Positions 1-64,000 of a stretch of 64,000 nt of DNA are shown piece after piece. How positions within the stretch are numbered: position 1 is the first letter of the stretch; each line of letters opens with the position of its first letter. The notes beneath the pieces were generated by a model that saw only the letters and a list, made by a program, of their open reading frames with translations, ran no database searches and had not been told where the DNA came from. The DNA comes from an uncultured Thermoplasmata archaeon (lineage in GTDB: Archaea > Thermoplasmatota > Thermoplasmata > UBA10834). The translations under genes were made by a program, and so were the position numbers. The stretch spans positions 1 through 64,000 of the forward strand of contig CAVRDX010000002.1 of NCBI GenBank assembly GCA_963719945.1, written 5' to 3'.

Positions 1-96
1 CATTACTTGAATACTGAGTCCAGTACTCGGGACTTCCAAATGATTATTAACTAGGATTGAGGTTTCTGGCGGGGAGGGAATCATACGGCGCGGATT

Positions 97-669
97 TTGA
101 CCAATGACGATATTCCAGTGAATACAGTGATTGTCTGTCCGGAGTGCGGAGCGAGTAATTCTCGAGAAGACAGCTTCTGCGGCGAATGTGGCGGAAGTCT
201 CGTTGAGACCAAGCGCGTGATTCTGAGGAGACTCTCAGGCCATCCTGAGCACCAGACAACAGGAGTGAACGGAGTAACAGCTGCTCGCAATGGGAAAAAG
301 TGTCATGAGTGCGGAAAATTCAATCCCGAGAGAAACAGGTTCTGTAATGAATGCGGCAATAAGTTGCGCGGAGGTGGTGGTCGTCGTTCTCACTATCAGG
401 AGCAGTCAGCCCCGACGATATTCCACCTCGAACAAGTCTCTGCGATGGGAGGTGTGATCCTCATCTTTGCGGTTCTGATTCTAGTTGCAGCATGGGTTTG
501 GCAGGAGAGCGCGCAGAGTCAATTGGAACATCTCGAGTACCCATATGACGTTTCACACGCGGAAAATCTAGCCGACTCTGCAAGGAATGCAGGAAGACTC
601 TGGAATCTGGGCGTCATACTTGTACCAATTGGGGCGATATTGACCGCTTTCGCTGAGGTACGGAAATAG
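97..669 (+). CDS. Double zinc-ribbon membrane protein
   Basis: Two CxxCG...FCxxCG pairs followed by two hydrophobic helices. Confidence 0.75.
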   Translation: MTNDDIPVNTVIVCPECGASNSREDSFCGECGGSLVETKRVILRRLSGHPEHQTTGVNGVTAARNGKKCHECGKFNPERNRFCNECGNKLRGGGGRRSHYQEQSAPTIFHLEQVSAMGGVILIFAVLILVAAWVWQESAQSQLEHLEYPYDVSHAENLADSARNAGRLWNLGVILVPIGAILTAFAEVRK

Positions 670-1099
670 TAAAGGCTCGATCTTGGCCGGAGGTTCTTGT
701 ACCGAGCTAAGCTACTTCCTTGTCTCTTTCCGTCTCCAACCGCATAGCTGCGATCTCTCATGTCGCTGGTGAATCGAGGGAATTTACGCTCACTATTTGA
801 CTGGTTCGATTTCAATTAGCGCGGTTTGTAAAGCAATATAGACCTATTCTGGGCATTCATTCTCTCCCTATGCTCTTTCAAAGGACACCTGCTGTCATTT
901 GGCATTTCGCGCCCGTTGGCGGTTGTCTTGCCTCTCCGATCGCCTTGACATAATAATGAAGGTTCTGCGAATCTTTATATTCATCAATGGCCATTCTATT
1001 GCCGTCGTGAACGAGTCAGTCCCCCCAAGCTCATACCTTGTTGCATAGCCACAGTTTCAGCTATGCTCTTTCAATGATGAATAGGTCTGCTGATCGAAT

Positions 1100-1817
1100 A
1101 TGAAGAATCAATACTTTGGAGACTTGAATGATTATCTAAAGTACAGCCTACTGAGATTGCTGGGTGGCAATGGGCTACTGGAGATTGCGATATGCTGGGC
1201 ATTGACCGAGGATGATGGCAGTCTAAATGGAAAGCGGATTAAGTACCTTGAGCAACCAGATGCCTGGGGAAGGCACGATGCGGCAATATTCCGGCTCTTG
1301 AGAGATGAGGTGCTGCACAGAGGGAACAGGCGTGTATCTGCAATCGAGCAGGCTAATGTGCTCAAGAACTGCAGATACTTCAGGAAGATTATGAATGATG
1401 AAGCGAGTTCACGCGAGTTGTATTTCGAAGAGTTTTTCAGATTCGCTGAAGGAGCGGATTTCGTCTTCTTCGACCCTGATAATGGACTTAACGTCAAGTC
1501 TGTGCCTCGGGGAAAGAAGGGATCTTCGAAGTACGTTCTATCAGGAGGAGATTGAGACAGCGTACAACTCAGGACACTCCATACTTCTCTATCAGCATTT
1601 TCCGAGGCAACCGCGTGATTCCTTCATACATGGAATGGTGATGCGACTCAGGGATTTGAATGGCATGACTCGAGTCATATCATACAACAGTTCCCATGTG
1701 GTTTTCCTCCTGCTGCCACAACCTCACCATGAAAAACTGCTCCTCTCGAATACAAGAGCGGTTGCTCAGAGTTGGGGCAATCGCATAAGAATCGGCAACC
1801 ATTCGATACTAGATTGA
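1100..1817 (+). pseudogene. Frameshifted RlmJ/N6-adenine methyltransferase-like hypothetical protein
   Basis: ORFs 1100-1555 and 1395-1817 join into ...SKYVYQEEIET... if one extra T near 1536-1537 is removed. It has an N-terminal QYFGDxxDxxK motif and an FFDPDNG motif resembling motif IV (DPPY). Confidence 0.5.
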
Positions 1818-1849
1818 GTCGCCTGATTCCGGCAATCTAGCGCAGGCTC

Positions 1850-2521
1850 CTAAGTCTTCGGCCAGATTCGTTCCAGTACCCTTACATTTATTGGGTCATT
1901 GTACTTTTCCCGTATAGCTATCATACGGTGGACGGATACTACCACATCAAGAACGTTGGACACACGATCTTCCACGCAGAGTTCCTTTGTAATCGGAGAG
2001 TTGTGTTCAGAAATGCTTAGAAATGACTCACGCCCTCGAGGACGAGGATAATCTGCCAATGTGCTACCTGAGTTGAAACTGCATAGTGTAATGCGGTCGG
2101 TGTATTGTTTTACGAGCGCATCTGTGTCAATGACAATAGCCAATTGAGGTGAGTTCCTGTACTCCTTTGCGTCCATGAATTTTTCTAAATCTTCCCATTT
2201 CACCCAGAAGAAGACTTTTCCATTGATAAGCCGGTACCATTCATTGGTGCTCATTCCATTTGTCAGTGTTGGTGCAAGGCTGTGTGGTGGCATTGGTTTC
2301 TGGTCGCGTAGAATAGCATTAGGAAGCCCATCTCGATGAATCGGCACCTTGTTTTCCCGCCATTCCGATTCCAATTCGTCCCGAGCTGGTCCTTGATAAT
2401 CATACAGAGTCAAGAGAGTCGAAGTGCTTAGTAAGCCATTGCTGACAATACTTGGCCAGCTTCCGTCTTCTGCCATATGAAACATCGAAGGATAATCCTC
2501 AATGAGCTTTGATAACTGCAT
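1850..2521 (-). CDS. DarT-like ADP-ribosyltransferase-fold protein (DUF7002-like)
   Basis: FHM...SI...GLLS, a central VFFW and a C-terminal KELCV glutamate parallel the DarT YH...GLLS/FYF/E motifs. Likely ATG at 2521, 7 nt after the upstream stop. Confidence 0.6.
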   Translation of the reverse strand: MQLSKLIEDYPSMFHMAEDGSWPSIVSNGLLSTSTLLTLYDYQGPARDELESEWRENKVPIHRDGLPNAILRDQKPMPPHSLAPTLTNGMSTNEWYRLINGKVFFWVKWEDLEKFMDAKEYRNSPQLAIVIDTDALVKQYTDRITLCSFNSGSTLADYPRPRGRESFLSISEHNSPITKELCVEDRVSNVLDVVVSVHRMIAIREKYNDPINVRVLERIWPKT

Positions 2522-2528
2522 CAGGAGT

Positions 2529-4142
2529 TCACCACGTTCTTCTATCAATAACACTTCTCTGATTGAACCCTGTGGTAATCAGTGACACTGGCGCGCCTGC
2601 AACTCTCTCAACTTCGAGAACAAGGTTTATTGTATCTTCGGTGAGTTGCTCGAATCGCATTGCATTTCTGTTCTCTTTTCCAATATAGTCTGCGAAGGTA
2701 AGTGCGATATCAGTCGGCCCATTAAGTAGAGAGGCACGACGAAGCAAGTCCCACTCGAACTCGCCAAGTCGGCGCTGTTTTCGAGTAGTAGATGTCTTCT
2801 CATTATTCATCAGTTCCTCGACACTAATTCCTGACCTCTTGCTAAGTTCTTCGTAGGTAATCTCGTGGAGAGGACCAGAGCTGGCATTTTGTGGATTCTG
2901 AACTCTAATGGGATACGTGCGACAAACCATGACGACCCTGCGAACTCGGTTCTGAGCAATTCCCGCTTCCGAGAGACATCCCATGACTGTGGTATCTCTT
3001 GAGGTTACATGTGGGTAGTTTCCGTGATATAGGCTAAGCCCTGTTCCCTGGGTTCCCTCAAGTAGTATTCTATCACCCTGTGAGAACGATTTTCTCAACA
3101 CTTCCTGGGTATCCCCCATGTATGGCTTGAGTTCCGGCACATTCTTCACCAGAGTCATCCCATCATCCTTTCTCTCCATTATTCTCCTTGCTGTTGCAGA
3201 TCCAACCCCCTGTCCAGTGGATCCAATGCAGGCAACCAGGTCTTTCTCCGCATCAATATCTGCATCAGTAATCACAGCTGCATGATGATCTATTGTCAGT
3301 CTATCTGCTTCCACATGACACTCAGCTATTTCCTCCAATAGTTTTGAGACCCTCAGAACAGCTCCAGGCCCGATTAATAGCCTAGCATGACTTCTCTGGG
3401 TGCCTGATGGAAGTTGATGATGAATGTACGTACCACCGTCGCGAAACACAGAATGCCCTGCATTTGGTCCGCCTACTCGTATCAATAGATCGTACTCGCG
3501 GGAGAGGTAATCTGCAATCTGCCCCTTTCCTTCGCTCCCATACTGGCCACCAATCACAACATCGACATAGCCTAGTTCTCGTCCGTTCCAGATGCGCGGA
3601 TGACTGGTCGTCCTCGTCAGCACGTCGGAAGTCGTGCATCGTTGTGTATTGACTACAATGTCGGCAGAAGATGACAGAGCTTCGACCTGTTGCTCAGTTG
3701 CATTCTTCTTCACTTCCGAGTACTCATAATCATTTCCGGGATTGAGCGATCGCCTTTTATTGAACCGCGATTCAAGTTCTTCAGGGGGAGCGGTCAAGTG
3801 GACGTGAATGACTCTTGCCCCGAACGCGTCTCGAATTGCGGCGATTTGGTCAAGCCTTCTGACCGAGTCTATTACAGCGTAAGTAATCTCCTTCTTGGAA
3901 CTCAGCCACTCAACAAATTCCCCACCCACCCATCTTCCATTGGTTTCCTTATCGAGTCGATCTCCCTCCGCCTGGAGCGCAAGCCTATCCTTGTCAAGGG
4001 CTGGACCAATATTTCTGGCCAGAATTTCCTTGGTCTTGAATACATGCATGCCGTACTGTTCCTCCAAATCCACAGCAAGGGTCGATTTACCTGATGAAAT
4101 GGGTCCAGAAAGCAAGATGATTCTTTCCACCATCGAAATCAT
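2529..4142 (-). CDS. purZ: Fusion of a P-loop nucleotide monophosphate kinase and a PurZ0-like adenylosuccinate-synthetase homologue
   Basis: N-terminal GPISSGKST and VIDSVR. C-terminal GGQYGSEGKG (Ser at the PurA catalytic Asp position), GGPNAGH, GSTGQG, EGTQG, RTYPIRV, TTTRKQRR and TFAD. Confidence 0.8.
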   Translation of the reverse strand: MISMVERIILLSGPISSGKSTLAVDLEEQYGMHVFKTKEILARNIGPALDKDRLALQAEGDRLDKETNGRWVGGEFVEWLSSKKEITYAVIDSVRRLDQIAAIRDAFGARVIHVHLTAPPEELESRFNKRRSLNPGNDYEYSEVKKNATEQQVEALSSSADIVVNTQRCTTSDVLTRTTSHPRIWNGRELGYVDVVIGGQYGSEGKGQIADYLSREYDLLIRVGGPNAGHSVFRDGGTYIHHQLPSGTQRSHARLLIGPGAVLRVSKLLEEIAECHVEADRLTIDHHAAVITDADIDAEKDLVACIGSTGQGVGSATARRIMERKDDGMTLVKNVPELKPYMGDTQEVLRKSFSQGDRILLEGTQGTGLSLYHGNYPHVTSRDTTVMGCLSEAGIAQNRVRRVVMVCRTYPIRVQNPQNASSGPLHEITYEELSKRSGISVEELMNNEKTSTTRKQRRLGEFEWDLLRRASLLNGPTDIALTFADYIGKENRNAMRFEQLTEDTINLVLEVERVAGAPVSLITTGFNQRSVIDRRTW

Positions 4143-4157
4143 CTCACAGAATATTCG

Positions 4158-5540
4158 TCAGAAAGATCCGATATGACCGAGAGATGTATCATTCACCAAA
4201 CCATTTTCACAAGGCGTCTCTGATCCAGGAAGTACATATATCGTCACACGATTGCCTCTTCTCACAACTGTATCGTCGATTAGCTCCGCGATGTAACTCC
4301 AATTTCCTCCGGCATATCCTGTTCCGATTCGAGGGATATGAATGCTCGCAGCACGACTCTGAGCGTATTCCGAAAGCTGTTCCAGGCAGTCCCTCAGTTT
4401 GGCATACCTTATCCGGGGCGATGTAGATGGGCCGAAACCATGTTGACAGACCATGCTAAAGATGCACAGATCCGATGAGATTTCGGACACTCGCGTTCTT
4501 CCGAGAGAGAGATTTCCAGGATCATTTGTCGCCCACTTCTTAAAGTCTGATTGGACTGAAGGATACTTGTTGGCGACAGCCTTGGCAAAACCCGCACCCC
4601 AATTTGGAGTCGTATCGTTGACAACTTGAGCTATAATCCGTGGTCCTTGTCCTCTTGGCTCCAGAGCATTGCCACGAATGGTGATTATGAAGGGAGCCTC
4701 TACGGAATCTGGGTCGGCTAGGCTAGCGATGCCCACTACTCTCGGGAATTTGCACCCGGGATAAGGAGGAATCCCTATGCATTCCCAATATATATTAGGA
4801 AAATCCTCTGAAACGTATTCGCTACCTTTTGCCGTATATCCAACAGCAGTACATTGCGAGAGAATCTGGCTTGGGATTTCAAAACCGCGAGGTATTCGAA
4901 TTTCGCTAGTCCTCGATGGTTGAGCATAATCAACTCGATATACGTGAGCTTTCTCATCATCTCTCGTTCTTGCAGCTACTATGACGGTGAATGGCGATCT
5001 AGATACCTTCGCCAATCTGATTGCCAGTGCTTCCATAGAAACTGTCGAATTGAGACTGAAGGTTGAGCATAGATTCCGCGGTGACTTTAGCAGTCGAATC
5101 GAGGTGATGACTAGTGGGCATCAAAATCTCCGCTGCTGCAATATCACATAGCATCTCGAGTTGCCAATCATCTGTTGAGGCTTGATGAACCTTACCTCTG
5201 TTTCTAGCCACCTCTTGGCAGTCCGGGAAGAGTGTATGAGCTATTTCATGTGCAAGAGAAAATCGAATCCGTCGCCTTGATTGATTTGGATTGAACTCTA
5301 TCTGCACTCCAGATTCGCTGGACACCACTCTTGCGTCCAACACATCTTCCTGCGATTAGATCGGAATCCCGAGATGTTTTGCCAACCCAAACGGATCAAA
5401 TGGTGGGCCCGTCCATCCGCCTGAACTGCTTCGAGGACCAGATCCTTAGTCTTCTTGGTGATGAGTGCCACAGGATCATTATCACCTGCAAACTTCGTCA
5501 CACTGTGATTGGTCCAACCTACCTGCTGAGTTTCCACCAT
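4158..5540 (-). pseudogene. ImmA/IrrE metallopeptidase - macrodomain (DarG/TARG1-like) fusion, interrupted; macro part 4158-5036 is open
   Basis: RFSLAHEIAH (HExxH) and ExxCD. Macro motifs VVN...WGAGFAKAV and IHIPRIGTGYAGGNW. Frameshifts near 5418 and 5043, plus an in-frame TAA at about 5356-5358. Confidence 0.7.
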
Positions 5541-5649
5541 GATCCCCCAGAGTGAATGACGTCTTGAAGCTTAAATCCCTTTGGGGGGGGTTCGCTGAAG
5601 ATAGTCTGAATTCACTGGGAGAATGAAGATTGAGCTGGCATTATCCGAC

Positions 5650-5904
5650 TCATAGTACTTCGAATCGGTCAACGCCGTCGATCATCGCCATCGTTCCGCC
5701 TCTGTCCCACTCCACCCAGTATCTCTTCATGCCTACTAGGTTCATGAGCTCCGGACTGCTTTCGATGTCAGCTGCGCACACCTCGCCGATTAACACGATG
5801 GTCCCTTCATCCCCTGGCACGAGCCCCGACGGGTCCTCCATGCGCAACAGCCGGACTCTGTCCCCCACGTCAAGAGCCTTGTGCGAAGTGCCGCTGCTCA
5901 CCAT
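5650..5904 (-). CDS. DUF4314-like small protein
   Basis: GDRVRLLRMEDP..VPGDEGT...VEWDRG...GVDRF pattern. Confidence 0.65.
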   Translation of the reverse strand: MVSSGTSHKALDVGDRVRLLRMEDPSGLVPGDEGTIVLIGEVCAADIESSPELMNLVGMKRYWVEWDRGGTMAMIDGVDRFEVL

Positions 5905-5923
5905 CTCCCCTCCTTGTTCTCCG

Positions 5924-6211
5924 TCACCATTCCCCCAATTCCCTCCTCCCCAGCTTCCTCGCCTTCTGTATCACTCCATGCGGTATCTGCTCGACCCAAG
6001 TTCCATCGGAATCCTTGTCAAAGCATATCTCTGAGGCGATTGTGATGTAATGCGGGCTATTCTTCAGCACCAAGCCATATGCCACTGTCGGGGACGGATC
6101 CTCTAGATCATCGAGCTCCTCATGAGTGAGTCTATCCGTTGAGTGAGTATCAAACCACTCAATCTCGACGATATCTCCCTTAACGAGTCTTTTCGTGTTC
6201 GTAGGCATCAC
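5924..6211 (-). CDS. Small beta-barrel hypothetical protein of a kind common in viruses and mobile elements
   Basis: VEIEWxD...YGLV...ITIA...IPxGVI pattern; in an operon with the DUF4314 gene. Confidence 0.55.
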   Translation of the reverse strand: MMPTNTKRLVKGDIVEIEWFDTHSTDRLTHEELDDLEDPSPTVAYGLVLKNSPHYITIASEICFDKDSDGTWVEQIPHGVIQKARKLGRRELGEW

Positions 6212-6308
6212 CGCAACCGATTGAGGAGAATACAGAGATTGCGCAGGATATGAACATGCTGGCCTACTCGCATATGGTAGTTGGCTAATCGTCCGTTTGG
6301 TCGCAACT

Positions 6309-6326
6309 GACTACCATGTGGTAGTG
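6309..6326. promoter_or_regulatory. Palindromic operator GACTACCATGTGGTAGT
   Basis: 17/18 match to the reverse complement of the palindrome at 21567-21584; weaker copy at 6265-6282. Confidence 0.5.
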
Positions 6327-6537
6327 GTCATCGCTTGCAGGAATGCCATCTCATTCTTATTTCTCAATTGGATGAATATTCTTCTAGATGGTGACGATTT
6401 TCATGTGATGAATGAGTATCCAATCAGTGCAATAATATGTGAACTGATGTGTAATCTCGAGTTGGAGTCTAATTGACGCATCACGATGCGCATTATGCAA
6501 GCATCACATTCCTTGTCAAGATTGAATTCGTCATTGG

Positions 6538-6807
6538 CTACCGTTGCTTGGACAATGCTTTCGGATCGCGATCGGGGGCGGTGAATGTAATATGCCCCTT
6601 AGATAGCGTAAGATAGCCAATCTCCTGCAGGAAGGTCACATCCTCCTCCATATCCTTCGCTTTGCGCTTGATGCTCGTAATCGACCGGGAAATGCTTGTG
6701 ACGGGAGTCTGCAGCTTCCGGGCTATCTGCATGACGCTCTCCCCTTCCCTCAGATGCCTGAGGATCTCCCTCTCACGCTCGGTTAGGACTCCCATCTTGA
6801 CTACCAT
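6538..6807 (-). CDS. LuxR/sigma70-region-4-type HTH regulator
   Basis: LTEREREIL...G.S..QIA..L.....SI. Confidence 0.75.
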   Translation of the reverse strand: MVVKMGVLTEREREILRHLREGESVMQIARKLQTPVTSISRSITSIKRKAKDMEEDVTFLQEIGYLTLSKGHITFTAPDRDPKALSKQR

Positions 6808-6816
6808 GTGCTAGTA
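6799..6816. promoter_or_regulatory. Palindromic operator copy overlapping the HTH start codon
   Basis: GACTACCATGTGCTAGTA, 16/18 match. Confidence 0.45.
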
Positions 6817-6933
6817 GACGCGATTGGCGTTATGTGCATTATCAGCGCATGTGTCACACTTAACGCATTTGCGTTACATTCATTAATCCGAACCGCTATG
6901 CCACACCCGTCGGCTGTGTCCGATCGAGGAGAC

Positions 6934-7737
6934 GTGGTTTGTCTGAAAGGAATCATAATTGCTCTTACAATGGCGTCGGTGATGGTCCTTGGATGCCTTA
7001 GCACTCCAGGAGTTGCAGCAAATGAACAGGCCGTGAATTTCACGATAGAAGACGATGAACTCCAGTTCTCGGCTTCCATGTCAGTATCGATGGAATGGGA
7101 TAGCGACCTGACTGTTGGAGATGGACAGGTTGCATTCATAGCGTACAGTCCAACGCCAGCCTTGGGATCTGCATCCGTGTTGATTCCGCTCAGTCAACTC
7201 TACGATTACTTTCTGATTGAGCTCGATGATGAGGTAATAGATATCCCTCTGCCAGAGACACCTATCGGAGAAGTGAGCATATCGCTCACCCAGGCGGCTA
7301 CTGGTGTGCCATCGAGCCTGGCGTCTGTAGATATCATCATCCAGGCAGCACTCAGCGTGTCCAGCATCAGCTGTACTTCGGGTAGCGAGGATGTGTTGAC
7401 TCAGGCCTCTGATCTCAGGTGGACCACCTGGAGCGAGAAGAGCATCTCGGTGGATATGACGGATGAGAGCGATGCAACCGTCACGACCGTGTTTCAGTAC
7501 GCCATATCAATCGGGGTGGTCGTGACAGCGTTGGATGACCTACTGGAGATAGAACTGATACCACAGACGGATATCGCAGGGGTCACAGGATCGCCGTCGA
7601 TCCAGACACAGATATCTGTAGATCAGGACCTGCTGTCCCAGTATTTGATTCCCCTTGTGATCATAGGAATCATCGTTGTAGTGGCAGTGACAGTAGCGTT
7701 GTTGGTCAAGAAGAAGAGGGGAAAGAAGACGGCATAG
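6934..7737 (+). CDS. Secreted protein with a C-terminal membrane anchor
   Basis: GTG start after GAGGA; signal peptide, acidic body, TM helix plus KKKRGKK tail. Confidence 0.7.
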   Translation: MVCLKGIIIALTMASVMVLGCLSTPGVAANEQAVNFTIEDDELQFSASMSVSMEWDSDLTVGDGQVAFIAYSPTPALGSASVLIPLSQLYDYFLIELDDEVIDIPLPETPIGEVSISLTQAATGVPSSLASVDIIIQAALSVSSISCTSGSEDVLTQASDLRWTTWSEKSISVDMTDESDATVTTVFQYAISIGVVVTALDDLLEIELIPQTDIAGVTGSPSIQTQISVDQDLLSQYLIPLVIIGIIVVVAVTVALLVKKKRGKKTA

Positions 7738-7917
7738 CTGACGGATGCGATGAGAAACCAGAGTGCAGGCTGGAACACTTGCGCAGATTCTTTCGGGAGG
7801 GAATGGGTCTGTTGCGACTACCTGTAGTCATCATTCCCCGATTGCAATGGACAACCTGAGCCGTGGATAAAACGGGATGAATGGCTCATTCTCAATCAGC
7901 GGGAACTGAGCTCGGAT

Positions 7918-8388
7918 CTAAACCCTTTTCTCTTTCTTGACGTTTTCCTGTAGCTCACGAATTGCGACCCACATATCTCTGAGTTCCATGGCTAGTCCAG
8001 AACTGATCGGGCCGTCGCACTCCGCAGCATCGCTGGCGCGGAGCTGCTGCCAGTAAAGAGCGTTTGCTGGATCTTTCTTATCACTTTCAAGTCTAGCCAG
8101 ATCCTTCGCCTTTTGCTCCTTCTCCAACATCTCCTTAAGCACAACCTCATGCGCCGGCATGGGTTTACCGCACGCTATGCAGAACTCGTTGTTAGTGTAG
8201 GTCATTTGAGGCCTCAAGTTCTTGAATCCGCATAATGGGCAAATCTTGTCATTTGTTGTCTGGCGGCTCCCAATTGGAGTCGTTACGGCAGCACCGCATC
8301 GTCGGCAAAACCTCGCCCCAGGTACAAGATTCTCGTCGCACTTTGGACAATTCCAGCTCGCAATCTCCATGACCATTCCTCTGGACAC
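7918..8388 (-). CDS. Double zinc-ribbon protein
   Basis: CPKC...FCRRCG and CPLCG...FCIACG. Confidence 0.7.
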   Translation of the reverse strand: MSRGMVMEIASWNCPKCDENLVPGARFCRRCGAAVTTPIGSRQTTNDKICPLCGFKNLRPQMTYTNNEFCIACGKPMPAHEVVLKEMLEKEQKAKDLARLESDKKDPANALYWQQLRASDAAECDGPISSGLAMELRDMWVAIRELQENVKKEKRV

Positions 8389-8606
8389 GAATCGCTCTCG
8401 ATGGTTTAAGGTCTTCTACTCGTCCTAAGGATTCTTCCCGGAACGCATCCTATCGACTTTGAAATTTGATGTATAGTCCCTGTCAATTGAATTTGGTGTC
8501 TTGATTAAAGGGCAATCTTCTCATCCTTTTGGCCAGTGGATACCAATCCGAATTCTCCTTTCGCTTCAATAATGCTATATCCTTTCAACTCAATAATCAG
8601 CTCGCG

Positions 8607-8750
8607 ATGGCTGCCCTCCCCATATGTCTTAGATGCAAACATCCGATCGAACAGCTGGCATCCGATGAGTATTACTGCTCTCGATGCAAACGACAGCATG
8701 GCAATCGCAAGAAACGAGAGAGATACTGGCAGGACAATGAAATGGATTGA
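8607..8750 (+). CDS. Possible small zinc-finger protein
   Basis: 47 aa, CLRC...CSRC. Confidence 0.3.
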   Translation: MAALPICLRCKHPIEQLASDEYYCSRCKRQHGNRKKRERYWQDNEMD

Positions 8751-8830
8751 TGAGGTGCGTAATCTGCGGATGAAACTGAATGCCAATACTCCTTCGATGA
8801 GGTGATGCTATTATTCTGCAAGAATCCTCA

Positions 8831-10496
8831 TCACTCCCAATCTGAATCGATGATGGGATATGTACGGGTCCATCGTAGTGTGACTATCTCCTGTATTCTG
8901 GCCAACATCATCTCGATAGGAGATTTTGGTTCGTATGTTCTATGTTCAATTTGAGACGATATTCTCTTGCATGTAATGTCTGCAAGCTTCCTTCCGAACT
9001 CCGGTTTAGAGATTCTCAGAGCAGCAAGTTCCCATGCCATTTCCTGCGCGCATTGTGAGATTTTTAATCCCTCGTCTAGATATTTCTGCAATTCATCAAT
9101 GGTGAATTCATGCTCAATGCCTTCGCTCTCAGAAATCGTATTCAGCGCCTCAATGATTTCTCTATGGGACCAGTTGTCTCCCTCAAATTCATCCTGCCAT
9201 AACATGCAGTTCTCAAGCTCAACCAATCCTTGTCTCGCCAGATCTTTGATTCTGAGCTCTGAATCGTTCTCCTTATCCACAACGATGAACGCTACCCCAT
9301 TCTCATCTCGGATTCTCATCAGTATCTTGCCCCACTTAGTGACGTCGATTGAGGAACCATTCAGACATTCAAGTCTGATTCTACGAGAATCCAAGCGAAT
9401 GCCCATGGCATCTGCAATCATAGGTATTGAAACAGCCTCTGTCTCTCCCTCACACAAGAGATTCGCTATCGGCATCGGATTGAGCCCATATTCTGATAGA
9501 ATATTTGCGAGCACTCTCGTGTCTCTATAATCCACCTCCTTATGATATCTCTTGAGTTTCCATAATCCCTTCCGCCCGTCAAGCAACGTCATCCGGATGA
9601 CGGAGATCTTCTGCACCGATATCATGAAGGGCGAATTTCAGGATATATGCCATATCATACAATTCTTGTGCAAGGAGTGCGCGATTCTTCAATTTCCCCA
9701 ACATATCTCTTCTTGCGTGTCTTATAAGCACATACCAATATCTGAGGGGATCAATATCTGTTGCTATTCTTGAGAGTCGGATATATTCTGCAGAGAGTTG
9801 TTCCTTTTCGAAGCCGAATCTGAGACAGGTTTCTGGAACATCTAGCGATTTGCACCAATCAAGCCATGATAAATACTCCGGTTTATGCGATTCTATTCTT
9901 GAACATCTAAAGCGGTGACGAATTCTGGGTAGATAGCAATCCCCCAATACCATAAGGAGCCCCTGGAGTCTCAAATCACGATTCATCAGTTTGAGAGAAG
10001 CCGATTCTGCCAGTCTCTGTTCTGATACAAGGCGATTCTTCCAGAGTTTGAAACCCTCCTCTGAAATGAGTGTGCTTCGTCGAAAATAGACTGAGAAACG
10101 CGTATGCAATTCAAACACTTGCAGTTCTTGAAATGGGTGATAAAGGGTGATCTTCTTTGATTCTCCAGATTCATCGATATACTCAGACCATGGCAGATGA
10201 CTCTCAGGAGTTGGATATTCAAGCTTTTCCTGCCTGTCGTACTCTCTAAGGTCTCTATGTTCAGTTGAGTATGGCCAGTATGGACTATCGTCTTCGTCAG
10301 GTTCTTCTTTGCGAATAGGGGATAATCGCAGAATTGGATGTAGGTAGCCCTCTTTCTCCCAGGATTCCAAATCCTCCAAGGCAATTCCAACACCTCGTTT
10401 TCTCATCCGATCCACAAGTTCATTGGCAGTCAGAACACTCTCTTGAGGAAAATCTTGATTGATGAATATCTTGCCTAGAATGAATTCATTAGTCAT
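8831..10496 (-). pseudogene. Frameshifted protein with a C-terminal OLD-type TOPRIM domain
   Basis: Removing one extra base near 9588 gives ...HPDDLLDGRK.... TOPRIM motifs LLCEGETE, VVDKEND and EFE. Confidence 0.6.
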
Positions 10497-10788
10497 GCAT
10501 TCACCCTTAAGGCCCCTCTGTCAATGTCCATTCGAACGGCAAGGAGTGGACAAATCAATGATGGACCATTTCCGTTCTGGAATTACTCTTGATGGCTTAA
10601 TTGCTTCTGGTCTGCGTTGTCATTATTGATTCTAAAATCTAGTTCTTGCAGCAATTCTGTCTACTCTCTGAAACTCCTTTTGTTGACCATTTCAAGGGAA
10701 AAGAACTGTGTCTTTGTTTGCGGTACTGAGAACACATTTTAGGTTTTTCTTGAATGGGCCGGAAATTGCGAATGATATTGGTCAACTC

Positions 10789-12494
10789 TCAAGACTCCAG
10801 CAACTCAATGAATTGCTTGAGTGCCAGGTATATCTCAGAATCGATTTCTTCCTTACGGAGGGATATAGCGGCATAACTCGTTGATACAGCAACCTTGTAT
10901 TCTTTAGTGAGTACATGATTCATGCGAGAGAAGAATTCCTTTCCTGAGATAACTTTGATTCGGAAACTCAAGTCTTTCCACTTTTCATCCAGTTCCTCAA
11001 TTATCGTTTTGGCGATAGTTGATGGGTCTTCGCCTTTTCTTGCAGGATTCTTGATTCTGTGGCCAAGCATCTGGGCATTCACGTCATTTTTCATCTCATC
11101 AGTGATACGAGTAATCAATGTGATAAAAAGCTCCCTGGCAGGTACAGAACTATCATCTCCATGCCTCTTCTTGTACTGGGTGACAAACATACGATATAAT
11201 GCATCAGGATGAATCAAGTAGTTCTCTATTTCCTTTCTGGACCATACATGTATACTCACTGTCCTGTTGTATTAGCGTGCTGACTATTTGGGCAACTTCC
11301 TCATCAGATCGATAGTCCTATCTAGAATCACTTAGCATTTGATTCTTTCACCAAAGGCGTTCTTAAATAGCCAATCTACATGTTTCAATCGTTCCCAATT
11401 TGAAACCCCTTCCAACGGAATAGTCGAGAAATTCCTTTCTGCGAACTGATGTAGGCCAAGAATCCTGGAAAACCGGAGGATGAACTTGAAATCGCTGCCT
11501 TCAACAAACAGGCAGGTACTGCCCTTTAGAAGATGTGCTAATCTGAGATTCTCGATTGAGCCGAGCTCAAGGATGCATCTCTGAAGTTCATCGACATTCT
11601 CCAGTCTGACTGCTTCTTGGAGTCTGGAATCGACTGAGAGGACATCACCTGGCTCGACCTCATCAATAATATCTACAGCATGAGTGGCAATTATTACCTG
11701 AGACGATTCTCTTTGCATATATCAACGAGTTTCTTCTGCATGTCTGAGTGGAGATATATATCTGGTTCGTAAGAATCAGAGTCTCTCTTTTTCCGAGCTT
11801 TATTAGATGAGTCAGTATTTGCAGCCAGACCTGAAGACCATGTCCTGCCCAGAAGATTTCACGGTCCATGCGGTTCTCCTTGAAATACATGTAGATTACG
11901 TTATTCCATTGATCAGGTTCCGGAGGGGAGATTTCACAATTTGGCCATGTACGCGTGAGCAGCTCGCTGAATTCATCAAATCCATCTGGAAATGCATGCC
12001 AGATGTTCCGGAAATGACGGGGCGTCAGATGTGATATCATGACCGTTCTAAGATAATTGTCGGTGACCAGTGATTCCTCTTCATCAAAGGCTCCCACCGG
12101 AGGAACGATTCCTGAGAGTTCTCTCGAACTCCATGCGAATGATCTTCTTATTTCCAACCAAATATCCATTCTTGTAGTACTCTATGTAGAACTCCTTGTC
12201 CTTTGGAAATACAGCCTTAATCTCTTTGCCGGATGAGAAAACCGCTCTGATTACTGCATCATCGTCTGTATAGTCGTGCCTTATGTTAATTGCAGAAAAC
12301 GGAAGATCGCGAGGCTCCAGTATGAGGTCTCTGCGGTAGGCGCCGTATCTCTGGATGTTTGATATCAATCTGAGGGCATCCACGATTGTAGATTTCCCTG
12401 AATTATTCTTGCCCACTATGATATTGAAATTGTTGAATCTCACAGAATATTTTCGAAAGCACCTGAAATTCTCCATTGACAGTTCTATCAGCAA
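10789..12494 (-). pseudogene. OLD-family ATP-dependent nuclease (ABC ATPase + TOPRIM), multiply disrupted
   Basis: ENFRCF, GKNNSGKST, GHGLQ, restored DEPDIYLH, IIATH, FVEGSD, restored LDRDY and KEIENYL. At least five indels and one TAA. Confidence 0.8.
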
Positions 12495-12541
12495 ACGTTT
12501 GCCACCCTCCAGGATGAATTTAGGTCAGGTCATATAATGTC

Positions 12542-14558
12542 TCACATTTCATCGAATCCGGATTTTCTTTCATCTAGCAACTTCTCAAATATATCTTTCA
12601 AGGCGATGACCTGCACGAAGTAGTGCCCATGCTTGACCCTGTAGTTCACATCTGGAAGGTAGTCTGTGAAACTTGTGTCTGATTCCTTGTTTACGACATT
12701 GTAGTTGGGAGGAAGTTCTGTATTGGCGTCGGCCTCCCAGACAACTGACAAGTTGATATCCTCGAACCTCTGCTTTGGTGCCTCGTCCGATTCACAGAGC
12801 GCGCAAAGGGTCGGCTTGAATTCAACCGTTAGCATTGTGATGTCCGATTCTCTAGCGATGGGAAGATCCGGGGCAAAGCAAATGCCGTCGTAGACCGTAA
12901 TATCGTTCAGTCTCAGCCAATTGTATCGAGTCAACAATCCCCTGCCTACCATGTGGAAATACACCGAGACAAGGTCCTCCTCAGTTTCTGGAAGCGTCGA
13001 CCTCCCGAGAATGTCAAGCATGATATCCCTATTTCTATGGTCGCTCCGCTCGACCTTCGCATTCTCACGGCTCTTGTTGAATATCTTTCCGAATATGGTT
13101 GGGTCATAGCTCTCTTCTTCTGCGGACAATCAGTTTGGCCAATTTGTGCAAGTTCCTCCACAGGTCCTTCATGAGGTTGTTATACGCGTGTTTGGATTTC
13201 GGATGGAGATTCCTCTTGCCATATCCAAGAGTCTCGTCAACATCAAGGACCAAATGGACCGAAGGGACGTGTCCCAATTCAGCTCCTGATGCGTCCAGGG
13301 TGATATCTGTCGGCAAGCCATTGACCGAAACACCGAGAGATGCCTTGTGGGCCAACGGATTCTTCAAGAATGGACGTGACGCGATGAACAATATTCCCCC
13401 ATTCACTCTTGAAAGAACCGTCCTATGTCTGTATACATTATCTTGATCCATTATCATTATGTTCGGTTTGGTGGGGTCCGAAGGGTCTAAAGGCTTCCTC
13501 TTTCTAAGTTTGCCTACAAGTAATTTGATATCGTCTATGTTGAGTTTCTGATAAAAGACCGTAGGGGTTTCGAACCTCTTTCCGCTCTCAAGTATCGATG
13601 AGAAATTACTCACGATTTTCGGCTGTTGTTTCGGCGCTAGTGATTCAATCATCTCCTTGAAATCTATATACTTGACATTGCCTGTCAATTCAAGTGCCTT
13701 ATTGGCTGGGAAGGGTTTAACTCCAGGTATTAGGTATTCTTCCTGCGAACTCTCAGGGAAGTCACATATAACTTCGAGTTTGAAGTCGATGTCTGGTAGT
13801 CCGTTTGATCCGATCAGTCGAGAAACACATCCCGCATAGCTCTCTTTCTTGAGGTATGTCATCAGTATCTTCATTGGGTCCAACGGTGGCATCGAACGTC
13901 CATCATCGGTGTCAATGTTTCCTTCTTCTGTAGTTTTCGTATTGTCGATTTCAACTGTGCTGAAAAAATCCATAATACGGTCGTTTATGAAATCCCATAC
14001 TGAGTAATCATGCAATCTGATTTCCACGACAGTGCCTGACTTGCCATCAGTTTTCGATGCAGTAGGTCCTGCAAGACTTGCCGGAAATTCCGGGCTGCTG
14101 TAGTTGAAGAAATCATGCAATTCAAGTTCCCAACTTTGGTGTGCATGAATTGTCTTGATTCTGAAAAACTCTGAAGTGAAGACAGAGGATTTTATGCCAA
14201 CTCCTTGGGAGCCTTTGAGTAATTTCCTAATCCTTCTGTCAGAAATCTTACCTTTGGCTCCGGAACCGAGGTGCACAAAATGCCCGCATTTCTCAAGGGG
14301 TACCCCCTTACCGTTATCGGAGATTCTCACCAAATTCGACCCTATGGCTAGCCTGATGCTGACGGTGGGTTTCTCGCCTCCAGTGTCGACCATGCTGCCA
14401 TCTTCATTTACAAATGAATCAATGGCGTTCTGAAGCGGTTCCTGAATAAGTCGCCATTCCGGAGGATATGTCTCAATTGTATTCCCGAGCAGCACTCTTA
14501 TCAGATTCTCTTGGACCGTTCCAGACCTGGATTTCCTCTGGCATTCCCAACCCACCAT
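12542..14558 (-). pseudogene. GHKL (HATPase/MORC-like) ATPase fused to a PD-(D/E)xK nuclease-like domain; one frameshift
   Basis: EPLQNAIDS, DNGKG, GSQGVGIKS, GTVV. An extra base near 13125 separates a C-terminal domain with YDG...VEFK. Confidence 0.7.
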
Positions 14559-14749
14559 GGGCTGAATCGTCGCTCTCGTATATAGCCTTGGCTTACAATG
14601 CGCCTTTCTATCACCTAGACTTACTGTAGGTGTGCGAGATTACCCTGAAAGGCAGTTGGCGGTCCTGGTGGGTTCAACCTGTCGATTATATTCTATACGC
14701 GGTTCATATCCTATGAGGACGTGGTTGCATCTCTAGGAAGTCCGGCAAG

Positions 14750-15163
14750 GTGCCTCGAGCGAGTTCTGAATCCGTTATGAAATCAATGAAATCCAATCGT
14801 GGAAAGAACACAAGACCCGAGATTCTGCTCAGGTCTGCGCTCTGGACCTCTGGCATAAGAGGATATCGATTGCACAGGAAGGGCATCCCCGGACGGCCAG
14901 ACATATCTTTCGGCAATCAAAGGGTCGCGGTATTTGTGAACGGCTGCTATTGGCACCGATGTCCAAAATGCTCACTCCCGCTCCCAAAGACACATATGGG
15001 ATTCTGGACGAAGAAGTTCGAATTGAACGTCAAGCGGGACGAGAGGAAGATTACCGAACTCGAGGCAGATGGATGGCTGCCGCTGGTGATCTGGGAATGT
15101 GAGATAAAGAATGATATCGACAAGTGCGTCGAGCGCGTCAGGCAAGCTCTCCGAGCGCGCTGA
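14750..15163 (+). CDS. vsr: Very short patch repair endonuclease
   Basis: TRPE, GRPDI, FVNGCYWHRC, FW..K...NVKRD, IWECE. Confidence 0.92.
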   Translation: MPRASSESVMKSMKSNRGKNTRPEILLRSALWTSGIRGYRLHRKGIPGRPDISFGNQRVAVFVNGCYWHRCPKCSLPLPKTHMGFWTKKFELNVKRDERKITELEADGWLPLVIWECEIKNDIDKCVERVRQALRAR

Positions 15164-15392
15164 GTACCTTCTTCCCCTTGTCAGTTATCCGATAGATCCT
15201 GTTCTTCGTCGCTTTCGGGGTCAGGCACTCCACGAGGCCCTTTTCGGAAAGTTCTCTCAGGGACCTACTGATATGCGATAAATGGACCTCTGCCTTCTCC
15301 GATATGCCGCTCGGCGTGTTCGGACCGGACTCGAGGATTGAAAGGCACCGTCTCCTGACGTCCGATTTGGCGAAGGACACCAACTCCCACAT
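15138..15392 (-). CDS. Winged-helix (ArsR/MarR-like) regulator; probable controller of the R-M block
   Basis: MWELVSF...TPSGIS...SHISRSLREL..KGLVEC...YRITDKG. Confidence 0.8.
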   Translation of the reverse strand: MWELVSFAKSDVRRRCLSILESGPNTPSGISEKAEVHLSHISRSLRELSEKGLVECLTPKATKNRIYRITDKGKKVLSALGELA

Positions 15393-15443
15393 GGTAGTCG
15401 GAATCGAATCCGGACATATGCCTATTGTTACCAAATGGTAACC
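15382..15443. promoter_or_regulatory. Two TACCA-N2-TGGTA-type palindromes in the divergent promoter
   Basis: AACTCCCACATGGTAGTC (15382-15399) over the HTH ATG; GTTACCAAATGGTAAC (15427-15442). Confidence 0.5.
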
Positions 15444-16301
15444 ATTCGTCATGATATTGGTGGGTCAGTGGTAACAAAGGCGTTCATGACAGAATGCAGA
15501 ATCAGGCGCATGTCGTGTTCTGAGATTCTGAGGACTCCACTGCAGAAGAGGACTTCCATCGACATCACGAGGAAAAGGTCGATGATGATCAACGAGGCCC
15601 TCAGCTGGCGAAGCGGCACGAAGGATAGACCGAAGCGATATGACGTCGGCAAGTCCGGTTCGGATAGGGTAGTGGCCTACTTCCTGAAGCCTGGCAAGGA
15701 GGTGTTCAGGACGAAGAGTCCGAACCCCAACGACATGACACCCGTCGTCGGCAACATCGAGCAACGATACAGTTTCCGGGACATGTGGGTCCCTCTCGGG
15801 GCGACCTCGTTATTGGGAAGGGAACCATTCCAGAAGATGCTCGTGCTGGTGTACAGGAACGCTTTCCTGCTCGACCACGTCGTGACGGACGGCAGGGTCA
15901 GATATCGCCCGAGCAGCGATATCAGGAGATGCATCGACGAGCTGGAACGCGAGGTGAGAGAAGTCCTCCCATGCAGTCTTCTCGAGTTCCTGTACATGTT
16001 CGACATCCTCGGTTGGAACGAGGATGTCAAGTATCATTCCGAGGACGGGAAGGCCACCTTCGAGGGCAAGCGCAAGGTCGAGGTCGGCAGGCTCAACAAC
16101 ATGCTGACCGGCATCCACGCCACCCACAGGGTCGCGGAGTTCGTGGACCATGTCATAGATAAGTCCGGTGACAAGGAGGCGATAGACCTCGGTCTGATCT
16201 TCTCAGCCATGCAGGCCTTCGTCCGTGGAAGGGGCGTGGCCCCACCAAGCGACAAGGACCTGGTCGATTGGCTGGCTCCGTACCTTGTCAGGGAAGGATG
16301 A
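15435..16301 (+). CDS. Hypothetical protein, candidate restriction endonuclease (true start probably downstream, about 15510-15582)
   Basis: Long ORF between the controller HTH and the C5 MTase; function inferred from context only. Confidence 0.5.
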   Translation: MVTIRHDIGGSVVTKAFMTECRIRRMSCSEILRTPLQKRTSIDITRKRSMMINEALSWRSGTKDRPKRYDVGKSGSDRVVAYFLKPGKEVFRTKSPNPNDMTPVVGNIEQRYSFRDMWVPLGATSLLGREPFQKMLVLVYRNAFLLDHVVTDGRVRYRPSSDIRRCIDELEREVREVLPCSLLEFLYMFDILGWNEDVKYHSEDGKATFEGKRKVEVGRLNNMLTGIHATHRVAEFVDHVIDKSGDKEAIDLGLIFSAMQAFVRGRGVAPPSDKDLVDWLAPYLVREG

Positions 16302-16307
16302 GCAGGC

Positions 16308-16901
16308 ATGCTTCCCGGCGAAATCGCCCTGTCGATTCTTGAAGGACATGCGAACAGGGTCAGCAGACTGACTCCCACCGAACCGTTCGTGCTGGAACTG
16401 CAACTGGATTACTCAGGACTCATGGCGAAGGGTGCCTATAACGGCTGGAAACGCGACAAGCATGTTTCCAGGCGCAAGGTCGGTTGCTTCGATTTCAAGA
16501 TATTCCGCGTCGACGGCTCAGAGGAGATACCCCTGGTCCATCCTTCCGTGATATCAGACGCGGCGGACAACTTGCAGATCGAGGTGTTGGAGGGGATCTT
16601 CGAGGGAAAGGACCCTGACATGCTGGGGTTGTCTGATGCGGAGTTGGTGGTCGCACACGAGATACAGTTGGCGATGTTGGAGCAGGAGGTCAACTGGGGG
16701 GACGAAGGTTTCCAGTCATGGACACTCTTCCCTCCTTCGAAGGGCAAGCGACCAAGGGATTACATGATGGCCTATCTGAGGAGGCTGTTCGACCAGCCCA
16801 AGTACCTGGAGTCGGTAAAGACGATGAGGGCGGCATCGGGCACTGGGGGCGTTCTGCCGCCACCCAAAGCGGAGGAGTGGAAAATCTATCTCGAGATCTG
16901 A
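16308..16901 (+). CDS. Hypothetical protein in the R-M block
   Basis: Starts 6 nt after the upstream stop; converges on the MTase. Confidence 0.55.
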   Translation: MLPGEIALSILEGHANRVSRLTPTEPFVLELQLDYSGLMAKGAYNGWKRDKHVSRRKVGCFDFKIFRVDGSEEIPLVHPSVISDAADNLQIEVLEGIFEGKDPDMLGLSDAELVVAHEIQLAMLEQEVNWGDEGFQSWTLFPPSKGKRPRDYMMAYLRRLFDQPKYLESVKTMRAASGTGGVLPPPKAEEWKIYLEI

Positions 16902-17026
16902 GACGCAGTCGTCTCCGACCATGGCTCGAGGGTGGTCTGCTGGAATCGTTCAGGCACGCATCGGAATCGATACCCGACAACCCATACTATGCAACCGCGT
17001 ACCCAGCCCAGCTTCAGTGACCAAGT

Positions 17027-19072
17027 CTATTGGGATGCCCACTTGACTACCTTATCATCCAAAGCATGAATCGATCGGCCATAGGGAGATCCCGAGACAT
17101 CATCGTCTGACTTGTACATCTTCGCAAGCACATGGACCGACATGAGGGCGGATGACAGCGTGACCAGCGGCATATCCGCTTCCTCTATCCTCGGGACAAT
17201 CCTTGGGTCGATACGATGCGGGTAATCATCGGAGTCGTCCATCTCGTCGATGTAGAGGTTCCTTTGACTCATGCCTGCGAAATCCTTGGATGCGAATGTC
17301 GAGAGCATTATGGCGTCCAGACCATCGAAGAGGTCTATGGGCCCAGCAGTCCTCCCGAGGTTCGGCATGTCGCTGGTGAACGCCTTCTGGAACATGCTGC
17401 AACCCGGCAGTCCGAGTCTCCGTTTCGAGACCGCCTCCAATGCACTACCGATGTCCCCTGAGTAGCCGGGGAACTCCACCCAGCCGTCGGTGAGCACAGG
17501 TATCCCTTTGTCGACCTCCTCGAACAAGGAATCCACGAGCCTCTTCAACTCACGTCCGTCGAGCGTCGATGACATCGACCGCAGTATGCTACCGACGCTG
17601 ACATCGTCGATGTATACTCTGTGGAAGGTGCCACCCATGCCCCTCTGGATGCAGGCCTTCCATTCGGCTCCCCCTCTGATCTTCTCGTCATCCAGCACAG
17701 CGTTCTCGAATATGACGATCGAGGAATCGTTCTCCAGTTTCGAGGAGAGCAGTTTCCTCCGCAGGTGCTTCCTGTCCCTGGCGCTGAACTCCATGTGGAC
17801 CTTCCCGATGTCCTCAGCTTCGTCGACCATAGACTTAGGCCTGGTGACGATCGGCAGGTCATCGTTCTCCCGGAGCCTCCTTGCGCTCTCCGCGATTCGC
17901 GAGCGGAACATCTTGTCCGCGGATGGCAGTCTACCCTCCATGTCCCGCAGCATCCCCTTCGCGAGTGCGAACGAGAGCTGACACGGCACCGCGTTGCCTA
18001 TCAGTTTGTACCTGTCGTTGAGTGTCCTCGCAGCGAGCTGGAAATCGATAGGGAAGCCCTGTATGCACGCTACCTCCCTGACGGTCGGCTGCCGGTAGAC
18101 CTTCCTTGATCTCCCTTGATACTTGATCTTCCGGTCCGTGCTCAATATGAGTGATTCCCTCGAGGACGAGTTCGCAGTGGCCATTATCGTCCTCGCCGGC
18201 AGGTCAGAGTCTTCTGGCAGACTCATCCTCCCGTACTGGATGTGTCTCCGTTTCAGATGACGCATCTCCTCCCAATACATGGGATGGAGTGATGTGTCGT
18301 AGAAATGGTCCCTGACATGGTCGACCTTGACCTTATGACCCGGATAGTTCGGGTCCTTCACATGACCCTGTTTGCCGGCCTTCCTCACGCCATTCTCCAA
18401 GCTGCTGAGCAGACCTCCGAGGCTGACATCCTGTCGTGGGTCGACTTTGAGATCATCCATCGATGTGCATGGGTAGTCGCCTGCGATGAAACGCTTCCTG
18501 TTCTCATGGGCGCCGTAATCTGACGCGGTGAAGACCTTTCCGTGGGGGATGTGGAGACAATCGCCCTCCAGTCCAAGTTCTTTCCAGCGCGATCTCGGTA
18601 TACCGAGCTTTTCATATGATATCGTCCAGCCGCCTTGTGGGGATTTCTCGCACTCCTTGTCGAGCACTTGTTCGAGCCTTGGGACGTTCTCCATGAGCCA
18701 GTACTTCGGGCGGAAGACCGATACGAACATCAGGTGTTTCCGGACCAGGAGCATACCCTTCTCGAGGTCCCCTCTGCCGCCCTTCTTCGCGAAGGAGAAC
18801 TCCGTGCATGGCGGGCTCCCTATTACGATGTCGATGGCTCCATGCTCGGCCTCCAGACGCTTCTTGATCTCGAGTATATCATCGACATCGGCCTTCAGGA
18901 GGTCCATCTTCTCTGTGACACCGAGACCGTTGAGAGTATGGGTCTCACATGCGGGCACCCAGAAATCTATTCCGTAGACGACGTCGAAACCGCTCTGGTG
19001 GAACCCCTCACTGAAACCGCCTCCGCCACAGAACAGGTCGATGACCCGTACCCCTGGCTTGTTCCCGCGCAT
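17027..19072 (-). CDS. dcm: DNA (cytosine-5) methyltransferase with a long C-terminal extension
   Basis: DLFCGGGG, GSPPCTEFS, MENV, NRKR, REVACIQGFP, IGNAVP. ATG at 19072 follows GAGGT. Confidence 0.9.
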   Translation of the reverse strand: MRGNKPGVRVIDLFCGGGGFSEGFHQSGFDVVYGIDFWVPACETHTLNGLGVTEKMDLLKADVDDILEIKKRLEAEHGAIDIVIGSPPCTEFSFAKKGGRGDLEKGMLLVRKHLMFVSVFRPKYWLMENVPRLEQVLDKECEKSPQGGWTISYEKLGIPRSRWKELGLEGDCLHIPHGKVFTASDYGAHENRKRFIAGDYPCTSMDDLKVDPRQDVSLGGLLSSLENGVRKAGKQGHVKDPNYPGHKVKVDHVRDHFYDTSLHPMYWEEMRHLKRRHIQYGRMSLPEDSDLPARTIMATANSSSRESLILSTDRKIKYQGRSRKVYRQPTVREVACIQGFPIDFQLAARTLNDRYKLIGNAVPCQLSFALAKGMLRDMEGRLPSADKMFRSRIAESARRLRENDDLPIVTRPKSMVDEAEDIGKVHMEFSARDRKHLRRKLLSSKLENDSSIVIFENAVLDDEKIRGGAEWKACIQRGMGGTFHRVYIDDVSVGSILRSMSSTLDGRELKRLVDSLFEEVDKGIPVLTDGWVEFPGYSGDIGSALEAVSKRRLGLPGCSMFQKAFTSDMPNLGRTAGPIDLFDGLDAIMLSTFASKDFAGMSQRNLYIDEMDDSDDYPHRIDPRIVPRIEEADMPLVTLSSALMSVHVLAKMYKSDDDVSGSPYGRSIHALDDKVVKWASQ

Positions 19073-19192
19073 CGTTCGTACTACCTCTGGCGCCAATCGA
19101 TGAACCCCCTTAACTGTTTTTCCCAGGGGTGTCCGGACGTGCACCCTGCCTTTGGCTTAGTCATATACATGCAATCCACACGCTGAATAGGC

Positions 19193-19561
19193 GTGATTCT
19201 GTCGACGATGAACTACGAGGTGAAGGATATGGCGGCGAGAATCTTCGGGACGATGGATATGGCGTTCGTGTACGGCGTGGTGAGTCTGGCGTTGGAAACC
19301 CTCGATGTCGACGATTCCAATCCGAACGACCAAGGCCAATTTGTCCAGGTCTCTTCCCTATTGGGTCAGGCAGGTTTCGATGTGTTCATGGTCGATGGTC
19401 GGAAGAAAGGAGAACCTCACGAGTGGCTGGAGGTCGGCCATATCGGCGAGACGCCCGTGCTGATTGTTGACCTATCGGCTCCTAAGAACCCTCGTGACAC
19501 GGTCTTGCTCAAGCATTCTGCAAAGGGTAGGGCATACCTTGCACTGGAGCATGCGCCCTAG
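19193..19561 (+). CDS. Hypothetical protein
   Basis: ORF with a weak HEW...IVDLS transglutaminase-like pattern but no catalytic Cys. Confidence 0.45.
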   Translation: MILSTMNYEVKDMAARIFGTMDMAFVYGVVSLALETLDVDDSNPNDQGQFVQVSSLLGQAGFDVFMVDGRKKGEPHEWLEVGHIGETPVLIVDLSAPKNPRDTVLLKHSAKGRAYLALEHAP

Positions 19562-19992
19562 ATTTGATCAGAACCGCGTATCTTGACAGCTTTCTTCTGT
19601 CGTTTCTTGAACAATCTGCAGTCTGATTCGGGGACTTCCTCTGGTCTGCAATCCTCGTGGTACCAGCTGCAGTTAGCCATCAGGATATCTTCAATCTCTC
19701 GGATCCTATCCTCCCCGACGACAGGGAAGAGTCGTCCGCAGGAACAAGGGACTCTGACCAGATACTTCTGGCGCGTCTCATCGCAACCCTTCTCATATCC
19801 GTGTTGATATGCCTTTCCAATATCCCTCAATTGAAGTCCAAGCCCTTCCCGGACAAGTCGACCGACGGATTTCCCTGATGTCCTTGCCATCTCGTCGACC
19901 TTCCTCTTCAGAACCATCGACACCCTCACGGATATCACAGGTCGCTTCTTGTCATAGCGCTCCTTGGCGTTCGTTCCACTTCTGTTCTCCAT
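19558..19992 (-). CDS. Ribbon-helix-helix protein with a C-terminal Zn-binding motif
   Basis: RPVISVRVS...LK...GKSVG.LV.EGL; VPCSCG...WYHEDC. Confidence 0.7.
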   Translation of the reverse strand: MENRSGTNAKERYDKKRPVISVRVSMVLKRKVDEMARTSGKSVGRLVREGLGLQLRDIGKAYQHGYEKGCDETRQKYLVRVPCSCGRLFPVVGEDRIREIEDILMANCSWYHEDCRPEEVPESDCRLFKKRQKKAVKIRGSDQI

Positions 19993-20051
19993 TCCCCCGC
20001 CCTCCTCATGTTCTCATGATCACATCCACTGTGTCCTGCCCAGACCGAGCA

Positions 20052-20143
20052 TCGTAAACGACGCGGTAATCGATGTCGTAAACGGATGGTTTACGACCAG
20101 AGCCTGGTTGGTATACGACCGATTTGTGTGACCATCGTAAACG
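20052..20143. repeat. Cluster of five TCGTAAAC-type repeats (direct and inverted)
   Basis: Copies at 20052, 20076 and 20135; inverted at 20089; inverted variant at 20111. Lies upstream of the RHH gene. Confidence 0.65.
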
Positions 20144-20147
20144 CGAT

Positions 20148-21011
20148 TCATCCAGAGACCTTCTTTCGAGCCTTCCGCTTACTTTCCCCGCTCGTGGGAC
20201 ACTCCTCCCTGACATCGATGGGTATCCTGAGAAACCTGTTGGATGCATAGGTGGTCGAAAGGGACATCGATGCGTTGTTTGACTTGACGACCGTCTTGAT
20301 GCAAACATCGATATCCCACCCCTCTTCCCATATCTTCATCCCTTGGCTAGATGCGACCTCTGCTATGAATTGCAGATGCATCACATCCCTCAACCTCTTG
20401 AGCTGCGATGCGAGGTCGTGGTCCTCCTTACCCTGGATGGTTGGTATCAGCTCGAACTGAGGGTCAAGGAAGACGCTCAATGCCCTGGTCGACGTCCTCG
20501 CGAGCTGCGCGAGTTCTTCCTTGTCCGCCTTCGGGAGTCTGTGGACGCTTTCGATCGAAGTCCGGAACATCATGGCCAGGTGCTCTTCGATGCCATCATC
20601 TATCACCGCCCCTACGAACCCGGCCCTTCTCATATTCCCTTCCACCAACGAGCCATATGTGCGGAAGATGGAAGCGAGAGTCTGGATAGAGAGGTCTATC
20701 GTATAATGTGGCGTGGTGTCCTTCTTTCTCGGGGGGACTATATCGATACGGCGAAGAATCCCCTGTTCGCAGAGTCGTCTAGCAGCTTCACGCATCCCTG
20801 GCTTTGTCACGCTCCCTTGTCTCCGTTTCAGGGTCATTTTACTCTTATCGTGCTTCGAGTCATCATCAGACGCCTTTGTGATCAATGGTGCAAGGCGGAC
20901 CATGTGGGCCACATACGTCGGCTGATTCCTGTTCTTCGTGATGGCCAGCAGAACCGCTCCTTCGTTCAACCAGGAAAGCAGTCTCTTATCTCCAATCCAA
21001 TTCTCTGACAT
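20148..21011 (-). CDS. Hypothetical protein with a probable N-terminal winged helix
   Basis: 287 aa ORF with REAARRL..QGIL...HYTI wHTH-like segment. Confidence 0.6.
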   Translation of the reverse strand: MSENWIGDKRLLSWLNEGAVLLAITKNRNQPTYVAHMVRLAPLITKASDDDSKHDKSKMTLKRRQGSVTKPGMREAARRLCEQGILRRIDIVPPRKKDTTPHYTIDLSIQTLASIFRTYGSLVEGNMRRAGFVGAVIDDGIEEHLAMMFRTSIESVHRLPKADKEELAQLARTSTRALSVFLDPQFELIPTIQGKEDHDLASQLKRLRDVMHLQFIAEVASSQGMKIWEEGWDIDVCIKTVVKSNNASMSLSTTYASNRFLRIPIDVREECPTSGESKRKARKKVSG

Positions 21012-21225
21012 TTTCCAACCTTCATCCTGTGTATCGATATCTGCCTAAGAGTATTAAGCATTTATCCATATTGAGGATTGTGTCTATCTATTGAGATTAG
21101 AATGTGAACTGTATGTTGAGAGCCAGCATGAGGAAGAATAAATCGTTAACCGTTACTGATTACAGCCTTGTATTAGGTAATAAACGCTTACTAATATTGG
21201 GGAATGCCCCCAGGAGATATGTAAT

Positions 21226-21495
21226 ATGAAAAGAGAAATAATGAGGGCGCTCGCAGAGCTGGAAGACGCCCTTATGGAAGTGGGAGTGTCAGAAATAGAC
21301 GCGGTGTCCTTGGTGGATGGATTCGAGGTCGCGGTCGAAGCCTGTCTGGAAGAGTTCGGAGATGATGATTCCGATCCGGATGGATGTGAAACCGATGCCG
21401 CAGATGGCAGCGACGATGATTCCGAGGACGACGTCGATGATAGCTCCGATGATGAGCGTGCCGAACCAAGGAAAGGTGGCTACAGGGTCGGGTGA
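21226..21495 (+). CDS. Small acidic hypothetical protein
   Basis: ATG after AGGAGA; Asp-rich tail. Confidence 0.5.
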   Translation: MKREIMRALAELEDALMEVGVSEIDAVSLVDGFEVAVEACLEEFGDDDSDPDGCETDAADGSDDDSEDDVDDSSDDERAEPRKGGYRVG

Positions 21496-21566
21496 GGCTC
21501 GGGTGGCGGGCCGGCTCCGGTCGGATTGTCTTTTTCGCCATCGAGCTCCCCCGATCGTCATTCCTC

Positions 21567-21584
21567 GACTACCACATGGTAGTC
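21567..21584. promoter_or_regulatory. Perfect inverted repeat GACTACCA-CA-TGGTAGTC upstream of the integrase
   Basis: 8-bp arms with a 2-nt spacer; related copies elsewhere in the element. Confidence 0.55.
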
Positions 21585-21650
21585 ATGCCAGCGAAGAGTT
21601 TACCCCCTCGAAGTGCATTACCCGCAACAAGGTGAGGATACTCCCACATA

Positions 21651-22748
21651 GTGGCAGACAACTCACTCCCAGGAGCGGCATCGGATGCAAACAACAAGAG
21701 CAACCGAACAAAGAACCGCTCGGAGCAAAAACCCCCGCGAAGAAAGAACAGAGGCCGTCCAAGGAGGGCGAGGTCTGTGGGAGGGAGGTATCCCTTCAAA
21801 CACAGCGCCCGCGTCTTCCTAGTGGCCATAAAGCCCTATTACGCGGCATCGACGCATAGGACCATCACGAGGGCCCTGAGGATCATTGGACGCGCGTTTG
21901 ATGAACTCAGGAGCGCAGGAAAGGTATCGACCACAAACCCGCGGAAGATGACCCAAGCCGATATCGAGGCATATCTTCAATGGATGAAGGACCGCGAAAC
22001 TCGAAACGGCGTTGGTCTGAGACCCGCAACCCAGGCAAATTACCTTGCCTACCTGGCAGAGCTGCTTCTCATGTTCGAGAATCCGGTCATGGACCGAATG
22101 AGAGCACTGCACTTCGTGAGGTTCCCACAGAAGGTCTCCCCTGAGATCAGGACTCTATCGGAGACCAAGGTGGAGGAGATACGGACCAATCTGGACGACA
22201 TGCCCGGTTGGGACGGCGAAGTCTCTCGCTTTATGACTGCGATGTACCCGTATTCAGGGCTTAGACGGTCTGAACTGCGCAGAGCCCGATTGCAGGATCT
22301 CGATATCTCCAGGTGGAATATACTCGTCGCCCACCCGAAGGGTGAGACGCGCTATGCCTCCGAAGGCACAGCGCCGATCCTGCAGCCAGCTAGACAGACG
22401 GTGCTAGACTTCCTCAAGGCAAGAGACGAGTACCTGAGGGAGAACGGTGTGGGCGAGTGCGAGCCTCTTGTGCCCAAGGTTTACACGGACGGCCGGGTAG
22501 ACTATTGGACCGACGGCATGTGGGGCGCGCTCAAGGACAGGGCGCAGAAGCACGCGGGGATACCCTTCCGGATACAATACCTGCGAGCGACCTTCGGACA
22601 GATGTGCAAGGATCGGGGAGCGTCGATCGAATCCGTATCGAAAGCGTTGAGGCATAAAACAACGAAAACGACCGAGCTTTACTACGCCCGGATACGGTCC
22701 GACGACGCCTTCCGAGAACTCGAAGAAGCGTTCGCCAAAAAACTGTAG
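21651..22748 (+). CDS. Tyrosine recombinase/integrase
   Basis: SGLRRSE (R), HPKG (K), YLRATFG, LRH, TELYYA (Y); N-terminal SAM-like domain. Confidence 0.92.
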   Translation: MADNSLPGAASDANNKSNRTKNRSEQKPPRRKNRGRPRRARSVGGRYPFKHSARVFLVAIKPYYAASTHRTITRALRIIGRAFDELRSAGKVSTTNPRKMTQADIEAYLQWMKDRETRNGVGLRPATQANYLAYLAELLLMFENPVMDRMRALHFVRFPQKVSPEIRTLSETKVEEIRTNLDDMPGWDGEVSRFMTAMYPYSGLRRSELRRARLQDLDISRWNILVAHPKGETRYASEGTAPILQPARQTVLDFLKARDEYLRENGVGECEPLVPKVYTDGRVDYWTDGMWGALKDRAQKHAGIPFRIQYLRATFGQMCKDRGASIESVSKALRHKTTKTTELYYARIRSDDAFRELEEAFAKKL

Positions 22749-22806
22749 CCAGGGGGGTAGCCAGCATACAAAAACCCTCTGATTGAAGATTGGCCAGTCA
22801 TCGCGT

Positions 22807-22827
22807 TTCAAATCCGGCTCCCTGCAC
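22807..22827 (+). repeat. Putative att site: duplicated tRNA (likely Leu) 3' end TTCAAATCCGGCTCCCTGCAC
   Basis: T-loop TTCAAAT, 3' T-stem CCGGC and acceptor strand TCCCTGC-A, about 60 nt after the integrase. No complete tRNA fold upstream. Confidence 0.6.
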
Positions 22828-22844
22828 ACTGGAGAATGCATTAA

Positions 22845-23669
22845 GTGAACGGAAGCGAATCAGCCGGAGAGATGACGACGATGAAGCATGGGCTCGCAGA
22901 GGTCAACGGGGCGCAGATTTACTACGAGATACGAGGTTCCGGACCGCCCCTTCTGCTGATCATGGGCCTTACAGGCGACGCAGGATGGTTCGAGCCGCTC
23001 GCGGAGCTCCTCGCCGAGCAGTTCACGGTCGTTACGTATGACCGCCGCGCGAACTCGCGAAGCCCGCGTCCAGAAGGTTGGACGTCGACTTCGATTGCGG
23101 AGCAGGCGGATGATGCGGCGGGGTTGCTGTCCACTTTGCGCCTAAGTCCGGCCATCATATTCGGCAACAGTTTCGGAGCGATGATCTTGCTCGAGCTCAT
23201 CGTTCGCCACCCGCGGTCAGTTCGGGGAGCGGTCGCGCACGAGCCGCCGCTTATGCCGCTTCTCTATCAGGCTCATGACCTGGCAGACTTCTGGAAAGCC
23301 AAGGTAGCGAAGGGAGGCCCCCTCAACGCACTGAGAGAGTTCACAGAGATGAAAAAGGACGAAACCATCAATGGCCTGGACCCGAGCATGATGCGACGCG
23401 CTTTCGACAACGGGGATGTCATTTTCTCTGTGGAGATGCCGGTGATCATCTCCTATAAGCCCAACGCAGAAGCGCTTAGGGTATCCAACGTTCCCATCTT
23501 CGTAGCGTCGGGCGAAGAGACCGCTATGCACTTGTTTTGCGCATCCAAATGGCTCGCGACACAACTGAATACCGATTTGCACATGCTTCCGAGCGGGCAC
23601 GTCGGCTATGTTGACCAACCTAGAGAATTCGCGACAGCACTTCTCTCCCTCGTTGAGAGATTACGCTGA
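22845..23669 (+). CDS. Alpha/beta hydrolase
   Basis: YYE.RGSGP, YDRR, GNSFG nucleophile elbow, HEPP, SGH. Confidence 0.88.
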   Translation: MNGSESAGEMTTMKHGLAEVNGAQIYYEIRGSGPPLLLIMGLTGDAGWFEPLAELLAEQFTVVTYDRRANSRSPRPEGWTSTSIAEQADDAAGLLSTLRLSPAIIFGNSFGAMILLELIVRHPRSVRGAVAHEPPLMPLLYQAHDLADFWKAKVAKGGPLNALREFTEMKKDETINGLDPSMMRRAFDNGDVIFSVEMPVIISYKPNAEALRVSNVPIFVASGEETAMHLFCASKWLATQLNTDLHMLPSGHVGYVDQPREFATALLSLVERLR

Positions 23670-23933
23670 CGCGCCCTCTCATCAGGGATTTCCCTCTCTA
23701 GAATAAGCTATGCATCCGGGTTCACGGCCATCTCATCGTGAGAAGATGAAATGGACAGGGAGAGGTCATTCTAGTGCTTGACGAGTGATTGTGCCTAAAG
23801 AGAATCCCTGAAGACATGCTACTGAATGGAAGCGCATGCTCATACTAGTACATTCTCGCTGCCTGGCTCTGAGATTGCCCCTGCATAGGAGGAATCGTGC
23901 CAGTGCATTTCTGAGATGAAGGTATAGTATAGT

Positions 23934-23964
23934 AGCCAAAGAATATAAGCCAAAGAATATAAGC
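23934..23964 (+). repeat. Tandem 14-bp repeat AGCCAAAGAATATA upstream of the PHA operon
   Basis: Two exact copies plus a partial third; each contains a TATA-like element. Confidence 0.6.
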
Positions 23965-24108
23965 AGCGGTGTCGTTTCATGTACCAGAACTCGCTAAAAT
24001 TTACCAAGTCGCGTTGTGAATCGCGGTTGGACCTTGGCAGCCATTTAAGTTGCTGGGGTTCGCACGGTTCTGAATAATCGTCTGGGGATTATTAGGAGGC
24101 ACACCAGT

Positions 24109-25233
24109 ATGGCTAAAAAGAGCGAAGGAGTTACGAACAGGAAGGAAGAACCGAGCAAATCGGCCCGAACGGGGCCGACAGAAGAGCGGAAGGATGCCTT
24201 CCGGATGTGGACCGAAAGCTATACCGCAATGTCGAAAGTCTGGCAGGAATCCTACGCGAATCTGAACAATCCCTGGTTCGAATCTGCAGGCAAGCTTCTT
24301 GACAAGGCTTCGGATCTCTCAAAGGAGACGTCGCCAGAGAAATACAGAGAGTTCTTCGAGGAACTGGTTAAGACACAGCAGGACACATTCGGCAAACTCT
24401 ATCCTATGCCGAAGGCGATGATAGACAAGAAAACACTGGAGAAACTCGTCACGAGCGCACAGGAATTCACGGATATGATGAAATCGTGGAGCGCCGAGTT
24501 CGAGAAGAACTCCAAGATGACTCAGAAGATACTCTTGGGTGGTGCAGGTCCAGAAGACTACAAGGACTCCTACGAAATGTGGATGAAGTCCTACGAGAAG
24601 ATGCTCGATGAGTTTCTCGAGATGATGACATCGAAGAATACGACGGATGTCTTCGAGGGGCACATGGGCATGCCGAACGTATATCTCACAAACCTTGCCG
24701 AGGCGGCAAGGATGTGGAGAGCATCCTACACGGACATGTACACCCCTTGGGTGGAGTCGACTCTCAAGCTCTCGGAGAAATTCTCCGAGCTGTCGAAGGG
24801 CGACGCGAGTCCGGAGAAGTACAGAGAGTTCTACGACCAGTGGATGAACACATACAAGGAGCCATTCGCCAAGATGTTCTCCGCTGATATGACGAAGCCT
24901 TCAAAGGAAATGGTCGAGAACATGCTCCGGGGAATGAACAACAGTACGGAAATGTACAACTCCTGGCTGAAGGCGCTGGAGAAGATGACAGAGAAGATGA
25001 GGGCCCTACTCACGAATGCGACTGAGGCGGGATCTTACAAAGAATTCTACGGGCTATGGTTCGATACATATGAAAAGGCATTCAAAGACTTCTTTGAGTT
25101 CATGCCCGTGGTCGAGCCCATGAAGACTCTGCTGGATCCGCTTAAGAAGGCAGCACGGGTTCAGGCGGATACCTACGCGAATGCAGCGAAGATGTGGATG
25201 GACGCAACGTTCGGTCAGAAGAGAGAGTTGTGA
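24109..25233 (+). CDS. PhaE-like repeat protein (PHA granule-associated candidate)
   Basis: Four Y(R/K)(E/D)xYxxWxx(T/S)Y-type repeats resembling PhaE; first gene of the pha operon. Confidence 0.65.
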   Translation: MAKKSEGVTNRKEEPSKSARTGPTEERKDAFRMWTESYTAMSKVWQESYANLNNPWFESAGKLLDKASDLSKETSPEKYREFFEELVKTQQDTFGKLYPMPKAMIDKKTLEKLVTSAQEFTDMMKSWSAEFEKNSKMTQKILLGGAGPEDYKDSYEMWMKSYEKMLDEFLEMMTSKNTTDVFEGHMGMPNVYLTNLAEAARMWRASYTDMYTPWVESTLKLSEKFSELSKGDASPEKYREFYDQWMNTYKEPFAKMFSADMTKPSKEMVENMLRGMNNSTEMYNSWLKALEKMTEKMRALLTNATEAGSYKEFYGLWFDTYEKAFKDFFEFMPVVEPMKTLLDPLKKAARVQADTYANAAKMWMDATFGQKREL

Positions 25234-25235
25234 TC

Positions 25236-25787
25236 ATGGAAGATACAGATCTCCAGGCATCTCATGACTTCTTCGAGCTCTGGCGGAAGGCCTATGAGGC
25301 TACCTACGGCAGAATCATAGACATGCCCGCCATGGGCCCGTCTCGCGAGGGCGTGGATAGGCTGAGAGAGAACTTCGAAGCCACGGTCAATCTGCATGCT
25401 GCATGGGCGCAGTCCCTCGCGAGTTTTCAGAGCGCCTTCATGGAAGCCACGAGGAAGACCCAGGAGAAGGTGGAGAAGCAGGTCGCAGATGAAGGCATCT
25501 CGCATTCATCCTACAAGAGCTACTACGATCTCTGGATGAAGACATACAGTGAGACATTCAAGGAGTTTCTGAAATCGCGCTTTTTTGCCACGGACCTGGC
25601 AAAACTGACATCCAATTCGATGGATTTTCAGAAGTCTTCAAGAAAACTCGTTGAGGAGAATATCCTCAGACCCGCCAACCTTCCCACGCGGACAGAGATC
25701 GATGAACTCAGCAAAGAGGTCTATCTGCTCAAGAAGCAAGTGAAAGAGTTGGCTCGAGATCTGAGGAGAAGCGCAGAGAAGAAGTGA
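25236..25787 (+). CDS. phaE: Class III PHA synthase subunit PhaE
   Basis: YYDLWMKTYSETF..FL.S..F, NLPTRTEIDEL.K..Y.LKK coiled tail; directly before phaC. Confidence 0.85.
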   Translation: MEDTDLQASHDFFELWRKAYEATYGRIIDMPAMGPSREGVDRLRENFEATVNLHAAWAQSLASFQSAFMEATRKTQEKVEKQVADEGISHSSYKSYYDLWMKTYSETFKEFLKSRFFATDLAKLTSNSMDFQKSSRKLVEENILRPANLPTRTEIDELSKEVYLLKKQVKELARDLRRSAEKK

Positions 25788-25816
25788 TTGGCGCTCCCTA
25801 AATATCGTTTCGGAGA

Positions 25817-26944
25817 GTGGAAACTATGGAAGTCGCGGACGTGATAGAAAACAACAGGAAGGCCATGAGGATGCTCGAAGTATTCCTCAAGGTACCGGAG
25901 TTCTCTGTCGGGACTACCCCTTCAGAGGTCGTTTACACGGAGGACGATATGAGGCTGCTTCACTACATCCCATTAGTGGAGAAGCCATATCCAGTACCCG
26001 TGCTCATCGTCTATGCTCTCGTAAACAGATACTACATACTTGATCTCCAACCCGACAAGAGTGTCGTTAGGAAACTGCTCGAAGACGGGCTCGATGTCTA
26101 CATCATTGATTGGGGGTATCCATCAGGAGTAGACAGATATCTCACCATTGATGACTATGTGAACGGGTATCTTGACAACGCCGTCGAGAAGGTAAAGGAG
26201 TTGTCCGGAGCCGAGAGAATATCCCTGTTCGGCGTTTGCCAGGGCGGTACTTTCTCGGTGATGTATTCAGCCCTGCACCCGGAAAAGGTCCGAAACCTTG
26301 CAACAATGGTGACCCCCGTCGACTTCGATACCGACGACGGGCTTCTTCACGTCTGGGCAAAGAGCCTAGATGTCGACAAAATAGTAGACGCTTACGGCAT
26401 CGTGCCTGGGAATATACTCAACACGGGTTTCCTGCTCACGGATCCCTTCAGAGTTCTGATAGACAAGTACGTCGGATTGTTTGAGAAGATCGAGAGCAAC
26501 AGTGATGACGAAAAGGGCGAGCGAGAGAATGTGAAGACCGTGAATGACTTCTTGCGGATGGAAAAATGGATCTTTGACAGTCCTGACCAGGCTGGAGAAA
26601 TGTATCGACAGTTCATCAAGGACTGCTATCAGAAGAACCTGCTGATAAAGAACGAAATGATGCTGAATGGCAAGAGAATCGACCTCAAGAATATCACAAT
26701 GCCTCTGCTGAACGTGATGGGGGAGTACGATCACCTAGTCCCCCTCGCTGCCAGCAAGCCACTCAACGACGCAGTTGCGAGCACGGACAAGGAAGTAATG
26801 GTTTTTCCTACGGGCCATATTGGTATGTTCGTCAGCGGCAAGTCACAAAAGGAGATTTGCCCGAAGATCTCGTCCTGGTTGAGGATGCGATCAGGGGAAG
26901 ACATTCGGAAACATCTTGAGCAGCTGAAGCAACAAAGAAAATGA
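25817..26944 (+). CDS. phaC: Class III poly(R)-hydroxyalkanoate synthase subunit PhaC
   Basis: GTTPSEVV, YALVNRYYILDLQPDKS, IDWGYP, GVCQGG lipase box, MEKWIFDSPD, DHLVP, GHIG. Confidence 0.95.
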   Translation: METMEVADVIENNRKAMRMLEVFLKVPEFSVGTTPSEVVYTEDDMRLLHYIPLVEKPYPVPVLIVYALVNRYYILDLQPDKSVVRKLLEDGLDVYIIDWGYPSGVDRYLTIDDYVNGYLDNAVEKVKELSGAERISLFGVCQGGTFSVMYSALHPEKVRNLATMVTPVDFDTDDGLLHVWAKSLDVDKIVDAYGIVPGNILNTGFLLTDPFRVLIDKYVGLFEKIESNSDDEKGERENVKTVNDFLRMEKWIFDSPDQAGEMYRQFIKDCYQKNLLIKNEMMLNGKRIDLKNITMPLLNVMGEYDHLVPLAASKPLNDAVASTDKEVMVFPTGHIGMFVSGKSQKEICPKISSWLRMRSGEDIRKHLEQLKQQRK

Positions 26945-27729
26945 TGATCGAGTGCAGAGTGAAGGAGGAATTTCAGATGAGATTAGAGAACAAGGTTGCA
27001 GTAATCACTGGTGGCGGAAGTGGAATCGGAAAGGAGACTGTGAAACTATTCTTGCATGAGGGGGCAAAGGTGGCTGTCTTCGACGTCTTCACCGGAGATG
27101 CCGAGAAGGCCTGTCGTGACATGGGGCTTGCCAAAGACACGGAAATCAAGAACACTCTTTGCGCCATGGCAGATGTATCCAAAAGAGAGGACGTGAGGAG
27201 CGCAGTAGATGCAACGCTTCAAAGATTCGGGAAGATCGACATCCTGATCAACAACGCAGGCATAGCCAGGGACGCATTGGTGCAGAAGATGACGGAAGAG
27301 CAATGGAACAGAGTGATTCAGGTTGATCTCACGGGCTCGTTCAATTGCATCCAAGCAGTCGTTGATCAGATGCTGCAGAGAGGAAGCGGTTCGATTGTCA
27401 ATGTGTCCTCTGTCTCGGGCGTCTACGGCAATATAGGTCAGGTCAACTATTCGGCCGCCAAAGCGGGCTTGATCGGAATCACCAAAACCTTGTCCAAGGA
27501 GCTGGGAAGGAAGGGGATCAGAGTCAATGCTGTCGTTCCCGGATTCATAAAGACCCCGATGACTGCATCCGTTCCTCAGAAGATCCTCGACATGATGAGG
27601 GAAAAGACTCCTCTGAAAATGCTAGGCGACCCGCTAGATGTTGCCTATGCAAACCTGTATCTAGCGTCGGACGAAGCGAGGTACGTGAACGGGTGCGTAT
27701 TGTCAGTCGATGGTGGACTAGTAGTCTAA
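26941..27729 (+). CDS. phaB: Acetoacetyl-CoA/3-oxoacyl-ACP reductase (PhaB/FabG-type SDR)
   Basis: TGGGSGIG, NNAGI, YSAAK, PGFIKT; located in the pha operon. Confidence 0.75.
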   Translation: MMIECRVKEEFQMRLENKVAVITGGGSGIGKETVKLFLHEGAKVAVFDVFTGDAEKACRDMGLAKDTEIKNTLCAMADVSKREDVRSAVDATLQRFGKIDILINNAGIARDALVQKMTEEQWNRVIQVDLTGSFNCIQAVVDQMLQRGSGSIVNVSSVSGVYGNIGQVNYSAAKAGLIGITKTLSKELGRKGIRVNAVVPGFIKTPMTASVPQKILDMMREKTPLKMLGDPLDVAYANLYLASDEARYVNGCVLSVDGGLVV

Positions 27730-27757
27730 GCTCATGCGAGGACAAGAGGTTAGAGGC

Positions 27758-28609
27758 ATGAAAAGAACAGCGACTCTAGATGGAAAAACCGCTCTGGTCA
27801 CAGGCGGCTCCAGAGGCATCGGTCAGGCGATCGCAATCAAGCTCGCAGGGGAGGGAGCGGATGTCGCTGTGAACTATCAGAGCGGCAAGGATCAGGCTGC
27901 GGATGTTATCGACTTCATAAATAAGACGGATAGAATAGACAATCTTGACGAACTGATCAAGATGATTGACATCATGGACACTGTTGAACAGGCAAAAGAA
28001 GTCAGAGAAATGATAGAGTCGATGGGGAGACATGCCATCATATGCCAGGCCAACGTTGGAAGAATGGACGAAGTGAACAAGATGCGAGACAATGTGGTTG
28101 CTGAGTTCGGCAAGATCGATATCTTGATCAACAACGCTGGAATAGTCAAAGACAAGTCGTTCGTGAATATGACGTCCGATATGTGGGACGATGTAATCTC
28201 CGTCAACCTCACTGGAACTTTCAATTGCACCAAAGCTGTCATTGATGGAATGCTTGAACGGAATTACGGTCGGGTAGTGAACATATCTTCTGTGATTGGC
28301 CGGATGGGGAACCGAGGCCAGGCTAACTACGCAGCCTCAAAGGCGGGGATAATAGGATTGACTCAGACACTAGCAAAGGAATTCGCGGACAAAGGCGTCA
28401 CCGTAAATGCCGTCGCCCCGGGATTCATAGGGACCGATATGCTGAAGTCTGTTCCAACCAAGACCATGGAGAAGGTACTGGCACAGATACCCATGGGCAG
28501 GCTGGGGAAACCTGAAGAAGTCGCATCTGCGGTTTCATATCTGGTGTCTCCAGAGGCAGGCTATATCACCGGGCAGGTAATTGACATCAACGGCGGACTC
28601 TACATCTGA
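27758..28609 (+). CDS. phaB: Second acetoacetyl-CoA reductase (PhaB/FabG-type SDR) with an insertion
   Basis: TGGSRGIG, NNAGI, GQANYAASK, PGFIGT; about 35 aa helical insertion. Confidence 0.75.
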   Translation: MKRTATLDGKTALVTGGSRGIGQAIAIKLAGEGADVAVNYQSGKDQAADVIDFINKTDRIDNLDELIKMIDIMDTVEQAKEVREMIESMGRHAIICQANVGRMDEVNKMRDNVVAEFGKIDILINNAGIVKDKSFVNMTSDMWDDVISVNLTGTFNCTKAVIDGMLERNYGRVVNISSVIGRMGNRGQANYAASKAGIIGLTQTLAKEFADKGVTVNAVAPGFIGTDMLKSVPTKTMEKVLAQIPMGRLGKPEEVASAVSYLVSPEAGYITGQVIDINGGLYI

Positions 28610-28793
28610 ACAATGACTCATTTCTCGCAAACGGTCCGCGAAGCCATCCTCTCTAAAAGACATTACCCGCTGGTCCTACACGCTTGTAGGTCGCGCTGAG
28701 TGGTGCCCCTCATTTAGTTGCCTGATCAGGTATGGGAAGTACTGGGATGACATACCACCTGAGGAGCGGACAAGGAAGGCTTCCCGAAGGAAG

Positions 28794-29054
28794 ATGATTA
28801 TAGAGTCGAAGGTCGACATCGACTACGATCAGCTCCGTCAGGGACGACGGGAGCTATCCATATCCGAAAGGCAGATAGAAGGATGCAGAAAGACAACCGG
28901 AATGCCCTTCGGTGGCGCAGCGGGATTCAAATGGAGGAATGTGTCCGTACCCCCGGCAAGGAACCGAGAAGCGTGGATATTGCTCTGGCTTGTTGGCGGA
29001 CCCTTCCTTGCGATTAGGGTGTTTCTAGTTGTCTACTTACTCTTCGTCGACTAA
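28794..29054 (+). CDS. Small membrane protein or gene fragment, paralogous to 40200-40511
   Basis: Shared R(K/R)ASRRKMIIESKVDIDY and a C-terminal TM helix. Confidence 0.45.
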   Translation: MIIESKVDIDYDQLRQGRRELSISERQIEGCRKTTGMPFGGAAGFKWRNVSVPPARNREAWILLWLVGGPFLAIRVFLVVYLLFVD

Positions 29055-29413
29055 GCCCGTCGTGTAGAGCAAAATGGGAGGCAAGAAAGGGCTTGGAAGG
29101 AGCCTATCTCGGCATCAATTCTCAACTATAGAAATGAGGCGTCCGTCCGGGTTTGCAAGTCGCACAAAACTGAACCTCGCGTTCCACGAAGAAAGGTGAT
29201 GAAATGCTGATTCGAACAGAATGGCCCACTTGAATTTCAGTCCGGAATTAGTTCCCAATCAAATTTCCCAGCCGTCATCATCCATATGGATTCTCGATTA
29301 TTATCCAAGGGGGCTTCAGATTCAACTTGCTCAGTAATGCAACAAACTCCGCACGTCCGAATCTTACGAAACTAGTGTGACTTCTGCCTGCAACAAGAAC
29401 ATCTAGCTAGGGC

Positions 29414-29848
29414 TCATCTAGTCTTGAATACGCGAGATAGTTCGTGAGCGAGACCTTCGGAGGGCGTCGTGGTATCAACGAGCTTCCTCAGGATGTATGC
29501 CTTGTCCTCTCTCTTCAGAACATCCCAATGCTCAGCGATCTCCTTGACCAGAGATGTGGATACTGATCTGATCTCAGAATCGAGAAGACGACCTCTCGAC
29601 AGCAGCAGAAGCAACAGCTCGCCCTGTTCCCGGGTCAGCATGCCACTCGCCACGCTTCTTCTGACGCTCTCCTCGGGAGTCCGTATCACAGACACAAACC
29701 CGTTGGGATCCTCCGAGTTCCTTTCCACGCGTCTCTTCTTTGCAGTTCCGACCTGAGAGCATTTGGGACAGGTTTCGGCGTCGGGAGGAATAGGAAAACC
29801 GCAACTGGCGCAACATTTCTCTGTGGTCCCCTTTGCCTTCTCATCCAT
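29414..29848 (-). CDS. Zinc-ribbon protein
   Basis: CASCG...CPKC at the N-terminus; AGGA upstream. Confidence 0.6.
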   Translation of the reverse strand: MDEKAKGTTEKCCASCGFPIPPDAETCPKCSQVGTAKKRRVERNSEDPNGFVSVIRTPEESVRRSVASGMLTREQGELLLLLLSRGRLLDSEIRSVSTSLVKEIAEHWDVLKREDKAYILRKLVDTTTPSEGLAHELSRVFKTR

Positions 29849-29978
29849 CCTATCCTGACTCCTTCAGAATCGATGTTTATGCCCAAATACGGATTGCGCC
29901 AGTGCAGTTGGTGTACTACGTACGGGATACAAATATCTTGCGGAATGAAAATGACAGGGAAAATTAGAAAACCCCCTC

Positions 29979-30329
29979 ATGCTAATTAGCCATCCAGTTG
30001 CACCCCAGACCCCGATGAAGTCATTATCAGTATTGAGATTTGCAGAGAGGTGTGAAGACCTGCCCAAGAAAAAGAAGAGCGGTTCAGACAGGGACGACCG
30101 TATCACGATCAAGATCGAGAAGGAAATGTGGAAGGTCATCAATAAACAGATCAAGGCTCATCCCGAATGGGGCGTCAGATCCGTTTCCGAATTCATAAGA
30201 CGCGCAATATCACACGAGCTTGACGCGAAGACTAGCGTCACCGAGCGCAAGGTGCTCGAGATACAGCTGCGGCCTAGGCTTGCTCAAGAGGACAACCGTG
30301 GCAGAGATCCCGGAAGACGCCTTGAATGA
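29979..30329 (+). CDS. Ribbon-helix-helix regulator (true start probably about 30060)
   Basis: ITIKIEKEMW...WG..SVSEFIRRAI. Confidence 0.65.
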   Translation: MLISHPVAPQTPMKSLSVLRFAERCEDLPKKKKSGSDRDDRITIKIEKEMWKVINKQIKAHPEWGVRSVSEFIRRAISHELDAKTSVTERKVLEIQLRPRLAQEDNRGRDPGRRLE

Positions 30330-30827
30330 ACAATTCGCCGAGGCGGGCCGAGAGCAGGTCCAAATCCATGCGGCAGTCTGATGGCAATGAGAGTGTGATT
30401 ATTAGGCATTCCCTGCAGGTCGTCAAGTTCTCGAGCGTGCATGTCTCCTTCAAGATCGTCCATCCTCCAAAGGGCCTAACCCCCGATATGCGCCGCTAGA
30501 CATAAAGGATACTGGCGCCCTTTGCTCACTGTATAGATTCATCCATAGGCATGGTTAACCCTCGCCCAAGACCCTCATCTGGCAGTCACCCTCGGATTGC
30601 AGCTAAAACTACCATGTGGCAGTCGAAATGAATGCGACTCCATTTCTCGGAATTAACAAAGAGAGGATGTCGAGGGTTGTCCGAAATGGCCAACCGTCTC
30701 GTTTCAAAACCGATAGTATGCACCTTGAGAGAAGGCTGCAAAACAGGATGCATGCGGAAGGTTCTCACGCCCTTTAGAACGACGTCCGCAGGAGAATCAG
30801 GGAGAATTCTGGTTCAGAGAGACCGGC

Positions 30828-31775
30828 CTATCTCTTCTTCACCGCGATCACCGCAATCTCGCCGCCGGTCTGCGTGATGTCCATAGAGCTCTCCATGACA
30901 ATGTAGCCATTCTCGGGCGTCTTGACCTCTTCCACAACATCCCCGAAGAAGTCCCGTATCCTCGCAATAGTCGCGCCTTTCCTGACCAGATCACCCGGCT
31001 TCACAGTATACTCGATGATGCCGCCCTTCTCGGACATAACGTCTTGCACGCAGTAGCCTTTCTCTCGGATGACGATGCAGGACTCGATCTTCTGAATCGC
31101 GCCTTTGACCACCCCCATATGGACCAGCACGTTCCTCATCGCGAGATATCCAGCCTCCACGCTGCCCCAGTCAATTGTCTTCCCTCCTCCCAGCTCGATC
31201 GTCACGCTCGGGATGTTCGCGGCGCTTGCGACAGCACCGAGACTAGCTGCAAGGTTCTGGAGGGAGTATTCCTCTGGTGCGTGTTCCTCGATGACTGTCA
31301 AGCCTGTCGCCTCCGCTAGTAGGTCTGTCTTCACTTTCATATCACCTGAGAGGCGGTCAATCAGGATCATCGGTAAGCCCACACCCATCGTATGCAGGTC
31401 GATTATGACATCGTGCTTCTTTGCCACTTCCCAAATCTTAGCCGTCAATCTCTCGGAGGTGGTTCCATCCGCCTTGCCCGGATAGAGCCTGTTCAGGTCG
31501 ACATCCGTCTCGGGAATTCCCCTGACGCTGAAGCTCAGCCCTTCAGGGTTGAGCACGGGCATGATTGTGACGGTTCCCTTGACCTCCCTGTCCTTAAGGA
31601 AGTCGTAAAGCCTCCACAAGCTCGCCTGGCCTGTCAGTTCGTCTCCGTGTACCGCAGATCCAATGAACAACGAGGGGCCATGGCCTCCCTTGTACTCGAT
31701 GATCGGAAGCGCGACCGTGCTCTTGTCTGCTCTCTGTCCAACTTCGAGCATTCTCCTAGAAACCTTGACGGACAT
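30828..31775 (-). CDS. Succinylglutamate desuccinylase/aspartoacylase family (M14) hydrolase
   Basis: HGDE, DLNRLYPG, IDLHT, TIELGG, C-terminal barrel-sandwich. Confidence 0.9.
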   Translation of the reverse strand: MSVKVSRRMLEVGQRADKSTVALPIIEYKGGHGPSLFIGSAVHGDELTGQASLWRLYDFLKDREVKGTVTIMPVLNPEGLSFSVRGIPETDVDLNRLYPGKADGTTSERLTAKIWEVAKKHDVIIDLHTMGVGLPMILIDRLSGDMKVKTDLLAEATGLTVIEEHAPEEYSLQNLAASLGAVASAANIPSVTIELGGGKTIDWGSVEAGYLAMRNVLVHMGVVKGAIQKIESCIVIREKGYCVQDVMSEKGGIIEYTVKPGDLVRKGATIARIRDFFGDVVEEVKTPENGYIVMESSMDITQTGGEIAVIAVKKR

Positions 31776-31982
31776 TGTACGACCTGCAAGGGAATCGACA
31801 TCACATCTTTAAGCCTCTTTAGAAGACACTCACTCCCATCTGAGGAAACCGACCGAGGACAAGACTCCCGTTCGAATCCCTCATGTAATGCTCAGGATCA
31901 GTTGCGTCATGGTGATTCGAGAGGCCCTAGGAGAGACGAGGGACAAGTGCATGCGGCTCACCGTGCAGGTGGCCCACCAGAG

Positions 31983-33152
31983 TTATCCAAGCCACTCCAA
32001 GGATTCCCCATAGAACGGTTTATCCCGGTCTTCTTCCGACACGTAGTGAGCAACCTCCTCGAAGAAGGACATCGGCTCGAAACACGCCTCTGGCGGTACG
32101 ACACCGCGAACAGAGACCTCCCCCCGGAGGACTCTAAAGGCCGCGACTGCCAGCGGAACACTAGTGTAGCCTACACCGACGGGCCAACATGTGTAGCGGG
32201 CCCGCCTGCCGTCTTTCAACCCGGTCGTAACAATCCACATGTCCCATCCGGGAGCACTCCCTTTCAACCAATCCTCGTGATCACTCTCGATTGTCTCCAG
32301 GAACGACCGTGTGGCCTCCTTGATCGAACTCATATCTCGAGATATCCGCTTAGCCTCTTGATGCGCCAACTGGCTTATCTCCAAAGGAGAGATGCCACAC
32401 ACACACGACACACTACGGAGACGGGAAACGTAGCGAGGCAATGTAATCTGCTCCGGGCTGGCACACGGATAGGCGGTTAGGATCATTCCCCGGGGAGATC
32501 TTAATTCAACACCGTGCTCGAGCGGGTCGACCATTATCCATGACTCATCACGATACACTCGGACGGGCCCACTGATTAGGCTCATGACGAGCTGCCAGGA
32601 TGAGTCGACTCTGCCACTCTTTCCAAGTCCACTGATGGCATCGCGCAACAGCTCATCGGGAAGGGCCAATTGGTAGCAGAACATCATCTCGTTGACACTG
32701 TCGAACTGCCTGCTAGAATGCACCGCAAGTAGGTTGTCTATGCCAGGGTCAAGACCCATTCCAATAATTGCGACGACGTCATGCTCCTTGGCCAATGAGT
32801 CTAGCTCGAGTTGTCTCTCAGCCGTCCGTCCATCAGCTCCGAGGTCGCAATAGTGAGTGCCTGCGTCGACAGCTGCTCGAAGCGCTGGGAGAAGGACTTC
32901 CCACTCGGGCCCCGCCGCGTTGACCACAATGTCATAGTCTCTTGCCACCGAAGTGAGACGGTGCTCGTCGCGGATGTCTACAAGCACTGAGCGAGCCTTG
33001 TCCCCGATTTCTGATGCACGGCGTCTGAGAACACTTTCGTTCCTGCCTGCGAGGCCGAGCTCAGAAACGACTTCCGAACGTGCTAGGCACAGAGCAGCAC
33101 CCTCGCCGAAACGGCCAGATCCTCCCAGGAGAAGAACACGCACTGAGACCAC
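31983..33152 (-). CDS. Saccharopine dehydrogenase-like NAD(P)-binding oxidoreductase
   Basis: GGSGRFG, VNAAGP, HYCDL, GMGLDPG, GVVPPE. Confidence 0.88.
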   Translation of the reverse strand: MVSVRVLLLGGSGRFGEGAALCLARSEVVSELGLAGRNESVLRRRASEIGDKARSVLVDIRDEHRLTSVARDYDIVVNAAGPEWEVLLPALRAAVDAGTHYCDLGADGRTAERQLELDSLAKEHDVVAIIGMGLDPGIDNLLAVHSSRQFDSVNEMMFCYQLALPDELLRDAISGLGKSGRVDSSWQLVMSLISGPVRVYRDESWIMVDPLEHGVELRSPRGMILTAYPCASPEQITLPRYVSRLRSVSCVCGISPLEISQLAHQEAKRISRDMSSIKEATRSFLETIESDHEDWLKGSAPGWDMWIVTTGLKDGRRARYTCWPVGVGYTSVPLAVAAFRVLRGEVSVRGVVPPEACFEPMSFFEEVAHYVSEEDRDKPFYGESLEWLG

Positions 33153-33581
33153 CCGAAATGGAAATCCGGTCTAAGGTACATTATCCTTCTTAGCGTTCGA
33201 TGAGGAAGTGGGAGAGATGCGCTCGGGTTGACAACCCTTTGATTGAGAAGGGGCCGAGGAAAACCCGTAGAGCGGAAAAGAAGAGACAAAGGTTTCTTGA
33301 GGTCCTGCCGCTCAGGGCTCACTCAAGTCGGATAAACGTTCACGGGGGAACCAGTATCAATTTTCCTTCAGCAGTTATTATACCGGTGTCGTTGGGGTAT
33401 TCAGAGGTGACTCGCTACACATAGATTGTATTATGTCACTCATGATCATCATTCGACGGTTACGCGTATGGAATGAGTCGCAGCCTGTGTGACATAATCG
33501 ACAGCAACATTCATCTTTAGATGAATCAATGAATCCTCAAATCACTTGATGCAGCATATTGACTCAGGGGCGATCGACTAG

Positions 33582-34031
33582 ATGTGTTCAGTATATTTCG
33601 TGTGCCACGGAAACACCTGCAGAAGCCCGATGGCTGCTGAGATCTTCCGACATGTCACCAAGATGAAAGGAGTCGAGGGCATCTCCGTTGATTCCTTTGG
33701 AATCAAACCATACTGTCCTGACAATCCGAAGGTGAAGGAATTGAGGGAAGCCGCAGTGACCGAGGTCATGGGCGGGCTCATCGAATTATGTCGGCATAAA
33801 CCCAAGGGCATCGAAGGTGTGGACCTGAAGTCGGAGGATCTGTTGGTCATATTGAATCCTGATGATATGCCTGCGCTCAAAGAACAGATCGCCAGGACAG
33901 AGACTTTTCCCAGACTCATAGTCTGGGACATCGAGGATCCTTTTCTCGAGCCCATCGAGAAGTATATCGAAAGCGCGAGGGCCATCAAATCTGCGATCGA
34001 GCGCGATCTGCATCTCATCTTAGGAGATTAG
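33582..34031 (+). CDS. Low-molecular-weight phosphatase / ArsC family protein
   Basis: FVCHGNTCRSPMA P-loop; WDIEDPF. Confidence 0.88.
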   Translation: MCSVYFVCHGNTCRSPMAAEIFRHVTKMKGVEGISVDSFGIKPYCPDNPKVKELREAAVTEVMGGLIELCRHKPKGIEGVDLKSEDLLVILNPDDMPALKEQIARTETFPRLIVWDIEDPFLEPIEKYIESARAIKSAIERDLHLILGD

Positions 34032-34121
34032 GGTACGCAAGAGACATTGGCCGCGTGGCAATTGTGAGTGGTCTCGAAGACCCTCACCCACCATGAGATC
34101 GCAGACATCGTCCGTGGCCGA

Positions 34122-35258
34122 TCATGCGCCTGTCCACACAGGCGCGGTCCATGCGGTCACACCCGGGAGGCCCAGTTCGTTCGATTGCGTGGACACACGG
34201 ATGTAGTAGTAGGTCGAACCGGCTGAGTCCAGTGTCACCGTGCCGTCGAATGTGCAGCTGCCGTCACCTGTCATGTTCTTTACGACCTGGCCTCCGTCCG
34301 AGACAATCTCCACCCATGTGATCGCATCGCTCGCGACCCCGTCCGGGTCCTCGATGTGAATGCCCGCAGTGAAGGACGACTCGCCGTTCAACACCGACCC
34401 CATTACAGCACCGTTGAGCGTGAAGCATATCTCGAGGTTGCTGTCCTGGGTCGCATATCCTCTGCCCTGCCGCATCGCATCGTACAAGTCATCTCTTGAG
34501 AGACTCTGCGCCAAGAGCACCGTCCTCACCTCATAGCCGGATATCCACTCGCCGTAGTGGTCGTCCGATGTGGCGGTCGGCATCATGTGCCATCCAGCAT
34601 CCAGCGCCTTGATATAGCTCGACTCGCGGTCTCCCCAGTTGTAGCACTCGATCATGCCCATTGCCAGGTCGCGTTCCTCGTTGCAGAAATCGAACTGGTA
34701 GTAGTCCCAGCAGACAGGGCAGCCGTATGACAACGGATGGTTCCACTGCCCGATTGCTCCAGGCTCCTCTGCAATCCAATCGTATATCCACGGGAACAAC
34801 GAATCGCCAGTCATCCGATCCCCCTCAAAGTGCGGGTAGGGTTTGGAGACGGCGTCCGGGGGCATGTTCCTCGTGCCGTAGATGTTGATCTCGTTTATTC
34901 CTGGGATGAAATACTCGTATCCCGCCATTGCGACGAACTCTCCATCGATATCGTGTTCGTCAGCTGAGCGCAGTATGTCATTCCACTCCCATTCGAGCAG
35001 CAGGTAATGATGGTCCGTTATCGCCATGAAGTCAGCGCCAGCCGCCCGAGCTGCCTCGAACGCTTCATCGGGCGTGCCCTCCCCGTCGGAATAAGATGTG
35101 TGAGAGTGCAGGTCGCCGAAGTACAGGTTGTACACGGGAGCGGTATCTTCCGCTCCGACCGTGCGTACGGTCGCTCCGCAGAAGGGAACGCTGAGCATTG
35201 CGATCACAAGAGCCAAGGACAATCCTGAGATGAGCCTTCTTCTGAACATGTTTGACAA
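34122..35258 (-). CDS. Secreted PHP-like metallohydrolase (CehA/McbA-like)
   Basis: Signal peptide; GDLHSHT.YSDG, AITDH, NHP, SDDH, AWTAPVW. Confidence 0.85.
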   Translation of the reverse strand: MSNMFRRRLISGLSLALVIAMLSVPFCGATVRTVGAEDTAPVYNLYFGDLHSHTSYSDGEGTPDEAFEAARAAGADFMAITDHHYLLLEWEWNDILRSADEHDIDGEFVAMAGYEYFIPGINEINIYGTRNMPPDAVSKPYPHFEGDRMTGDSLFPWIYDWIAEEPGAIGQWNHPLSYGCPVCWDYYQFDFCNEERDLAMGMIECYNWGDRESSYIKALDAGWHMMPTATSDDHYGEWISGYEVRTVLLAQSLSRDDLYDAMRQGRGYATQDSNLEICFTLNGAVMGSVLNGESSFTAGIHIEDPDGVASDAITWVEIVSDGGQVVKNMTGDGSCTFDGTVTLDSAGSTYYYIRVSTQSNELGLPGVTAWTAPVWTGA

Positions 35259-35404
35259 GTCCCCCCGACACCAGGCTATCGGAAGGGTATCTCCCAGAGT
35301 CTATATTTTGATTACTGACTCGGGGCAGAAGCCGCACTAGAAAAATGCCGGGCAGCAAGAGCTCGATCCTTGGCCCGGCAGTAGTGAGAAGATACTGTGC
35401 AAGA

Positions 35405-35827
35405 TCATTTCTTGGCAGGCATGTTGCTGTTCCATATATCTCGATGAAGATGCCATGAGCCCTCGGCATCTTGTCTCCACAGAACCATGTACTTGCCCTT
35501 ATCCTCAAAGGGCGTCTGTCCCTGCGGGTGTATCTTGAGTGTATAGTTCCCGATCTCCTCCACCGTGTCGCCTTTCTTGTGTAGCTCGACCGTTGACAGG
35601 ATGGCGTCTCGTACTCCCATCTTCATCGCGCCGTCCCAGAATTTGGTCGTGCCTTCTCTCCCACGCACCGTCTCCATGTTCGGAGGCATCAGCAACGCGT
35701 CCTCGGTATACAGCGCGCCTACAGCAGCTGCGTTCCCTTTCCTGATACCCTCGCCGAACCTGATGTTCGCCTTTTCGATCTCCTTCCTCAATTCCTCGGT
35801 CACTTCTTCACCCCCTCCTCGAACCAT
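35405..35827 (-). CDS. NTF2-like/SnoaL (DUF4440) protein
   Basis: LYTEDALLMPP, GKYMVLWR..DG.W...RDIWN. Confidence 0.88.
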   Translation of the reverse strand: MVRGGGEEVTEELRKEIEKANIRFGEGIRKGNAAAVGALYTEDALLMPPNMETVRGREGTTKFWDGAMKMGVRDAILSTVELHKKGDTVEEIGNYTLKIHPQGQTPFEDKGKYMVLWRQDAEGSWHLHRDIWNSNMPAKK

Positions 35828-35985
35828 TCTCGAGGCTCCTTATCAATGGGCTCCGACGGCTACAATATCCTTTTCATCCGAAGCATCGTCAGTTGCCGGA
35901 TCATGAGGTATTCGCCTCACGTCCCGTCAGTCTTTATATAGCGAACATGCATAGCAGATTTCAGCGAATCAGTGGAGGATTGGCT

Positions 35986-37848
35986 ATGAGAGTCAGTGTG
36001 TTAATCATTACAGCATGCATGATGACATTATGTTTCAGTTTCGTCAATGTACCTGCGAGTGCAGCGGTTGAGGGATGGGAGGACCCAATAATGGTTCAGC
36101 CCAACATCGAGTACACTCAATGCGACACTCTGAGGATAGACGACCAGGGGAATGCGCTGATCGTCTGGGAACAGCCTTGGGGCAACTTCTCTGACCCGGC
36201 TGTTTGGGCACGGCAATACAACCGTGTGCTTGGATGGAGCGAGCCTGTAAAGATATTCGATGAAGAATTCTGGTGCGGATATACGACCATGAGCATGTCG
36301 TCCAATGGAAGGGCGATCGCCGCCTGGGGGGGAGCCTCCGAATCGGATGACTTGACACGAGTATATGGGCGATTCTTCGACCCGATCTCGGGCTGGGGAC
36401 AGACATGGATAATGGCAGATTATCAGTCAGGCATAGGCTCGATCTCCGTCGATGTCAATGATGATGGCGATGCTGCATATGTCTGGGGCGGTCTCGGGAC
36501 ATTGTATGTGAGCATTTACGATGATACGACCGGCTGGAGCGACCCAGAGATGATCAACAGGATCGCATCTGATCCGATCATCGCCCTCGACAGCTTCGGA
36601 AATGCGCTATTGCTCTGGAACAATCATGACCTTGAAACAGTCGAGGCCATGAGATATGTTCCAGGGGAAGGTTGGGGAGAGATAATCAGCGTCAGTGGCA
36701 CGGTCGGCGGATTCCGGGCCACCATGGGGATGGATGAATCTGGGAACGCACTGGCCGTGTGGTCCTACAACGACATGGTCACCTGGAGTCTCTACGCTGC
36801 CTCATTCACTCCATCGAACGGGTGGAATGCCCCCGTCAGGATTGGCCCTTCGGAGAATGGAATGTACCCCGGCTATGCGAACGTGGATTCGGGAGCGGAA
36901 GGCGAATTCTTCGTCACTTGGCAGCAATCAGACTCCGATGCTATGGATGACCAGTCGGTCTGGGCTAAGCGCTGGACTTTGGCAGACGGATGGGATGATT
37001 CAACGAGGATCAGCTCAGCGGGCCATTGCTACTATGGCATGTGGCCAAGCATCAGCGTCAACAGAGCAGGGCAGGCAGTCGTCGCATGGACCCAGGGCGA
37101 TGTAGGCGCCACTCTGGTCGATGCTAGGATGAGCCGATACACGCCTGGTCTGGGATGGAGCGCTCCGATGGTCATTGACAATTCCGATGAGTTGAACGCT
37201 TGGTGGGGCAGGGTCGTCATCGATCCGCTTGGGAACAACATCGCCACATGGAAGCTGGATTTCGGCCAGTGTATCTTATGGGGTTCGGTGTACAAGGCAT
37301 ATTGGGCACCCGATGTCATGATATCGGAGCCTCTTGACGGCACGACGACGGACGTATCTCCGATAATGATCAGAGGATTTGCCGAGTCGGGATCGATCCT
37401 CACTGTGAATGGCATGCCTGCTCCAATCGCAGCGGATGATTCATTCGAAGTGGAAGTCAGTCTATCGCCAGGGGAAAACTTGATTGTCGCCAGGGCAACG
37501 GATGACTTGGACAGATACACTGAAACCAGCATCACTGTGATCTTTGCCAAGGAATCAGGCGACCCAACGGCAGTCATCGATGTCTCATCAACCCACAACT
37601 GGAAGTTGTGGAGATTCGACGGCAGAGGTTCGACGGATGATGTGAAGGTCGTAGGATATCTGTGGGACTTCGGCGATGGAACATCCTCGACATCGATTGT
37701 GACGGTTCACAAGTACCAGAAGGCAGGAGTCTATCTCGTGACACTGACGGTCTGGGACGACGAGGGAGGATCAGACACCGCATCGCTGAAGATCACCGTG
37801 GGATCCGGCGGAAGCCTGAAGATGAGCCCTCAGAGGAACCTGAACTGA
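35986..37848 (+). CDS. Secreted beta-repeat protein with Ig-like and PKD domains
   Basis: Signal peptide; repeated GW..P...D..GNA..VW units; FDGRGS.DD...Y.WDFGDG...H.Y...G.Y.VTLTV PKD motif. Confidence 0.85.
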   Translation: MRVSVLIITACMMTLCFSFVNVPASAAVEGWEDPIMVQPNIEYTQCDTLRIDDQGNALIVWEQPWGNFSDPAVWARQYNRVLGWSEPVKIFDEEFWCGYTTMSMSSNGRAIAAWGGASESDDLTRVYGRFFDPISGWGQTWIMADYQSGIGSISVDVNDDGDAAYVWGGLGTLYVSIYDDTTGWSDPEMINRIASDPIIALDSFGNALLLWNNHDLETVEAMRYVPGEGWGEIISVSGTVGGFRATMGMDESGNALAVWSYNDMVTWSLYAASFTPSNGWNAPVRIGPSENGMYPGYANVDSGAEGEFFVTWQQSDSDAMDDQSVWAKRWTLADGWDDSTRISSAGHCYYGMWPSISVNRAGQAVVAWTQGDVGATLVDARMSRYTPGLGWSAPMVIDNSDELNAWWGRVVIDPLGNNIATWKLDFGQCILWGSVYKAYWAPDVMISEPLDGTTTDVSPIMIRGFAESGSILTVNGMPAPIAADDSFEVEVSLSPGENLIVARATDDLDRYTETSITVIFAKESGDPTAVIDVSSTHNWKLWRFDGRGSTDDVKVVGYLWDFGDGTSSTSIVTVHKYQKAGVYLVTLTVWDDEGGSDTASLKITVGSGGSLKMSPQRNLN

Positions 37849-38178
37849 GATGTCGTAGCACCATCAGCGGATAGATGCATTCGAACAGTATAGCCTAGAT
37901 GCTGGCAATACTCGTCTCAATCCGAGTTAACGGCAAAAGCATGCTCGAGAACAGTCATGAATAGCAGAGACGAAAAAGCCGAAACATGCGGTCCAAATTC
38001 GATTCCATCTGATGGGTGGTGACCGTTCACAATTGTAGCAACACGCTATTCATTGGAAACACTGACAGGTTGATATTCCACAGTCCGCTGCCCAGGAGCA
38101 TGAAGACAGTTGGACGCATGGGAAAGAAATCTCAGGATTTCAAGGCAGAGACAATCACTTCAACGGAAAAGAATGTGT

Positions 38179-38196
38179 GAGGCCCTTTAGGGCCTC
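38179..38196. terminator. Hairpin GAGGCCCT-TT-AGGGCCTC
   Basis: Perfect 8-bp stem 10 nt past the stop of the 38207-39883 gene, between convergent genes. Confidence 0.45.
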
Positions 38197-38206
38197 TTTA
38201 AGAGAT

Positions 38207-39883
38207 TTATAGTTTTATGCTGCCCTTGGCGAAGGTCCTCACGGAATCACTGCCGCTGAAATCCAGGCAACCGGCAGCACTTCCAGCCACAAGAATATCA
38301 ACTGTTTCGCCGATTTCCACGCCAGCAGCGATGAGCCCTTCAACCACTTCAGTTTTCAGGAACTTAACCATAAGGTCAGGGATTCCATCTTCATCGTAAT
38401 CACATATATCGGTCGGCTCATCGACAGCCCATGCGAGCACGCTATCTAGATCAGGATAGCACAGTCTCAGTGTTGAGATATCAATCAAAGACACATCGTA
38501 TGTGGACTCGGTCACCAATACATCGTCGAAATGAGCATGGCGGGCGGCTGCTCCCTGTCTCAGACCAATCTTCCCTGATAGATAGGGACTCACCGATTCA
38601 TCTGTATAGGTGACGACAGGGTCTGCCCCGTCATCCAGATAGACACTGATGCTCGCTCCTGACGCAACCACTGTGATTGAATACCACTCGCCAACGGCGA
38701 CAGTACATTGTTCATAGGCCATCAGCGTGTAGACTCCAGCTACGGCCTTATAGATACAAATGCCAGCATCAGAGCCAACTTGAGGATGGACGAGATATCC
38801 GTTTAATCCATCGTCATCCACCCGTACAAATGCACTTCCTTCCCTCGCAGCGCCACCATCGTCGGAGCAAATTCTGACATTGTATCCCAGTGTATAATCC
38901 GTCCAAGATGTGTCGCCGGTGACGAGGGTGATCTCTTCGACACCAGCAGCAGGTACTGGGCTGTAGACCCAATCAAGAGAATGACCGACACCAGTCGTAG
39001 ACAGGTCCTTCTCTATCATCCATCCGCCCGATACTTCGTCCCATTCTCTCTCGAAATCATCACTGAAGAGCATGCTTGAGGCTTCACTGACTCGCACATC
39101 ATCGAACCATGCAGAGTATGTGCCGAGCGGCACAGTTGAAGTCCCGACCTTATCATAGAAGATGAGTCCTACTCTACCCTCCAAGTAAGGGTCACTAGAG
39201 GTATCCACATAGACATCTTGCGGGCTTGGCCAATCAGCTTGGGTGACTGGCTTGTAGCATAATTCGATAGTGTTTCCAGTGAGGATTATCTTCATATCAT
39301 ACCATTGGTTCGCAACTATCACCGGGAAATCCTGCGGAGTCTTATCACACTCGACCCGCAACCACATGCCGTTCGTGTGCTTCCAAATCTCTGCCACTTG
39401 CTCTGCCGAATTCAGATAGGCACTGTAATACGTCTTGCCTTCAGCATCTGCTCGGACAATGAGCCCCCAATAGGTGTCAGATGTATAGACCCTGGCTTCA
39501 AGAGTATAATCGGTCCAATCTACTTCGCCTGCAAATATGGCCGTACCCCTAGTCTCAACAGATCTTGCTTCGAAGAAATGATTCCCAGCTGAGTCCGACA
39601 ACACCTTCCATTCGCCACGGTCCTGATCGACCCAGTCCAACTCAAAATCATCTGCGAAGAGTACCTTGTCCAACGGCCCTTCGATATGAGCAGTAACGTA
39701 CTCACCACTACTTTCCATGTTCAAGGAGTCCGCAAAATCGACCGTAACCGCACTGGAAAGACCAACCAGACATGCGATCAGAACGGCAAGAACACCAGCG
39801 ATATGAGTGCCAGTCAACCCCTGGTATTTCGGCGGCTCCAAGACTGTTCGTCTAACCTTCCTCAACTTCCTAGTCTTCATCAT
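38207..39883 (-). CDS. Secreted protein with two DUF1080/LamG-like beta-sandwich domains
   Basis: Two WTDYT...G...R...Y...WY...GxIGL...FDDV repeats; C-terminal DYDEDGIPDLMVKF motif. Confidence 0.8.
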   Translation of the reverse strand: MMKTRKLRKVRRTVLEPPKYQGLTGTHIAGVLAVLIACLVGLSSAVTVDFADSLNMESSGEYVTAHIEGPLDKVLFADDFELDWVDQDRGEWKVLSDSAGNHFFEARSVETRGTAIFAGEVDWTDYTLEARVYTSDTYWGLIVRADAEGKTYYSAYLNSAEQVAEIWKHTNGMWLRVECDKTPQDFPVIVANQWYDMKIILTGNTIELCYKPVTQADWPSPQDVYVDTSSDPYLEGRVGLIFYDKVGTSTVPLGTYSAWFDDVRVSEASSMLFSDDFEREWDEVSGGWMIEKDLSTTGVGHSLDWVYSPVPAAGVEEITLVTGDTSWTDYTLGYNVRICSDDGGAAREGSAFVRVDDDGLNGYLVHPQVGSDAGICIYKAVAGVYTLMAYEQCTVAVGEWYSITVVASGASISVYLDDGADPVVTYTDESVSPYLSGKIGLRQGAAARHAHFDDVLVTESTYDVSLIDISTLRLCYPDLDSVLAWAVDEPTDICDYDEDGIPDLMVKFLKTEVVEGLIAAGVEIGETVDILVAGSAAGCLDFSGSDSVRTFAKGSIKL

Positions 39884-40199
39884 TCCATTCCTCCTACGTC
39901 TCTTGCACGGATCCTCTTAGATCCTGCACTGGCCTTGGGAGAACTGGAATAGCAGTGGCATCAATTGAGTAAAAGTTTCACAAGATGGTCGACAATGTCC
40001 GAATTCATAGACGATGTATGCTCCAGGCTTGTCATTCCCCCAATCCCACCCGAGCCCACTAACTCGGATAGAAACCGCAGTGCCTACTGACTCTATAAAT
40101 CTTCTCAAAGGAGACGCGACGTTGATGTCATAATCGATGTGATTGATTGGAATTCCATAGTCAACTGAAAGGGTCCTCAGGAACATATCGTCCATTGAA

Positions 40200-40511
40200 A
40201 TGACTGGGAAGGAGAGGACTCGAAGAGCATCTCGAAGGAAGATGATCATAGAGTCAAAGGTGGACATAGACTACGAGAGGCTCCATGCTGACAGGCTCAC
40301 GATGGCGGTAGCCGAGCAGCAGCTCATGGGGCATATGCCCAGCAGCGTATATGCACAGGACTGGCGATTTGACGGGGCGAGCTTTTCATGGAGAGCTTAC
40401 TCGGCCGCAGCGACCATGGACGAGGATGTACGAGCGCTCCTCTGGTTCACGGGATTTACGGTTGTAGCCATCACAGCATTGATAGTGATATGCACATTCC
40501 TGTTCTGGTAG
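40200..40511 (+). CDS. Small membrane protein, paralogous to 28794-29054
   Basis: RRASRRKMIIESKVDIDY plus a C-terminal TM helix. Confidence 0.5.
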   Translation: MTGKERTRRASRRKMIIESKVDIDYERLHADRLTMAVAEQQLMGHMPSSVYAQDWRFDGASFSWRAYSAAATMDEDVRALLWFTGFTVVAITALIVICTFLFW

Positions 40512-40597
40512 AGTGCAAGAAAGATGAAGAGAAGGAAAGAGTTTGATAATGGCTCAGAAACCAGATGCATCTCCCTGATAGAGATAGCCACTCATCA

Positions 40598-41002
40598 CTA
40601 GACAGGAGTCATCTCGAAGTGCACATATGTGGGGTTCTCGCCCAATAATCCGACGGGATAATCGTATTTCCATTCAGTCTGGTATCCTGCCATCGTCACG
40701 ACCATATCATAGTCCCCATATGGAACATTATTGATGGTCGCCGTTCCATCGCTCTTGGTATATGCTTCCTTATCAATGCCTATGATTTGGAGCAGCGCCC
40801 CCTTGATGAATATCAATGGATTACTGTCCTCAACATAGACCACTGCCACTACGGAATACTTCAGATTCCCTCCGCCACCGGGAGTCGGATCCGCTGCATT
40901 TACGAATCCGGGCAGTATTGTCACAAGACCCACTACGATCACAATCGCCAAGCATAGACAATGCCCTCTATGGGATAACCGTGGTTCGGACCACATCGCC
41001 AA
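40598..41002 (-). CDS. Secreted carboxypeptidase-regulatory-like (prealbumin-fold) protein
   Basis: Signal peptide; IKGA...T.SDG...NVPYGDY...AGYQ. Confidence 0.7.
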   Translation of the reverse strand: MAMWSEPRLSHRGHCLCLAIVIVVGLVTILPGFVNAADPTPGGGGNLKYSVVAVVYVEDSNPLIFIKGALLQIIGIDKEAYTKSDGTATINNVPYGDYDMVVTMAGYQTEWKYDYPVGLLGENPTYVHFEMTPV

Positions 41003-41138
41003 TTCCTCCGAGAAGTCATCGAAGAAGCGCGCTATATAGGTTTCATTCTCCCACCCTTTCGACCAAACAAAGCAGACATATGTATTAATAATCAGACATT
41101 CATCTTAGTACACAGACGCCCATTTCAAAGGTGCACCC

Positions 41139-41735
41139 ATGAAAGAGCGCAGAGTCATCAGAGATCCGGCAGCGTTCCAACTGCTGGCCGATGAGACACG
41201 GATGAAGATCATATACATGCTCAGAGCGAATGAGATGACGGTTGGCAAGATTGCAGCCGAACTCACACTCACCCCGCAGACAATCTACCATCACATCAAG
41301 AAACTGCGCGAGGCTGAGATGGTAGAAGTGTCCAGAGAAGAGCGGTCCGACCACCTCGTTGAATCGTACTTCCGCGCGACTGCGGGCGTCTTCCATTTCG
41401 TCGATAACACTTTCTCGGAAGAGCGGGGAGGCATCGAGATAGTCCGGTCGGCCATGGACGCACTCAGAGAACTTGGTTTCGAGCTCGAAACCAGTGAAAA
41501 GCAGATGTCTGCAATACTGAAACTCAAAGAAGAGCTTACACGTAATAGAGGAAATTCTGAGATTCTCGAAAAGATCTACAACATGGACAATATCAATCCG
41601 ATCACGGGAGAAATCCTGGCTGAACTCGCGATGATGATGAAGATGAGCGACCACGAATTTGAGAAATATATAGACACCCAGCGCACCCTAAGGGAGTTTC
41701 TCTTATCCAAGAGAGCTCGCAAGGGTAAGTCCTAG
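41139..41735 (+). CDS. ArsR-family wHTH regulator
   Basis: LADETRMKII..L...EMTV..IA.EL..TPQTIYHHIKKL. Confidence 0.9.
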   Translation: MKERRVIRDPAAFQLLADETRMKIIYMLRANEMTVGKIAAELTLTPQTIYHHIKKLREAEMVEVSREERSDHLVESYFRATAGVFHFVDNTFSEERGGIEIVRSAMDALRELGFELETSEKQMSAILKLKEELTRNRGNSEILEKIYNMDNINPITGEILAELAMMMKMSDHEFEKYIDTQRTLREFLLSKRARKGKS

Positions 41736-41765
41736 TCCCGCCCCCCCATCAAGTGCGATTAGAAA

Positions 41766-43052
41766 ATGAAGGTGTTCTATATGAAACAGAGAAGCGCGCT
41801 CTGGAATCATCGCGATTTCCTCAATGTCTGGACCGCAGAGACGGTTTCGGTCTTTGGAAGTCAGTTCTATTTGCTGGCAATGCCACTCGCAGCAGTCATC
41901 GTGCTCGATGCGACAGCGACCGAGATGGGTATCCTGTTCGCGGTGGAGATGCTACCATTCCTCATCTTCGGTTTATTCGCAGGTGTATTGGCGGATAGGA
42001 TGAGCCGAAGGGCGATAATGATAGTCAGTGACATAGGAAGATCTGTCGCACTGGCGGCCATACCCATATCATGGTACTTCGACGCGATCACATGGCCATT
42101 GATGTATGGGGTGGCCTTTGTCGCAGGCGCGTTCACAGCGTTCTTCGACATCGCATATCAGGCATATCTACCGGTGCTCGTCAAACGGTCCGAACTCCTC
42201 GATGCCAATAGCAAACTCGAAACCAGCAGAGCATCGTCCCAGGTCGCGGGACCGAGCATAGCTGGGTTGGTGGTTGGTGCAATAGGAGCACCACTGGCCA
42301 TTGCAGCCAACTCCTTATCATTCCTAGGTTCTGCATTCTTTCTCTTCCGAGTGAAGAAGAGAGAGATCGTCCAAGAAGCGAGTGCTCAAAAATCTGTTTT
42401 CGCAGAGATCAAGGAAGGCCTCAACATCGTATTCTCCAATAAGATGCTGAGAGGCATAGCCGGATGCACGGCGACTGCGAACCTGTTCGGGAGCATGTCA
42501 TATGCTATCCTCATGCTGTTCATGGAGAGCACTCTGGAGCTCTCCCCGAGTTGGATCGGGGCGATATTCGCTGTGGGCGCATTGGGCTCAGTTGTAGGAG
42601 CTGTGGGCTCCTCGCGAATGGTCTCCGCACTCGGGCTTGGAAAGACGATAGTCATATCCGCTCTGCTGGGAGGCATTCCAACCATGCTGATCATCTTCGC
42701 GTACCCAGGAAACGCCCTCTTCGTGCTGATGCCGATCTGGTTCGTCAACGGGATCGTGTTCGTCATCTACAATGTGAACCAGGTAAGCCTGCGCCAGGCT
42801 ATCACTCCGGATAACCTGCAGGGGAAGATGAATGCCACAATGAGGTTCCTGGTCTGGGGAGTATTCCCGCTCGGCGGGCTTATCGGAGGAGTCCTTGGAG
42901 AAGCCGTCGGTCTCCGCACAACGATACTCATATCAGGAATTGGATTACTTGCATCCGTGGTCTGGGTTGCGTTCTCACCAGTGAGAAGCTTGAAGACGAT
43001 ACCAAAGAGTGTGAGGAGACTCAGGCGATCGGATGATATGCGGGCGAGCTAG
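41766..43052 (+). CDS. MFS transporter
   Basis: About 12 TM helices; G.LADR..RR motif A; RQ..TP..LQG(K/R). Confidence 0.92.
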   Translation: MKVFYMKQRSALWNHRDFLNVWTAETVSVFGSQFYLLAMPLAAVIVLDATATEMGILFAVEMLPFLIFGLFAGVLADRMSRRAIMIVSDIGRSVALAAIPISWYFDAITWPLMYGVAFVAGAFTAFFDIAYQAYLPVLVKRSELLDANSKLETSRASSQVAGPSIAGLVVGAIGAPLAIAANSLSFLGSAFFLFRVKKREIVQEASAQKSVFAEIKEGLNIVFSNKMLRGIAGCTATANLFGSMSYAILMLFMESTLELSPSWIGAIFAVGALGSVVGAVGSSRMVSALGLGKTIVISALLGGIPTMLIIFAYPGNALFVLMPIWFVNGIVFVIYNVNQVSLRQAITPDNLQGKMNATMRFLVWGVFPLGGLIGGVLGEAVGLRTTILISGIGLLASVVWVAFSPVRSLKTIPKSVRRLRRSDDMRAS

Positions 43053-43061
43053 GACTGCTAC

Positions 43062-43352
43062 TCAGGGTTGCTTTTGATGGATGACCTCGTTGATCCACTG
43101 CACGAGCTTCTTGTATGACTCCTCACCCTTGGGGGTGAGCGAGAGCCTCTCGTGTCCGTCATTCGATTCTTCGGAGGCGATCAGCCCCCGGTCGCACATC
43201 CACGAGGCGTATTTCCGGAAGATATCGTAGTTGACTCTTGATGCGATCTGGAGCCTTGTCTTCAGCATGGGCTTCTCCTCCTTCCAGAGTCTCTCGAGGA
43301 GCCGAGCTACCACATACAGATCCGGCTTTTCAAGGGTCTGGGGAGGATCCAT
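43062..43352 (-). CDS. Small winged-helix DNA-binding protein
   Basis: KTRLQIA..VNY..F.KY..W...GLI...LTPKG. Confidence 0.8.
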   Translation of the reverse strand: MDPPQTLEKPDLYVVARLLERLWKEEKPMLKTRLQIASRVNYDIFRKYASWMCDRGLIASEESNDGHERLSLTPKGEESYKKLVQWINEVIHQKQP

Positions 43353-43355
43353 CGG

Positions 43356-45206
43356 TCATACGCCCCTAAGATATCTCTCCATCTCCGTCTTCAGTGTCTG
43401 GAGTCGTCCGATCTGGTCAGTCATCGTAGCCTTGTCCTCCGCCTCTTGGCGCTTCCTCCACCAGAGGTACATGAACACAGCTAGCAAGCCACATATCGCA
43501 GACAATGCAAGGAACACAGAGGCGTAGTCGGAACCACGTGATAGCTGGATGATTCCAATCATCCCAGCACCGACGGCATAGAATGAGAGGAAGAATATGA
43601 GCAACCAGTGGCCTGGCTTCCCGAACATGCCACTCTTTCGTCTCAGCCTAAGCCACTTCGGCATCTCCCCGTACGATTCCGCGATGAGCTCGAACGAGGA
43701 GCCTTCATCGTCTGCCGGCAGCATACCTGAAACCTCCCTCGAGAGCGCGACCGCGAGTCTCGAGGTCCAAGCCTTTAGTTCGTTGATTATCGGTCCTAGT
43801 TTCCTGGCGACCAAAAACCAATAGACGAACGAGGCTACAGCGCCAACCATCAGGCTGAAGAACAATCTGTACATCAACGATAACTCGTATTCCATGTTCC
43901 GCCAGACAAACGAGTTGATTTGAGCGAATGCGATTGCAGAGACAATCAGCATCACCAGGATCCATGCATTGTATTTCGCCCTTGTGGCCTCATAGGCCTC
44001 CGCTGAGATCCGCTTGCCCTCGGATAGACCCGCCACTAACAGCATCCTTGTTTCCGACACCTCATCCTTACGATCAAGCACTGGCAACTGGAACAGCCTC
44101 GGCAGGACCCGATCGCTGGCGAACGCGGACGACCTGTAGAGCATGAACAGCGCAATGACCAAAGGCATCGGAGGAATCATGGTCGCCAAATACGCGGCAA
44201 CTAGCAGGACCAACAGTCCCCTCGACGTGCTTGCGGCGCGAAAGGATAATAGTGTCCCTTCGGGCACGGCTCTCGCAAAGACTTTGATCGCCGAGGTAGA
44301 CGATATCCGGATCGTGCGCTGCAGCAGATTCCCGGAAACCCTGTAGCCCGATAATTGGAGTCTGTGGGTAAGATTGGAGAGCACGATATCCGGATCGCCG
44401 TCCACGATCGAGAGTCTGAACCTCAAGGTGAATACGATCGCGGTGCATACCACAGAAGCAAGCGACAATCGAAGCCCCCAGCCGAATGCGCTGAATGGGA
44501 TCTTCCCATCAATCAGAGCATATTCGAGAGAGCCTACGATGATCACGATTGCAGCTACGAGAGTGACCAGCCCTGCCATTGCAAGAACGGCCTTTCGTCT
44601 CTCGGTCATCCCTATACGAGACGAGGCCTGCCCAGTGTCTTTGCTTCTCAGAGATGCGGAGTTCCTTTCGATTGCATAACCGACGGCCATCGCCATGCCC
44701 AGTAAGATCCCGGCCACTGGAAAGCTGAAGGAGACGCTGGCCTTTGATGTGAGCTGCAGGATCGCCGGCTCCGTCCCTTCGTTGACGTACACAAAGTACG
44801 TCTCCCACATGGTACCTCCGCCACCCATGCCTCCACCGCTGCCTTCGCTCAGCATCCTTGATTCTATACAATCATAGCTCCATCCCTCCTGGAACCTATA
44901 GAAGTTGATTCTGTCGAGCATAAGGAAGCGTATCTCTGACCCGCTCATCACGGAATATTGATGTTCCATCTCCCCAAGGCCATATAGGCCGAAATGAATA
45001 GCATGGTAAGACAACGGTTCGATAACTATCGTTTCGGAGTCGATGCGCTCCGGGAAGATGGTTGCAGACACGAATATCGTGCTCACAAGTATTGCGACGA
45101 TTACAAACGCGAAAACTGAACGATTCACCCTCTCAGGCCATCTGGGCTTGGGCACGCTATCCGTGGTAGCCGAAGCTGTCCCCCCATTCATCGAGTCACC
45201 GCACAT
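43356..45206 (-). CDS. Multi-pass membrane protein
   Basis: 616 aa with many hydrophobic helices. Confidence 0.7.
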   Translation of the reverse strand: MCGDSMNGGTASATTDSVPKPRWPERVNRSVFAFVIVAILVSTIFVSATIFPERIDSETIVIEPLSYHAIHFGLYGLGEMEHQYSVMSGSEIRFLMLDRINFYRFQEGWSYDCIESRMLSEGSGGGMGGGGTMWETYFVYVNEGTEPAILQLTSKASVSFSFPVAGILLGMAMAVGYAIERNSASLRSKDTGQASSRIGMTERRKAVLAMAGLVTLVAAIVIIVGSLEYALIDGKIPFSAFGWGLRLSLASVVCTAIVFTLRFRLSIVDGDPDIVLSNLTHRLQLSGYRVSGNLLQRTIRISSTSAIKVFARAVPEGTLLSFRAASTSRGLLVLLVAAYLATMIPPMPLVIALFMLYRSSAFASDRVLPRLFQLPVLDRKDEVSETRMLLVAGLSEGKRISAEAYEATRAKYNAWILVMLIVSAIAFAQINSFVWRNMEYELSLMYRLFFSLMVGAVASFVYWFLVARKLGPIINELKAWTSRLAVALSREVSGMLPADDEGSSFELIAESYGEMPKWLRLRRKSGMFGKPGHWLLIFFLSFYAVGAGMIGIIQLSRGSDYASVFLALSAICGLLAVFMYLWWRKRQEAEDKATMTDQIGRLQTLKTEMERYLRGV

Positions 45207-45369
45207 GAACCAAGGCTTGTGGTTAGATAAGGGTTACTCCTTGGCGGTGTGTCTGTGGGCGTTCTCCCAATGCTATTCGCCCGATTTTGCAGGTCGTAGC
45301 CAGTCCTCGACCAATCCCCGCCAACCACACTTCAATCAGATACATAGGGATTATGTACCGCTGATAGAA

Positions 45370-46521
45370 ATGATAGCTATAATGAGAAGCTCGGTCATGA
45401 TATCGATCGGCTTATTCGTAGCCGTCAATCTAGCTATCATCGGGGGCTTTAATTTCATCGCTTACGGTCATGCAGAGGACACGGAACCCGAGGTCGAATT
45501 GGTCCCTGAGCCCTGGGTTCACGAGACTCACGAGTTCAATGTATCAGGAGAGATAGATGGCACTCCCACCGACGAATTCTTTGTCAACGAGAAGTGGTCG
45601 ATCGAAGTGCGCCACGGGGACGTGATGACACTCATCATGGCCAGAACCATAACTCAGGATAATGTCGCATCCGTGGATTACACGAACAACATTCATTATT
45701 ACATTGAGGGAAAGCTGTACATAGCTCAATTCATGATCATGGAGTTGGTGTTCAAGATCAGGAGCTATGAAATACATGCGCCCCTGAGCACCTGCAGCGG
45801 TTTTAATTTGGAATATTCACCAACAGTGTATGACGGCACAGTGCCGACCCTCGACTGTAACATCACCTATGAGGGCATCCAGGTCTATTCCGTTGAATCG
45901 TTCCCTATCGGATCGGATGTCTCCACGGTCGATCTGACCTTGGTGCATCACATCAGAGGAGATTGGAACAATACACACATCAAGATCGAAGCATTGCTGG
46001 ATTTCAGCAACACCATGTTCTTCAATCCGGACGACGACCACATAGAGTTCGACGCAGGCGAACCTTTCACCGCGGAGATCAGTTACATGATGATGCTCGC
46101 GAACCCCGAGGATTTTCGCACCATAGGGCCCGTCATTCCATCGGGCTACGCGAACAATACCCTTGAGTATAACTTGACTCTTGATGATGGGACTCCTCTG
46201 ACCGTGTCGAAATTGGACATGAGGGACACCTTCACGATCTATAACGCGAGCGGTTCCCATGACTCGACAGGGTATTCATCCATGGAGGTATACGGCGGAC
46301 AAGCCCACGTCACCCATGGATTCCCGAACCTGACATACAAAGACACCAAATCAATGAAGAGCGACCCGGAGATCACCATATTCCATAATTGGGTCACAGA
46401 GAACGATTATTCTTCGACTGAGGGGACGACTCTTTGGATATTGATACCAGTGATAGCTGGTATCGCAGCGGTTGGCATAGGCATCTTCCTTTACAGGAGA
46501 AGGGGCCACGTATCGGAATAG
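45370..46521 (+). CDS. Cell-surface protein with a C-terminal TM anchor
   Basis: Signal-like N-terminus, acidic beta-rich body, TM helix plus RRR. Confidence 0.7.
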   Translation: MIAIMRSSVMISIGLFVAVNLAIIGGFNFIAYGHAEDTEPEVELVPEPWVHETHEFNVSGEIDGTPTDEFFVNEKWSIEVRHGDVMTLIMARTITQDNVASVDYTNNIHYYIEGKLYIAQFMIMELVFKIRSYEIHAPLSTCSGFNLEYSPTVYDGTVPTLDCNITYEGIQVYSVESFPIGSDVSTVDLTLVHHIRGDWNNTHIKIEALLDFSNTMFFNPDDDHIEFDAGEPFTAEISYMMMLANPEDFRTIGPVIPSGYANNTLEYNLTLDDGTPLTVSKLDMRDTFTIYNASGSHDSTGYSSMEVYGGQAHVTHGFPNLTYKDTKSMKSDPEITIFHNWVTENDYSSTEGTTLWILIPVIAGIAAVGIGIFLYRRRGHVSE

Positions 46522-46630
46522 AATCTCGATTCCTATCCAGTCAGTCAAATGAACTTGTCGTCTATACCTGTAGTCTCATCACGAAATAGCTGGCGCAAAT
46601 AGTAAAATATTCTAGATACAATCTCGAGAC

Positions 46631-47281
46631 ATGGTTCGGGCATCAAGGAAGGGTGATGGAGGCGGGCAGCGCAGGCCTGTCAGAGGTGGTGTCGCACTCG
46701 CCATCCTTGTCATCATCGGTCTCATCGTCTTCTTCCTTTTTGGCGGAGAGCACGGCTATATGCATGCAGATGGCCCTCTCGCCAGTGCACTAGTGTTCGT
46801 CTTCGTTCCAAAGGCTCTGATTCTGGAAGATGATGCCAGTATTGGTCTCTATGCATTCTTTGTGGCATGCACGTTAATTGCGCTGGTGAGCGCGTTCTAT
46901 GCAGTCACCAGGAAAGAATGGACTCTGGCATGGATCTGTTCGCTATTCGGTACTGCTTTCGGCCCATTCACACTTGTGCCAATCTTGATGATTGGCACTT
47001 CGGACATATTCTTCCAGCATGATTCAATATCGGATAGACTCCAAAATCGCAAGGTGGGTCAATTCGTGAGAAAGGACCCGTTTCTAGGTGTAATTGCAGC
47101 AGTCGCTGTTGCCTTCCTTGGTGGAACATCCCTGGTTGTGATACTGGACTCCCTAACGAACAACCTAGCCCTGTCGATTCTGATTCAAGTCGGCATTCTG
47201 ATATTGATATTCTGGTCGGTCACTTTTGTGCGCTCGATAATCGATCAGAGGAAGAAAGCGATCATTTTAGAATCGGATTGA
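46631..47281 (+). CDS. Membrane protein
   Basis: About 6 TM helices. Confidence 0.65.
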   Translation: MVRASRKGDGGGQRRPVRGGVALAILVIIGLIVFFLFGGEHGYMHADGPLASALVFVFVPKALILEDDASIGLYAFFVACTLIALVSAFYAVTRKEWTLAWICSLFGTAFGPFTLVPILMIGTSDIFFQHDSISDRLQNRKVGQFVRKDPFLGVIAAVAVAFLGGTSLVVILDSLTNNLALSILIQVGILILIFWSVTFVRSIIDQRKKAIILESD

Positions 47282-47346
47282 TTCGGTGAATGCTACCAAC
47301 GAAGGTCAAATAACCTATCATACGCTTCTGTGCTACGGTCGGTCAG

Positions 47347-48315
47347 ATGTCACCTGTCGAACTGTCCGGTGTCCACATCCTGCTAACCTACAAGTGCCTC
47401 TACGAATGCGACCATTGCTTCGTCTGGAGCAGCCCACGCTCGCAGGGCACGATGACCCTTGCCCAGCTCGAAGACGTCATAAGGCAGGCACATGAGATTC
47501 CTTCCGTGAAGCGCGTGTACTTCGAGGGTGGGGAACCATTCATATTCTATCCCCTCCTGCGCAGAGGAATCCAGCTCGCAAGGAAGCTCTCCCTCGAAGT
47601 CGGTGTGGTAACAAACGCATACTTCGCCACGGATGATGGTGCGGCTGACCTTTGGCTCAGACCATTGGCGGAGATGGGGATCTCTGATCTCAGCCTCAGC
47701 ACGGATGTTCATCACGGCATCGGGGAAGAGAAGGAGATGGTGCAAAGGGCGAAGAAAGCTGCTGAGAGGCTCGGGATACCAGTTGGGGTAATAGAGATCG
47801 AGGACGTCGAACAGTTCTCTTGCTCTGCACCTAGAGATGAATCGAAAGGGCAGCTCTGCTTCAGAGGCAGGGCGGCGGTAAAGCTTGCGGGAAATGTCAA
47901 GAAGAAACCATGGAAGACCTTCGATACCTGCCCCGAGGAGCCTCCGGCAATCGGCAGAGTCCATGTCGACCCCTACGGTAATGTGCTGTTCTGTCAAGGG
48001 ATATCCATCGGCAATGCATGGAAGAAGCCACTAAAGAGGATCATGTCGGAGCTGGATGCTCGGAAACATCCGATCATCGGTCCGTTGATTGAAGGCGGAC
48101 CTGCGAGGTTAGCCAAACAATTCGATGTGAAGCCAAAAAGAACGTACGCGGACGAGTGTCACATGTGCTATGAGGTCAGATGTGCACTGAGGGAGAGACG
48201 GGCAGTCAGGGAGATCTTGCTGCCGGACCAGCTGTACGGCGTGACATCTGAGGATGCTTTGCAGCCCGAGTTCTCCAAAAGGACAAGGACTTCTCTGAAG
48301 AAGAGGCAAGGATAG
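47347..48315 (+). CDS. Radical SAM protein
   Basis: CLYECDHC, FEGGEP, VTNA; C-terminal C...HVDPYG...C...CHMC. Confidence 0.9.
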   Translation: MSPVELSGVHILLTYKCLYECDHCFVWSSPRSQGTMTLAQLEDVIRQAHEIPSVKRVYFEGGEPFIFYPLLRRGIQLARKLSLEVGVVTNAYFATDDGAADLWLRPLAEMGISDLSLSTDVHHGIGEEKEMVQRAKKAAERLGIPVGVIEIEDVEQFSCSAPRDESKGQLCFRGRAAVKLAGNVKKKPWKTFDTCPEEPPAIGRVHVDPYGNVLFCQGISIGNAWKKPLKRIMSELDARKHPIIGPLIEGGPARLAKQFDVKPKRTYADECHMCYEVRCALRERRAVREILLPDQLYGVTSEDALQPEFSKRTRTSLKKRQG

Positions 48316-48362
48316 ATTCGCAAGAGTCTTTTTGTAAGCCAACCACAATTCAGCCGCCAGGG

Positions 48363-49835
48363 TTGTTGTCAGTGAAAGGGATCAAGCTCAATCAGAACTC
48401 AAGACTGAAAGTCTTGACCGATGACCAGATCGATGCTATACACGACGCCACCCTGAAAATCCTTGAGAGGACAGGTATCAGGTACGACAGCGAAGATGCC
48501 AGGAAGAGGCTTTTGGATGCAGGCGCTGCGAACCATCCCACGAGGAAAGGAGTCATCACATTCCCGAGATCCATGGTCGAGGACGCCATTAGCAAGGTCA
48601 CTCATCGCAACATGTATCCTGCTCGAGACAAGAGATGGGACATCGAGTTCGATGGCGAGCACATGTTCCCGTACGCAGGCGGAGGAGACCCGAAGATAAT
48701 AGATCTGGGGACAGGCCAAGTGAGACACTCGACCTATAACGATATCGAGATGGCAGCCAAACTCGGCGACTCACTCGAGAACAACAACTTCGCATCCAGC
48801 CTGGTGATGGCGAATGATGTCCCGCCTGAGCTGCTGGTCCTGAAGACCGTCGAGGCAGCTATGAAGAACACGGGAAAGGCGGTCACTGCATATGCCCCCG
48901 ACAAGGAAACGGTCGATTACCTTGTGAAGATGTGGGCATGCGTATCTGGAGGAACCGAGGAGCTCCGGAAGAGACCTCTGTTCAGCCTCGGCGGGTCCCC
49001 GAGCAGCCCGCTCACATACTCGGAGCACACCTGCGATGTGTTGCTTCGAAGCGTCGAGCACGGTATCCCGTTCTCCGCCCTTCCCTGCCCTATCTGCGGG
49101 GAGACGGGACCTATGACTCTGGGCGGCGCATTGGCGCAGCAGAATGCTGAACAACTAGGTGGCATCATGCTCATGCAGACGGTGACCACGAGCCTGCCCA
49201 CATACTACTCCGGAAGGGTATGCGTCATGGATCCTCGTTCAGGAAGGGACCTTTGGGGGGTCCCTGAAGAAGCACTCTTGTCTGCGGCCATAGTACAAAT
49301 CGCTCGCAGGTACGGGATGGTGGCAGACACCAACGGTATGTCATCCGACATCACCAGATGGGACATGCAGATGGGGTTCGAACAGATGATGACCGGTCTG
49401 ATACCGGCCCTGGCAGGTGCGGACAGCATATCCGGCCTCGGCAGCGGGTGGGCGAGTGCCAGCAGTCTCGAGATGATGGTCATAAACAACGAGGTCTTCA
49501 ACGATATCGCGAGGATACTCAACGGCATCCGTATCGACGAAGGGAGCCTTGCGATAGACCTGATAGATAAGGTTGGAACCATGGGCAGCTTCCTGGCAGA
49601 ACCTCACACCATGGAGAGCATCCGCGATGGAGAAGTACGCATCTCGTCGCTCTGGGACAAACGGAGTTCAGATAAAGTCACCAAGGAAGGCTTCAAGCCG
49701 ATCCAGGAAACTGCAAGAGACGTTGTGCGGAGACGACTCGAGGACCACGAACCGGAGCCATTGGATAGGGATGTGGTGAACGGGATAGATCAAGTCATCA
49801 AAGAAGCTGCCAGAACATTTCTAGGGAGATCGTAG
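48363..49835 (+). CDS. Trimethylamine methyltransferase (MttB/MtgB) family, non-pyrrolysine
   Basis: IHDATLKILE.TG, SPL.Y, GETGP.TL.GALAQQNAE, G..GSFL...HT; no in-frame TAG. Confidence 0.88.
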   Translation: MLSVKGIKLNQNSRLKVLTDDQIDAIHDATLKILERTGIRYDSEDARKRLLDAGAANHPTRKGVITFPRSMVEDAISKVTHRNMYPARDKRWDIEFDGEHMFPYAGGGDPKIIDLGTGQVRHSTYNDIEMAAKLGDSLENNNFASSLVMANDVPPELLVLKTVEAAMKNTGKAVTAYAPDKETVDYLVKMWACVSGGTEELRKRPLFSLGGSPSSPLTYSEHTCDVLLRSVEHGIPFSALPCPICGETGPMTLGGALAQQNAEQLGGIMLMQTVTTSLPTYYSGRVCVMDPRSGRDLWGVPEEALLSAAIVQIARRYGMVADTNGMSSDITRWDMQMGFEQMMTGLIPALAGADSISGLGSGWASASSLEMMVINNEVFNDIARILNGIRIDEGSLAIDLIDKVGTMGSFLAEPHTMESIRDGEVRISSLWDKRSSDKVTKEGFKPIQETARDVVRRRLEDHEPEPLDRDVVNGIDQVIKEAARTFLGRS

Positions 49836-49945
49836 ACCGTCCATTCGATTGCATTAACGAACGCCTTCCCAATCCATGAAGGATGGGCAAACCAGTATGA
49901 TATTGCTCATCGTGATGCACTGGGCTTCCCTCGGCAAGGTTATAA

Positions 49946-50350
49946 GTGGCCAAAGTGAAATCATCCTCGTCAGGGTCTGGAATGAACAAGCTAGTGGGGG
50001 CTTTGGTGACATTCGCCGGGATATGCCTGGTGATCCTCGGCGCTATTTTCATCATAGCGTGGAGCGTCGAGAATGCGATCGCTGGAGGCATGATGGTACT
50101 GATAGGCGTGGGCCTCATGTACTACATGTACAGGGTCGAGAAGATCGAGGCCGCAAAACCTCAACTCGTGTCTCAGACATTCAATGTCAAGATGTCTGGT
50201 TCAGGCGAGATGGCCCCGAAGGACATGATATGCAAATCATGTGGCGCGCCGATCACCGAGAAGAACTTGAAGGTCATCCAGGGCGGACTCATGGCCACAT
50301 GCCCGTACTGTGGCGCCGTGTTCGCGCTGCAGGAAGCTCCGAAGTGGTGA
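49946..50350 (+). CDS. Two-TM membrane protein with a C-terminal zinc ribbon
   Basis: CKSCGA...CPYCG...E.PKW; first gene of an operon. Confidence 0.75.
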   Translation: MAKVKSSSSGSGMNKLVGALVTFAGICLVILGAIFIIAWSVENAIAGGMMVLIGVGLMYYMYRVEKIEAAKPQLVSQTFNVKMSGSGEMAPKDMICKSCGAPITEKNLKVIQGGLMATCPYCGAVFALQEAPKW

Positions 50351-50366
50351 TATCATCATATCTACC

Positions 50367-52034
50367 ATGATCCGTCCCGCACTGATGTCATGTTCCATCG
50401 TCATGATACTCGTCCTTGCCATAGGCATAAGCGCTTGTCCGTTCTCCAATTCGGCCGATGCAGCGGCGACATACAGCTTCAGTGTCGAGTATGAGCGCTT
50501 GGATGTCTTCGTGCTCAAGGACGGGAGTATCGACATAGACTACTCATTCGGAATGACGAACTTCGGATATCTTGATGGAGTCGACATAGGCCTGCCCAAC
50601 AAGTACTATGACCTAGACTCGGCCGAAGCCACGATCATTGTGAACGATCAGGAGTACGCTCCCGCTCTGATACACAAATCACCTTACGTGGAAATCGGAG
50701 TGGCCGTCGAGTTCACGAGCACAGTGATGGCGTTGATCGACACATATGGCACATCATTCCAGCTGGATTTCCATATCAACAACCCGCATATGGTGTACGA
50801 GAACGAGCTCGTGGAAGGCACTGTCGGCATAGCAATGAGACCGACCTGGTTCGGCGACGCGTATCAGGTGGGTCCGACCGAGGAGCTCACTGCGAGGGTG
50901 TTCTTCCCCGATGGATTCGTGAACGTCACCGATGCCGTCTACCTCGAAGGGCAACCATGGAACGAGATAGGGATCGACCCCGGGACAGGGCTATTGGTCG
51001 CCACATGGACCGCGTCGAATGCCTATCCCGCGGGCATCGCGTCTGGCGAATTCGATTTCGGCGCGGGGTTCCCTGCAGAGTTCGTGGACAGTTATGTGCG
51101 CCATACGGTCTGGAACTCGATCGCGGACTTCTTCGCCTCACTCTTGGAACTGGTCTGCCTCTGCATACCCATCATAGCCCTTGGGGGATTCATATTCCTC
51201 ATATACATGATTGACAGGGCCAGCAAGGCCGCGAAGAGGAAGGATTACTTCAATCCGGCCATGGGAGTCGTCGGCTCGGGCCCACGGAGGGACCTCACCG
51301 CAGTAGAAGCTGCAATCGTACTCGAGAGACCTCTCGAGATGGTGGCGACCATGATACTCTTCGGATTGGTGAAGAAGGGTATGGTGAGGATAGACTCGGA
51401 TCAGAGACCGATGAAGCTGACGAAACTAGGAGCCGAGGGGGAACACACCTACGAGACCGACTACCTCAGGGGGATCGGTCCCGATGGTCAGCTGGATCGC
51501 ACACAGCTGGAGGTGACCCTTGTCGACCTGATAAAGAGGACCGAGACGAAGCTCGATGGCTTCAACTATAGACACACCAAGAATTACTATCAGGAGATAT
51601 GCTCCGCCGCGTGGAAACAGGTCAAGGATGCTGGAACCCCCGAGGAGTTCGCATCGGTCCTTTCCGACAAGCACGAGTGGATGATGCTCGACAATCACTA
51701 CGAGACGCAGATGCGACACTATTTCTTCGCCATGCCATACGTCTACGTGCCCATGACGCACTCCGTTTACGAACACACTATGCCGACAGCACAAGTGTCT
51801 CCCCAGCAGCTTGCATCCAACTACGCTACGAGCGTCAAGAACGCGAGCAACAACGTTGTCTCGAATTTCAAGTCTCTGGCATATGATATAGCTGGAAAGA
51901 CGAACCCCGTGACGACGTCCACGGGTTCGGGTTCTGGTTCGTACCTCAAAGGTGGCGGCGGATTCGGTGGATTCGGAGGAGGATGCGCGTGTGCATGTGC
52001 ATGCGCATGTGCCTGCGCTGGGGGTGGAAGATGA
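50367..52034 (+). CDS. DUF2207-like membrane protein with a C-terminal (Cys-Ala)6-GGGR tail
   Basis: Signal peptide, extracellular beta domain, TM helix, DLTAVEAA, Gly-rich linker, then CACACACACACAGGGR. Confidence 0.8.
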   Translation: MIRPALMSCSIVMILVLAIGISACPFSNSADAAATYSFSVEYERLDVFVLKDGSIDIDYSFGMTNFGYLDGVDIGLPNKYYDLDSAEATIIVNDQEYAPALIHKSPYVEIGVAVEFTSTVMALIDTYGTSFQLDFHINNPHMVYENELVEGTVGIAMRPTWFGDAYQVGPTEELTARVFFPDGFVNVTDAVYLEGQPWNEIGIDPGTGLLVATWTASNAYPAGIASGEFDFGAGFPAEFVDSYVRHTVWNSIADFFASLLELVCLCIPIIALGGFIFLIYMIDRASKAAKRKDYFNPAMGVVGSGPRRDLTAVEAAIVLERPLEMVATMILFGLVKKGMVRIDSDQRPMKLTKLGAEGEHTYETDYLRGIGPDGQLDRTQLEVTLVDLIKRTETKLDGFNYRHTKNYYQEICSAAWKQVKDAGTPEEFASVLSDKHEWMMLDNHYETQMRHYFFAMPYVYVPMTHSVYEHTMPTAQVSPQQLASNYATSVKNASNNVVSNFKSLAYDIAGKTNPVTTSTGSGSGSYLKGGGGFGGFGGGCACACACACACAGGGR

Positions 52035-53383
52035 TGCCATTCAGACTCCTTGCCTATTCACCTGAAGAACTAGGCCTCAAGCCCGGCACGTACAAGTACG
52101 ACGGACCTGGCGACCTCGCTCGTCACCGATTCCATATCAGGGTGGACAGTCAGACGAAGGGCGTGCTGATGGTGGACGCGTCGAAGCTGATCTTCCTGAA
52201 CGGTACTGCTCTCGACTACGTGAGATGCATACTCGAGGGGAAGGACGCGGACCGAACATATGCCTACATGAAACGTAGATACAAGGGTCTCAAGAAGGCC
52301 GCCGCCAGGGAAGACTATAGGTCCACCAGGGAGAGGCTTACTCGATTCGTCAAGGGCGAAGAGTCAGTCATGGACGTCATGGGACCCAACGCACCCGCAA
52401 TCGGTGCGGATGAGATGCCATCGCCATACAGGATGGACCTTGCGCTCACATACCGATGCCAGAACGACTGCGGACACTGCTACAACGCAACCAAGGAGAA
52501 GAAGGAGCTTTCGGTGAAGGAGTGGATCACCATCATAGACAAGCTCTGGGACGCAGGCATACCGCACATAGTATTCACCGGGGGAGAGCCGACCCTGTAC
52601 GACGGCCTAGATGAGCTGATAGCTCATTCTGAACTCCACGGACAGATCACAGGACTCATCTCGAACGGCCGGAGCCTCGGAAAGCCGGGCTACCTGAGTT
52701 CTCTCGTGTCCAAGGGGTTGGACCATGTCCAGATCACGGTGCTCTCGCACGAGCGAGAGACACACGATCGATTGGCAGGTGCCAAGGGCGCGTGGCAGGA
52801 GACGATCGCGGGATTGAAGGCTGCGATCGCCGAGGACATGTATGTCAGCACCAACACGACAATCATGAGATCCAATTACGCGCACGTCAAGGAGACCATG
52901 AGGTTCCTCGTCGGCCTCGGTGTGAAGAATATCGCGTTCAACAGCATCATACGGTCCGGAAAGGGCGTGCAGGCAGAAGGCGTGACATATCAAGAATTAT
53001 CATCGCTTCTGGAGGAACTCAGAGGTATAGCCTCTGAGACGGGGACGAAACTGATATGGTATTCTCCCACACCGTACTGCGAACTCAATCCGGTGAACAT
53101 GGGCCTGGGCATCAAGCAATGCACCGCCTGTTCACTGAACATGGCGGTCGAGCCCGACGGGACTGTGCTACCATGCCAGAGCTATTACGAACCTCTCGGG
53201 GACATGCTCAAGGATGATTGGTCCACCATATGGGGACATCCGCAATGCGAGCGCATCAGGAAGAGGGAGTATGTCGACGAGAAGTGCGGGAAGTGCGAGA
53301 TGCTTCAGCTGTGCGGAGGCGGATGCCCGCTTTCTGCGGCTCACGGAGACTATGTGTGCCAGGACAGATACTCATCTATGTGA
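52031..53383 (+). CDS. Radical SAM/SPASM enzyme with an N-terminal PqqD/RRE-like domain
   Basis: LNGTA RRE-like region; CQNDCGHC; FTGGEP; CTAC...PC...CGKC...CGGGC SPASM; ATGA overlap with the upstream gene. Confidence 0.88.
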   Translation: MMPFRLLAYSPEELGLKPGTYKYDGPGDLARHRFHIRVDSQTKGVLMVDASKLIFLNGTALDYVRCILEGKDADRTYAYMKRRYKGLKKAAAREDYRSTRERLTRFVKGEESVMDVMGPNAPAIGADEMPSPYRMDLALTYRCQNDCGHCYNATKEKKELSVKEWITIIDKLWDAGIPHIVFTGGEPTLYDGLDELIAHSELHGQITGLISNGRSLGKPGYLSSLVSKGLDHVQITVLSHERETHDRLAGAKGAWQETIAGLKAAIAEDMYVSTNTTIMRSNYAHVKETMRFLVGLGVKNIAFNSIIRSGKGVQAEGVTYQELSSLLEELRGIASETGTKLIWYSPTPYCELNPVNMGLGIKQCTACSLNMAVEPDGTVLPCQSYYEPLGDMLKDDWSTIWGHPQCERIRKREYVDEKCGKCEMLQLCGGGCPLSAAHGDYVCQDRYSSM

Positions 53384-54259
53384 GTCGGGTTTCTTGGCGA
53401 ACGCATGGAACACGGGGTTGAACTGGAACAAAGAGCCATCTTTTAGCGCGCGTTCCCAGATGGGCCGCAGCTCTGCAAGCCGTTCCTTGCCCTCAACGTT
53501 CTGAGCAGTCAGTTCCAGGTACCTCCATTCGGCCTCTGACTCTGCCCTCAGCTTGTCGATCCCCCATACACCTGGATGTACTCCGACCTCTGCTTCGAGG
53601 TGGCACGCTTCGAAGATGGCCCTCAACTTCCGACCGATCAGAGGATCGCCTCCTTCGGCCCTTATGCCGTCTTCAGCTATCCTGCCAAGTGGGGAGAGCT
53701 CCTGAGGGAAGTCGATCCGAGCGCCAAGGTCCGGCTCCGCAAGACACACGACCCAATGCCTGGAAATGCGAACCATCTCCGACAGAACCCTCACGGGATC
53801 GTCGACCCACAGCATAACGAAAGAGCAATAGGCCATATCGAAGGAGTCATCCTTGAAAGGCAGCGAGTGCGCATCCCCTTCTCTCACCTCTAGACCCCTG
53901 CGTCTGCCCTCGGCAACGGCTGCTGGGTCGATGTCTATTCCCTGCACATCGAACATCGGAGCTAGCAATTCCATTACGAATCCTGGCCCGCATCCGACAT
54001 CCAGAGCGGTCGGTCGCCTTTGCCCATTCCAATTGCTCAGCACCCGCTGCTCAAGTAGCCAGGTCCATGAATCCCTGAGCCAGAGTGATTGCCTCGAGAG
54101 CTGTCTATCCATATCCTTCGCAGACCAGGGCATCGAACATGAAGAGGCGTCCATGAGAGAAATCCTTTGTGGCAATCCTGGCCTATCGAACCGGTCCATC
54201 TTATGATGGGAGACATCCATCTTGGTAGATGCAGAAGACCTGTCCGTGACAAAATCCAT
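53372..54259 (-). CDS. Class I SAM-dependent methyltransferase (true start likely downstream)
   Basis: ALDVGCGPG, GIDID, GDAHSLPFKDDSFD. Confidence 0.85.
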   Translation of the reverse strand: MDFVTDRSSASTKMDVSHHKMDRFDRPGLPQRISLMDASSCSMPWSAKDMDRQLSRQSLWLRDSWTWLLEQRVLSNWNGQRRPTALDVGCGPGFVMELLAPMFDVQGIDIDPAAVAEGRRRGLEVREGDAHSLPFKDDSFDMAYCSFVMLWVDDPVRVLSEMVRISRHWVVCLAEPDLGARIDFPQELSPLGRIAEDGIRAEGGDPLIGRKLRAIFEACHLEAEVGVHPGVWGIDKLRAESEAEWRYLELTAQNVEGKERLAELRPIWERALKDGSLFQFNPVFHAFAKKPDSHR

Positions 54260-54273
54260 AACGATGGATAGGC

Positions 54274-54495
54274 ATGCGAAAGCTGAGAGGAATGACGATG
54301 AAGTGCAATAACTGCGGCTCAGAGAACCCTGAGGACCATAAATTCTGCGGCGACTGCGGCAAAGAACTGCCGGTAGCCTCTGTGGCCGATGATGATAATT
54401 CTATGAGAAAATGTAGTTCTTGTGGCCGCACTCTGACCGAGGAGACCAATGTCTGCCCATACTGCGGACGATGGGTGAAACGGTCCATGTTCTAG
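54274..54495 (+). CDS. Double zinc-ribbon protein
   Basis: CNNCG..FCGDCG, CSSCG..CPYCG. Confidence 0.75.
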   Translation: MRKLRGMTMKCNNCGSENPEDHKFCGDCGKELPVASVADDDNSMRKCSSCGRTLTEETNVCPYCGRWVKRSMF

Positions 54496-54706
54496 ATGTC
54501 ACCCTGGATGAAGGTGTGGGATAGAGCCGCGTAGGGAAAATATCCTCTTTTGGACGATATCGTGAACTGTATGATCGATTCCGGCATGCAGTTAGGACAA
54601 CCGGACTCGATGTCGGAATGCTTCACGAATAACATCTATGCTTGAACTTGGACTTACGTGGTCACTTAGCCGATCAATGGCGAGGATGAGCTAGATCGAC
54701 TCTTCC

Positions 54707-55858
54707 TCAGGCTGCGACCTCGATCGTGCACGATGATATCCCACCGATCAGATCCTCGTAGTCGTAGGCGGGATAGTCCTTCCAGACATCCAATGATCCC
54801 GAGACCAGGCCACTTGCAGTAATATCTAAACTGTAAGTCCCTTCATTCTTGCAGGCGCAGACTTCCCAAGTGAGCAGGACGGTATCGCCTGCGCTGAATG
54901 TCTCGAGGTCTGTCAGGTCAGGTGCCTTGCACACCTTGAGTCCGGATGATGCCTCCATGACCGCGCTGAAGCTCTCGGCAGGGAATGTCGGGAACTTATC
55001 CGATCCGAATGGTGCGAGGCACGGGTATGTAATCTCCGCCGTCACCTTGAACTTCTCACCTGGCAGGACGATCGATGGAGCTGTGATGTCTATCTCCCAT
55101 GGCGTGACGAACACTCCGCCGTACATCATGCCCGGAACGTTCCATCTCGTCGTATCGCAAGTCCAAGTATCCAAGAAGTCCGCATATTTCCACTTGATCG
55201 GCTCGAACTCAGAGTCCCATGCATTCGGGTTCGCGCTCTGCGAGGTCGAGCCCTGATAATCGTGGTCGTTCTTGAACTCCCTCGACCAGCCGTCATTGAT
55301 CAGCAGGACCCCTTCGGAGTCATCGTAGCCCACGACGACACGGTAGTGGTCCCCTGAGTACCATTCTGGAAGCCAATATACGAGCACGATCACGGGATAC
55401 CCTTGGTCGAGTATCTCCTTCATCTCATTCAGCCAGGGCTCATCGGATGCATAGTAGAATCCCGCGTATCCCATGTCCCTGGCGGTATAGCCAGTTACGA
55501 CAGAGTTCGGCCATCTCGCGCCCATGGTCGGGCTCATCGAGCTGAACTGAGCCGCTCGTGCCATATCCGGAAGTGCAGTACCTCCGCTCCTAGCCGCATT
55601 GTATATCTCTCTCTGATCCACGAACTCGCCGTAGTAGTCAAACACCATCTGCAACGATACTGCGCCGCAGCCCTTCGCGTCTATCTGTTGATAGAGCGGG
55701 ACACCGTCGATGAATGCGCTCCCAGACAGGGCTTGAGTTCCTGAGACGGGAAGCACCATCATAGCCACGATGCAGACACACACGCTCGAGATAAGAAATC
55801 GTATACGCCCAACCAGACTCGTCCTCATGCCTTCTCTCCCCCACTGAGCCGGACCCAA
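54707..55858 (-). CDS. Secreted C39-like cysteine peptidase
   Basis: VPLYQQ...GCGAVSL.MV, HYRVVVGYD, IND. Confidence 0.85.
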   Translation of the reverse strand: MGPAQWGREGMRTSLVGRIRFLISSVCVCIVAMMVLPVSGTQALSGSAFIDGVPLYQQIDAKGCGAVSLQMVFDYYGEFVDQREIYNAARSGGTALPDMARAAQFSSMSPTMGARWPNSVVTGYTARDMGYAGFYYASDEPWLNEMKEILDQGYPVIVLVYWLPEWYSGDHYRVVVGYDDSEGVLLINDGWSREFKNDHDYQGSTSQSANPNAWDSEFEPIKWKYADFLDTWTCDTTRWNVPGMMYGGVFVTPWEIDITAPSIVLPGEKFKVTAEITYPCLAPFGSDKFPTFPAESFSAVMEASSGLKVCKAPDLTDLETFSAGDTVLLTWEVCACKNEGTYSLDITASGLVSGSLDVWKDYPAYDYEDLIGGISSCTIEVAA

Positions 55859-56072
55859 GGAATGCCGCTCAGCTTGGGGAGAATCAGACTATCGATTAAT
55901 AACAGATTTGATACAGCGATAGAAATGTCGGCTTGAACGAACTGGAGACTTTTCCAGGGCCATGATTATTCGATTGATACGAACATCGAGAGAAGGCATT
56001 AAACCCTTCAAAACGATTCGTACCCAGCGGCCCTGATTCCAATCAGGGCCGATCGAGAGGAAGTGGGTCAAC

Positions 56073-56819
56073 ATGGGGAATGAGAAAAGCGTAGCGTCTA
56101 TCGATATTCTGAAAAGGAGAAAGTGCACGGCATTCGCAGGCATATGCACCCTGATGATGCTAAGCTGCACAATCGCGGCAATGGCTGCAATGACGCGAGC
56201 GGACACGGAGTTTGAGCTCGCAGAAGGAGAGAACGCAAAACAATGGAGGGCACTGGACGTGTTTGCACTGCCTCCGGCCGATTATTGGGGATGGCATGTG
56301 AGGAAACCCGTGGCCTTGGAATCGACAGGGTTCGAGATCCCGTTCAATGACGTTGCTGGCGGAGAATTCACAGTCTACCTCCGTAACACTTGGGTGGGCG
56401 ACCTGTCGGGAATGATGATCACTGCTACGATATCAATCGAGCAGGATTCGGAGGACAAACCGGTGTTCGTGACTCGCACACTGGAAAAGGAGGCATATGT
56501 GAGACTAGGGTTCCAGACGACTTCTGGAAGCTGGGACACCTTCACCTACTGGTGGTCCTATGCCTGCATCAAGCTCGATGATCTTGTAGGAAACACTCTC
56601 ACCTTGAGTGTTCCGCTGAATGACGGGGCGCTCTGGCAATGCATCAATGGAGGCTGGACGGGAAACGCATACCCAGATGAGTTCGCAGCATCCTTGGCAG
56701 ATGTCCAGGAGATAGGCTTCACCTTCGGATGGCTTGGCAGCTGGGCCAGTGGTACTGCACTTGAGCAGGGAGCGGCGACTTTCATCGTGGATAGCTATAG
56801 CATCTCGCCAACCGAATAA
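56073..56819 (+). CDS. Secreted hypothetical protein
   Basis: Signal peptide; aromatic-rich beta-sandwich-like body. Confidence 0.65.
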   Translation: MGNEKSVASIDILKRRKCTAFAGICTLMMLSCTIAAMAAMTRADTEFELAEGENAKQWRALDVFALPPADYWGWHVRKPVALESTGFEIPFNDVAGGEFTVYLRNTWVGDLSGMMITATISIEQDSEDKPVFVTRTLEKEAYVRLGFQTTSGSWDTFTYWWSYACIKLDDLVGNTLTLSVPLNDGALWQCINGGWTGNAYPDEFAASLADVQEIGFTFGWLGSWASGTALEQGAATFIVDSYSISPTE

Positions 56820-57000
56820 TCATCCATTTGAGAGAGCTCTTCATGAAAGAAGCGAACTGCAAGCTCGCATTCAATGGCGAGCTACGATGAGAGCGGTAGC
56901 TTTGAATGACCTCGGATAGTCCTCCCCATGACGCAGTCAGAAACATATTGATGCGATCAATACGCCTGGAACTCGAGCTGGGACGGCACTGAATCAGCGC

Positions 57001-57609
57001 TCAAGTCGATATGATCACTTCATGCGACCTCTTCCCGGTCATCAGGTCGATATCGATGCGGCCGATGTTGACTTTCCTGAGCGAATCATCCGTGATCTGC
57101 TCCAGGATGATCTTCTCAGGATCGCGCTCATTCTTGTGTATCATGGTCATCAGCGCATGACGCTTCTCTTCGAGGTCATCCACAAACGTCACCCTACCTC
57201 TGAACTGAGTCGTCTCGTACAGGTGGTCGCAGCTGCCATCGACGTAGCCGAGGTCCATAAGCGCCTGGCCCCAGACTCTGCCGTCGCGCCTGAGCGCATC
57301 GATCTTCCTGCCAGTCTGTGCGCAGTGGAAGAAGATGGCGTTTCTTTCCTTGTCATACCCATGAGTCAATGTTGCGAGGTATGGCCCGTCCTCATCGCAC
57401 ATGGCCATCGTGATGTACTTGGCCTCGAGAAGAACCCTGACCAGCTCCCCCTTGTCAGTGACCTCCTTCTCTCTGCGCCTCACGCTTCTCAAGGAACATA
57501 TCCCCCCTTTGCCAAAGAGAATCGCATTAGGTTCTAGGTAATCCTTTCCTCGGCTCATCGAGATGGCATGAATATGCCCGCCCAATATCTGACACATGCG
57601 CGATTGCAT
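57001..57609 (-). CDS. Pyridoxamine 5'-phosphate oxidase-related flavin-binding protein (NimA-like)
   Basis: MRRREKE, PY....HGY, FFHCA..GRK, GK; true start is probably about 57483. Confidence 0.85.
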   Translation of the reverse strand: MQSRMCQILGGHIHAISMSRGKDYLEPNAILFGKGGICSLRSVRRREKEVTDKGELVRVLLEAKYITMAMCDEDGPYLATLTHGYDKERNAIFFHCAQTGRKIDALRRDGRVWGQALMDLGYVDGSCDHLYETTQFRGRVTFVDDLEEKRHALMTMIHKNERDPEKIILEQITDDSLRKVNIGRIDIDLMTGKRSHEVIIST

Positions 57610-57730
57610 CTGATGACAGATAGAGAAACATTAAGGACCTTGCTCGACTTTGGGAGGAACATCAAGGCCAATCGTATTGACTGAGACACATGAACAGATC
57701 CCATTCTGTCAACTGCTGAGAGTGAATCTA

Positions 57731-58382
57731 ATGAATCTGAGAGAATTATTGTATTTCTTTGAGGAAGATGAACTGAGGGATACACTTGATGAGTTCGGTC
57801 TCCCGACAGAAGGAGAGAAAGCAGAGCTCATAGGCAGGATCCTGGATGAACCGCATATCGGAATCAGAACCTCGATGGGTCAATCTATTCGAACGTCCTG
57901 AATCGCTAGGTCGCCTGAGGTTGAAGCTTGCCTGCAGATTGGCAGGATTGCCGTCCGAAGGAACGACCAACAGCATGTTGAGTCGATTGGTGGAACACAT
58001 GATAGAAGGGGATTGGAGAGCCACTGCGAGAAAGGCTTATTCGATTCAGCCATCGGTCAGGAATCCGGAAGCCTTCAGACAGTTCCTGCAATCACTCAAA
58101 TTATCACAATTGCAGACGATCGCTGAATATTTTGACATCGATCCAGCGCTCAATAGAGGGAAACTCGAGAAAGTACTTCGCCTGAAATCGGAGAAGGCCT
58201 CTTCGATGGACGTGTATACCGTTTGGTATCTCCTGGAGAGCATCATTGCATTGCACAAGACTTCTCTTCAGTCGATCTGCAGAGGAATGCAGATCGATAG
58301 CGAGGGGTGCATGCATGAACTCCAAGACAGAATTCTTGACGAGATATGGGAGATACGGCATCAGGATTCGGACATCGGTTGA
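57731..58382 (+). pseudogene. SAP-like repeat protein split by one frameshift
   Basis: Four L...(GL/I)..(EG)...L..R(I/L) SAP-like repeats; removing one G near 57845 fuses the two ORFs. Confidence 0.55.
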
Positions 58383-58506
58383 TTCTCCGAAGAGCAGCTC
58401 ACATACACCCAGTCTTGAATCTATTTGATCATGAGGGCAGTGAATTGCAGCATTGAAAAAGAATCAAATAGATGCGACTTTATCCAATGTATAGCAAACA
58501 CATTCG

Positions 58507-59298
58507 GTGGACCTGGAGGAACAATGGAGAAGCCGAATACATAGATATGAGATATTCCAGGTGATGACTTTGGGTAATAGTATGATAAAGAATTCGATGC
58601 AGGACGAAGGGTCTCGTCCACTTGCATTCCTAGTTGATGGCGATAACTCCTCATTCAAACTCATAGGGGAGATGTTGGACGAGGCATCCAAGCATGGTTC
58701 TGTCAGAGTCAGGCGAGTATACGGGGATTGGACCTCAAAATACATGGAGAACTGGAAGAAATCTCTGCATGAACATGCGCTCAGCCCGATCCAGCAATTC
58801 CCGAACATCCGCGGCAAGAATGCCACGGACAGCGCTCTGATAATAGATGCGATGGATCTTCTGCACGCAGGGATCGTCCAGGGGTTCTGCATAGTCTCAA
58901 GTGACAGCGATTATACAAGACTGGCCACCAGGATCAGAGAAGACGGGTTGTTCGTGATGGCGATAGGTGAGAAGAAGACGCCGGACGCGCTGATGAAAGC
59001 ATGCGATGTCTTCGTTCTGACAGATAACCTGGAGCCAAGAAAGGGATTGAAGGGAAAGGCAGGAGTTCCAAGAGAGCTCATCCTGAAAGCCTTCGATAAT
59101 GTCGAGGATGAAGACGGATATGCGGCCATGGCATCGCTTGGCCAAGCCCTATTGAAGATCGACCCCAGTTTCGATCCCAGGACTTACGGCAAGAGCAAGC
59201 TCGTCTCACTGATCGAGAGCCTATCGGGGGATTTCAAGATCGAGAGAAGGGGAAATCCAGTGACGGGTGCGGTCTTCTTGAGAAGGACGAATAGATAA
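58507..59298 (+). CDS. NYN (LabA/DUF88) domain protein with OST-HTH/LOTUS domain
   Basis: VDGDN, RVYGDW, GKNATD, SSDSDY, FDPRTYGKSKL. Confidence 0.92.
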   Translation: MDLEEQWRSRIHRYEIFQVMTLGNSMIKNSMQDEGSRPLAFLVDGDNSSFKLIGEMLDEASKHGSVRVRRVYGDWTSKYMENWKKSLHEHALSPIQQFPNIRGKNATDSALIIDAMDLLHAGIVQGFCIVSSDSDYTRLATRIREDGLFVMAIGEKKTPDALMKACDVFVLTDNLEPRKGLKGKAGVPRELILKAFDNVEDEDGYAAMASLGQALLKIDPSFDPRTYGKSKLVSLIESLSGDFKIERRGNPVTGAVFLRRTNR

Positions 59299-59381
59299 GC
59301 ATTCCATCATGTGTAAATTGGCCCCACGACACCTCATTGACATGATTGTCTAGTGAAAACCAGAATCATCTCAGGTGATGT

Positions 59382-59975
59382 CTATGGTTCTGATGGCTTC
59401 GTGGAGGGATCTCTTGGCACTGGCTTCGATAGACGCTCCCTCACGGCAAAGTACAGCAGCAAGTTATGGATCGAGAAGATCGCGCTCATCAGCACTGCGA
59501 AGCCGAGCATCAATCTCGCAAACGTCCCTGACACCCAATCGAGCATGAACTCCAACGACCCTGGCAACGGTTCGGCAAAGTGCGCGAAATTGAACGGGAA
59601 CACCACAAGCAGATAGAACTCCGCAACGAAGCAGAAGGCTAACCCACATGCTTCGAACAGCCTGGCAGGGTTCTTCCGACCCGTGAAGAATCTGATTATC
59701 GCGGGCGGTATACCTACTATAAGCATCCCGTAGAGCAGAATAGCAGCGACGGTCCCGAAATCATCTGTCAAGAAACCCGTTGGATTCGTCTCATGGATTG
59801 CGATGAATGCGATGAGGAATAGGAACCCGACGATTGCGAATGGCTGTCCCATCCGTTCTGGGAATGATAGCACATCCGTCTTCGCCTCCTTCTCCGCCCT
59901 GTCCCAGACCCATGGAAACTCGGATGGGTCTTTCCTGACATCCATGACGATTCTCCGAATAAGAATGGACGACAT
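59382..59975 (-). CDS. Membrane protein
   Basis: About 4 TM helices. Confidence 0.65.
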   Translation of the reverse strand: MSSILIRRIVMDVRKDPSEFPWVWDRAEKEAKTDVLSFPERMGQPFAIVGFLFLIAFIAIHETNPTGFLTDDFGTVAAILLYGMLIVGIPPAIIRFFTGRKNPARLFEACGLAFCFVAEFYLLVVFPFNFAHFAEPLPGSLEFMLDWVSGTFARLMLGFAVLMSAIFSIHNLLLYFAVRERLSKPVPRDPSTKPSEP

Positions 59976-60144
59976 TCCTAATCAAACCGACAGCTAAGGG
60001 CAGGAAGGTATTGATCAACCACTCATTTGATAAGAAACAGCGTCTCGATCTTGCCAGTTTCAACAATGTACCAGAAACGACTTATCTGCTCCACCCATTC
60101 AGCGTCCTGGTCCGTATTGGTGCGGAAATCGGAGGTCGGAGAAG

Positions 60145-60537
60145 ATGAGACTTGGGGCAATGGAACTTGTAATGATGAGCGTCGTCGCCGTCATGATGAT
60201 TGGAGCGCAGAGCGCCTTGGCTGGACCGGTCCAGTCGCTGACGGCTACCCTGAAGGCCGAGCCTGGAGTGCCGCTGGGAACCGCTGTTTATTCATGGTGG
60301 GACGATGACACGAGAAGGCTGGAGATCGAGGTCGCAGACGCTGATGAAGGGAAATACTGCGTCTTCATTGACAAGGTGAAACTGGGTGTCACGCTCACAG
60401 TGGACGACTTGGGAGTCGGTTCGTTGAGGCTGGACACCAGATGGGGAGACGTCGTCCCCGTCATAGAGTCGGGATCGATCATATCCATGAAGAACTGTGC
60501 TGAGACGACCATCGTGATCTGTGGCATGTTCAAGTAG
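60145..60537 (+). CDS. Secreted hypothetical protein
   Basis: Signal peptide ending ALA; GGAGG upstream. Confidence 0.6.
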   Translation: MRLGAMELVMMSVVAVMMIGAQSALAGPVQSLTATLKAEPGVPLGTAVYSWWDDDTRRLEIEVADADEGKYCVFIDKVKLGVTLTVDDLGVGSLRLDTRWGDVVPVIESGSIISMKNCAETTIVICGMFK

Positions 60538-60715
60538 GATCGGTCCGGGTAACCAAACCATCAAACTCCTTACCGTTATTCTAACTCGACATCTCTGGAA
60601 ACATGACTCGCTCCAGGCAGGGATTTGCGCAATGGATTTCGGCGATGCATCCCGTCCCGGACCATGCGCGAAGTCATTAAGACCCGCATAGTGAATCACC
60701 GTCGCGGATGGAATC

Positions 60716-61402
60716 ATGCCGAATTGTCCTTCTTGTGGAACATCGATAGTCGAAGGTGGAACCTTCTGCAGCGGGTGTGGAACCAGGACCGATGCTCAGG
60801 CGACGAGAGCGCCGAGCGCATCATACCAGGCGATATGGTATCAGAATTTCTACAGGATACGCAAGAAGGTCCTCGCAATCGCGAACCAGTACTGGATCGA
60901 GGACGCCCAGGGATCGAAGATAGGCTACTCGAGACAGAAGATCCTCAGGATAAAGGAGAACATCGGGGTCTTCTCCGACGACAGCATGACAACAGAGTTG
61001 TTCCGAATACAGCAGGAACAGATCGTGGACATGTGGGGTACATTCGCCGTCTTGGATTCCACTACGAACGCCTGCGTGGGCAAGCTACGGAGGAATGCGC
61101 TGTCATCTGGATTCTACGTCGACGAATACCTCATCCTGGACCCCCAAGGTAGGCAGATCGGAAGATTGGCCGAGCGAGGAAAGAGAGCACTCCTCCGGAA
61201 ATACGTTCCCGGGGGCGCGCTTGTGCCGGAGCAACTCGTCCTCGAGTTCAACGGTCAGCAGGTGGCTGAGATCAAGCAGCAGTTCAAGATCGTGGGGGAT
61301 ATTTGGGAAGTCGACTGTTCCCGTCTGCCGTCGAATTTCGACAGACGCACGCTCCTTGCATGCTTGCTGCTCATGGGAATGATAGAGCGCGACAGAAAGT
61401 GA
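60716..61402 (+). CDS. Zinc-ribbon plus LURP-one/scramblase (Tubby-C-like) protein
   Basis: CPSCG..FCSGCG; RKKVLAI..QY.IED..G..IG...QK...KE.I. Confidence 0.75.
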   Translation: MPNCPSCGTSIVEGGTFCSGCGTRTDAQATRAPSASYQAIWYQNFYRIRKKVLAIANQYWIEDAQGSKIGYSRQKILRIKENIGVFSDDSMTTELFRIQQEQIVDMWGTFAVLDSTTNACVGKLRRNALSSGFYVDEYLILDPQGRQIGRLAERGKRALLRKYVPGGALVPEQLVLEFNGQQVAEIKQQFKIVGDIWEVDCSRLPSNFDRRTLLACLLLMGMIERDRK

Positions 61403-61478
61403 TTCGCGATATATCTCGCCCTGAATGAATTGTGGTCAAGATCTAGCAGCAGCACGAGAGGTATGCCCATCGTGTACG

Positions 61479-62144
61479 TTACAATTTGGCGCCCTTCTTG
61501 AACCCGCACCAGGGACAAAGAAGCGACCCTTTCGGCCAAGCCGCTTTGCAGCGAGGACAGCCCTTGACGAAGCCACATCGCTCGCAAAAGAACGCCTCAT
61601 GAGACAAAGGCAAGCCACAGTCAGGGCAACTACTGAGTTCCGGGAGTCTAGGTGGTTCGCCGTACAAATGCCCCTTGCCTCCGCAGCCGGGGCAGGCCAT
61701 GGATCCAGCAGGACCTGAGATTACACCGATGCCACGACATCCGGTGCACTTCAGGTTTCCCAAGCACCTGGGACACCTTCCAGTCCCTCCACAGAATGGG
61801 CATGCACTGAATGAGGAGCCAGACCCAGTACCTTTGCAGGCCGAGCAGTATCCATCGACGCAATGCGATTCGGTCCCGTATGCCATGTACGCAGTGATAT
61901 CATTGTGCCCGTGCGCGGTGGATGCGACTGCCCATGTGCACCGGCCAGATCCGTGGCATGCAACGCAGATGTCAATCCGACCGAAACCGTCGCAGGCCTT
62001 GCATTCGACCGCGTTCGTCTTCGCCTGGCTGATGATTATCTGCATGCCGCAGTAGAGGCAGTGAGCCCTGTCGATATCACTAGGAAGGTTCAGATTGGCC
62101 CCACAGCTGGGACAGACCGCCGGTATAAGCTTGACCTCACCCAT
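61479..62144 (-). CDS. Cys-rich protein with DnaJ-type CxxCxGxG repeats and zinc ribbons
   Basis: Several CxxCxGxG repeats flanked by CxxCG ribbons; no J-domain. Confidence 0.75.
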   Translation of the reverse strand: MGEVKLIPAVCPSCGANLNLPSDIDRAHCLYCGMQIIISQAKTNAVECKACDGFGRIDICVACHGSGRCTWAVASTAHGHNDITAYMAYGTESHCVDGYCSACKGTGSGSSFSACPFCGGTGRCPRCLGNLKCTGCRGIGVISGPAGSMACPGCGGKGHLYGEPPRLPELSSCPDCGLPLSHEAFFCERCGFVKGCPRCKAAWPKGSLLCPWCGFKKGAKL

Positions 62145-62217
62145 TTCCCTCGACCCTATGCAGACATGATTGACCGACAGGGATTATATTGCTTTACAGG
62201 GGAATCCTAGGGATCGG

Positions 62218-62907
62218 CTACAGTCGGGGCATCTCACCACTGCAGTTCTGACAGAATCGTGCGCCTGCAGGATTCTTCGAACCGCATCTAGGGCAGAACA
62301 TGCCCTGCGAAGGCAGGTCATCAGGCGGTGGTGGGAGGTCGTCGACCTGTTGCGAAGGGGCCATCTGGACCTGGGGTGCTGGATAGGAGCCCGTGGGCGC
62401 CAGGTCAGCCGGACCGTCCACCCATGCAGACTTCTTCAGATTGATGCCGTTCACACTCATTGCTGCCTTCAAGCTTGGGATGTAGGCCACGGTGGCTGGT
62501 CCCTCCCTCATCATCGACCTCAGCTCAGGCGTCTCTCTTAGAGAAATGGGACCGACCGTCCAGCGCGCAGGCGTCCGCATCTTGGTGGCGAATCCTTGGA
62601 CCACAGTCACATCACCCGTCCTCAGAGCCTTCGCGATCTTTCCCCGAACGCTCAGAGACGCCCCTGCTACGGCAACGGATATCAGCCCGAACACCAAGGC
62701 CATCAACGAGAGCATGTCGATGTTGCCTTCCGTGGAACTCATCAATATGACACCTAATAGGATCGAGAAGAGAGAGAAGAATGCGAGCGGGTTCCTGAAC
62801 TTCTTGTACAACGCCGCTGATGCAGCGGCCTCCTGCGCAGTCAGCAAGCGTTTGGAGACAGAGTAGTTCTGTGCATAGACCTGGGGATTGGTGTATGTGG
62901 ATGCCAT
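62218..62907 (-). CDS. Membrane protein with a C-terminal zinc ribbon
   Basis: Two TM helices, Pro-rich linker, FCPRCG...FCQNC. Confidence 0.7.
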   Translation of the reverse strand: MASTYTNPQVYAQNYSVSKRLLTAQEAAASAALYKKFRNPLAFFSLFSILLGVILMSSTEGNIDMLSLMALVFGLISVAVAGASLSVRGKIAKALRTGDVTVVQGFATKMRTPARWTVGPISLRETPELRSMMREGPATVAYIPSLKAAMSVNGINLKKSAWVDGPADLAPTGSYPAPQVQMAPSQQVDDLPPPPDDLPSQGMFCPRCGSKNPAGARFCQNCSGEMPRL

Positions 62908-63857
62908 CAGACCACCTTCCTACCGCCCCAGGGGTACGCGTTGCAGCGAGGGCAGTACCAGGAGCCTGGATCATCTATCCCGCTGAAGTGAGGTGTCACA
63001 TGGGTTCCAGGATGAATCGGACATTGGGGAGGCTGCTGAGACACGCTCGAGTACCATTCCTTCGGTGGCGGAGGCGAGCCCGGGCCCTTCCAGATGGTCG
63101 TGTCGGGAGTGCCGTATGTGATGCCGATGCCACCCTGTGGCTGCGCTGGCCCTGGAAGTCCTGTCGGCGCATGTGGATTGGTCTCGCTCACGATGCTCGG
63201 AGTCGACGTGGCCTGATTGTAAGTGTACGGTCCTTGGACCGGCTTGAAGCCGGGCTTGGGGGATGGCAGGATGAGCACGGCAAGCCCGATGATGCCCAAC
63301 ACACTGACACCTGCTCCGATGACAGCGCGGTATTCTTCAAGTCCGATGAAGAGTGAGCCTTTCTTGACCAAATCGAATGTGCCGTAGATGGTCACGCCGA
63401 CATTCAAGTACGACCCGCTGCCGGTCATCGAATTGCCGCTGACAGTGAGAGTGTAAGTCGGAGTGAGCATGCTCACTCCGTCCCAGCCGTAATAAGCGGT
63501 CATATAGAATGTGGTTCCATCAAAGGTTCCGTCTACGTTGTAGCTCTCAGGAACCCCGTTTTCCCAGACGGTAACGGTCCCAACGACATTGCCCCCTGAC
63601 TCAGTCAGATCCAATTCGGCATCGAAGTAGTCGGTGACCATGCCACTGGGGCTCAGGTAGGTCTGGGAATACCCTTCGCCTGAAATTCGAGAGCCCCAAT
63701 TCCCAGAGAGGCTTTCGGCAGAGGCGTTCACGCTCATGAGTGCGATTGCACCGAGGAATGATCCCACTGCAAGCAGGACCATCAGAACTGAATATGACCG
63801 GCTAGTGACCATAGTATTCTCACCATTCATCCGGACGACGATGCGCGTCTGGCGCAT
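62907..63857 (-). CDS. Membrane-anchored protein with extracellular beta domain and cytoplasmic Zn finger
   Basis: Signal peptide, TM helix, Pro-rich tail, CPIH...WYCPRC. Confidence 0.7.
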   Translation of the reverse strand: MRQTRIVVRMNGENTMVTSRSYSVLMVLLAVGSFLGAIALMSVNASAESLSGNWGSRISGEGYSQTYLSPSGMVTDYFDAELDLTESGGNVVGTVTVWENGVPESYNVDGTFDGTTFYMTAYYGWDGVSMLTPTYTLTVSGNSMTGSGSYLNVGVTIYGTFDLVKKGSLFIGLEEYRAVIGAGVSVLGIIGLAVLILPSPKPGFKPVQGPYTYNQATSTPSIVSETNPHAPTGLPGPAQPQGGIGITYGTPDTTIWKGPGSPPPPKEWYSSVSQQPPQCPIHPGTHVTPHFSGIDDPGSWYCPRCNAYPWGGRKVV

Positions 63858-64000
63858 CGAGTCAAGGATTCTATTGTCGGCTGACTAACACATCTCCGGC
63901 CGGACTATTTAACCTTGGACACGAACATAATCATTGATGCGAGCTGACCGAGACATGCAGAGATTGTGAAGCCTGGCCAAGCAAAAGGCGTAGGAACCGA

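Follow-up and report, generated by a model that had tools for sequence, protein, structure and literature searches.

The window analyzed here, that is, the whole stretch of 64,000 nucleotides from an uncultured Thermoplasmata archaeon, carries close to its beginning a cassette organized around a fusion gene, in which a nucleotide-kinase-like domain is joined to a synthetase domain related to the phage enzyme PurZ (Table 1). Downstream of the fusion lies a gene of the DUF7002 family, and upstream a gene encoding a peptidase joined to a macro domain. The fourth gene converges on this group from the opposite strand. The first-pass annotation of this DNA was silent on the minus-strand location of the fusion and on the DUF7002/M78-macro cassette found in defense islands.

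Table 1. Genes and domains of the cassette, in window coordinates.
Feature	Coordinates	Strand	Remarks
Convergent accessory gene, p237/p239 family	1100..1817	+	RlmJ/DUF519-like methyltransferase fold; single-base frameshift near 1538
DUF7002 gene	1850..2521	-	223 aa from ATG 2521; Pfam DUF7002 2.7e-53; intact
Kinase::PurZ-like synthetase fusion gene	2529..4142	-	537 aa from ATG 4142; stop codon 2529-2531; intact
N-terminal NMP-kinase-like P-loop domain	3588..4142	-	residues 1-185; Walker A GPISSGKST
PurZ-like short adenylosuccinate-synthetase-type domain	2532..3566	-	residues 193-537
M78 (IrrE/CapP-like) peptidase::macro domain gene	4158..5540	-	one single-base frameshift near 5416-5417 and another near 5043

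The homologues of the fusion, as well as the called gene, begin at ATG 4133, which gives a protein of 534 aa, and this codon is probably the true start. The N-terminal part of approximately 185 aa matches the Pfam families AAA_18 (2.9e-10) and AAA_33 (3.2e-6), and its profile matches the AdkA-like protein SSO1041 in the PDB (~1e-7), in agreement with the P-loop NMP-kinase fold claimed by the first-pass annotation. The domain is also similar to the kinase region of anti-phage dCTP deaminases (1.7e-7 in PADLOC and 3e-4 in NCBIfam) and to a PHROG dNMP kinase (9e-7), and the residues invariant in its family include D92, R95, R126, D161, and R177.

The C-terminal part of approximately 345 aa matches Pfam Adenylsucc_synt (7.5e-57), and the motifs NAGH, GSTGQG, EGTQG, VTSRD, RTYPIRV, and LTFADY are conserved across it. 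The four motifs originally listed for this reading frame are all present: GSEGKG (residues 202-207, at 3522-3539), with Ser replacing the catalytic Asp13, EGTQG (362-366), RTYPIRV (408-414), and TFAD (482-485). They are invariant or nearly so within the family, and residues Y410, P411, I412, R413, and V414 of RTYPIRV are fully invariant. Of the 84 fusion rows scanned, 77 contain GSEGKG; in the remaining seven, the domain cut was misplaced, so that the motif lies beyond the part searched. At the same position, all 24 housekeeping PurAs carry Asp, as GD[ETG]GKG in 23 cases and GDEAKG in one. The alignment upholds the PurZ-type Asp-to-Ser, Arg, and Ile substitutions proposed at the outset, together with the retained Asp of the specificity motif. 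The fusion and phage PurZ/PurZ0 share a signature that no PurA shows, consisting of Ser13, RxxPIRV where PurA has KxYxTRV, and the loss of the Gly of TGRxRR. The fusion also keeps the equivalents of the catalytic N38, H41, Q224, and T129, as well as the carboxylate-binding Arg, and in its guanine-specificity motif (LTFADY) the Asp of TxxD is retained, as in GTP users. The fusion is not a housekeeping PurA. Databases label the fusion genes "adenylosuccinate synthetase, purine biosynthesis", which is regarded here as a mislabeling.

Two families of known enzymes provide the closest comparison. The first comprises PurZ and PurZ0, the N6-succino-2-amino-2′-deoxyadenylate synthases of Z-genome phages, represented by PDB entries 6FM1, 7ODX, and 7VF6. 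The fusion resembles them in its superfamily and short architecture, in the Ser and RxxPIRV features, and in keeping the specificity Asp as PurZ0 does. It differs in being a cellular protein of archaea and bacteria with an N-terminal kinase, in its loop (GSEGKG, versus GSEAKG in PurZ0 and GSTGKG in PurZ), and in its constant neighbors, which are a DarT-like ADP-ribosyltransferase (ART) and an M78-macro protein instead of the Z-cluster partners DatZ/MazZ/DpoZ or DutZ/DmtZ. The second family is the short archaeal PurA, exemplified by the Pyrococcus horikoshii enzyme (PDB 5K7X/2D7U; NCBIfam NF003295). The fusion shares its length class and C-terminal guanine-binding elements and is nearest to it by score (192 bits, versus 104 bits for PurZ0), whereas the archaeal enzyme has GDEGKG, KxYVTRV, and TKxD and is encoded by a single housekeeping copy without a kinase domain or cassette. 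The best HMM match of the fusion is likewise the archaeal PurA model, but the score lies under every PurA cut-off (NF003295, 282 < 368 bits; TIGR00184, 201 < 395.55; NF002223, 175 < 402), and the NCBIfam PurZ model NF038379 gives 210.7 bits, below its cut-off of 300.

The affiliation of the synthetase domain was assessed by quick maximum-likelihood trees (LG+G4 and C20-PMSF) with SH-aLRT support and by AU tests. With the short PurAs sampled from one archaeal phylum only, the fusions fall inside the Ser-13 clade together with phage PurZ and PurZ0 (SH-aLRT 99 under both LG+G4 and LG+C20 PMSF). In the best tree, they form their own lineage, outside both the PurZ clade and the PurZ0 clade (PurZ0 support 100). 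The initial reading is supported in part: the maximum-likelihood trees group the fusions with PurZ/PurZ0 and the specificity Asp is that of PurZ0, while the specific label of a "PurZ0-type" enzyme is not clearly supported, as the best trees and the loop set the fusions apart from PurZ0. A sister position of the fusions to PurZ0 is not rejected by the AU test (p = 0.41 and 0.40), and neither are trees splitting the Ser clade (p = 0.12 and 0.09); therefore, the Asp-to-Ser replacement could be convergent and the substrate other than (d)GMP. The specificity of the fusion for deoxy- or ribonucleotides is not readable from the sequence.

The most constant partner of the fusion is DUF7002, which was found in 79 of 80 loci from other genomes, in 74 of them downstream on the same strand and almost always directly. 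The few-base overlap of its gene with the 3′ end of the fusion suggests translational coupling. The AF2 model (pLDDT 96) is a compact single ART domain. In Foldseek, the model matches DarT1 (8baq; E 7.4e-5, probability 1.00), and in the comparison by VIA the top seven matches are all DarT, with Z of 10.4, 10.1, 9.0, and 8.9 for DarT entries, versus 8.2 for Tpt1 and at most 7.4 for toxin ARTs. Among Pfam families, DUF7002 itself is the only match and the DarT family is not detected, while the profile search against the PDB reaches DarT1 at E 0.43 only, with the N-terminal motif alone covered. Over 45 sequences, F104, W106, and E180 are invariant, and H15 and F105 nearly so (at least 90%). As modeled, DUF7002 folds as a DarT-like ADP-ribosyltransferase with putative NAD+-dependent transfer activity. 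A complex prediction for the fusion and DUF7002 gave a score of 0.00, was made without controls, and carries no weight either way.

In their survey of Legionella ARTs (BMC Genomics 2025; PMC12522546), the authors described the DarT-like family of Lmac_3114, with the motifs Hxx/FFW/xxE, in which an adenylosuccinate synthetase co-occurs in 60% of cases and the ART gene is paired in operons with an "adenylosuccinate synthetase" and an "AAA" domain. The DUF7002 residues match these motifs, and by this correspondence (H15/F104-F105-W106/E180) the Lmac_3114 family is almost certainly the same ART family. The pairing of the ART with an adenylosuccinate synthetase is thus already known from that paper, which reported the family in bacteria only and considered the partner as ordinary purine synthesis modulating NAD+ availability. 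That paper mentions neither the PurZ-type site with its Asp-to-Ser change nor that the "AAA" domain is a kinase, and it is likewise silent on the M78-macro partner and the defense-island setting. Literature searches on DUF7002, on PurA-like proteins with defense, on PurZ with DarT, and on adenylosuccinate with ART, macrodomain, and defense found nothing relevant.

The M78-macro gene is present in 73 of the 80 loci, nearly always directly upstream of the fusion. Its M78 domain matches IrrE (7e-12) and CapP (2.5e-9) in the PDB profile search and CapP in PADLOC, and its HExxH (H98, E99, H102) is invariant. The macro domain matches 2afc, 2fg1, and 5e3b at 1e-46 to 1e-50 and belongs to the TARG1/ALC1/SCO6735 class. 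Such a protein resembles the CapH/CapP and IrrE/ImmA systems in its peptidase domain and differs from them in that no separate HTH repressor is recognized and the peptidase is joined to the macro domain via an uncharacterized middle region. In two plasmid loci, M78-macro is absent within +/-5-6 kb, and the core pair of the fusion and DUF7002 stands alone. The upstream proteins of the M78-less Thermoplasmata loci were considered as macro-only variants and rejected as such, being a short-chain dehydrogenase or giving no Pfam match.

The p237/p239 family occurs in 23 of the 80 loci. It has no match by sequence in Pfam, NCBIfam, PHROGs, PADLOC, or the PDB, and the similarity to RlmJ comes from the fold search only (AF2 pLDDT 87; Foldseek probability 1.00, E 3e-4). 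The frameshifts of this gene and of M78-macro were located by tblastn against the orthologues of L008 and L135, which for M78-macro are intact and 466 aa long. In the window, the cassette has partly decayed, with frameshifts in the M78-macro and methyltransferase genes next to an intact fusion and an intact ART gene. The ORF 5036..4158 (292 aa) still covers the M78-macro middle region and the whole macro domain. With the regulator/antidote gene frameshifted, the local copy of the system may be non-functional. A generally error-prone assembly was rejected as the source of the frameshifts, as long ORFs occur elsewhere in the window and no long homopolymers lie at the sites; local assembly error at these sites may nevertheless have occurred.

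Further genes accompany the cassette less regularly. A DCD-like gene is a separate neighbor in seven of the 80 loci, the present window not being one of them, and its product has a C-terminal membrane region with weak MotA/SLATT-like similarity. Extra PurB-type paralogs lie beside the cassette in three of the 80 loci, all in Dehalococcoidia, and each of these three genomes has a housekeeping-type purB at another place as well, which in one of them is cut off by the end of a contig. The wider neighborhoods contain restriction-modification, helicase, Abi, Kiwa, and Schlafen genes and integrases, as well as transposases. No system-level match for the cassette was given by PADLOC 2023, and no tRNA gene marking an integration site was found in window positions 1-30000.

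The fusion family was found in 507 species genomes of archaeal and bacterial phyla, and it resides on plasmids of Burkholderia, Ralstonia, Rhizobium, and Agrobacterium. Carriers in culture are Burkholderia thailandensis, Ralstonia, Rhizobium, Sinorhizobium, and Agrobacterium. Pseudomonas aeruginosa is also a carrier (PMC12522546). Among the 40 relatives searched, out to class level, none carries the fusion: 39 gave weak partial matches only, of the kind given by canonical long PurA, and the remaining genome is 55% complete. The question raised in the first reading, whether the genome has a separate canonical purA, is answered by the gene at C1:390788-392050 (579 bits); the fusion is an extra paralog. 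A housekeeping PurA is also kept in five other carrier genomes, and PurB is present in the host genome.

From the directly established domain identities, PurZ-type signature, cassette conservation with patchy distribution, and defense-island setting, we infer that the fusion serves as the nucleotide-converting enzyme in a conflict cassette that is conserved and moves horizontally, with predicted substrates, products, triggers, and role in defense. The probability of this reading is estimated at roughly 0.45. With GTP, the PurZ-like domain would phosphorylate a guanine mononucleotide at O6, the substrate being (d)GMP and not IMP, and the subsequent addition of aspartate would yield an N6-succino-2-aminoadenine nucleotide. 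The kinase-like domain fused to it would catalyze a neighboring phosphoryl transfer, in which it would provide the monophosphate used as substrate or else phosphorylate the product, and a host or cassette-linked PurB could turn the product into a 2-aminoadenine (Z) nucleotide. For the kinase, the first-pass annotation had proposed a putative dZMP-to-dZDP step. Upon phage attack, the guanine (deoxy)nucleotide pool would be diverted into non-canonical purines, by which replication may be starved or poisoned. In parallel, the DarT-like enzyme would ADP-ribosylate nucleic acid, the macro domain would remove the ADP-ribose mark, and the M78 domain would gate the system. A role in pure depletion or poisoning leaves the ART as an invariant partner unexplained.

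The proposed enzyme can be placed beside two known systems. DcdV and other anti-phage dCTP deaminases act in defense through dNTP depletion. They resemble the fusion in combining an N-terminal P-loop kinase-like domain with a nucleotide-converting enzyme, and the kinase domains are detectably similar; in the fusion, however, the C-terminal part is a PurZ-like ligase and not a deaminase, the predicted targets are purines and not cytosine nucleotides, and the ART is an obligatory partner. In DarTG, DarT ADP-ribosylates bases of ssDNA and the macro domain of DarG reverses the modification. The cassette shares with it the DarT-like ART fold, in most loci a TARG1-class macro domain next door, and the defense-island setting. 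It differs in that its macro domain is joined to an M78 peptidase and not to the C-terminal domain found in DarG, and the constant kinase-PurZ-like partner is without an equivalent in DarTG. The absence of the macro "antidote" from the plasmid versions is difficult to reconcile with a simple toxin-antitoxin scheme of the DarTG kind.

The same chemistry could also serve signaling. In such a scenario, which is considered unlikely, the fusion is the sensor and signal maker rather than the effector, and it converts dGMP from phage-degraded host DNA into a xenonucleotide messenger or cofactor (succino-2-aminoadenine mono- or diphosphate) switching on the DarT-like effector. An invariant core of exactly two genes, enzyme and ART, is what sensor-effector pairs have, the DCD-like nucleotide-binding membrane protein of some loci is a possible ligand-gated effector, and a 2026 preprint offers a precedent for a dNMP as danger signal. 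On the other hand, the compact single ART domain of DUF7002 shows no recognizable ligand-binding domain. The more specific claim, that dGMP from phage-induced DNA breakdown becomes a succino-2-aminoadenine (or 2-aminoadenine) nucleotide activating the DarT-like ART or used by it, is rather unlikely.

Similarly doubtful is a selfish addiction module of mobile elements, in which the antidote to the ART toxin is the macro domain, the fusion, or both, and which has no primary role in phage defense. The occurrence on plasmids and next to integrase and transposase genes, the DarTG-like logic of ART and macro domain, and the patchy distribution all fit with such a module. Its neighbors, however, are mainly defense genes, and an enzyme of 530 aa with two domains and a fully conserved active site exceeds the needs of an antidote. 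Moreover, toxin-antitoxin and defense functions are not exclusive, as DarTG does both.

Another model, in which the PurZ-like enzyme supplies the ART with its target, is distinctly improbable. The 2-aminoadenine nucleotides, free or incorporated into replicating DNA, would be ADP-ribosylated by the ART at exocyclic purine amines. The tight coupling of the two core genes agrees with this, and the partner with the fold of RlmJ-like N6-adenine methyltransferases in 23 of the 80 loci points to exocyclic purine amine chemistry. DarT1 modifies the N2 of guanine, and the best structural match of DUF7002 is this guanine-specific enzyme; the fold nevertheless gives no base specificity, as the Z of 10.4 for DarT1 stands against 9.0-10.1 for thymidine-specific DarTs.

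Biosynthesis of dZTP for whole-genome substitution of A by Z in a resident virus or mobile element is very unlikely, despite the relatedness to PurZ/PurZ0 and a few full-length fusions on contigs classed as viral, since only about six of 126 viral-contig matches are fusions and the constant partners are the ART and the macro protein, not Z-cluster genes. The first-pass annotation had pointed to the lack of companion Z-genome genes in the window, and in the host genome (87% complete) neither a family-A DNA polymerase (PolA/DpoZ) nor a MazG-like PF12643 gene was found; genes for viral structure or replication are likewise missing from the surroundings of the cassette. Finally, a back-up or specialized adenylosuccinate synthetase converting IMP into adenylosuccinate, with the kinase serving AMP/ADP metabolism, is hardly credible, as the database annotation and the archaeal PurA match are outweighed by the family-wide Ser13, the scores below all PurA cut-offs, the separate purA, the absence from the relatives searched, and the defense-island context.

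To our knowledge, PurZ-type enzymes have so far been known only as the first step in the synthesis of phage 2-aminoadenine (Z) genomes. The fusion family, probably a sister lineage, is encoded by hundreds of archaeal and bacterial species; the synthetase domain is always joined to a kinase, and its partner in defense islands and on plasmids is a DarT-like ART. In published trees, a few archaeal Ser/Gly sequences reportedly sit at the PurZ base without explanation, and if the proposed chemistry is true, the family would bear on the origin of the phage enzyme. In that case, cells would make succino-2-aminoadenine or Z nucleotides for conflict and not for the genome, and the cassette may represent a new route of nucleotide pool depletion or poisoning, or a new nucleotide signal. 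The signaling alternative, if true, would introduce a new class of base-modified nucleotide messengers and be the first case of cells using the Z-base pathway.

The gene under study encodes a kinase–synthetase fusion, and this reading of the sequence is confirmed. A P-loop kinase-type domain occupies residues 9–154 (Pfam AAA_18, 2.9e-10; AAA_33, 3.2e-6), and Adenylsucc_synt extends from residue 195 to the C-terminus (7.5e-57). The coordinates given in the first-pass annotation hold; the strand, which it had omitted, is minus. Orthologue alignments and the source gene call indicate that translation probably starts from the second in-frame ATG (4133), for a protein of 534 aa. The four motifs listed earlier (GSEGKG, EGTQG, RTYPIRV and TFAD) are all located in the translation. 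The N-terminal NMP-kinase fold proposed with them agrees with the Pfam matches and with a profile search, which returned the AdkA-like nucleotide kinase SSO1041 of Sulfolobus (~1e-7) and then adenylate kinases. Throughout the family, the Walker A motif and several Asp/Arg residues of this domain are invariant.

In raw score, the short PurA of the archaeon Pyrococcus comes closest to the synthetase domain (192 bits), with lower scores for the phage enzymes PurZ of phiVC8 (121), PurZ of S-2L (113) and PurZ0 of Archimedes (104). The active site is of the PurZ type. Three derived characters in the alignment, including the Ser, Arg and Ile substitutions recognized in the first pass, are common to the fusion and all phage PurZ/PurZ0 and absent from every PurA: Ser instead of Asp at residue 13 of the catalytic loop, RxxPIRV instead of KxY(V/T)TRV at the Asp/nucleotide site, and loss of the Gly in the loop preceding RR (TGRxRR in PurA). 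The guanine-specificity motif of the fusions is LTF(A/V/T)DY, in which the Asp is indeed retained as in PurZ0, and also as in PurA, whereas PurZ has LNFxNY. In the fusion family, no variation is seen at the carboxylate-binding Arg or at the equivalents of N38, H41, T129 and Q224, so the domain looks catalytically competent. PurZ0 uses GTP and PurZ uses ATP. One sentence in section 24 of a 2026 NAR paper (PMC12884076) reverses this nucleotide use, while its introduction has PurZ using ATP, and the word order of that sentence is probably a slip. The same paper places basal to PurZ/PurZ0, with no further study, four archaeal sequences whose residue-13 site is Ser or Gly; these may belong to the fusion family.

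The phylogeny of PurA, PurZ and PurZ0, a check proposed in the first-pass annotation, was inferred from maximum-likelihood trees rooted on long PurAs (LG+G4 and LG+C20+F+G4 PMSF). The fusions are monophyletic (support 99–100) and form one clade, the Ser clade, with phage PurZ/PurZ0 (SH-aLRT 99 under both models). When sequences from viral contigs are added (18 stand-alone, 3 fused), the Ser clade still has a support of 99, the fusions stay a separate lineage, and PurZ0 and its viral relatives make up their own clade (100) nested in the phage clade (90). The AU tests are not decisive: fusion and PurZ0 as sisters are not rejected (p = 0.41 and 0.40); breaking the Ser clade costs 29–34 log-likelihood units, yet with p = 0.12 and 0.09 only. 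From the shared characters, trees and AU results, the label "PurZ-like" is well founded, whereas "PurZ0-type", as first proposed, is not established.

Many IMG/VR viral contigs (loci L143–L217) encode PurZ-like proteins that stand alone and have the GSEGKG loop; the search pattern was itself biased toward GSE. Some share 40–42% identity with the synthetase domain of the fusion, more than the reference PurZ/PurZ0 do. A small viral clade (L159, L166, L168) is separate from the fusions and from the main phage clade. The enzyme of Bacillus phage vB_BpsS-140, which combines fusion-type GSEGKG with PurZ-type LNFANY, is the sister of the GSTGKG PurZ clade and so looks like an intermediate form.

Fusion relatives are encoded in 507 of ~186,000 species genomes, with carriers among the Thermoplasmata, Nitrososphaerota, Bathyarchaeia, Dehalococcoidia, Acidobacteriota, Planctomycetota, Verrucomicrobiota, Actinomycetota and Pseudomonadota. 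Orthologues at 56–86% identity sit in a conserved cassette, which the first-pass annotation had missed. Among the 80 best loci, DUF7002 is present in 79 (directly downstream, on the same strand in 74 of the 79) and an M78 peptidase of ~466 aa in 73, usually directly upstream. The p237/p239 family (23 loci, either strand) and a DCD-like gene (7 loci) are both usually downstream. Of these genes, B. thailandensis and R. leguminosarum plasmids carry the fusion and DUF7002 pair only; the invariant core of the cassette is therefore these two genes. The cassette is mobile and set in defence islands, with mostly restriction-modification, helicase, Abi, Kiwa and Schlafen genes and integrases as neighbours. 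In 'Ca. Gagatemarchaeum' (G044), two fusion genes lie ~1 kb apart on opposite strands.

The best structural matches of the predicted DUF7002 model (pLDDT 96) are DarT enzymes: Foldseek returns DarT1 (E 7e-5, probability 1.00), and VIA-align gives Z = 10.4, 10.1 and 9.0–8.8 for seven DarT entries, 8.2 for Tpt1 and ≤7.4 for toxin ARTs. Sequence searches (Pfam; profile against PDB) do not assign it to the DarT family. Its H15, F104-F105-W106 and E180, invariant or nearly so, coincide with the Hxx/FFW/xxE motifs of the DarT-like 'Lmac_3114' family of a 2025 survey (PMC12522546). The upstream protein has three parts: an IrrE/CapP-like M78 peptidase with invariant HExxH (IrrE 7e-12; CapP 2.5e-9), a TARG1/ALC1/SCO6735-class macro domain (E = 1e-46 to 1e-50) and, between the two, an unassigned region. 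The p237 protein has an RlmJ/DUF519-like N6-adenine-methyltransferase fold (predicted model pLDDT 87; Foldseek probability 1.00, E 3e-4). The DCD-like protein, of dCTP-deaminase/dUTPase fold, ends in a ~90-aa membrane region with weak MotA/SLATT/EamA-type matches, which might couple a nucleotide-binding domain to a membrane effector.

The window's copy of the cassette aligns colinearly with that of L135, its nearest relative, at 78% nucleotide identity across 4.6 kb. The two core genes, fusion and DUF7002, remain intact; the M78-macro gene carries two single-base frameshifts (near 5416–5417 and 5043). The island also holds Vsr, a GHKL ATPase, an OLD-like TOPRIM fragment and a broken GajA/AriA/OLD-type ATPase, whose N-terminal piece (12084–12494) matches AAA_15 (4.8e-16) and AriA (2e-15) and which appears to be a second decayed defence gene of the island. 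Vsr is usually accompanied by a C5-cytosine methyltransferase. Both proteins flanking the cassette region have double zinc-ribbon N-termini, with DZR/Zn_Ribbon_1 matches in the 7918–8388 protein, and one of the two apparently has a C-terminal membrane segment. The frameshift sites are not long homopolymers, long ORFs run across the rest of the window, and other island genes are broken; this makes real decay of the island likelier than an assembly error.

Coordinates of the fusion gene, its neighbours in the window and related genes at other loci
Feature	Position	Strand	Remarks
Double zinc-ribbon protein	97-669	+	small; flanks cassette region
RlmJ-like gene (p237/p239)	1100-1817	+	convergent; one frameshift near 1538
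Fusion ORF	4142..2529	-	537 aa
Surviving M78-macro ORF	5036..4158	-	292 aa, whole macro domain
Double zinc-ribbon protein	7918-8388	-	small; flanks cassette region
OLD-like TOPRIM ORF	8831-9625	-	weak match; separate from ATPase pieces
GajA/AriA/OLD-type ABC ATPase	10789-12494	-	split into at least 4 consecutive ORFs
195-aa protein	12542-13129	-	no family match; adjoins GHKL protein
484-aa GHKL protein	13104-14558	-	weak HATPase_c N-terminus
Vsr very-short-patch repair endonuclease	14750-15163	+	3.7e-21
PurB-type paralog	L032:8941-10299	+	
PurB-type paralog	L027:8458-9798	-	
PurB-type paralog	L057:3064-4563	-	
DCD-like gene	L004:9149-10042		accessory
DCD-like gene	L006:9050-9958		accessory
Phage vB_BpsS-140 purA	L114:350-1471		
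Paired fusion genes, G044	C92:70780-73630	opposite	L106, L109

The synthetase would convert (d)GMP, Asp and GTP into an N6-succino-2-aminoadenine nucleotide, the fused kinase domain may carry out an adjacent phosphoryl transfer, and PurB would turn the succino product into the Z (2-aminoadenine) nucleotide. In phage-infected cells, PurB converts the PurZ product to dZMP. Three Dehalococcoidia genomes have a PurB-type lyase paralog beside the cassette and a housekeeping-type purB elsewhere, with respective scores of 511 and 504, 293 and 516, and 245 and 293 bits, the last purB (genome G107) being truncated at a contig end. Two of the three cassette-side copies, at 293 and 245 bits, fall short of the 326-bit cut-off and are divergent. 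Such paralogs, although present at 3 of the 80 loci only, support a succino-purine as the probable product.

The cassette as a whole would act in virus–host or mobile-element conflict. The leading, still tentative model (probability roughly 0.45) is that the fusion diverts or poisons the pool of guanine nucleotides while the DarT-like enzyme carries out ADP-ribosylation, with the macro domain removing the ADP-ribose mark and the M78 domain gating the system. The anti-phage dCTP deaminases are built in a parallel way, and similarity between their kinase-like domain and that of the fusion is detectable (1.7e-7). That the fusion is a signal synthase is unlikely, and that the cassette is an addiction module of mobile elements is doubtful to the same degree; that it supplies Z as the target of the ART is less probable still. 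Z-genome synthesis for a resident virus is very improbable. The host genome (1.78 Mb, 4 contigs) is an archaeon's by its SSU (1498 bits with the archaeal model against 1098 with the bacterial one); at 87% completeness, neither PolA/DpoZ nor a MazG-like gene was found in it, and the constant cassette partners are not Z-cluster genes. Whole-genome Z substitution is therefore unlikely.

Least probable of all is a role as housekeeping PurA, rejected because the genome has its own canonical long purA (contig 1, 579 bits; the separate gene that had been suggested as a check), the fusion is absent from all 40 relatives searched, from genus to class level, and it scores below all curated PurA cut-offs (e.g., 282 against 368). 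Thirty-nine of these relatives give weak partial matches only, as canonical long PurA would, and the remaining genome is 55% complete. The fusion is under the PurZ cut-off too (210.7 against 300). Housekeeping PurA, of the long or short type, is also kept in five other archaeal fusion carriers.

A literature search found no experimental work on any fusion-family member; the family is touched in passing by PMC12522546 and PMC12884076. The former reports an adenylosuccinate-synthetase neighbour in 60% of Lmac_3114-family cases and, in P. aeruginosa, an operon encoding AAA, adenylosuccinate synthetase and NUDIX domains, so the ART–synthetase pairing is already published. There, the pairing is read as ordinary purine synthesis and the family is reported for bacteria only, in a description without the PurZ signature, macro partner or defence context. 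The cassette is best classed as joining known kinds, a PurZ-type enzyme and a DarTG-like module, and there is a real chance that it could conceal new biochemistry.

Follow-up and report, generated by a model that had tools for sequence, protein, structure and literature searches.

What does a radical SAM enzyme act on when its gene overlaps that of a large membrane protein whose C-terminus is a run of Cys-Ala pairs? This question is raised by a 64,000-nucleotide stretch of DNA from an uncultured Thermoplasmata archaeon, hereafter the window. To our knowledge, nearly all known radical SAM maturases act on small secreted peptides, and the whole-protein cases (QhpC, CrpA) are few and recent. An earlier note on the same DNA had proposed that the substrate is the cytoplasmic tail of the membrane protein itself. 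This proposal is supported by the co-conservation of the genes, the lack of a separate precursor and the topology of the protein; the chemistry has not been shown. On comparative genomics and fold alone, we put at roughly 60% the probability that the tail is modified in cis by the enzyme, probably by thioether crosslinks. The features on which the argument turns are listed in Table 1.

Table 1. Features of the locus, in positions of the window.
Feature	Position	Strand	Basis or remark
5.3-kb segment: MttB homologue, ZnR, tailed protein, radical SAM enzyme, methyltransferase 3' end	48253..53544		blastn
ZnR, small membrane protein, 134 aa	49946..50350	+	translation; start may be ATG 49982
Tailed membrane protein, 555 aa	50367..52034	+	translation; AF2 model
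Conserved leader-like motif, residues 504-514	51876..51908	+	alignment; role inferred
Hypervariable Gly/Ser-rich flexible linker, residues 515-539	51909..51983	+	alignment; pLDDT <50
(Cys-Ala)6-Gly-Gly-Gly-Arg tail, residues 540-555, proposed core substrate	51984..52031	+	sequence, homologues
RRE-radical SAM-SPASM enzyme, 450 aa	52031..53383	+	Pfam, alignment, AF2 model
RRE-like domain, about residues 15-110 of the enzyme	52073-52360	+	AF2 N-domain; PqqD matches in orthologues
CX3CX2C, C143/C147/C150 of the enzyme	52457-52480	+	invariant in 24 orthologues
SPASM region, conserved Cys 350, 364, 382, 419, 422, 428, 432	53078-53326	+	alignment
Class I SAM-dependent methyltransferase	53372..54259	-	convergent; overlaps the radical SAM gene end by 12 nt
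C39-like peptidase gene	54707-55858		annotated in window

The end of the membrane protein reads GGGGFGGFGGG-CACACACACACA-GGGR, and the protein of about 555 residues, its Gly-rich linker and its Cys-Ala tail are all present as first described, down to the twelve Cys and Ala codons at 51984-52019 (tgc gcg tgt gca tgt gca tgc gca tgt gcc tgc gct). It is the single (CA)n tail of this type in the genome. Among related loci the GGGR terminus is found in 77 of 78, and one identical end, CACACAGGGR-stop, is encoded in 77 loci by 77 different 33-nt sequences, which draw on both Cys codons, all four codons of Ala and of Gly, the full six for Arg and each of the three stops. Tandem Repeats Finder detects only short imperfect arrays in the tail, with scores of 39-45 that stay below the default threshold of 50. 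Both results agree with the claim that the tail is not a DNA microsatellite, and the codon diversity rules out a microsatellite or a ribosome-binding site as its origin. Judging from the nucleotide sequences, the tail is selected as protein. Upstream of it, the homologues share a leader-like motif with the family consensus F-T-x-x-V-T-x-x-T-N-P-P-P (LAYDIAGKTNP in the window protein); the TNP motif is conserved and P514 is invariant, and the alignment then passes into the hypervariable linker. We see in this motif a candidate for the sequence that the RRE recognizes, a role that we infer in the absence of binding data.

The tail does not travel alone. Nearly all of 80 loci, from archaea and bacteria alike, keep the order ZnR, tailed protein, radical SAM enzyme, and they are carried by Methanomassiliicoccales and other Thermoplasmatota, by many Anaerolineae and by several other bacterial phyla, including many anaerobic archaea and bacteria and one cultured carrier, Leptolinea sp. 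HRD-7. Among 301 sampled genomes of the class, the tailed protein and the enzyme each occur in 31, with 30 carriers common to both, and the two discordant genomes are both contig-edge cases. In the three loci where the enzyme is not adjacent to the tail gene, an orthologue is found elsewhere in the genome (E about 1e-120). The cassette of one genome (G034) that seemed unlinked is an assembly artefact, with 100-N scaffold gaps on its flanks. The stop of the tail gene and the start of the radical SAM gene overlap or abut in archaeal loci; in the window, the ATG at 52031 overlaps the TGA at 52032-52034 (ATGA), as had been reported. The earlier note had described a three-gene operon and had held that its proposal would fall if the genes were not co-conserved. 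The genes are co-conserved and all three are confirmed in the sequence; the count was short by one, since the convergent methyltransferase is a fourth member. The locus is thus, as far as gene content and order can tell, a conserved module of four genes (ZnR, tailed membrane protein, radical SAM enzyme and methyltransferase), to which bacterial cassettes add a radical SAM paralogue without clusters, giving five genes in most bacteria. No curated family describing this module was found, and literature searches (DUF2207 with radical SAM, 'Cys-Ala repeat' and several combinations) retrieved no paper that describes the system.

A genome of the same genus provides a natural comparison. In this genome (G099, 94% complete), 1.67 kb of unrelated DNA replaces the 5.3-kb segment and only a truncated methyltransferase is kept; in the blastn alignment of the window with L089 the flanks are 82-86% identical and the breakpoints fall at 48252/53545. 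The cassette, together with the neighbouring MttB homologue, has been gained or lost as a unit, which we count in favour of the tail as substrate. Membership of the module was also considered for a second radical SAM gene (47347-48315), the MttB homologue and the C39-like peptidase, and was rejected for all three since none is conserved beside the cassette elsewhere; the same-genus genome without the cassette still has the second radical SAM gene and the C39-like gene.

For the tail to be a substrate, it has to lie on the side of the membrane where the enzyme is. The tailed protein consists of a signal or anchor segment (residues 6-24), a beta-sandwich ectodomain (38-236) resembling ribophorin I and the N-domain of M1 aminopeptidases, a transmembrane helix at about residues 262-290, a cytoplasmic helical domain (300-512) and a disordered tail (515-555); the AF2 model has a pLDDT of 80. 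Summed over 31 homologues, 17 Lys and Arg residues precede the second transmembrane helix on the outer side and 119 follow it on the inner side. On these counts the N-terminal part is outside the cell and the C-terminal tail is in the cytoplasm, and thus within reach of a radical SAM enzyme. An additional transmembrane helix at residues 317-335, which would place the tail outside, was rejected: the segment is short and charged, and lies inside a folded domain of the model. The label 'DUF2207-like' that had been attached to this protein rests on weak matches only, and no curated threshold is reached by the window protein: it is unmatched in the Pfam search, PF09972, the DUF2207 N-domain, is matched by 6 of 32 homologues (best E 1.9e-5), and TIGR04222, with a cut-off of 43 bits, scores 17.9 with the window protein and 20.5 with its Leptolinea orthologue. 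A language-model look-alike, the C-domain DUF2207_C at 0.88, is a lead only.

The enzyme itself has the motifs and domains of RRE-fused peptide maturases, namely a radical SAM motif, SPASM motifs and an N-terminal RRE. Pfam assigns Radical_SAM at 78 bits and SPASM at 35 bits (cut-off 21.5), the latter with the motifs CX9-15GX4C and CX2CX5CX3C as C364...G377...C382 and C419-x2-C422-x5-C428-x3-C432, plus C350. The PqqD/RRE-like N-terminus noted earlier is not significant in Pfam for the window protein; it is supported by PqqD matches in 15 of 24 orthologues (best E 2.5e-9), by the modelled N-domain, with beta strands at residues 19-57 and three helices at 58-107 (model pLDDT 83, pTM 0.85), and by the top full-length structural alignments, which are to the RRE-bearing SkfB, SuiB and CteB. 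The best matches by sequence and structure together are SkfB, SuiB, PqqE, anSME and CteB, with SkfB the best PDB match (sequence E 1.4e-18; structure E 1e-16 over 414 columns) and SuiB the second-best structural match (441 aligned columns). Hence the enzyme is of the peptide-maturase type with three domains; its tie to the substrate rests on linkage and co-occurrence only, and the reaction is untested. It scores far below every curated equivalog cut-off, as with SkfB (TIGR04403, 87.8 of 300 bits), StsB (NF045574, 74.1 of 625) and PqqE (TIGR02109, 118 of 381), and homology therefore does not tell which kind of reaction it catalyses. Its best profiles are PqqE, NirJ and AhbD rather than sactisynthases. 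Neither AlbA (NF012164) nor the CrpC family (TIGR04463) is among its best 25 NCBIfam matches, the weakest of which has 55.7 bits. Nor is the gene context that of a PQQ operon: the neighbours that are conserved are ZnR, the tailed protein and the methyltransferase.

These profiles leave room for a different role of the tail. Cys-X-Cys is a classic metal site, and alternating cysteines place all thiols on one face of an extended strand. The (Cys-Ala)n tail could thus be an unmodified metal or iron-sulfur site, comparable to a metallothionein or a cluster carrier, with the radical SAM enzyme and the methyltransferase acting on something else, for instance the bound metal, a cluster or a scaffolded small molecule. 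The cofactor-maturation enzymes NirJ, AhbD and PqqE among the best profiles would fit such a role, as would the MgtE-N/CBS and Nramp genes that follow the cassette in Leptolinea. However, metal-transporter genes are not a conserved neighbour of the cassette, the peptide-binding RRE is retained in the enzyme as well as in its dead paralogue, and a simple site fails to explain the invariant GGGR, the positions of the Ala residues or the translational coupling of the two genes. We therefore regard an unmodified metal site as unlikely, though it is the chief alternative to a modified tail.

A second candidate substrate is encoded one gene upstream. ZnR consists of transmembrane helices followed by a cytoplasmic CxxC-x19-CxxC zinc ribbon and an E-x-P-K-W C-terminus. 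Of 72 orthologues, 68 have two predicted hydrophobic segments, and in 77 of the 80 loci the gene just upstream of the tail gene is a ZnR orthologue. A PKW terminus at a fixed spacing from the zinc ribbon is present in 71 of the 72 orthologues. SuiB is a Lys-Trp crosslinking enzyme, and crosslinks of this kind are known from streptide and WGK. It could be argued that ZnR, alone or together with the tail, is the true substrate and that ExPKW receives, for example, a Lys-Trp carbon-carbon crosslink, leaving another role to the tail. This would agree with SuiB as the second-best structural match and with a WgkB profile match (NF050035, 67.8 bits), and bacteria would have two RRE-bearing proteins for two invariant C-termini. 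Yet the WgkB score is far below its cut-off of 650 bits, the enzyme is coupled translationally to the tail gene and not to ZnR, and the second RRE protein has no iron-sulfur clusters. In addition, known Lys-Trp crosslinks join spaced residues, whereas the K and W of ZnR are adjacent. A ZnR substrate thus appears improbable to us.

A separate precursor peptide would have refuted the proposal, as the earlier note had pointed out, and none was found. When the intergenic small ORFs of the cassette (20-69 aa) were clustered, the largest cluster was present in only 10 of the 80 loci, and the only hits of a short-protein search for (CA)n carriers, free or of another kind, were fragments of the tailed-protein family at contig ends. 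The leader-like motif, the flexible linker and the C-terminal core are themselves arranged as in a RiPP precursor, and a gene for a C39-like peptidase lies in the window, which could suggest a true RiPP core that, once modified, is cleaved off the membrane protein as off a very large leader and then released or exported as a free peptide. However, no conserved protease or exporter accompanies the module: the C39-like gene is unmatched in all 80 loci and is kept where the cassette is missing. Moreover, the 500-residue body is conserved among homologues with identities down to 24% and its architecture unchanged, indicating that the whole protein functions. The option of a released peptide, which had been raised at the outset, is left without support, and we give it very little weight.

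If the attached tail is the substrate, the following scheme can be proposed. The RRE would bind the conserved motif upstream of the linker, and the linker would bring the (CA)n-GGG core to the active site, where a Cys of the tail may ligate an open iron of an auxiliary cluster. Such an open iron is suggested by the SPASM region, in which only seven Cys are universally conserved; for CrpC, it has been argued that a 7-Cys SPASM keeps one iron open to a substrate Cys (PMC13692751). The 5'-deoxyadenosyl radical could then take a hydrogen from an adjacent Ala or Gly carbon, and thioether crosslinks of the sactionine or ranthionine type, several per tail, would form. Afterwards the methyltransferase might cap a remaining thiol, carboxylate or other group. 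Its role in the module is a guess: it is adjacent in 54 of the 80 loci, stands beside the radical SAM gene in two of the three genomes where that gene is unlinked from the tail gene, and occurs in 30 of the 301 genomes of the class, of which 27 also have the enzyme; its true start is probably at about 54199. In bacteria, the paralogue, which has no iron-sulfur clusters and retains its RRE, may serve as a non-catalytic partner. The protein would thus end up with a chemically rigid structure, thioether-based or metal-binding, fixed to it permanently on the inner side of the membrane.

Separately, a link was noted between the dead paralogue and split tails. The enzyme was co-folded with SAM, three 4Fe-4S clusters and the C-terminal 80 residues of the tailed protein, and the three runs gave 0.02, 0.43 and 0.27; their median is below the mark of 0.32, and we count this neither for nor against binding.

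As a thioether acceptor, Ala is less usual than Asp, Glu, Asn or Gly. The case for the tail as substrate may also be weakened in that Cys-X-Cys repeats could act unmodified and the ExPKW end of ZnR is a possible substrate instead or as well. The further step, in which the enzyme and the methyltransferase build a polycyclic thioether, or a tail structure without precedent, that remains joined to the membrane protein as a protein-derived metal, redox or signalling centre on the inner side of the membrane, remains tentative, and we would set it somewhat short of even odds. If this further step is correct, it would establish a new class of protein-borne RiPP chemistry, found in archaea and across many phyla of bacteria, the latter with a pseudo-enzyme as partner. 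In a module as widespread as this one, a ten-residue end that does not vary in 77 loci of two domains points to a strongly selected and unknown modification of a membrane protein. Given a cultured carrier and a short, C-terminal predicted substrate, the chemistry is directly testable, and a positive result would establish a new post-translational modification, account for the paired pseudo-radical-SAM proteins and give a function to a clade of DUF2207-like proteins.

Several known systems share parts of this arrangement. The ACGX system (TIGR04340), by its name, pairs a radical SAM/SPASM enzyme with a short Ala-Cys-containing repeat; the window enzyme scores 63 bits with this profile, for which the cut-off is 400. 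An alternating Cys core also occurs in the sactipeptide system StsA/StsB/StsC, in which StsB, a radical SAM enzyme related to MftC, joins Cys to Gly in three nested sactionines within a C-x-C-x-C ... G-x-G-x-G core and processing is complete only with an RRE (PMC10288494). The two cores share alternating Cys and also Gly residues, which are the acceptors in StsA and possible acceptors in the window tail. In the Sts system, however, the precursor StsA is small and free, the RRE is a discrete protein and the hairpin is nested, and since (CA)n is directly followed by GGG in the window tail, the ring topology would have to differ.

CrpC installs thioethers on the 28-kDa, Cys-rich archaeal protein CrpA of Methanococcus voltae (PMC13692751). 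Like the window enzyme, it is an archaeal RRE-radical SAM-SPASM protein, and, as proposed for that enzyme, it acts on a full-size protein rather than a peptide. Its family (TIGR04463) is not among the 25 best matches of the window enzyme, and CrpA is soluble, with an N-terminal leader and ten 17-residue repeats with C-x-x-Q/D motifs. The filter used in that study (Cys at least 5% for proteins above 250 aa; PMC13692751) would have excluded the tailed protein described here. Another radical SAM enzyme, QhpD, makes intra-protein crosslinks in QhpC of quinohemoprotein amine dehydrogenase (PMC7876137), and the crosslinked subunit stays in a functional complex. QhpC, in contrast, is a small periplasmic subunit in which crosslinks are followed by a quinone cofactor; neither a membrane protein nor a repeat tail is involved, and no partner is homologous to the window module.

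The RRE-fused maturases of sactipeptides, ranthipeptides and related RiPPs (SkfB, CteB, SuiB, AlbA) have in common with the window the combination of RRE, radical SAM and SPASM/twitch domains and a Cys-rich core at the C-terminal end of the substrate. In contrast to these, the proposed core in the window is the tail of a 555-aa membrane protein, with no protease or transporter, and the module adds a zinc-ribbon protein, a methyltransferase and, in bacteria, the dead paralogue. The membrane protein, in turn, resembles the DUF2207 (PF09972/PF20990) and TIGR04222 proteins in its signal or anchor segment, beta ectodomain, transmembrane helix, cytoplasmic helical domain and low-complexity, Gly-rich C-terminal tail, whereas the (CA)n-GGGR end and the radical SAM partner are specific to its own clade.

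Three consecutive genes in the window encode a small zinc-ribbon protein, a membrane protein with the C-terminus GGGGFGGFGGG-(CA)6-GGGR (the tailed protein) and a radical SAM (rSAM) enzyme. As the earlier note had claimed, the twelve Cys and Ala codons lie at 51984-52019, matching the window sequence exactly, and the TGA of the tail gene overlaps the ATG of the rSAM gene. The rSAM start likewise overlaps or abuts the tail-gene stop in archaeal loci.

Features of the cassette and its surroundings in the window
Feature	Position	Strand	Remark
216-aa multi-TM protein	46631-47281		upstream of second radical SAM gene
Second, smaller radical SAM protein, 322 aa	47347-48315	+	weak YydG epimerase match, marginal SPASM match
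MttB-family methyltransferase homologue	48363-49835	+	uninterrupted 490-aa frame, no in-frame TAG
Small membrane protein with zinc ribbon	49946-50350	+	first of three consecutive genes
555-aa membrane protein (tailed protein)	50367-52034	+	second of three
450-aa radical SAM/SPASM protein	52031-53383	+	third of three
73-aa double zinc-ribbon ORF	54274-54495	+	divergent from methyltransferase
383-aa protein, N-terminal TM segment and Peptidase_C39_2 (E 3.6e-16)	54707-55858	-	

Almost all of about 100 database homologues of the tailed protein, 66% down to 24% identical, terminate in (CA)n-GGGR, and GGGR closes 77 of the 78 tail ORFs in 80 genomic loci drawn from one-genome-per-species collections. 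The repeat is contiguous in Methanomassiliicoccales and other Thermoplasmatota, split in bacteria (CACACACAG-CACACA-GGGR), and longer with some Val in Bathyarchaeia. The protein body is divergent, and the Gly/Ser linker hypervariable. A conserved motif (consensus FTxxVTxxTNPPP) precedes the repeat by about 25 residues. For the same final ten residues plus stop there are 77 distinct 33-nt coding sequences, among which all synonymous codons and all three stop codons occur, and Tandem Repeats Finder returned only short imperfect arrays scoring under the default. The proposal that the tail is no microsatellite thus stands, and from these sequences we infer that it is under selection as protein.

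In an AlphaFold2 (AF2) model of the tailed protein (pLDDT 80), an N-terminal helix precedes a beta-sandwich ectodomain that is similar to ribophorin I and to the N-domain of M1 aminopeptidases; after it come a single long TM helix, a cytoplasmic domain made of helices and, lastly, a tail predicted to be disordered. Lys and Arg residues flanking the TM helix number 17 before and 119 after it in 31 homologues, indicating that the C-terminal half, and hence the tail, is cytoplasmic. The tailed protein resembles DUF2207 and TIGR04222 only weakly. The N-terminal signal contains a lipobox-like I-S-A-C (50367-50450), whose Cys is not conserved in homologues; their signal regions usually stop before A-Q-x-Y-x-F-S.

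The rSAM orthologues conserve CX3CX2C and a seven-cysteine SPASM motif, with two additional Cys in archaea. Every NCBIfam match of the rSAM is far under its cut-off, the best being PqqE (118 bits against 381), followed by NirJ2, AhbD and SkfB; the same is true for orthologues of all five cassette proteins in Leptolinea. The PqqD/RRE-like N-terminus, earlier proposed by eye, is supported by PqqD matches in 15 of 24 orthologues and by an N-terminal sheet with three helices in the AF2 model (pLDDT 83, pTM 0.85). Structurally the enzyme comes closest to SkfB and SuiB, both RRE-bearing maturases, followed by PqqE, anSME and CteB.

The zinc-ribbon gene comes first, followed by the tail gene and then the rSAM gene, in nearly all loci of sufficient length. 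Carriers, at least 318 species genomes, include Methanomassiliicoccales and Thermoplasmatota among archaea, very many Anaerolineae and other Chloroflexota, Zixibacteria, Cloacimonadota, Edwardsbacteria, Acidobacteriota and one deltaproteobacterium. Three loci lack an adjacent rSAM; in each of these genomes the orthologue is encoded at another site (E about 1e-120), which in two cases adjoins the methyltransferase gene. One cassette appears unlinked because of 100-N scaffold gaps at both breakpoints. In a 301-genome sample of the window's class, the tailed protein and the rSAM (E <= 1e-90) were each matched in 31, with 30 in common, bearing out the expected co-occurrence; in the two discordant genomes the gene is at a contig edge. 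The methyltransferase (E <= 1e-30) was matched in 30, 27 shared with the rSAM. That the tail binds metal unmodified is possible, though we consider it doubtful.

The module is patchily distributed: within the window's family it occurs in 14 of 39 genomes, and within the genus in roughly half. In G099, a 94% complete genome of the same genus, 1.67 kb of other DNA replaces segment 48253-53544, which holds the MttB homologue, the zinc-ribbon, tail and rSAM genes and the methyltransferase 3' end, between flanks 82-86% identical. A truncated methyltransferase is left. The replacement implies that the cassette is gained or lost as a block. Methyltransferase orthologues without tailed protein or rSAM in two genomes of the window's family, at G209:C4:13793-14530 and G099:C1:50270-50962, look like remnants after cassette loss; one carries an in-frame TAG, and in the other the 3' end has been replaced.

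On sequence evidence, this class I methyltransferase is part of the module. It adjoins the cassette in 54 of 80 loci, directly after the rSAM and convergent in archaea, co-directional in bacteria. Most Anaerolineae loci have an extra gene between the two, an rSAM paralogue that retains the PqqD-like N-domain and has neither CX3CX2C nor SPASM cysteines (40 of 40 orthologues). This dead paralogue accompanies split tails in 38 of 50 loci and contiguous tails in 0 of 10, not an independent statistic because the loci are related. The zinc-ribbon protein has two predicted TM segments and a CxxC-x19-CxxC ribbon, and ends E-x-P-K-W in 71 of 72 orthologues, giving the cassette a second invariant extreme C-terminus. 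This PKW end might itself be the rSAM substrate, which we judge unlikely.

No other peptide substrate emerged. (CA)3-GGG occurs at a single site in the genome, the only short proteins with the tail retrieved by a search were fragments of the tailed-protein family, and at most 10 of 80 loci shared any one small ORF from intergenic parts of the cassette, in agreement with the earlier failure to find a small precursor. Release of the tail as a free peptide seems very improbable; the nearby Peptidase_C39_2 gene does not accompany the cassette in other loci and is still present in G099 (88% identity).

Other neighbours were also considered. The second radical SAM gene, which scores 56 bits with the YydG profile (cut-off 300), and the 216-aa gene lie outside the module, being kept, 82-84% identical, in the same-genus genome lacking it, as is the double zinc-ribbon ORF (86% nt identity). 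The MttB homologue, within the 5.3 kb absent from G099, is probably a non-Pyl member, scoring 383 bits against the 525 cut-off for the pyrrolysine-containing trimethylamine enzyme; the bacterial loci L013 and L036 also have MttB homologues, 4-6 kb downstream of the cassette. In Leptolinea sp. HRD-7, genes for a PRC-barrel/MgtE-N/CBS protein and an Nramp-family metal transporter directly follow the five-gene cassette (L054:13169-15706); clustering of the 80 loci found no conserved membership for them.

The most economical reading, with a probability of about 0.6, is that the tail is an in-cis substrate of the rSAM. The RRE would bind the TNPxP segment, the linker would bring the (CA)n core to the enzyme, and thioether crosslinks may be made in the tail, although the specific chemistry is much less certain. 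Precedents are StsB, which attaches the cysteines of a C-x-C-x-C core to glycines (PMC10288494), CrpC, whose substrate is a Cys-rich archaeal protein of 28 kDa (PMC13692751), and the QhpC protein crosslinked by an rSAM (PMC7876137). No curated profile describes the module, and no description was found in the literature searched. The system resembles RiPP-type rSAM maturation, here with the proposed core fused to a large membrane protein and with dedicated partners.
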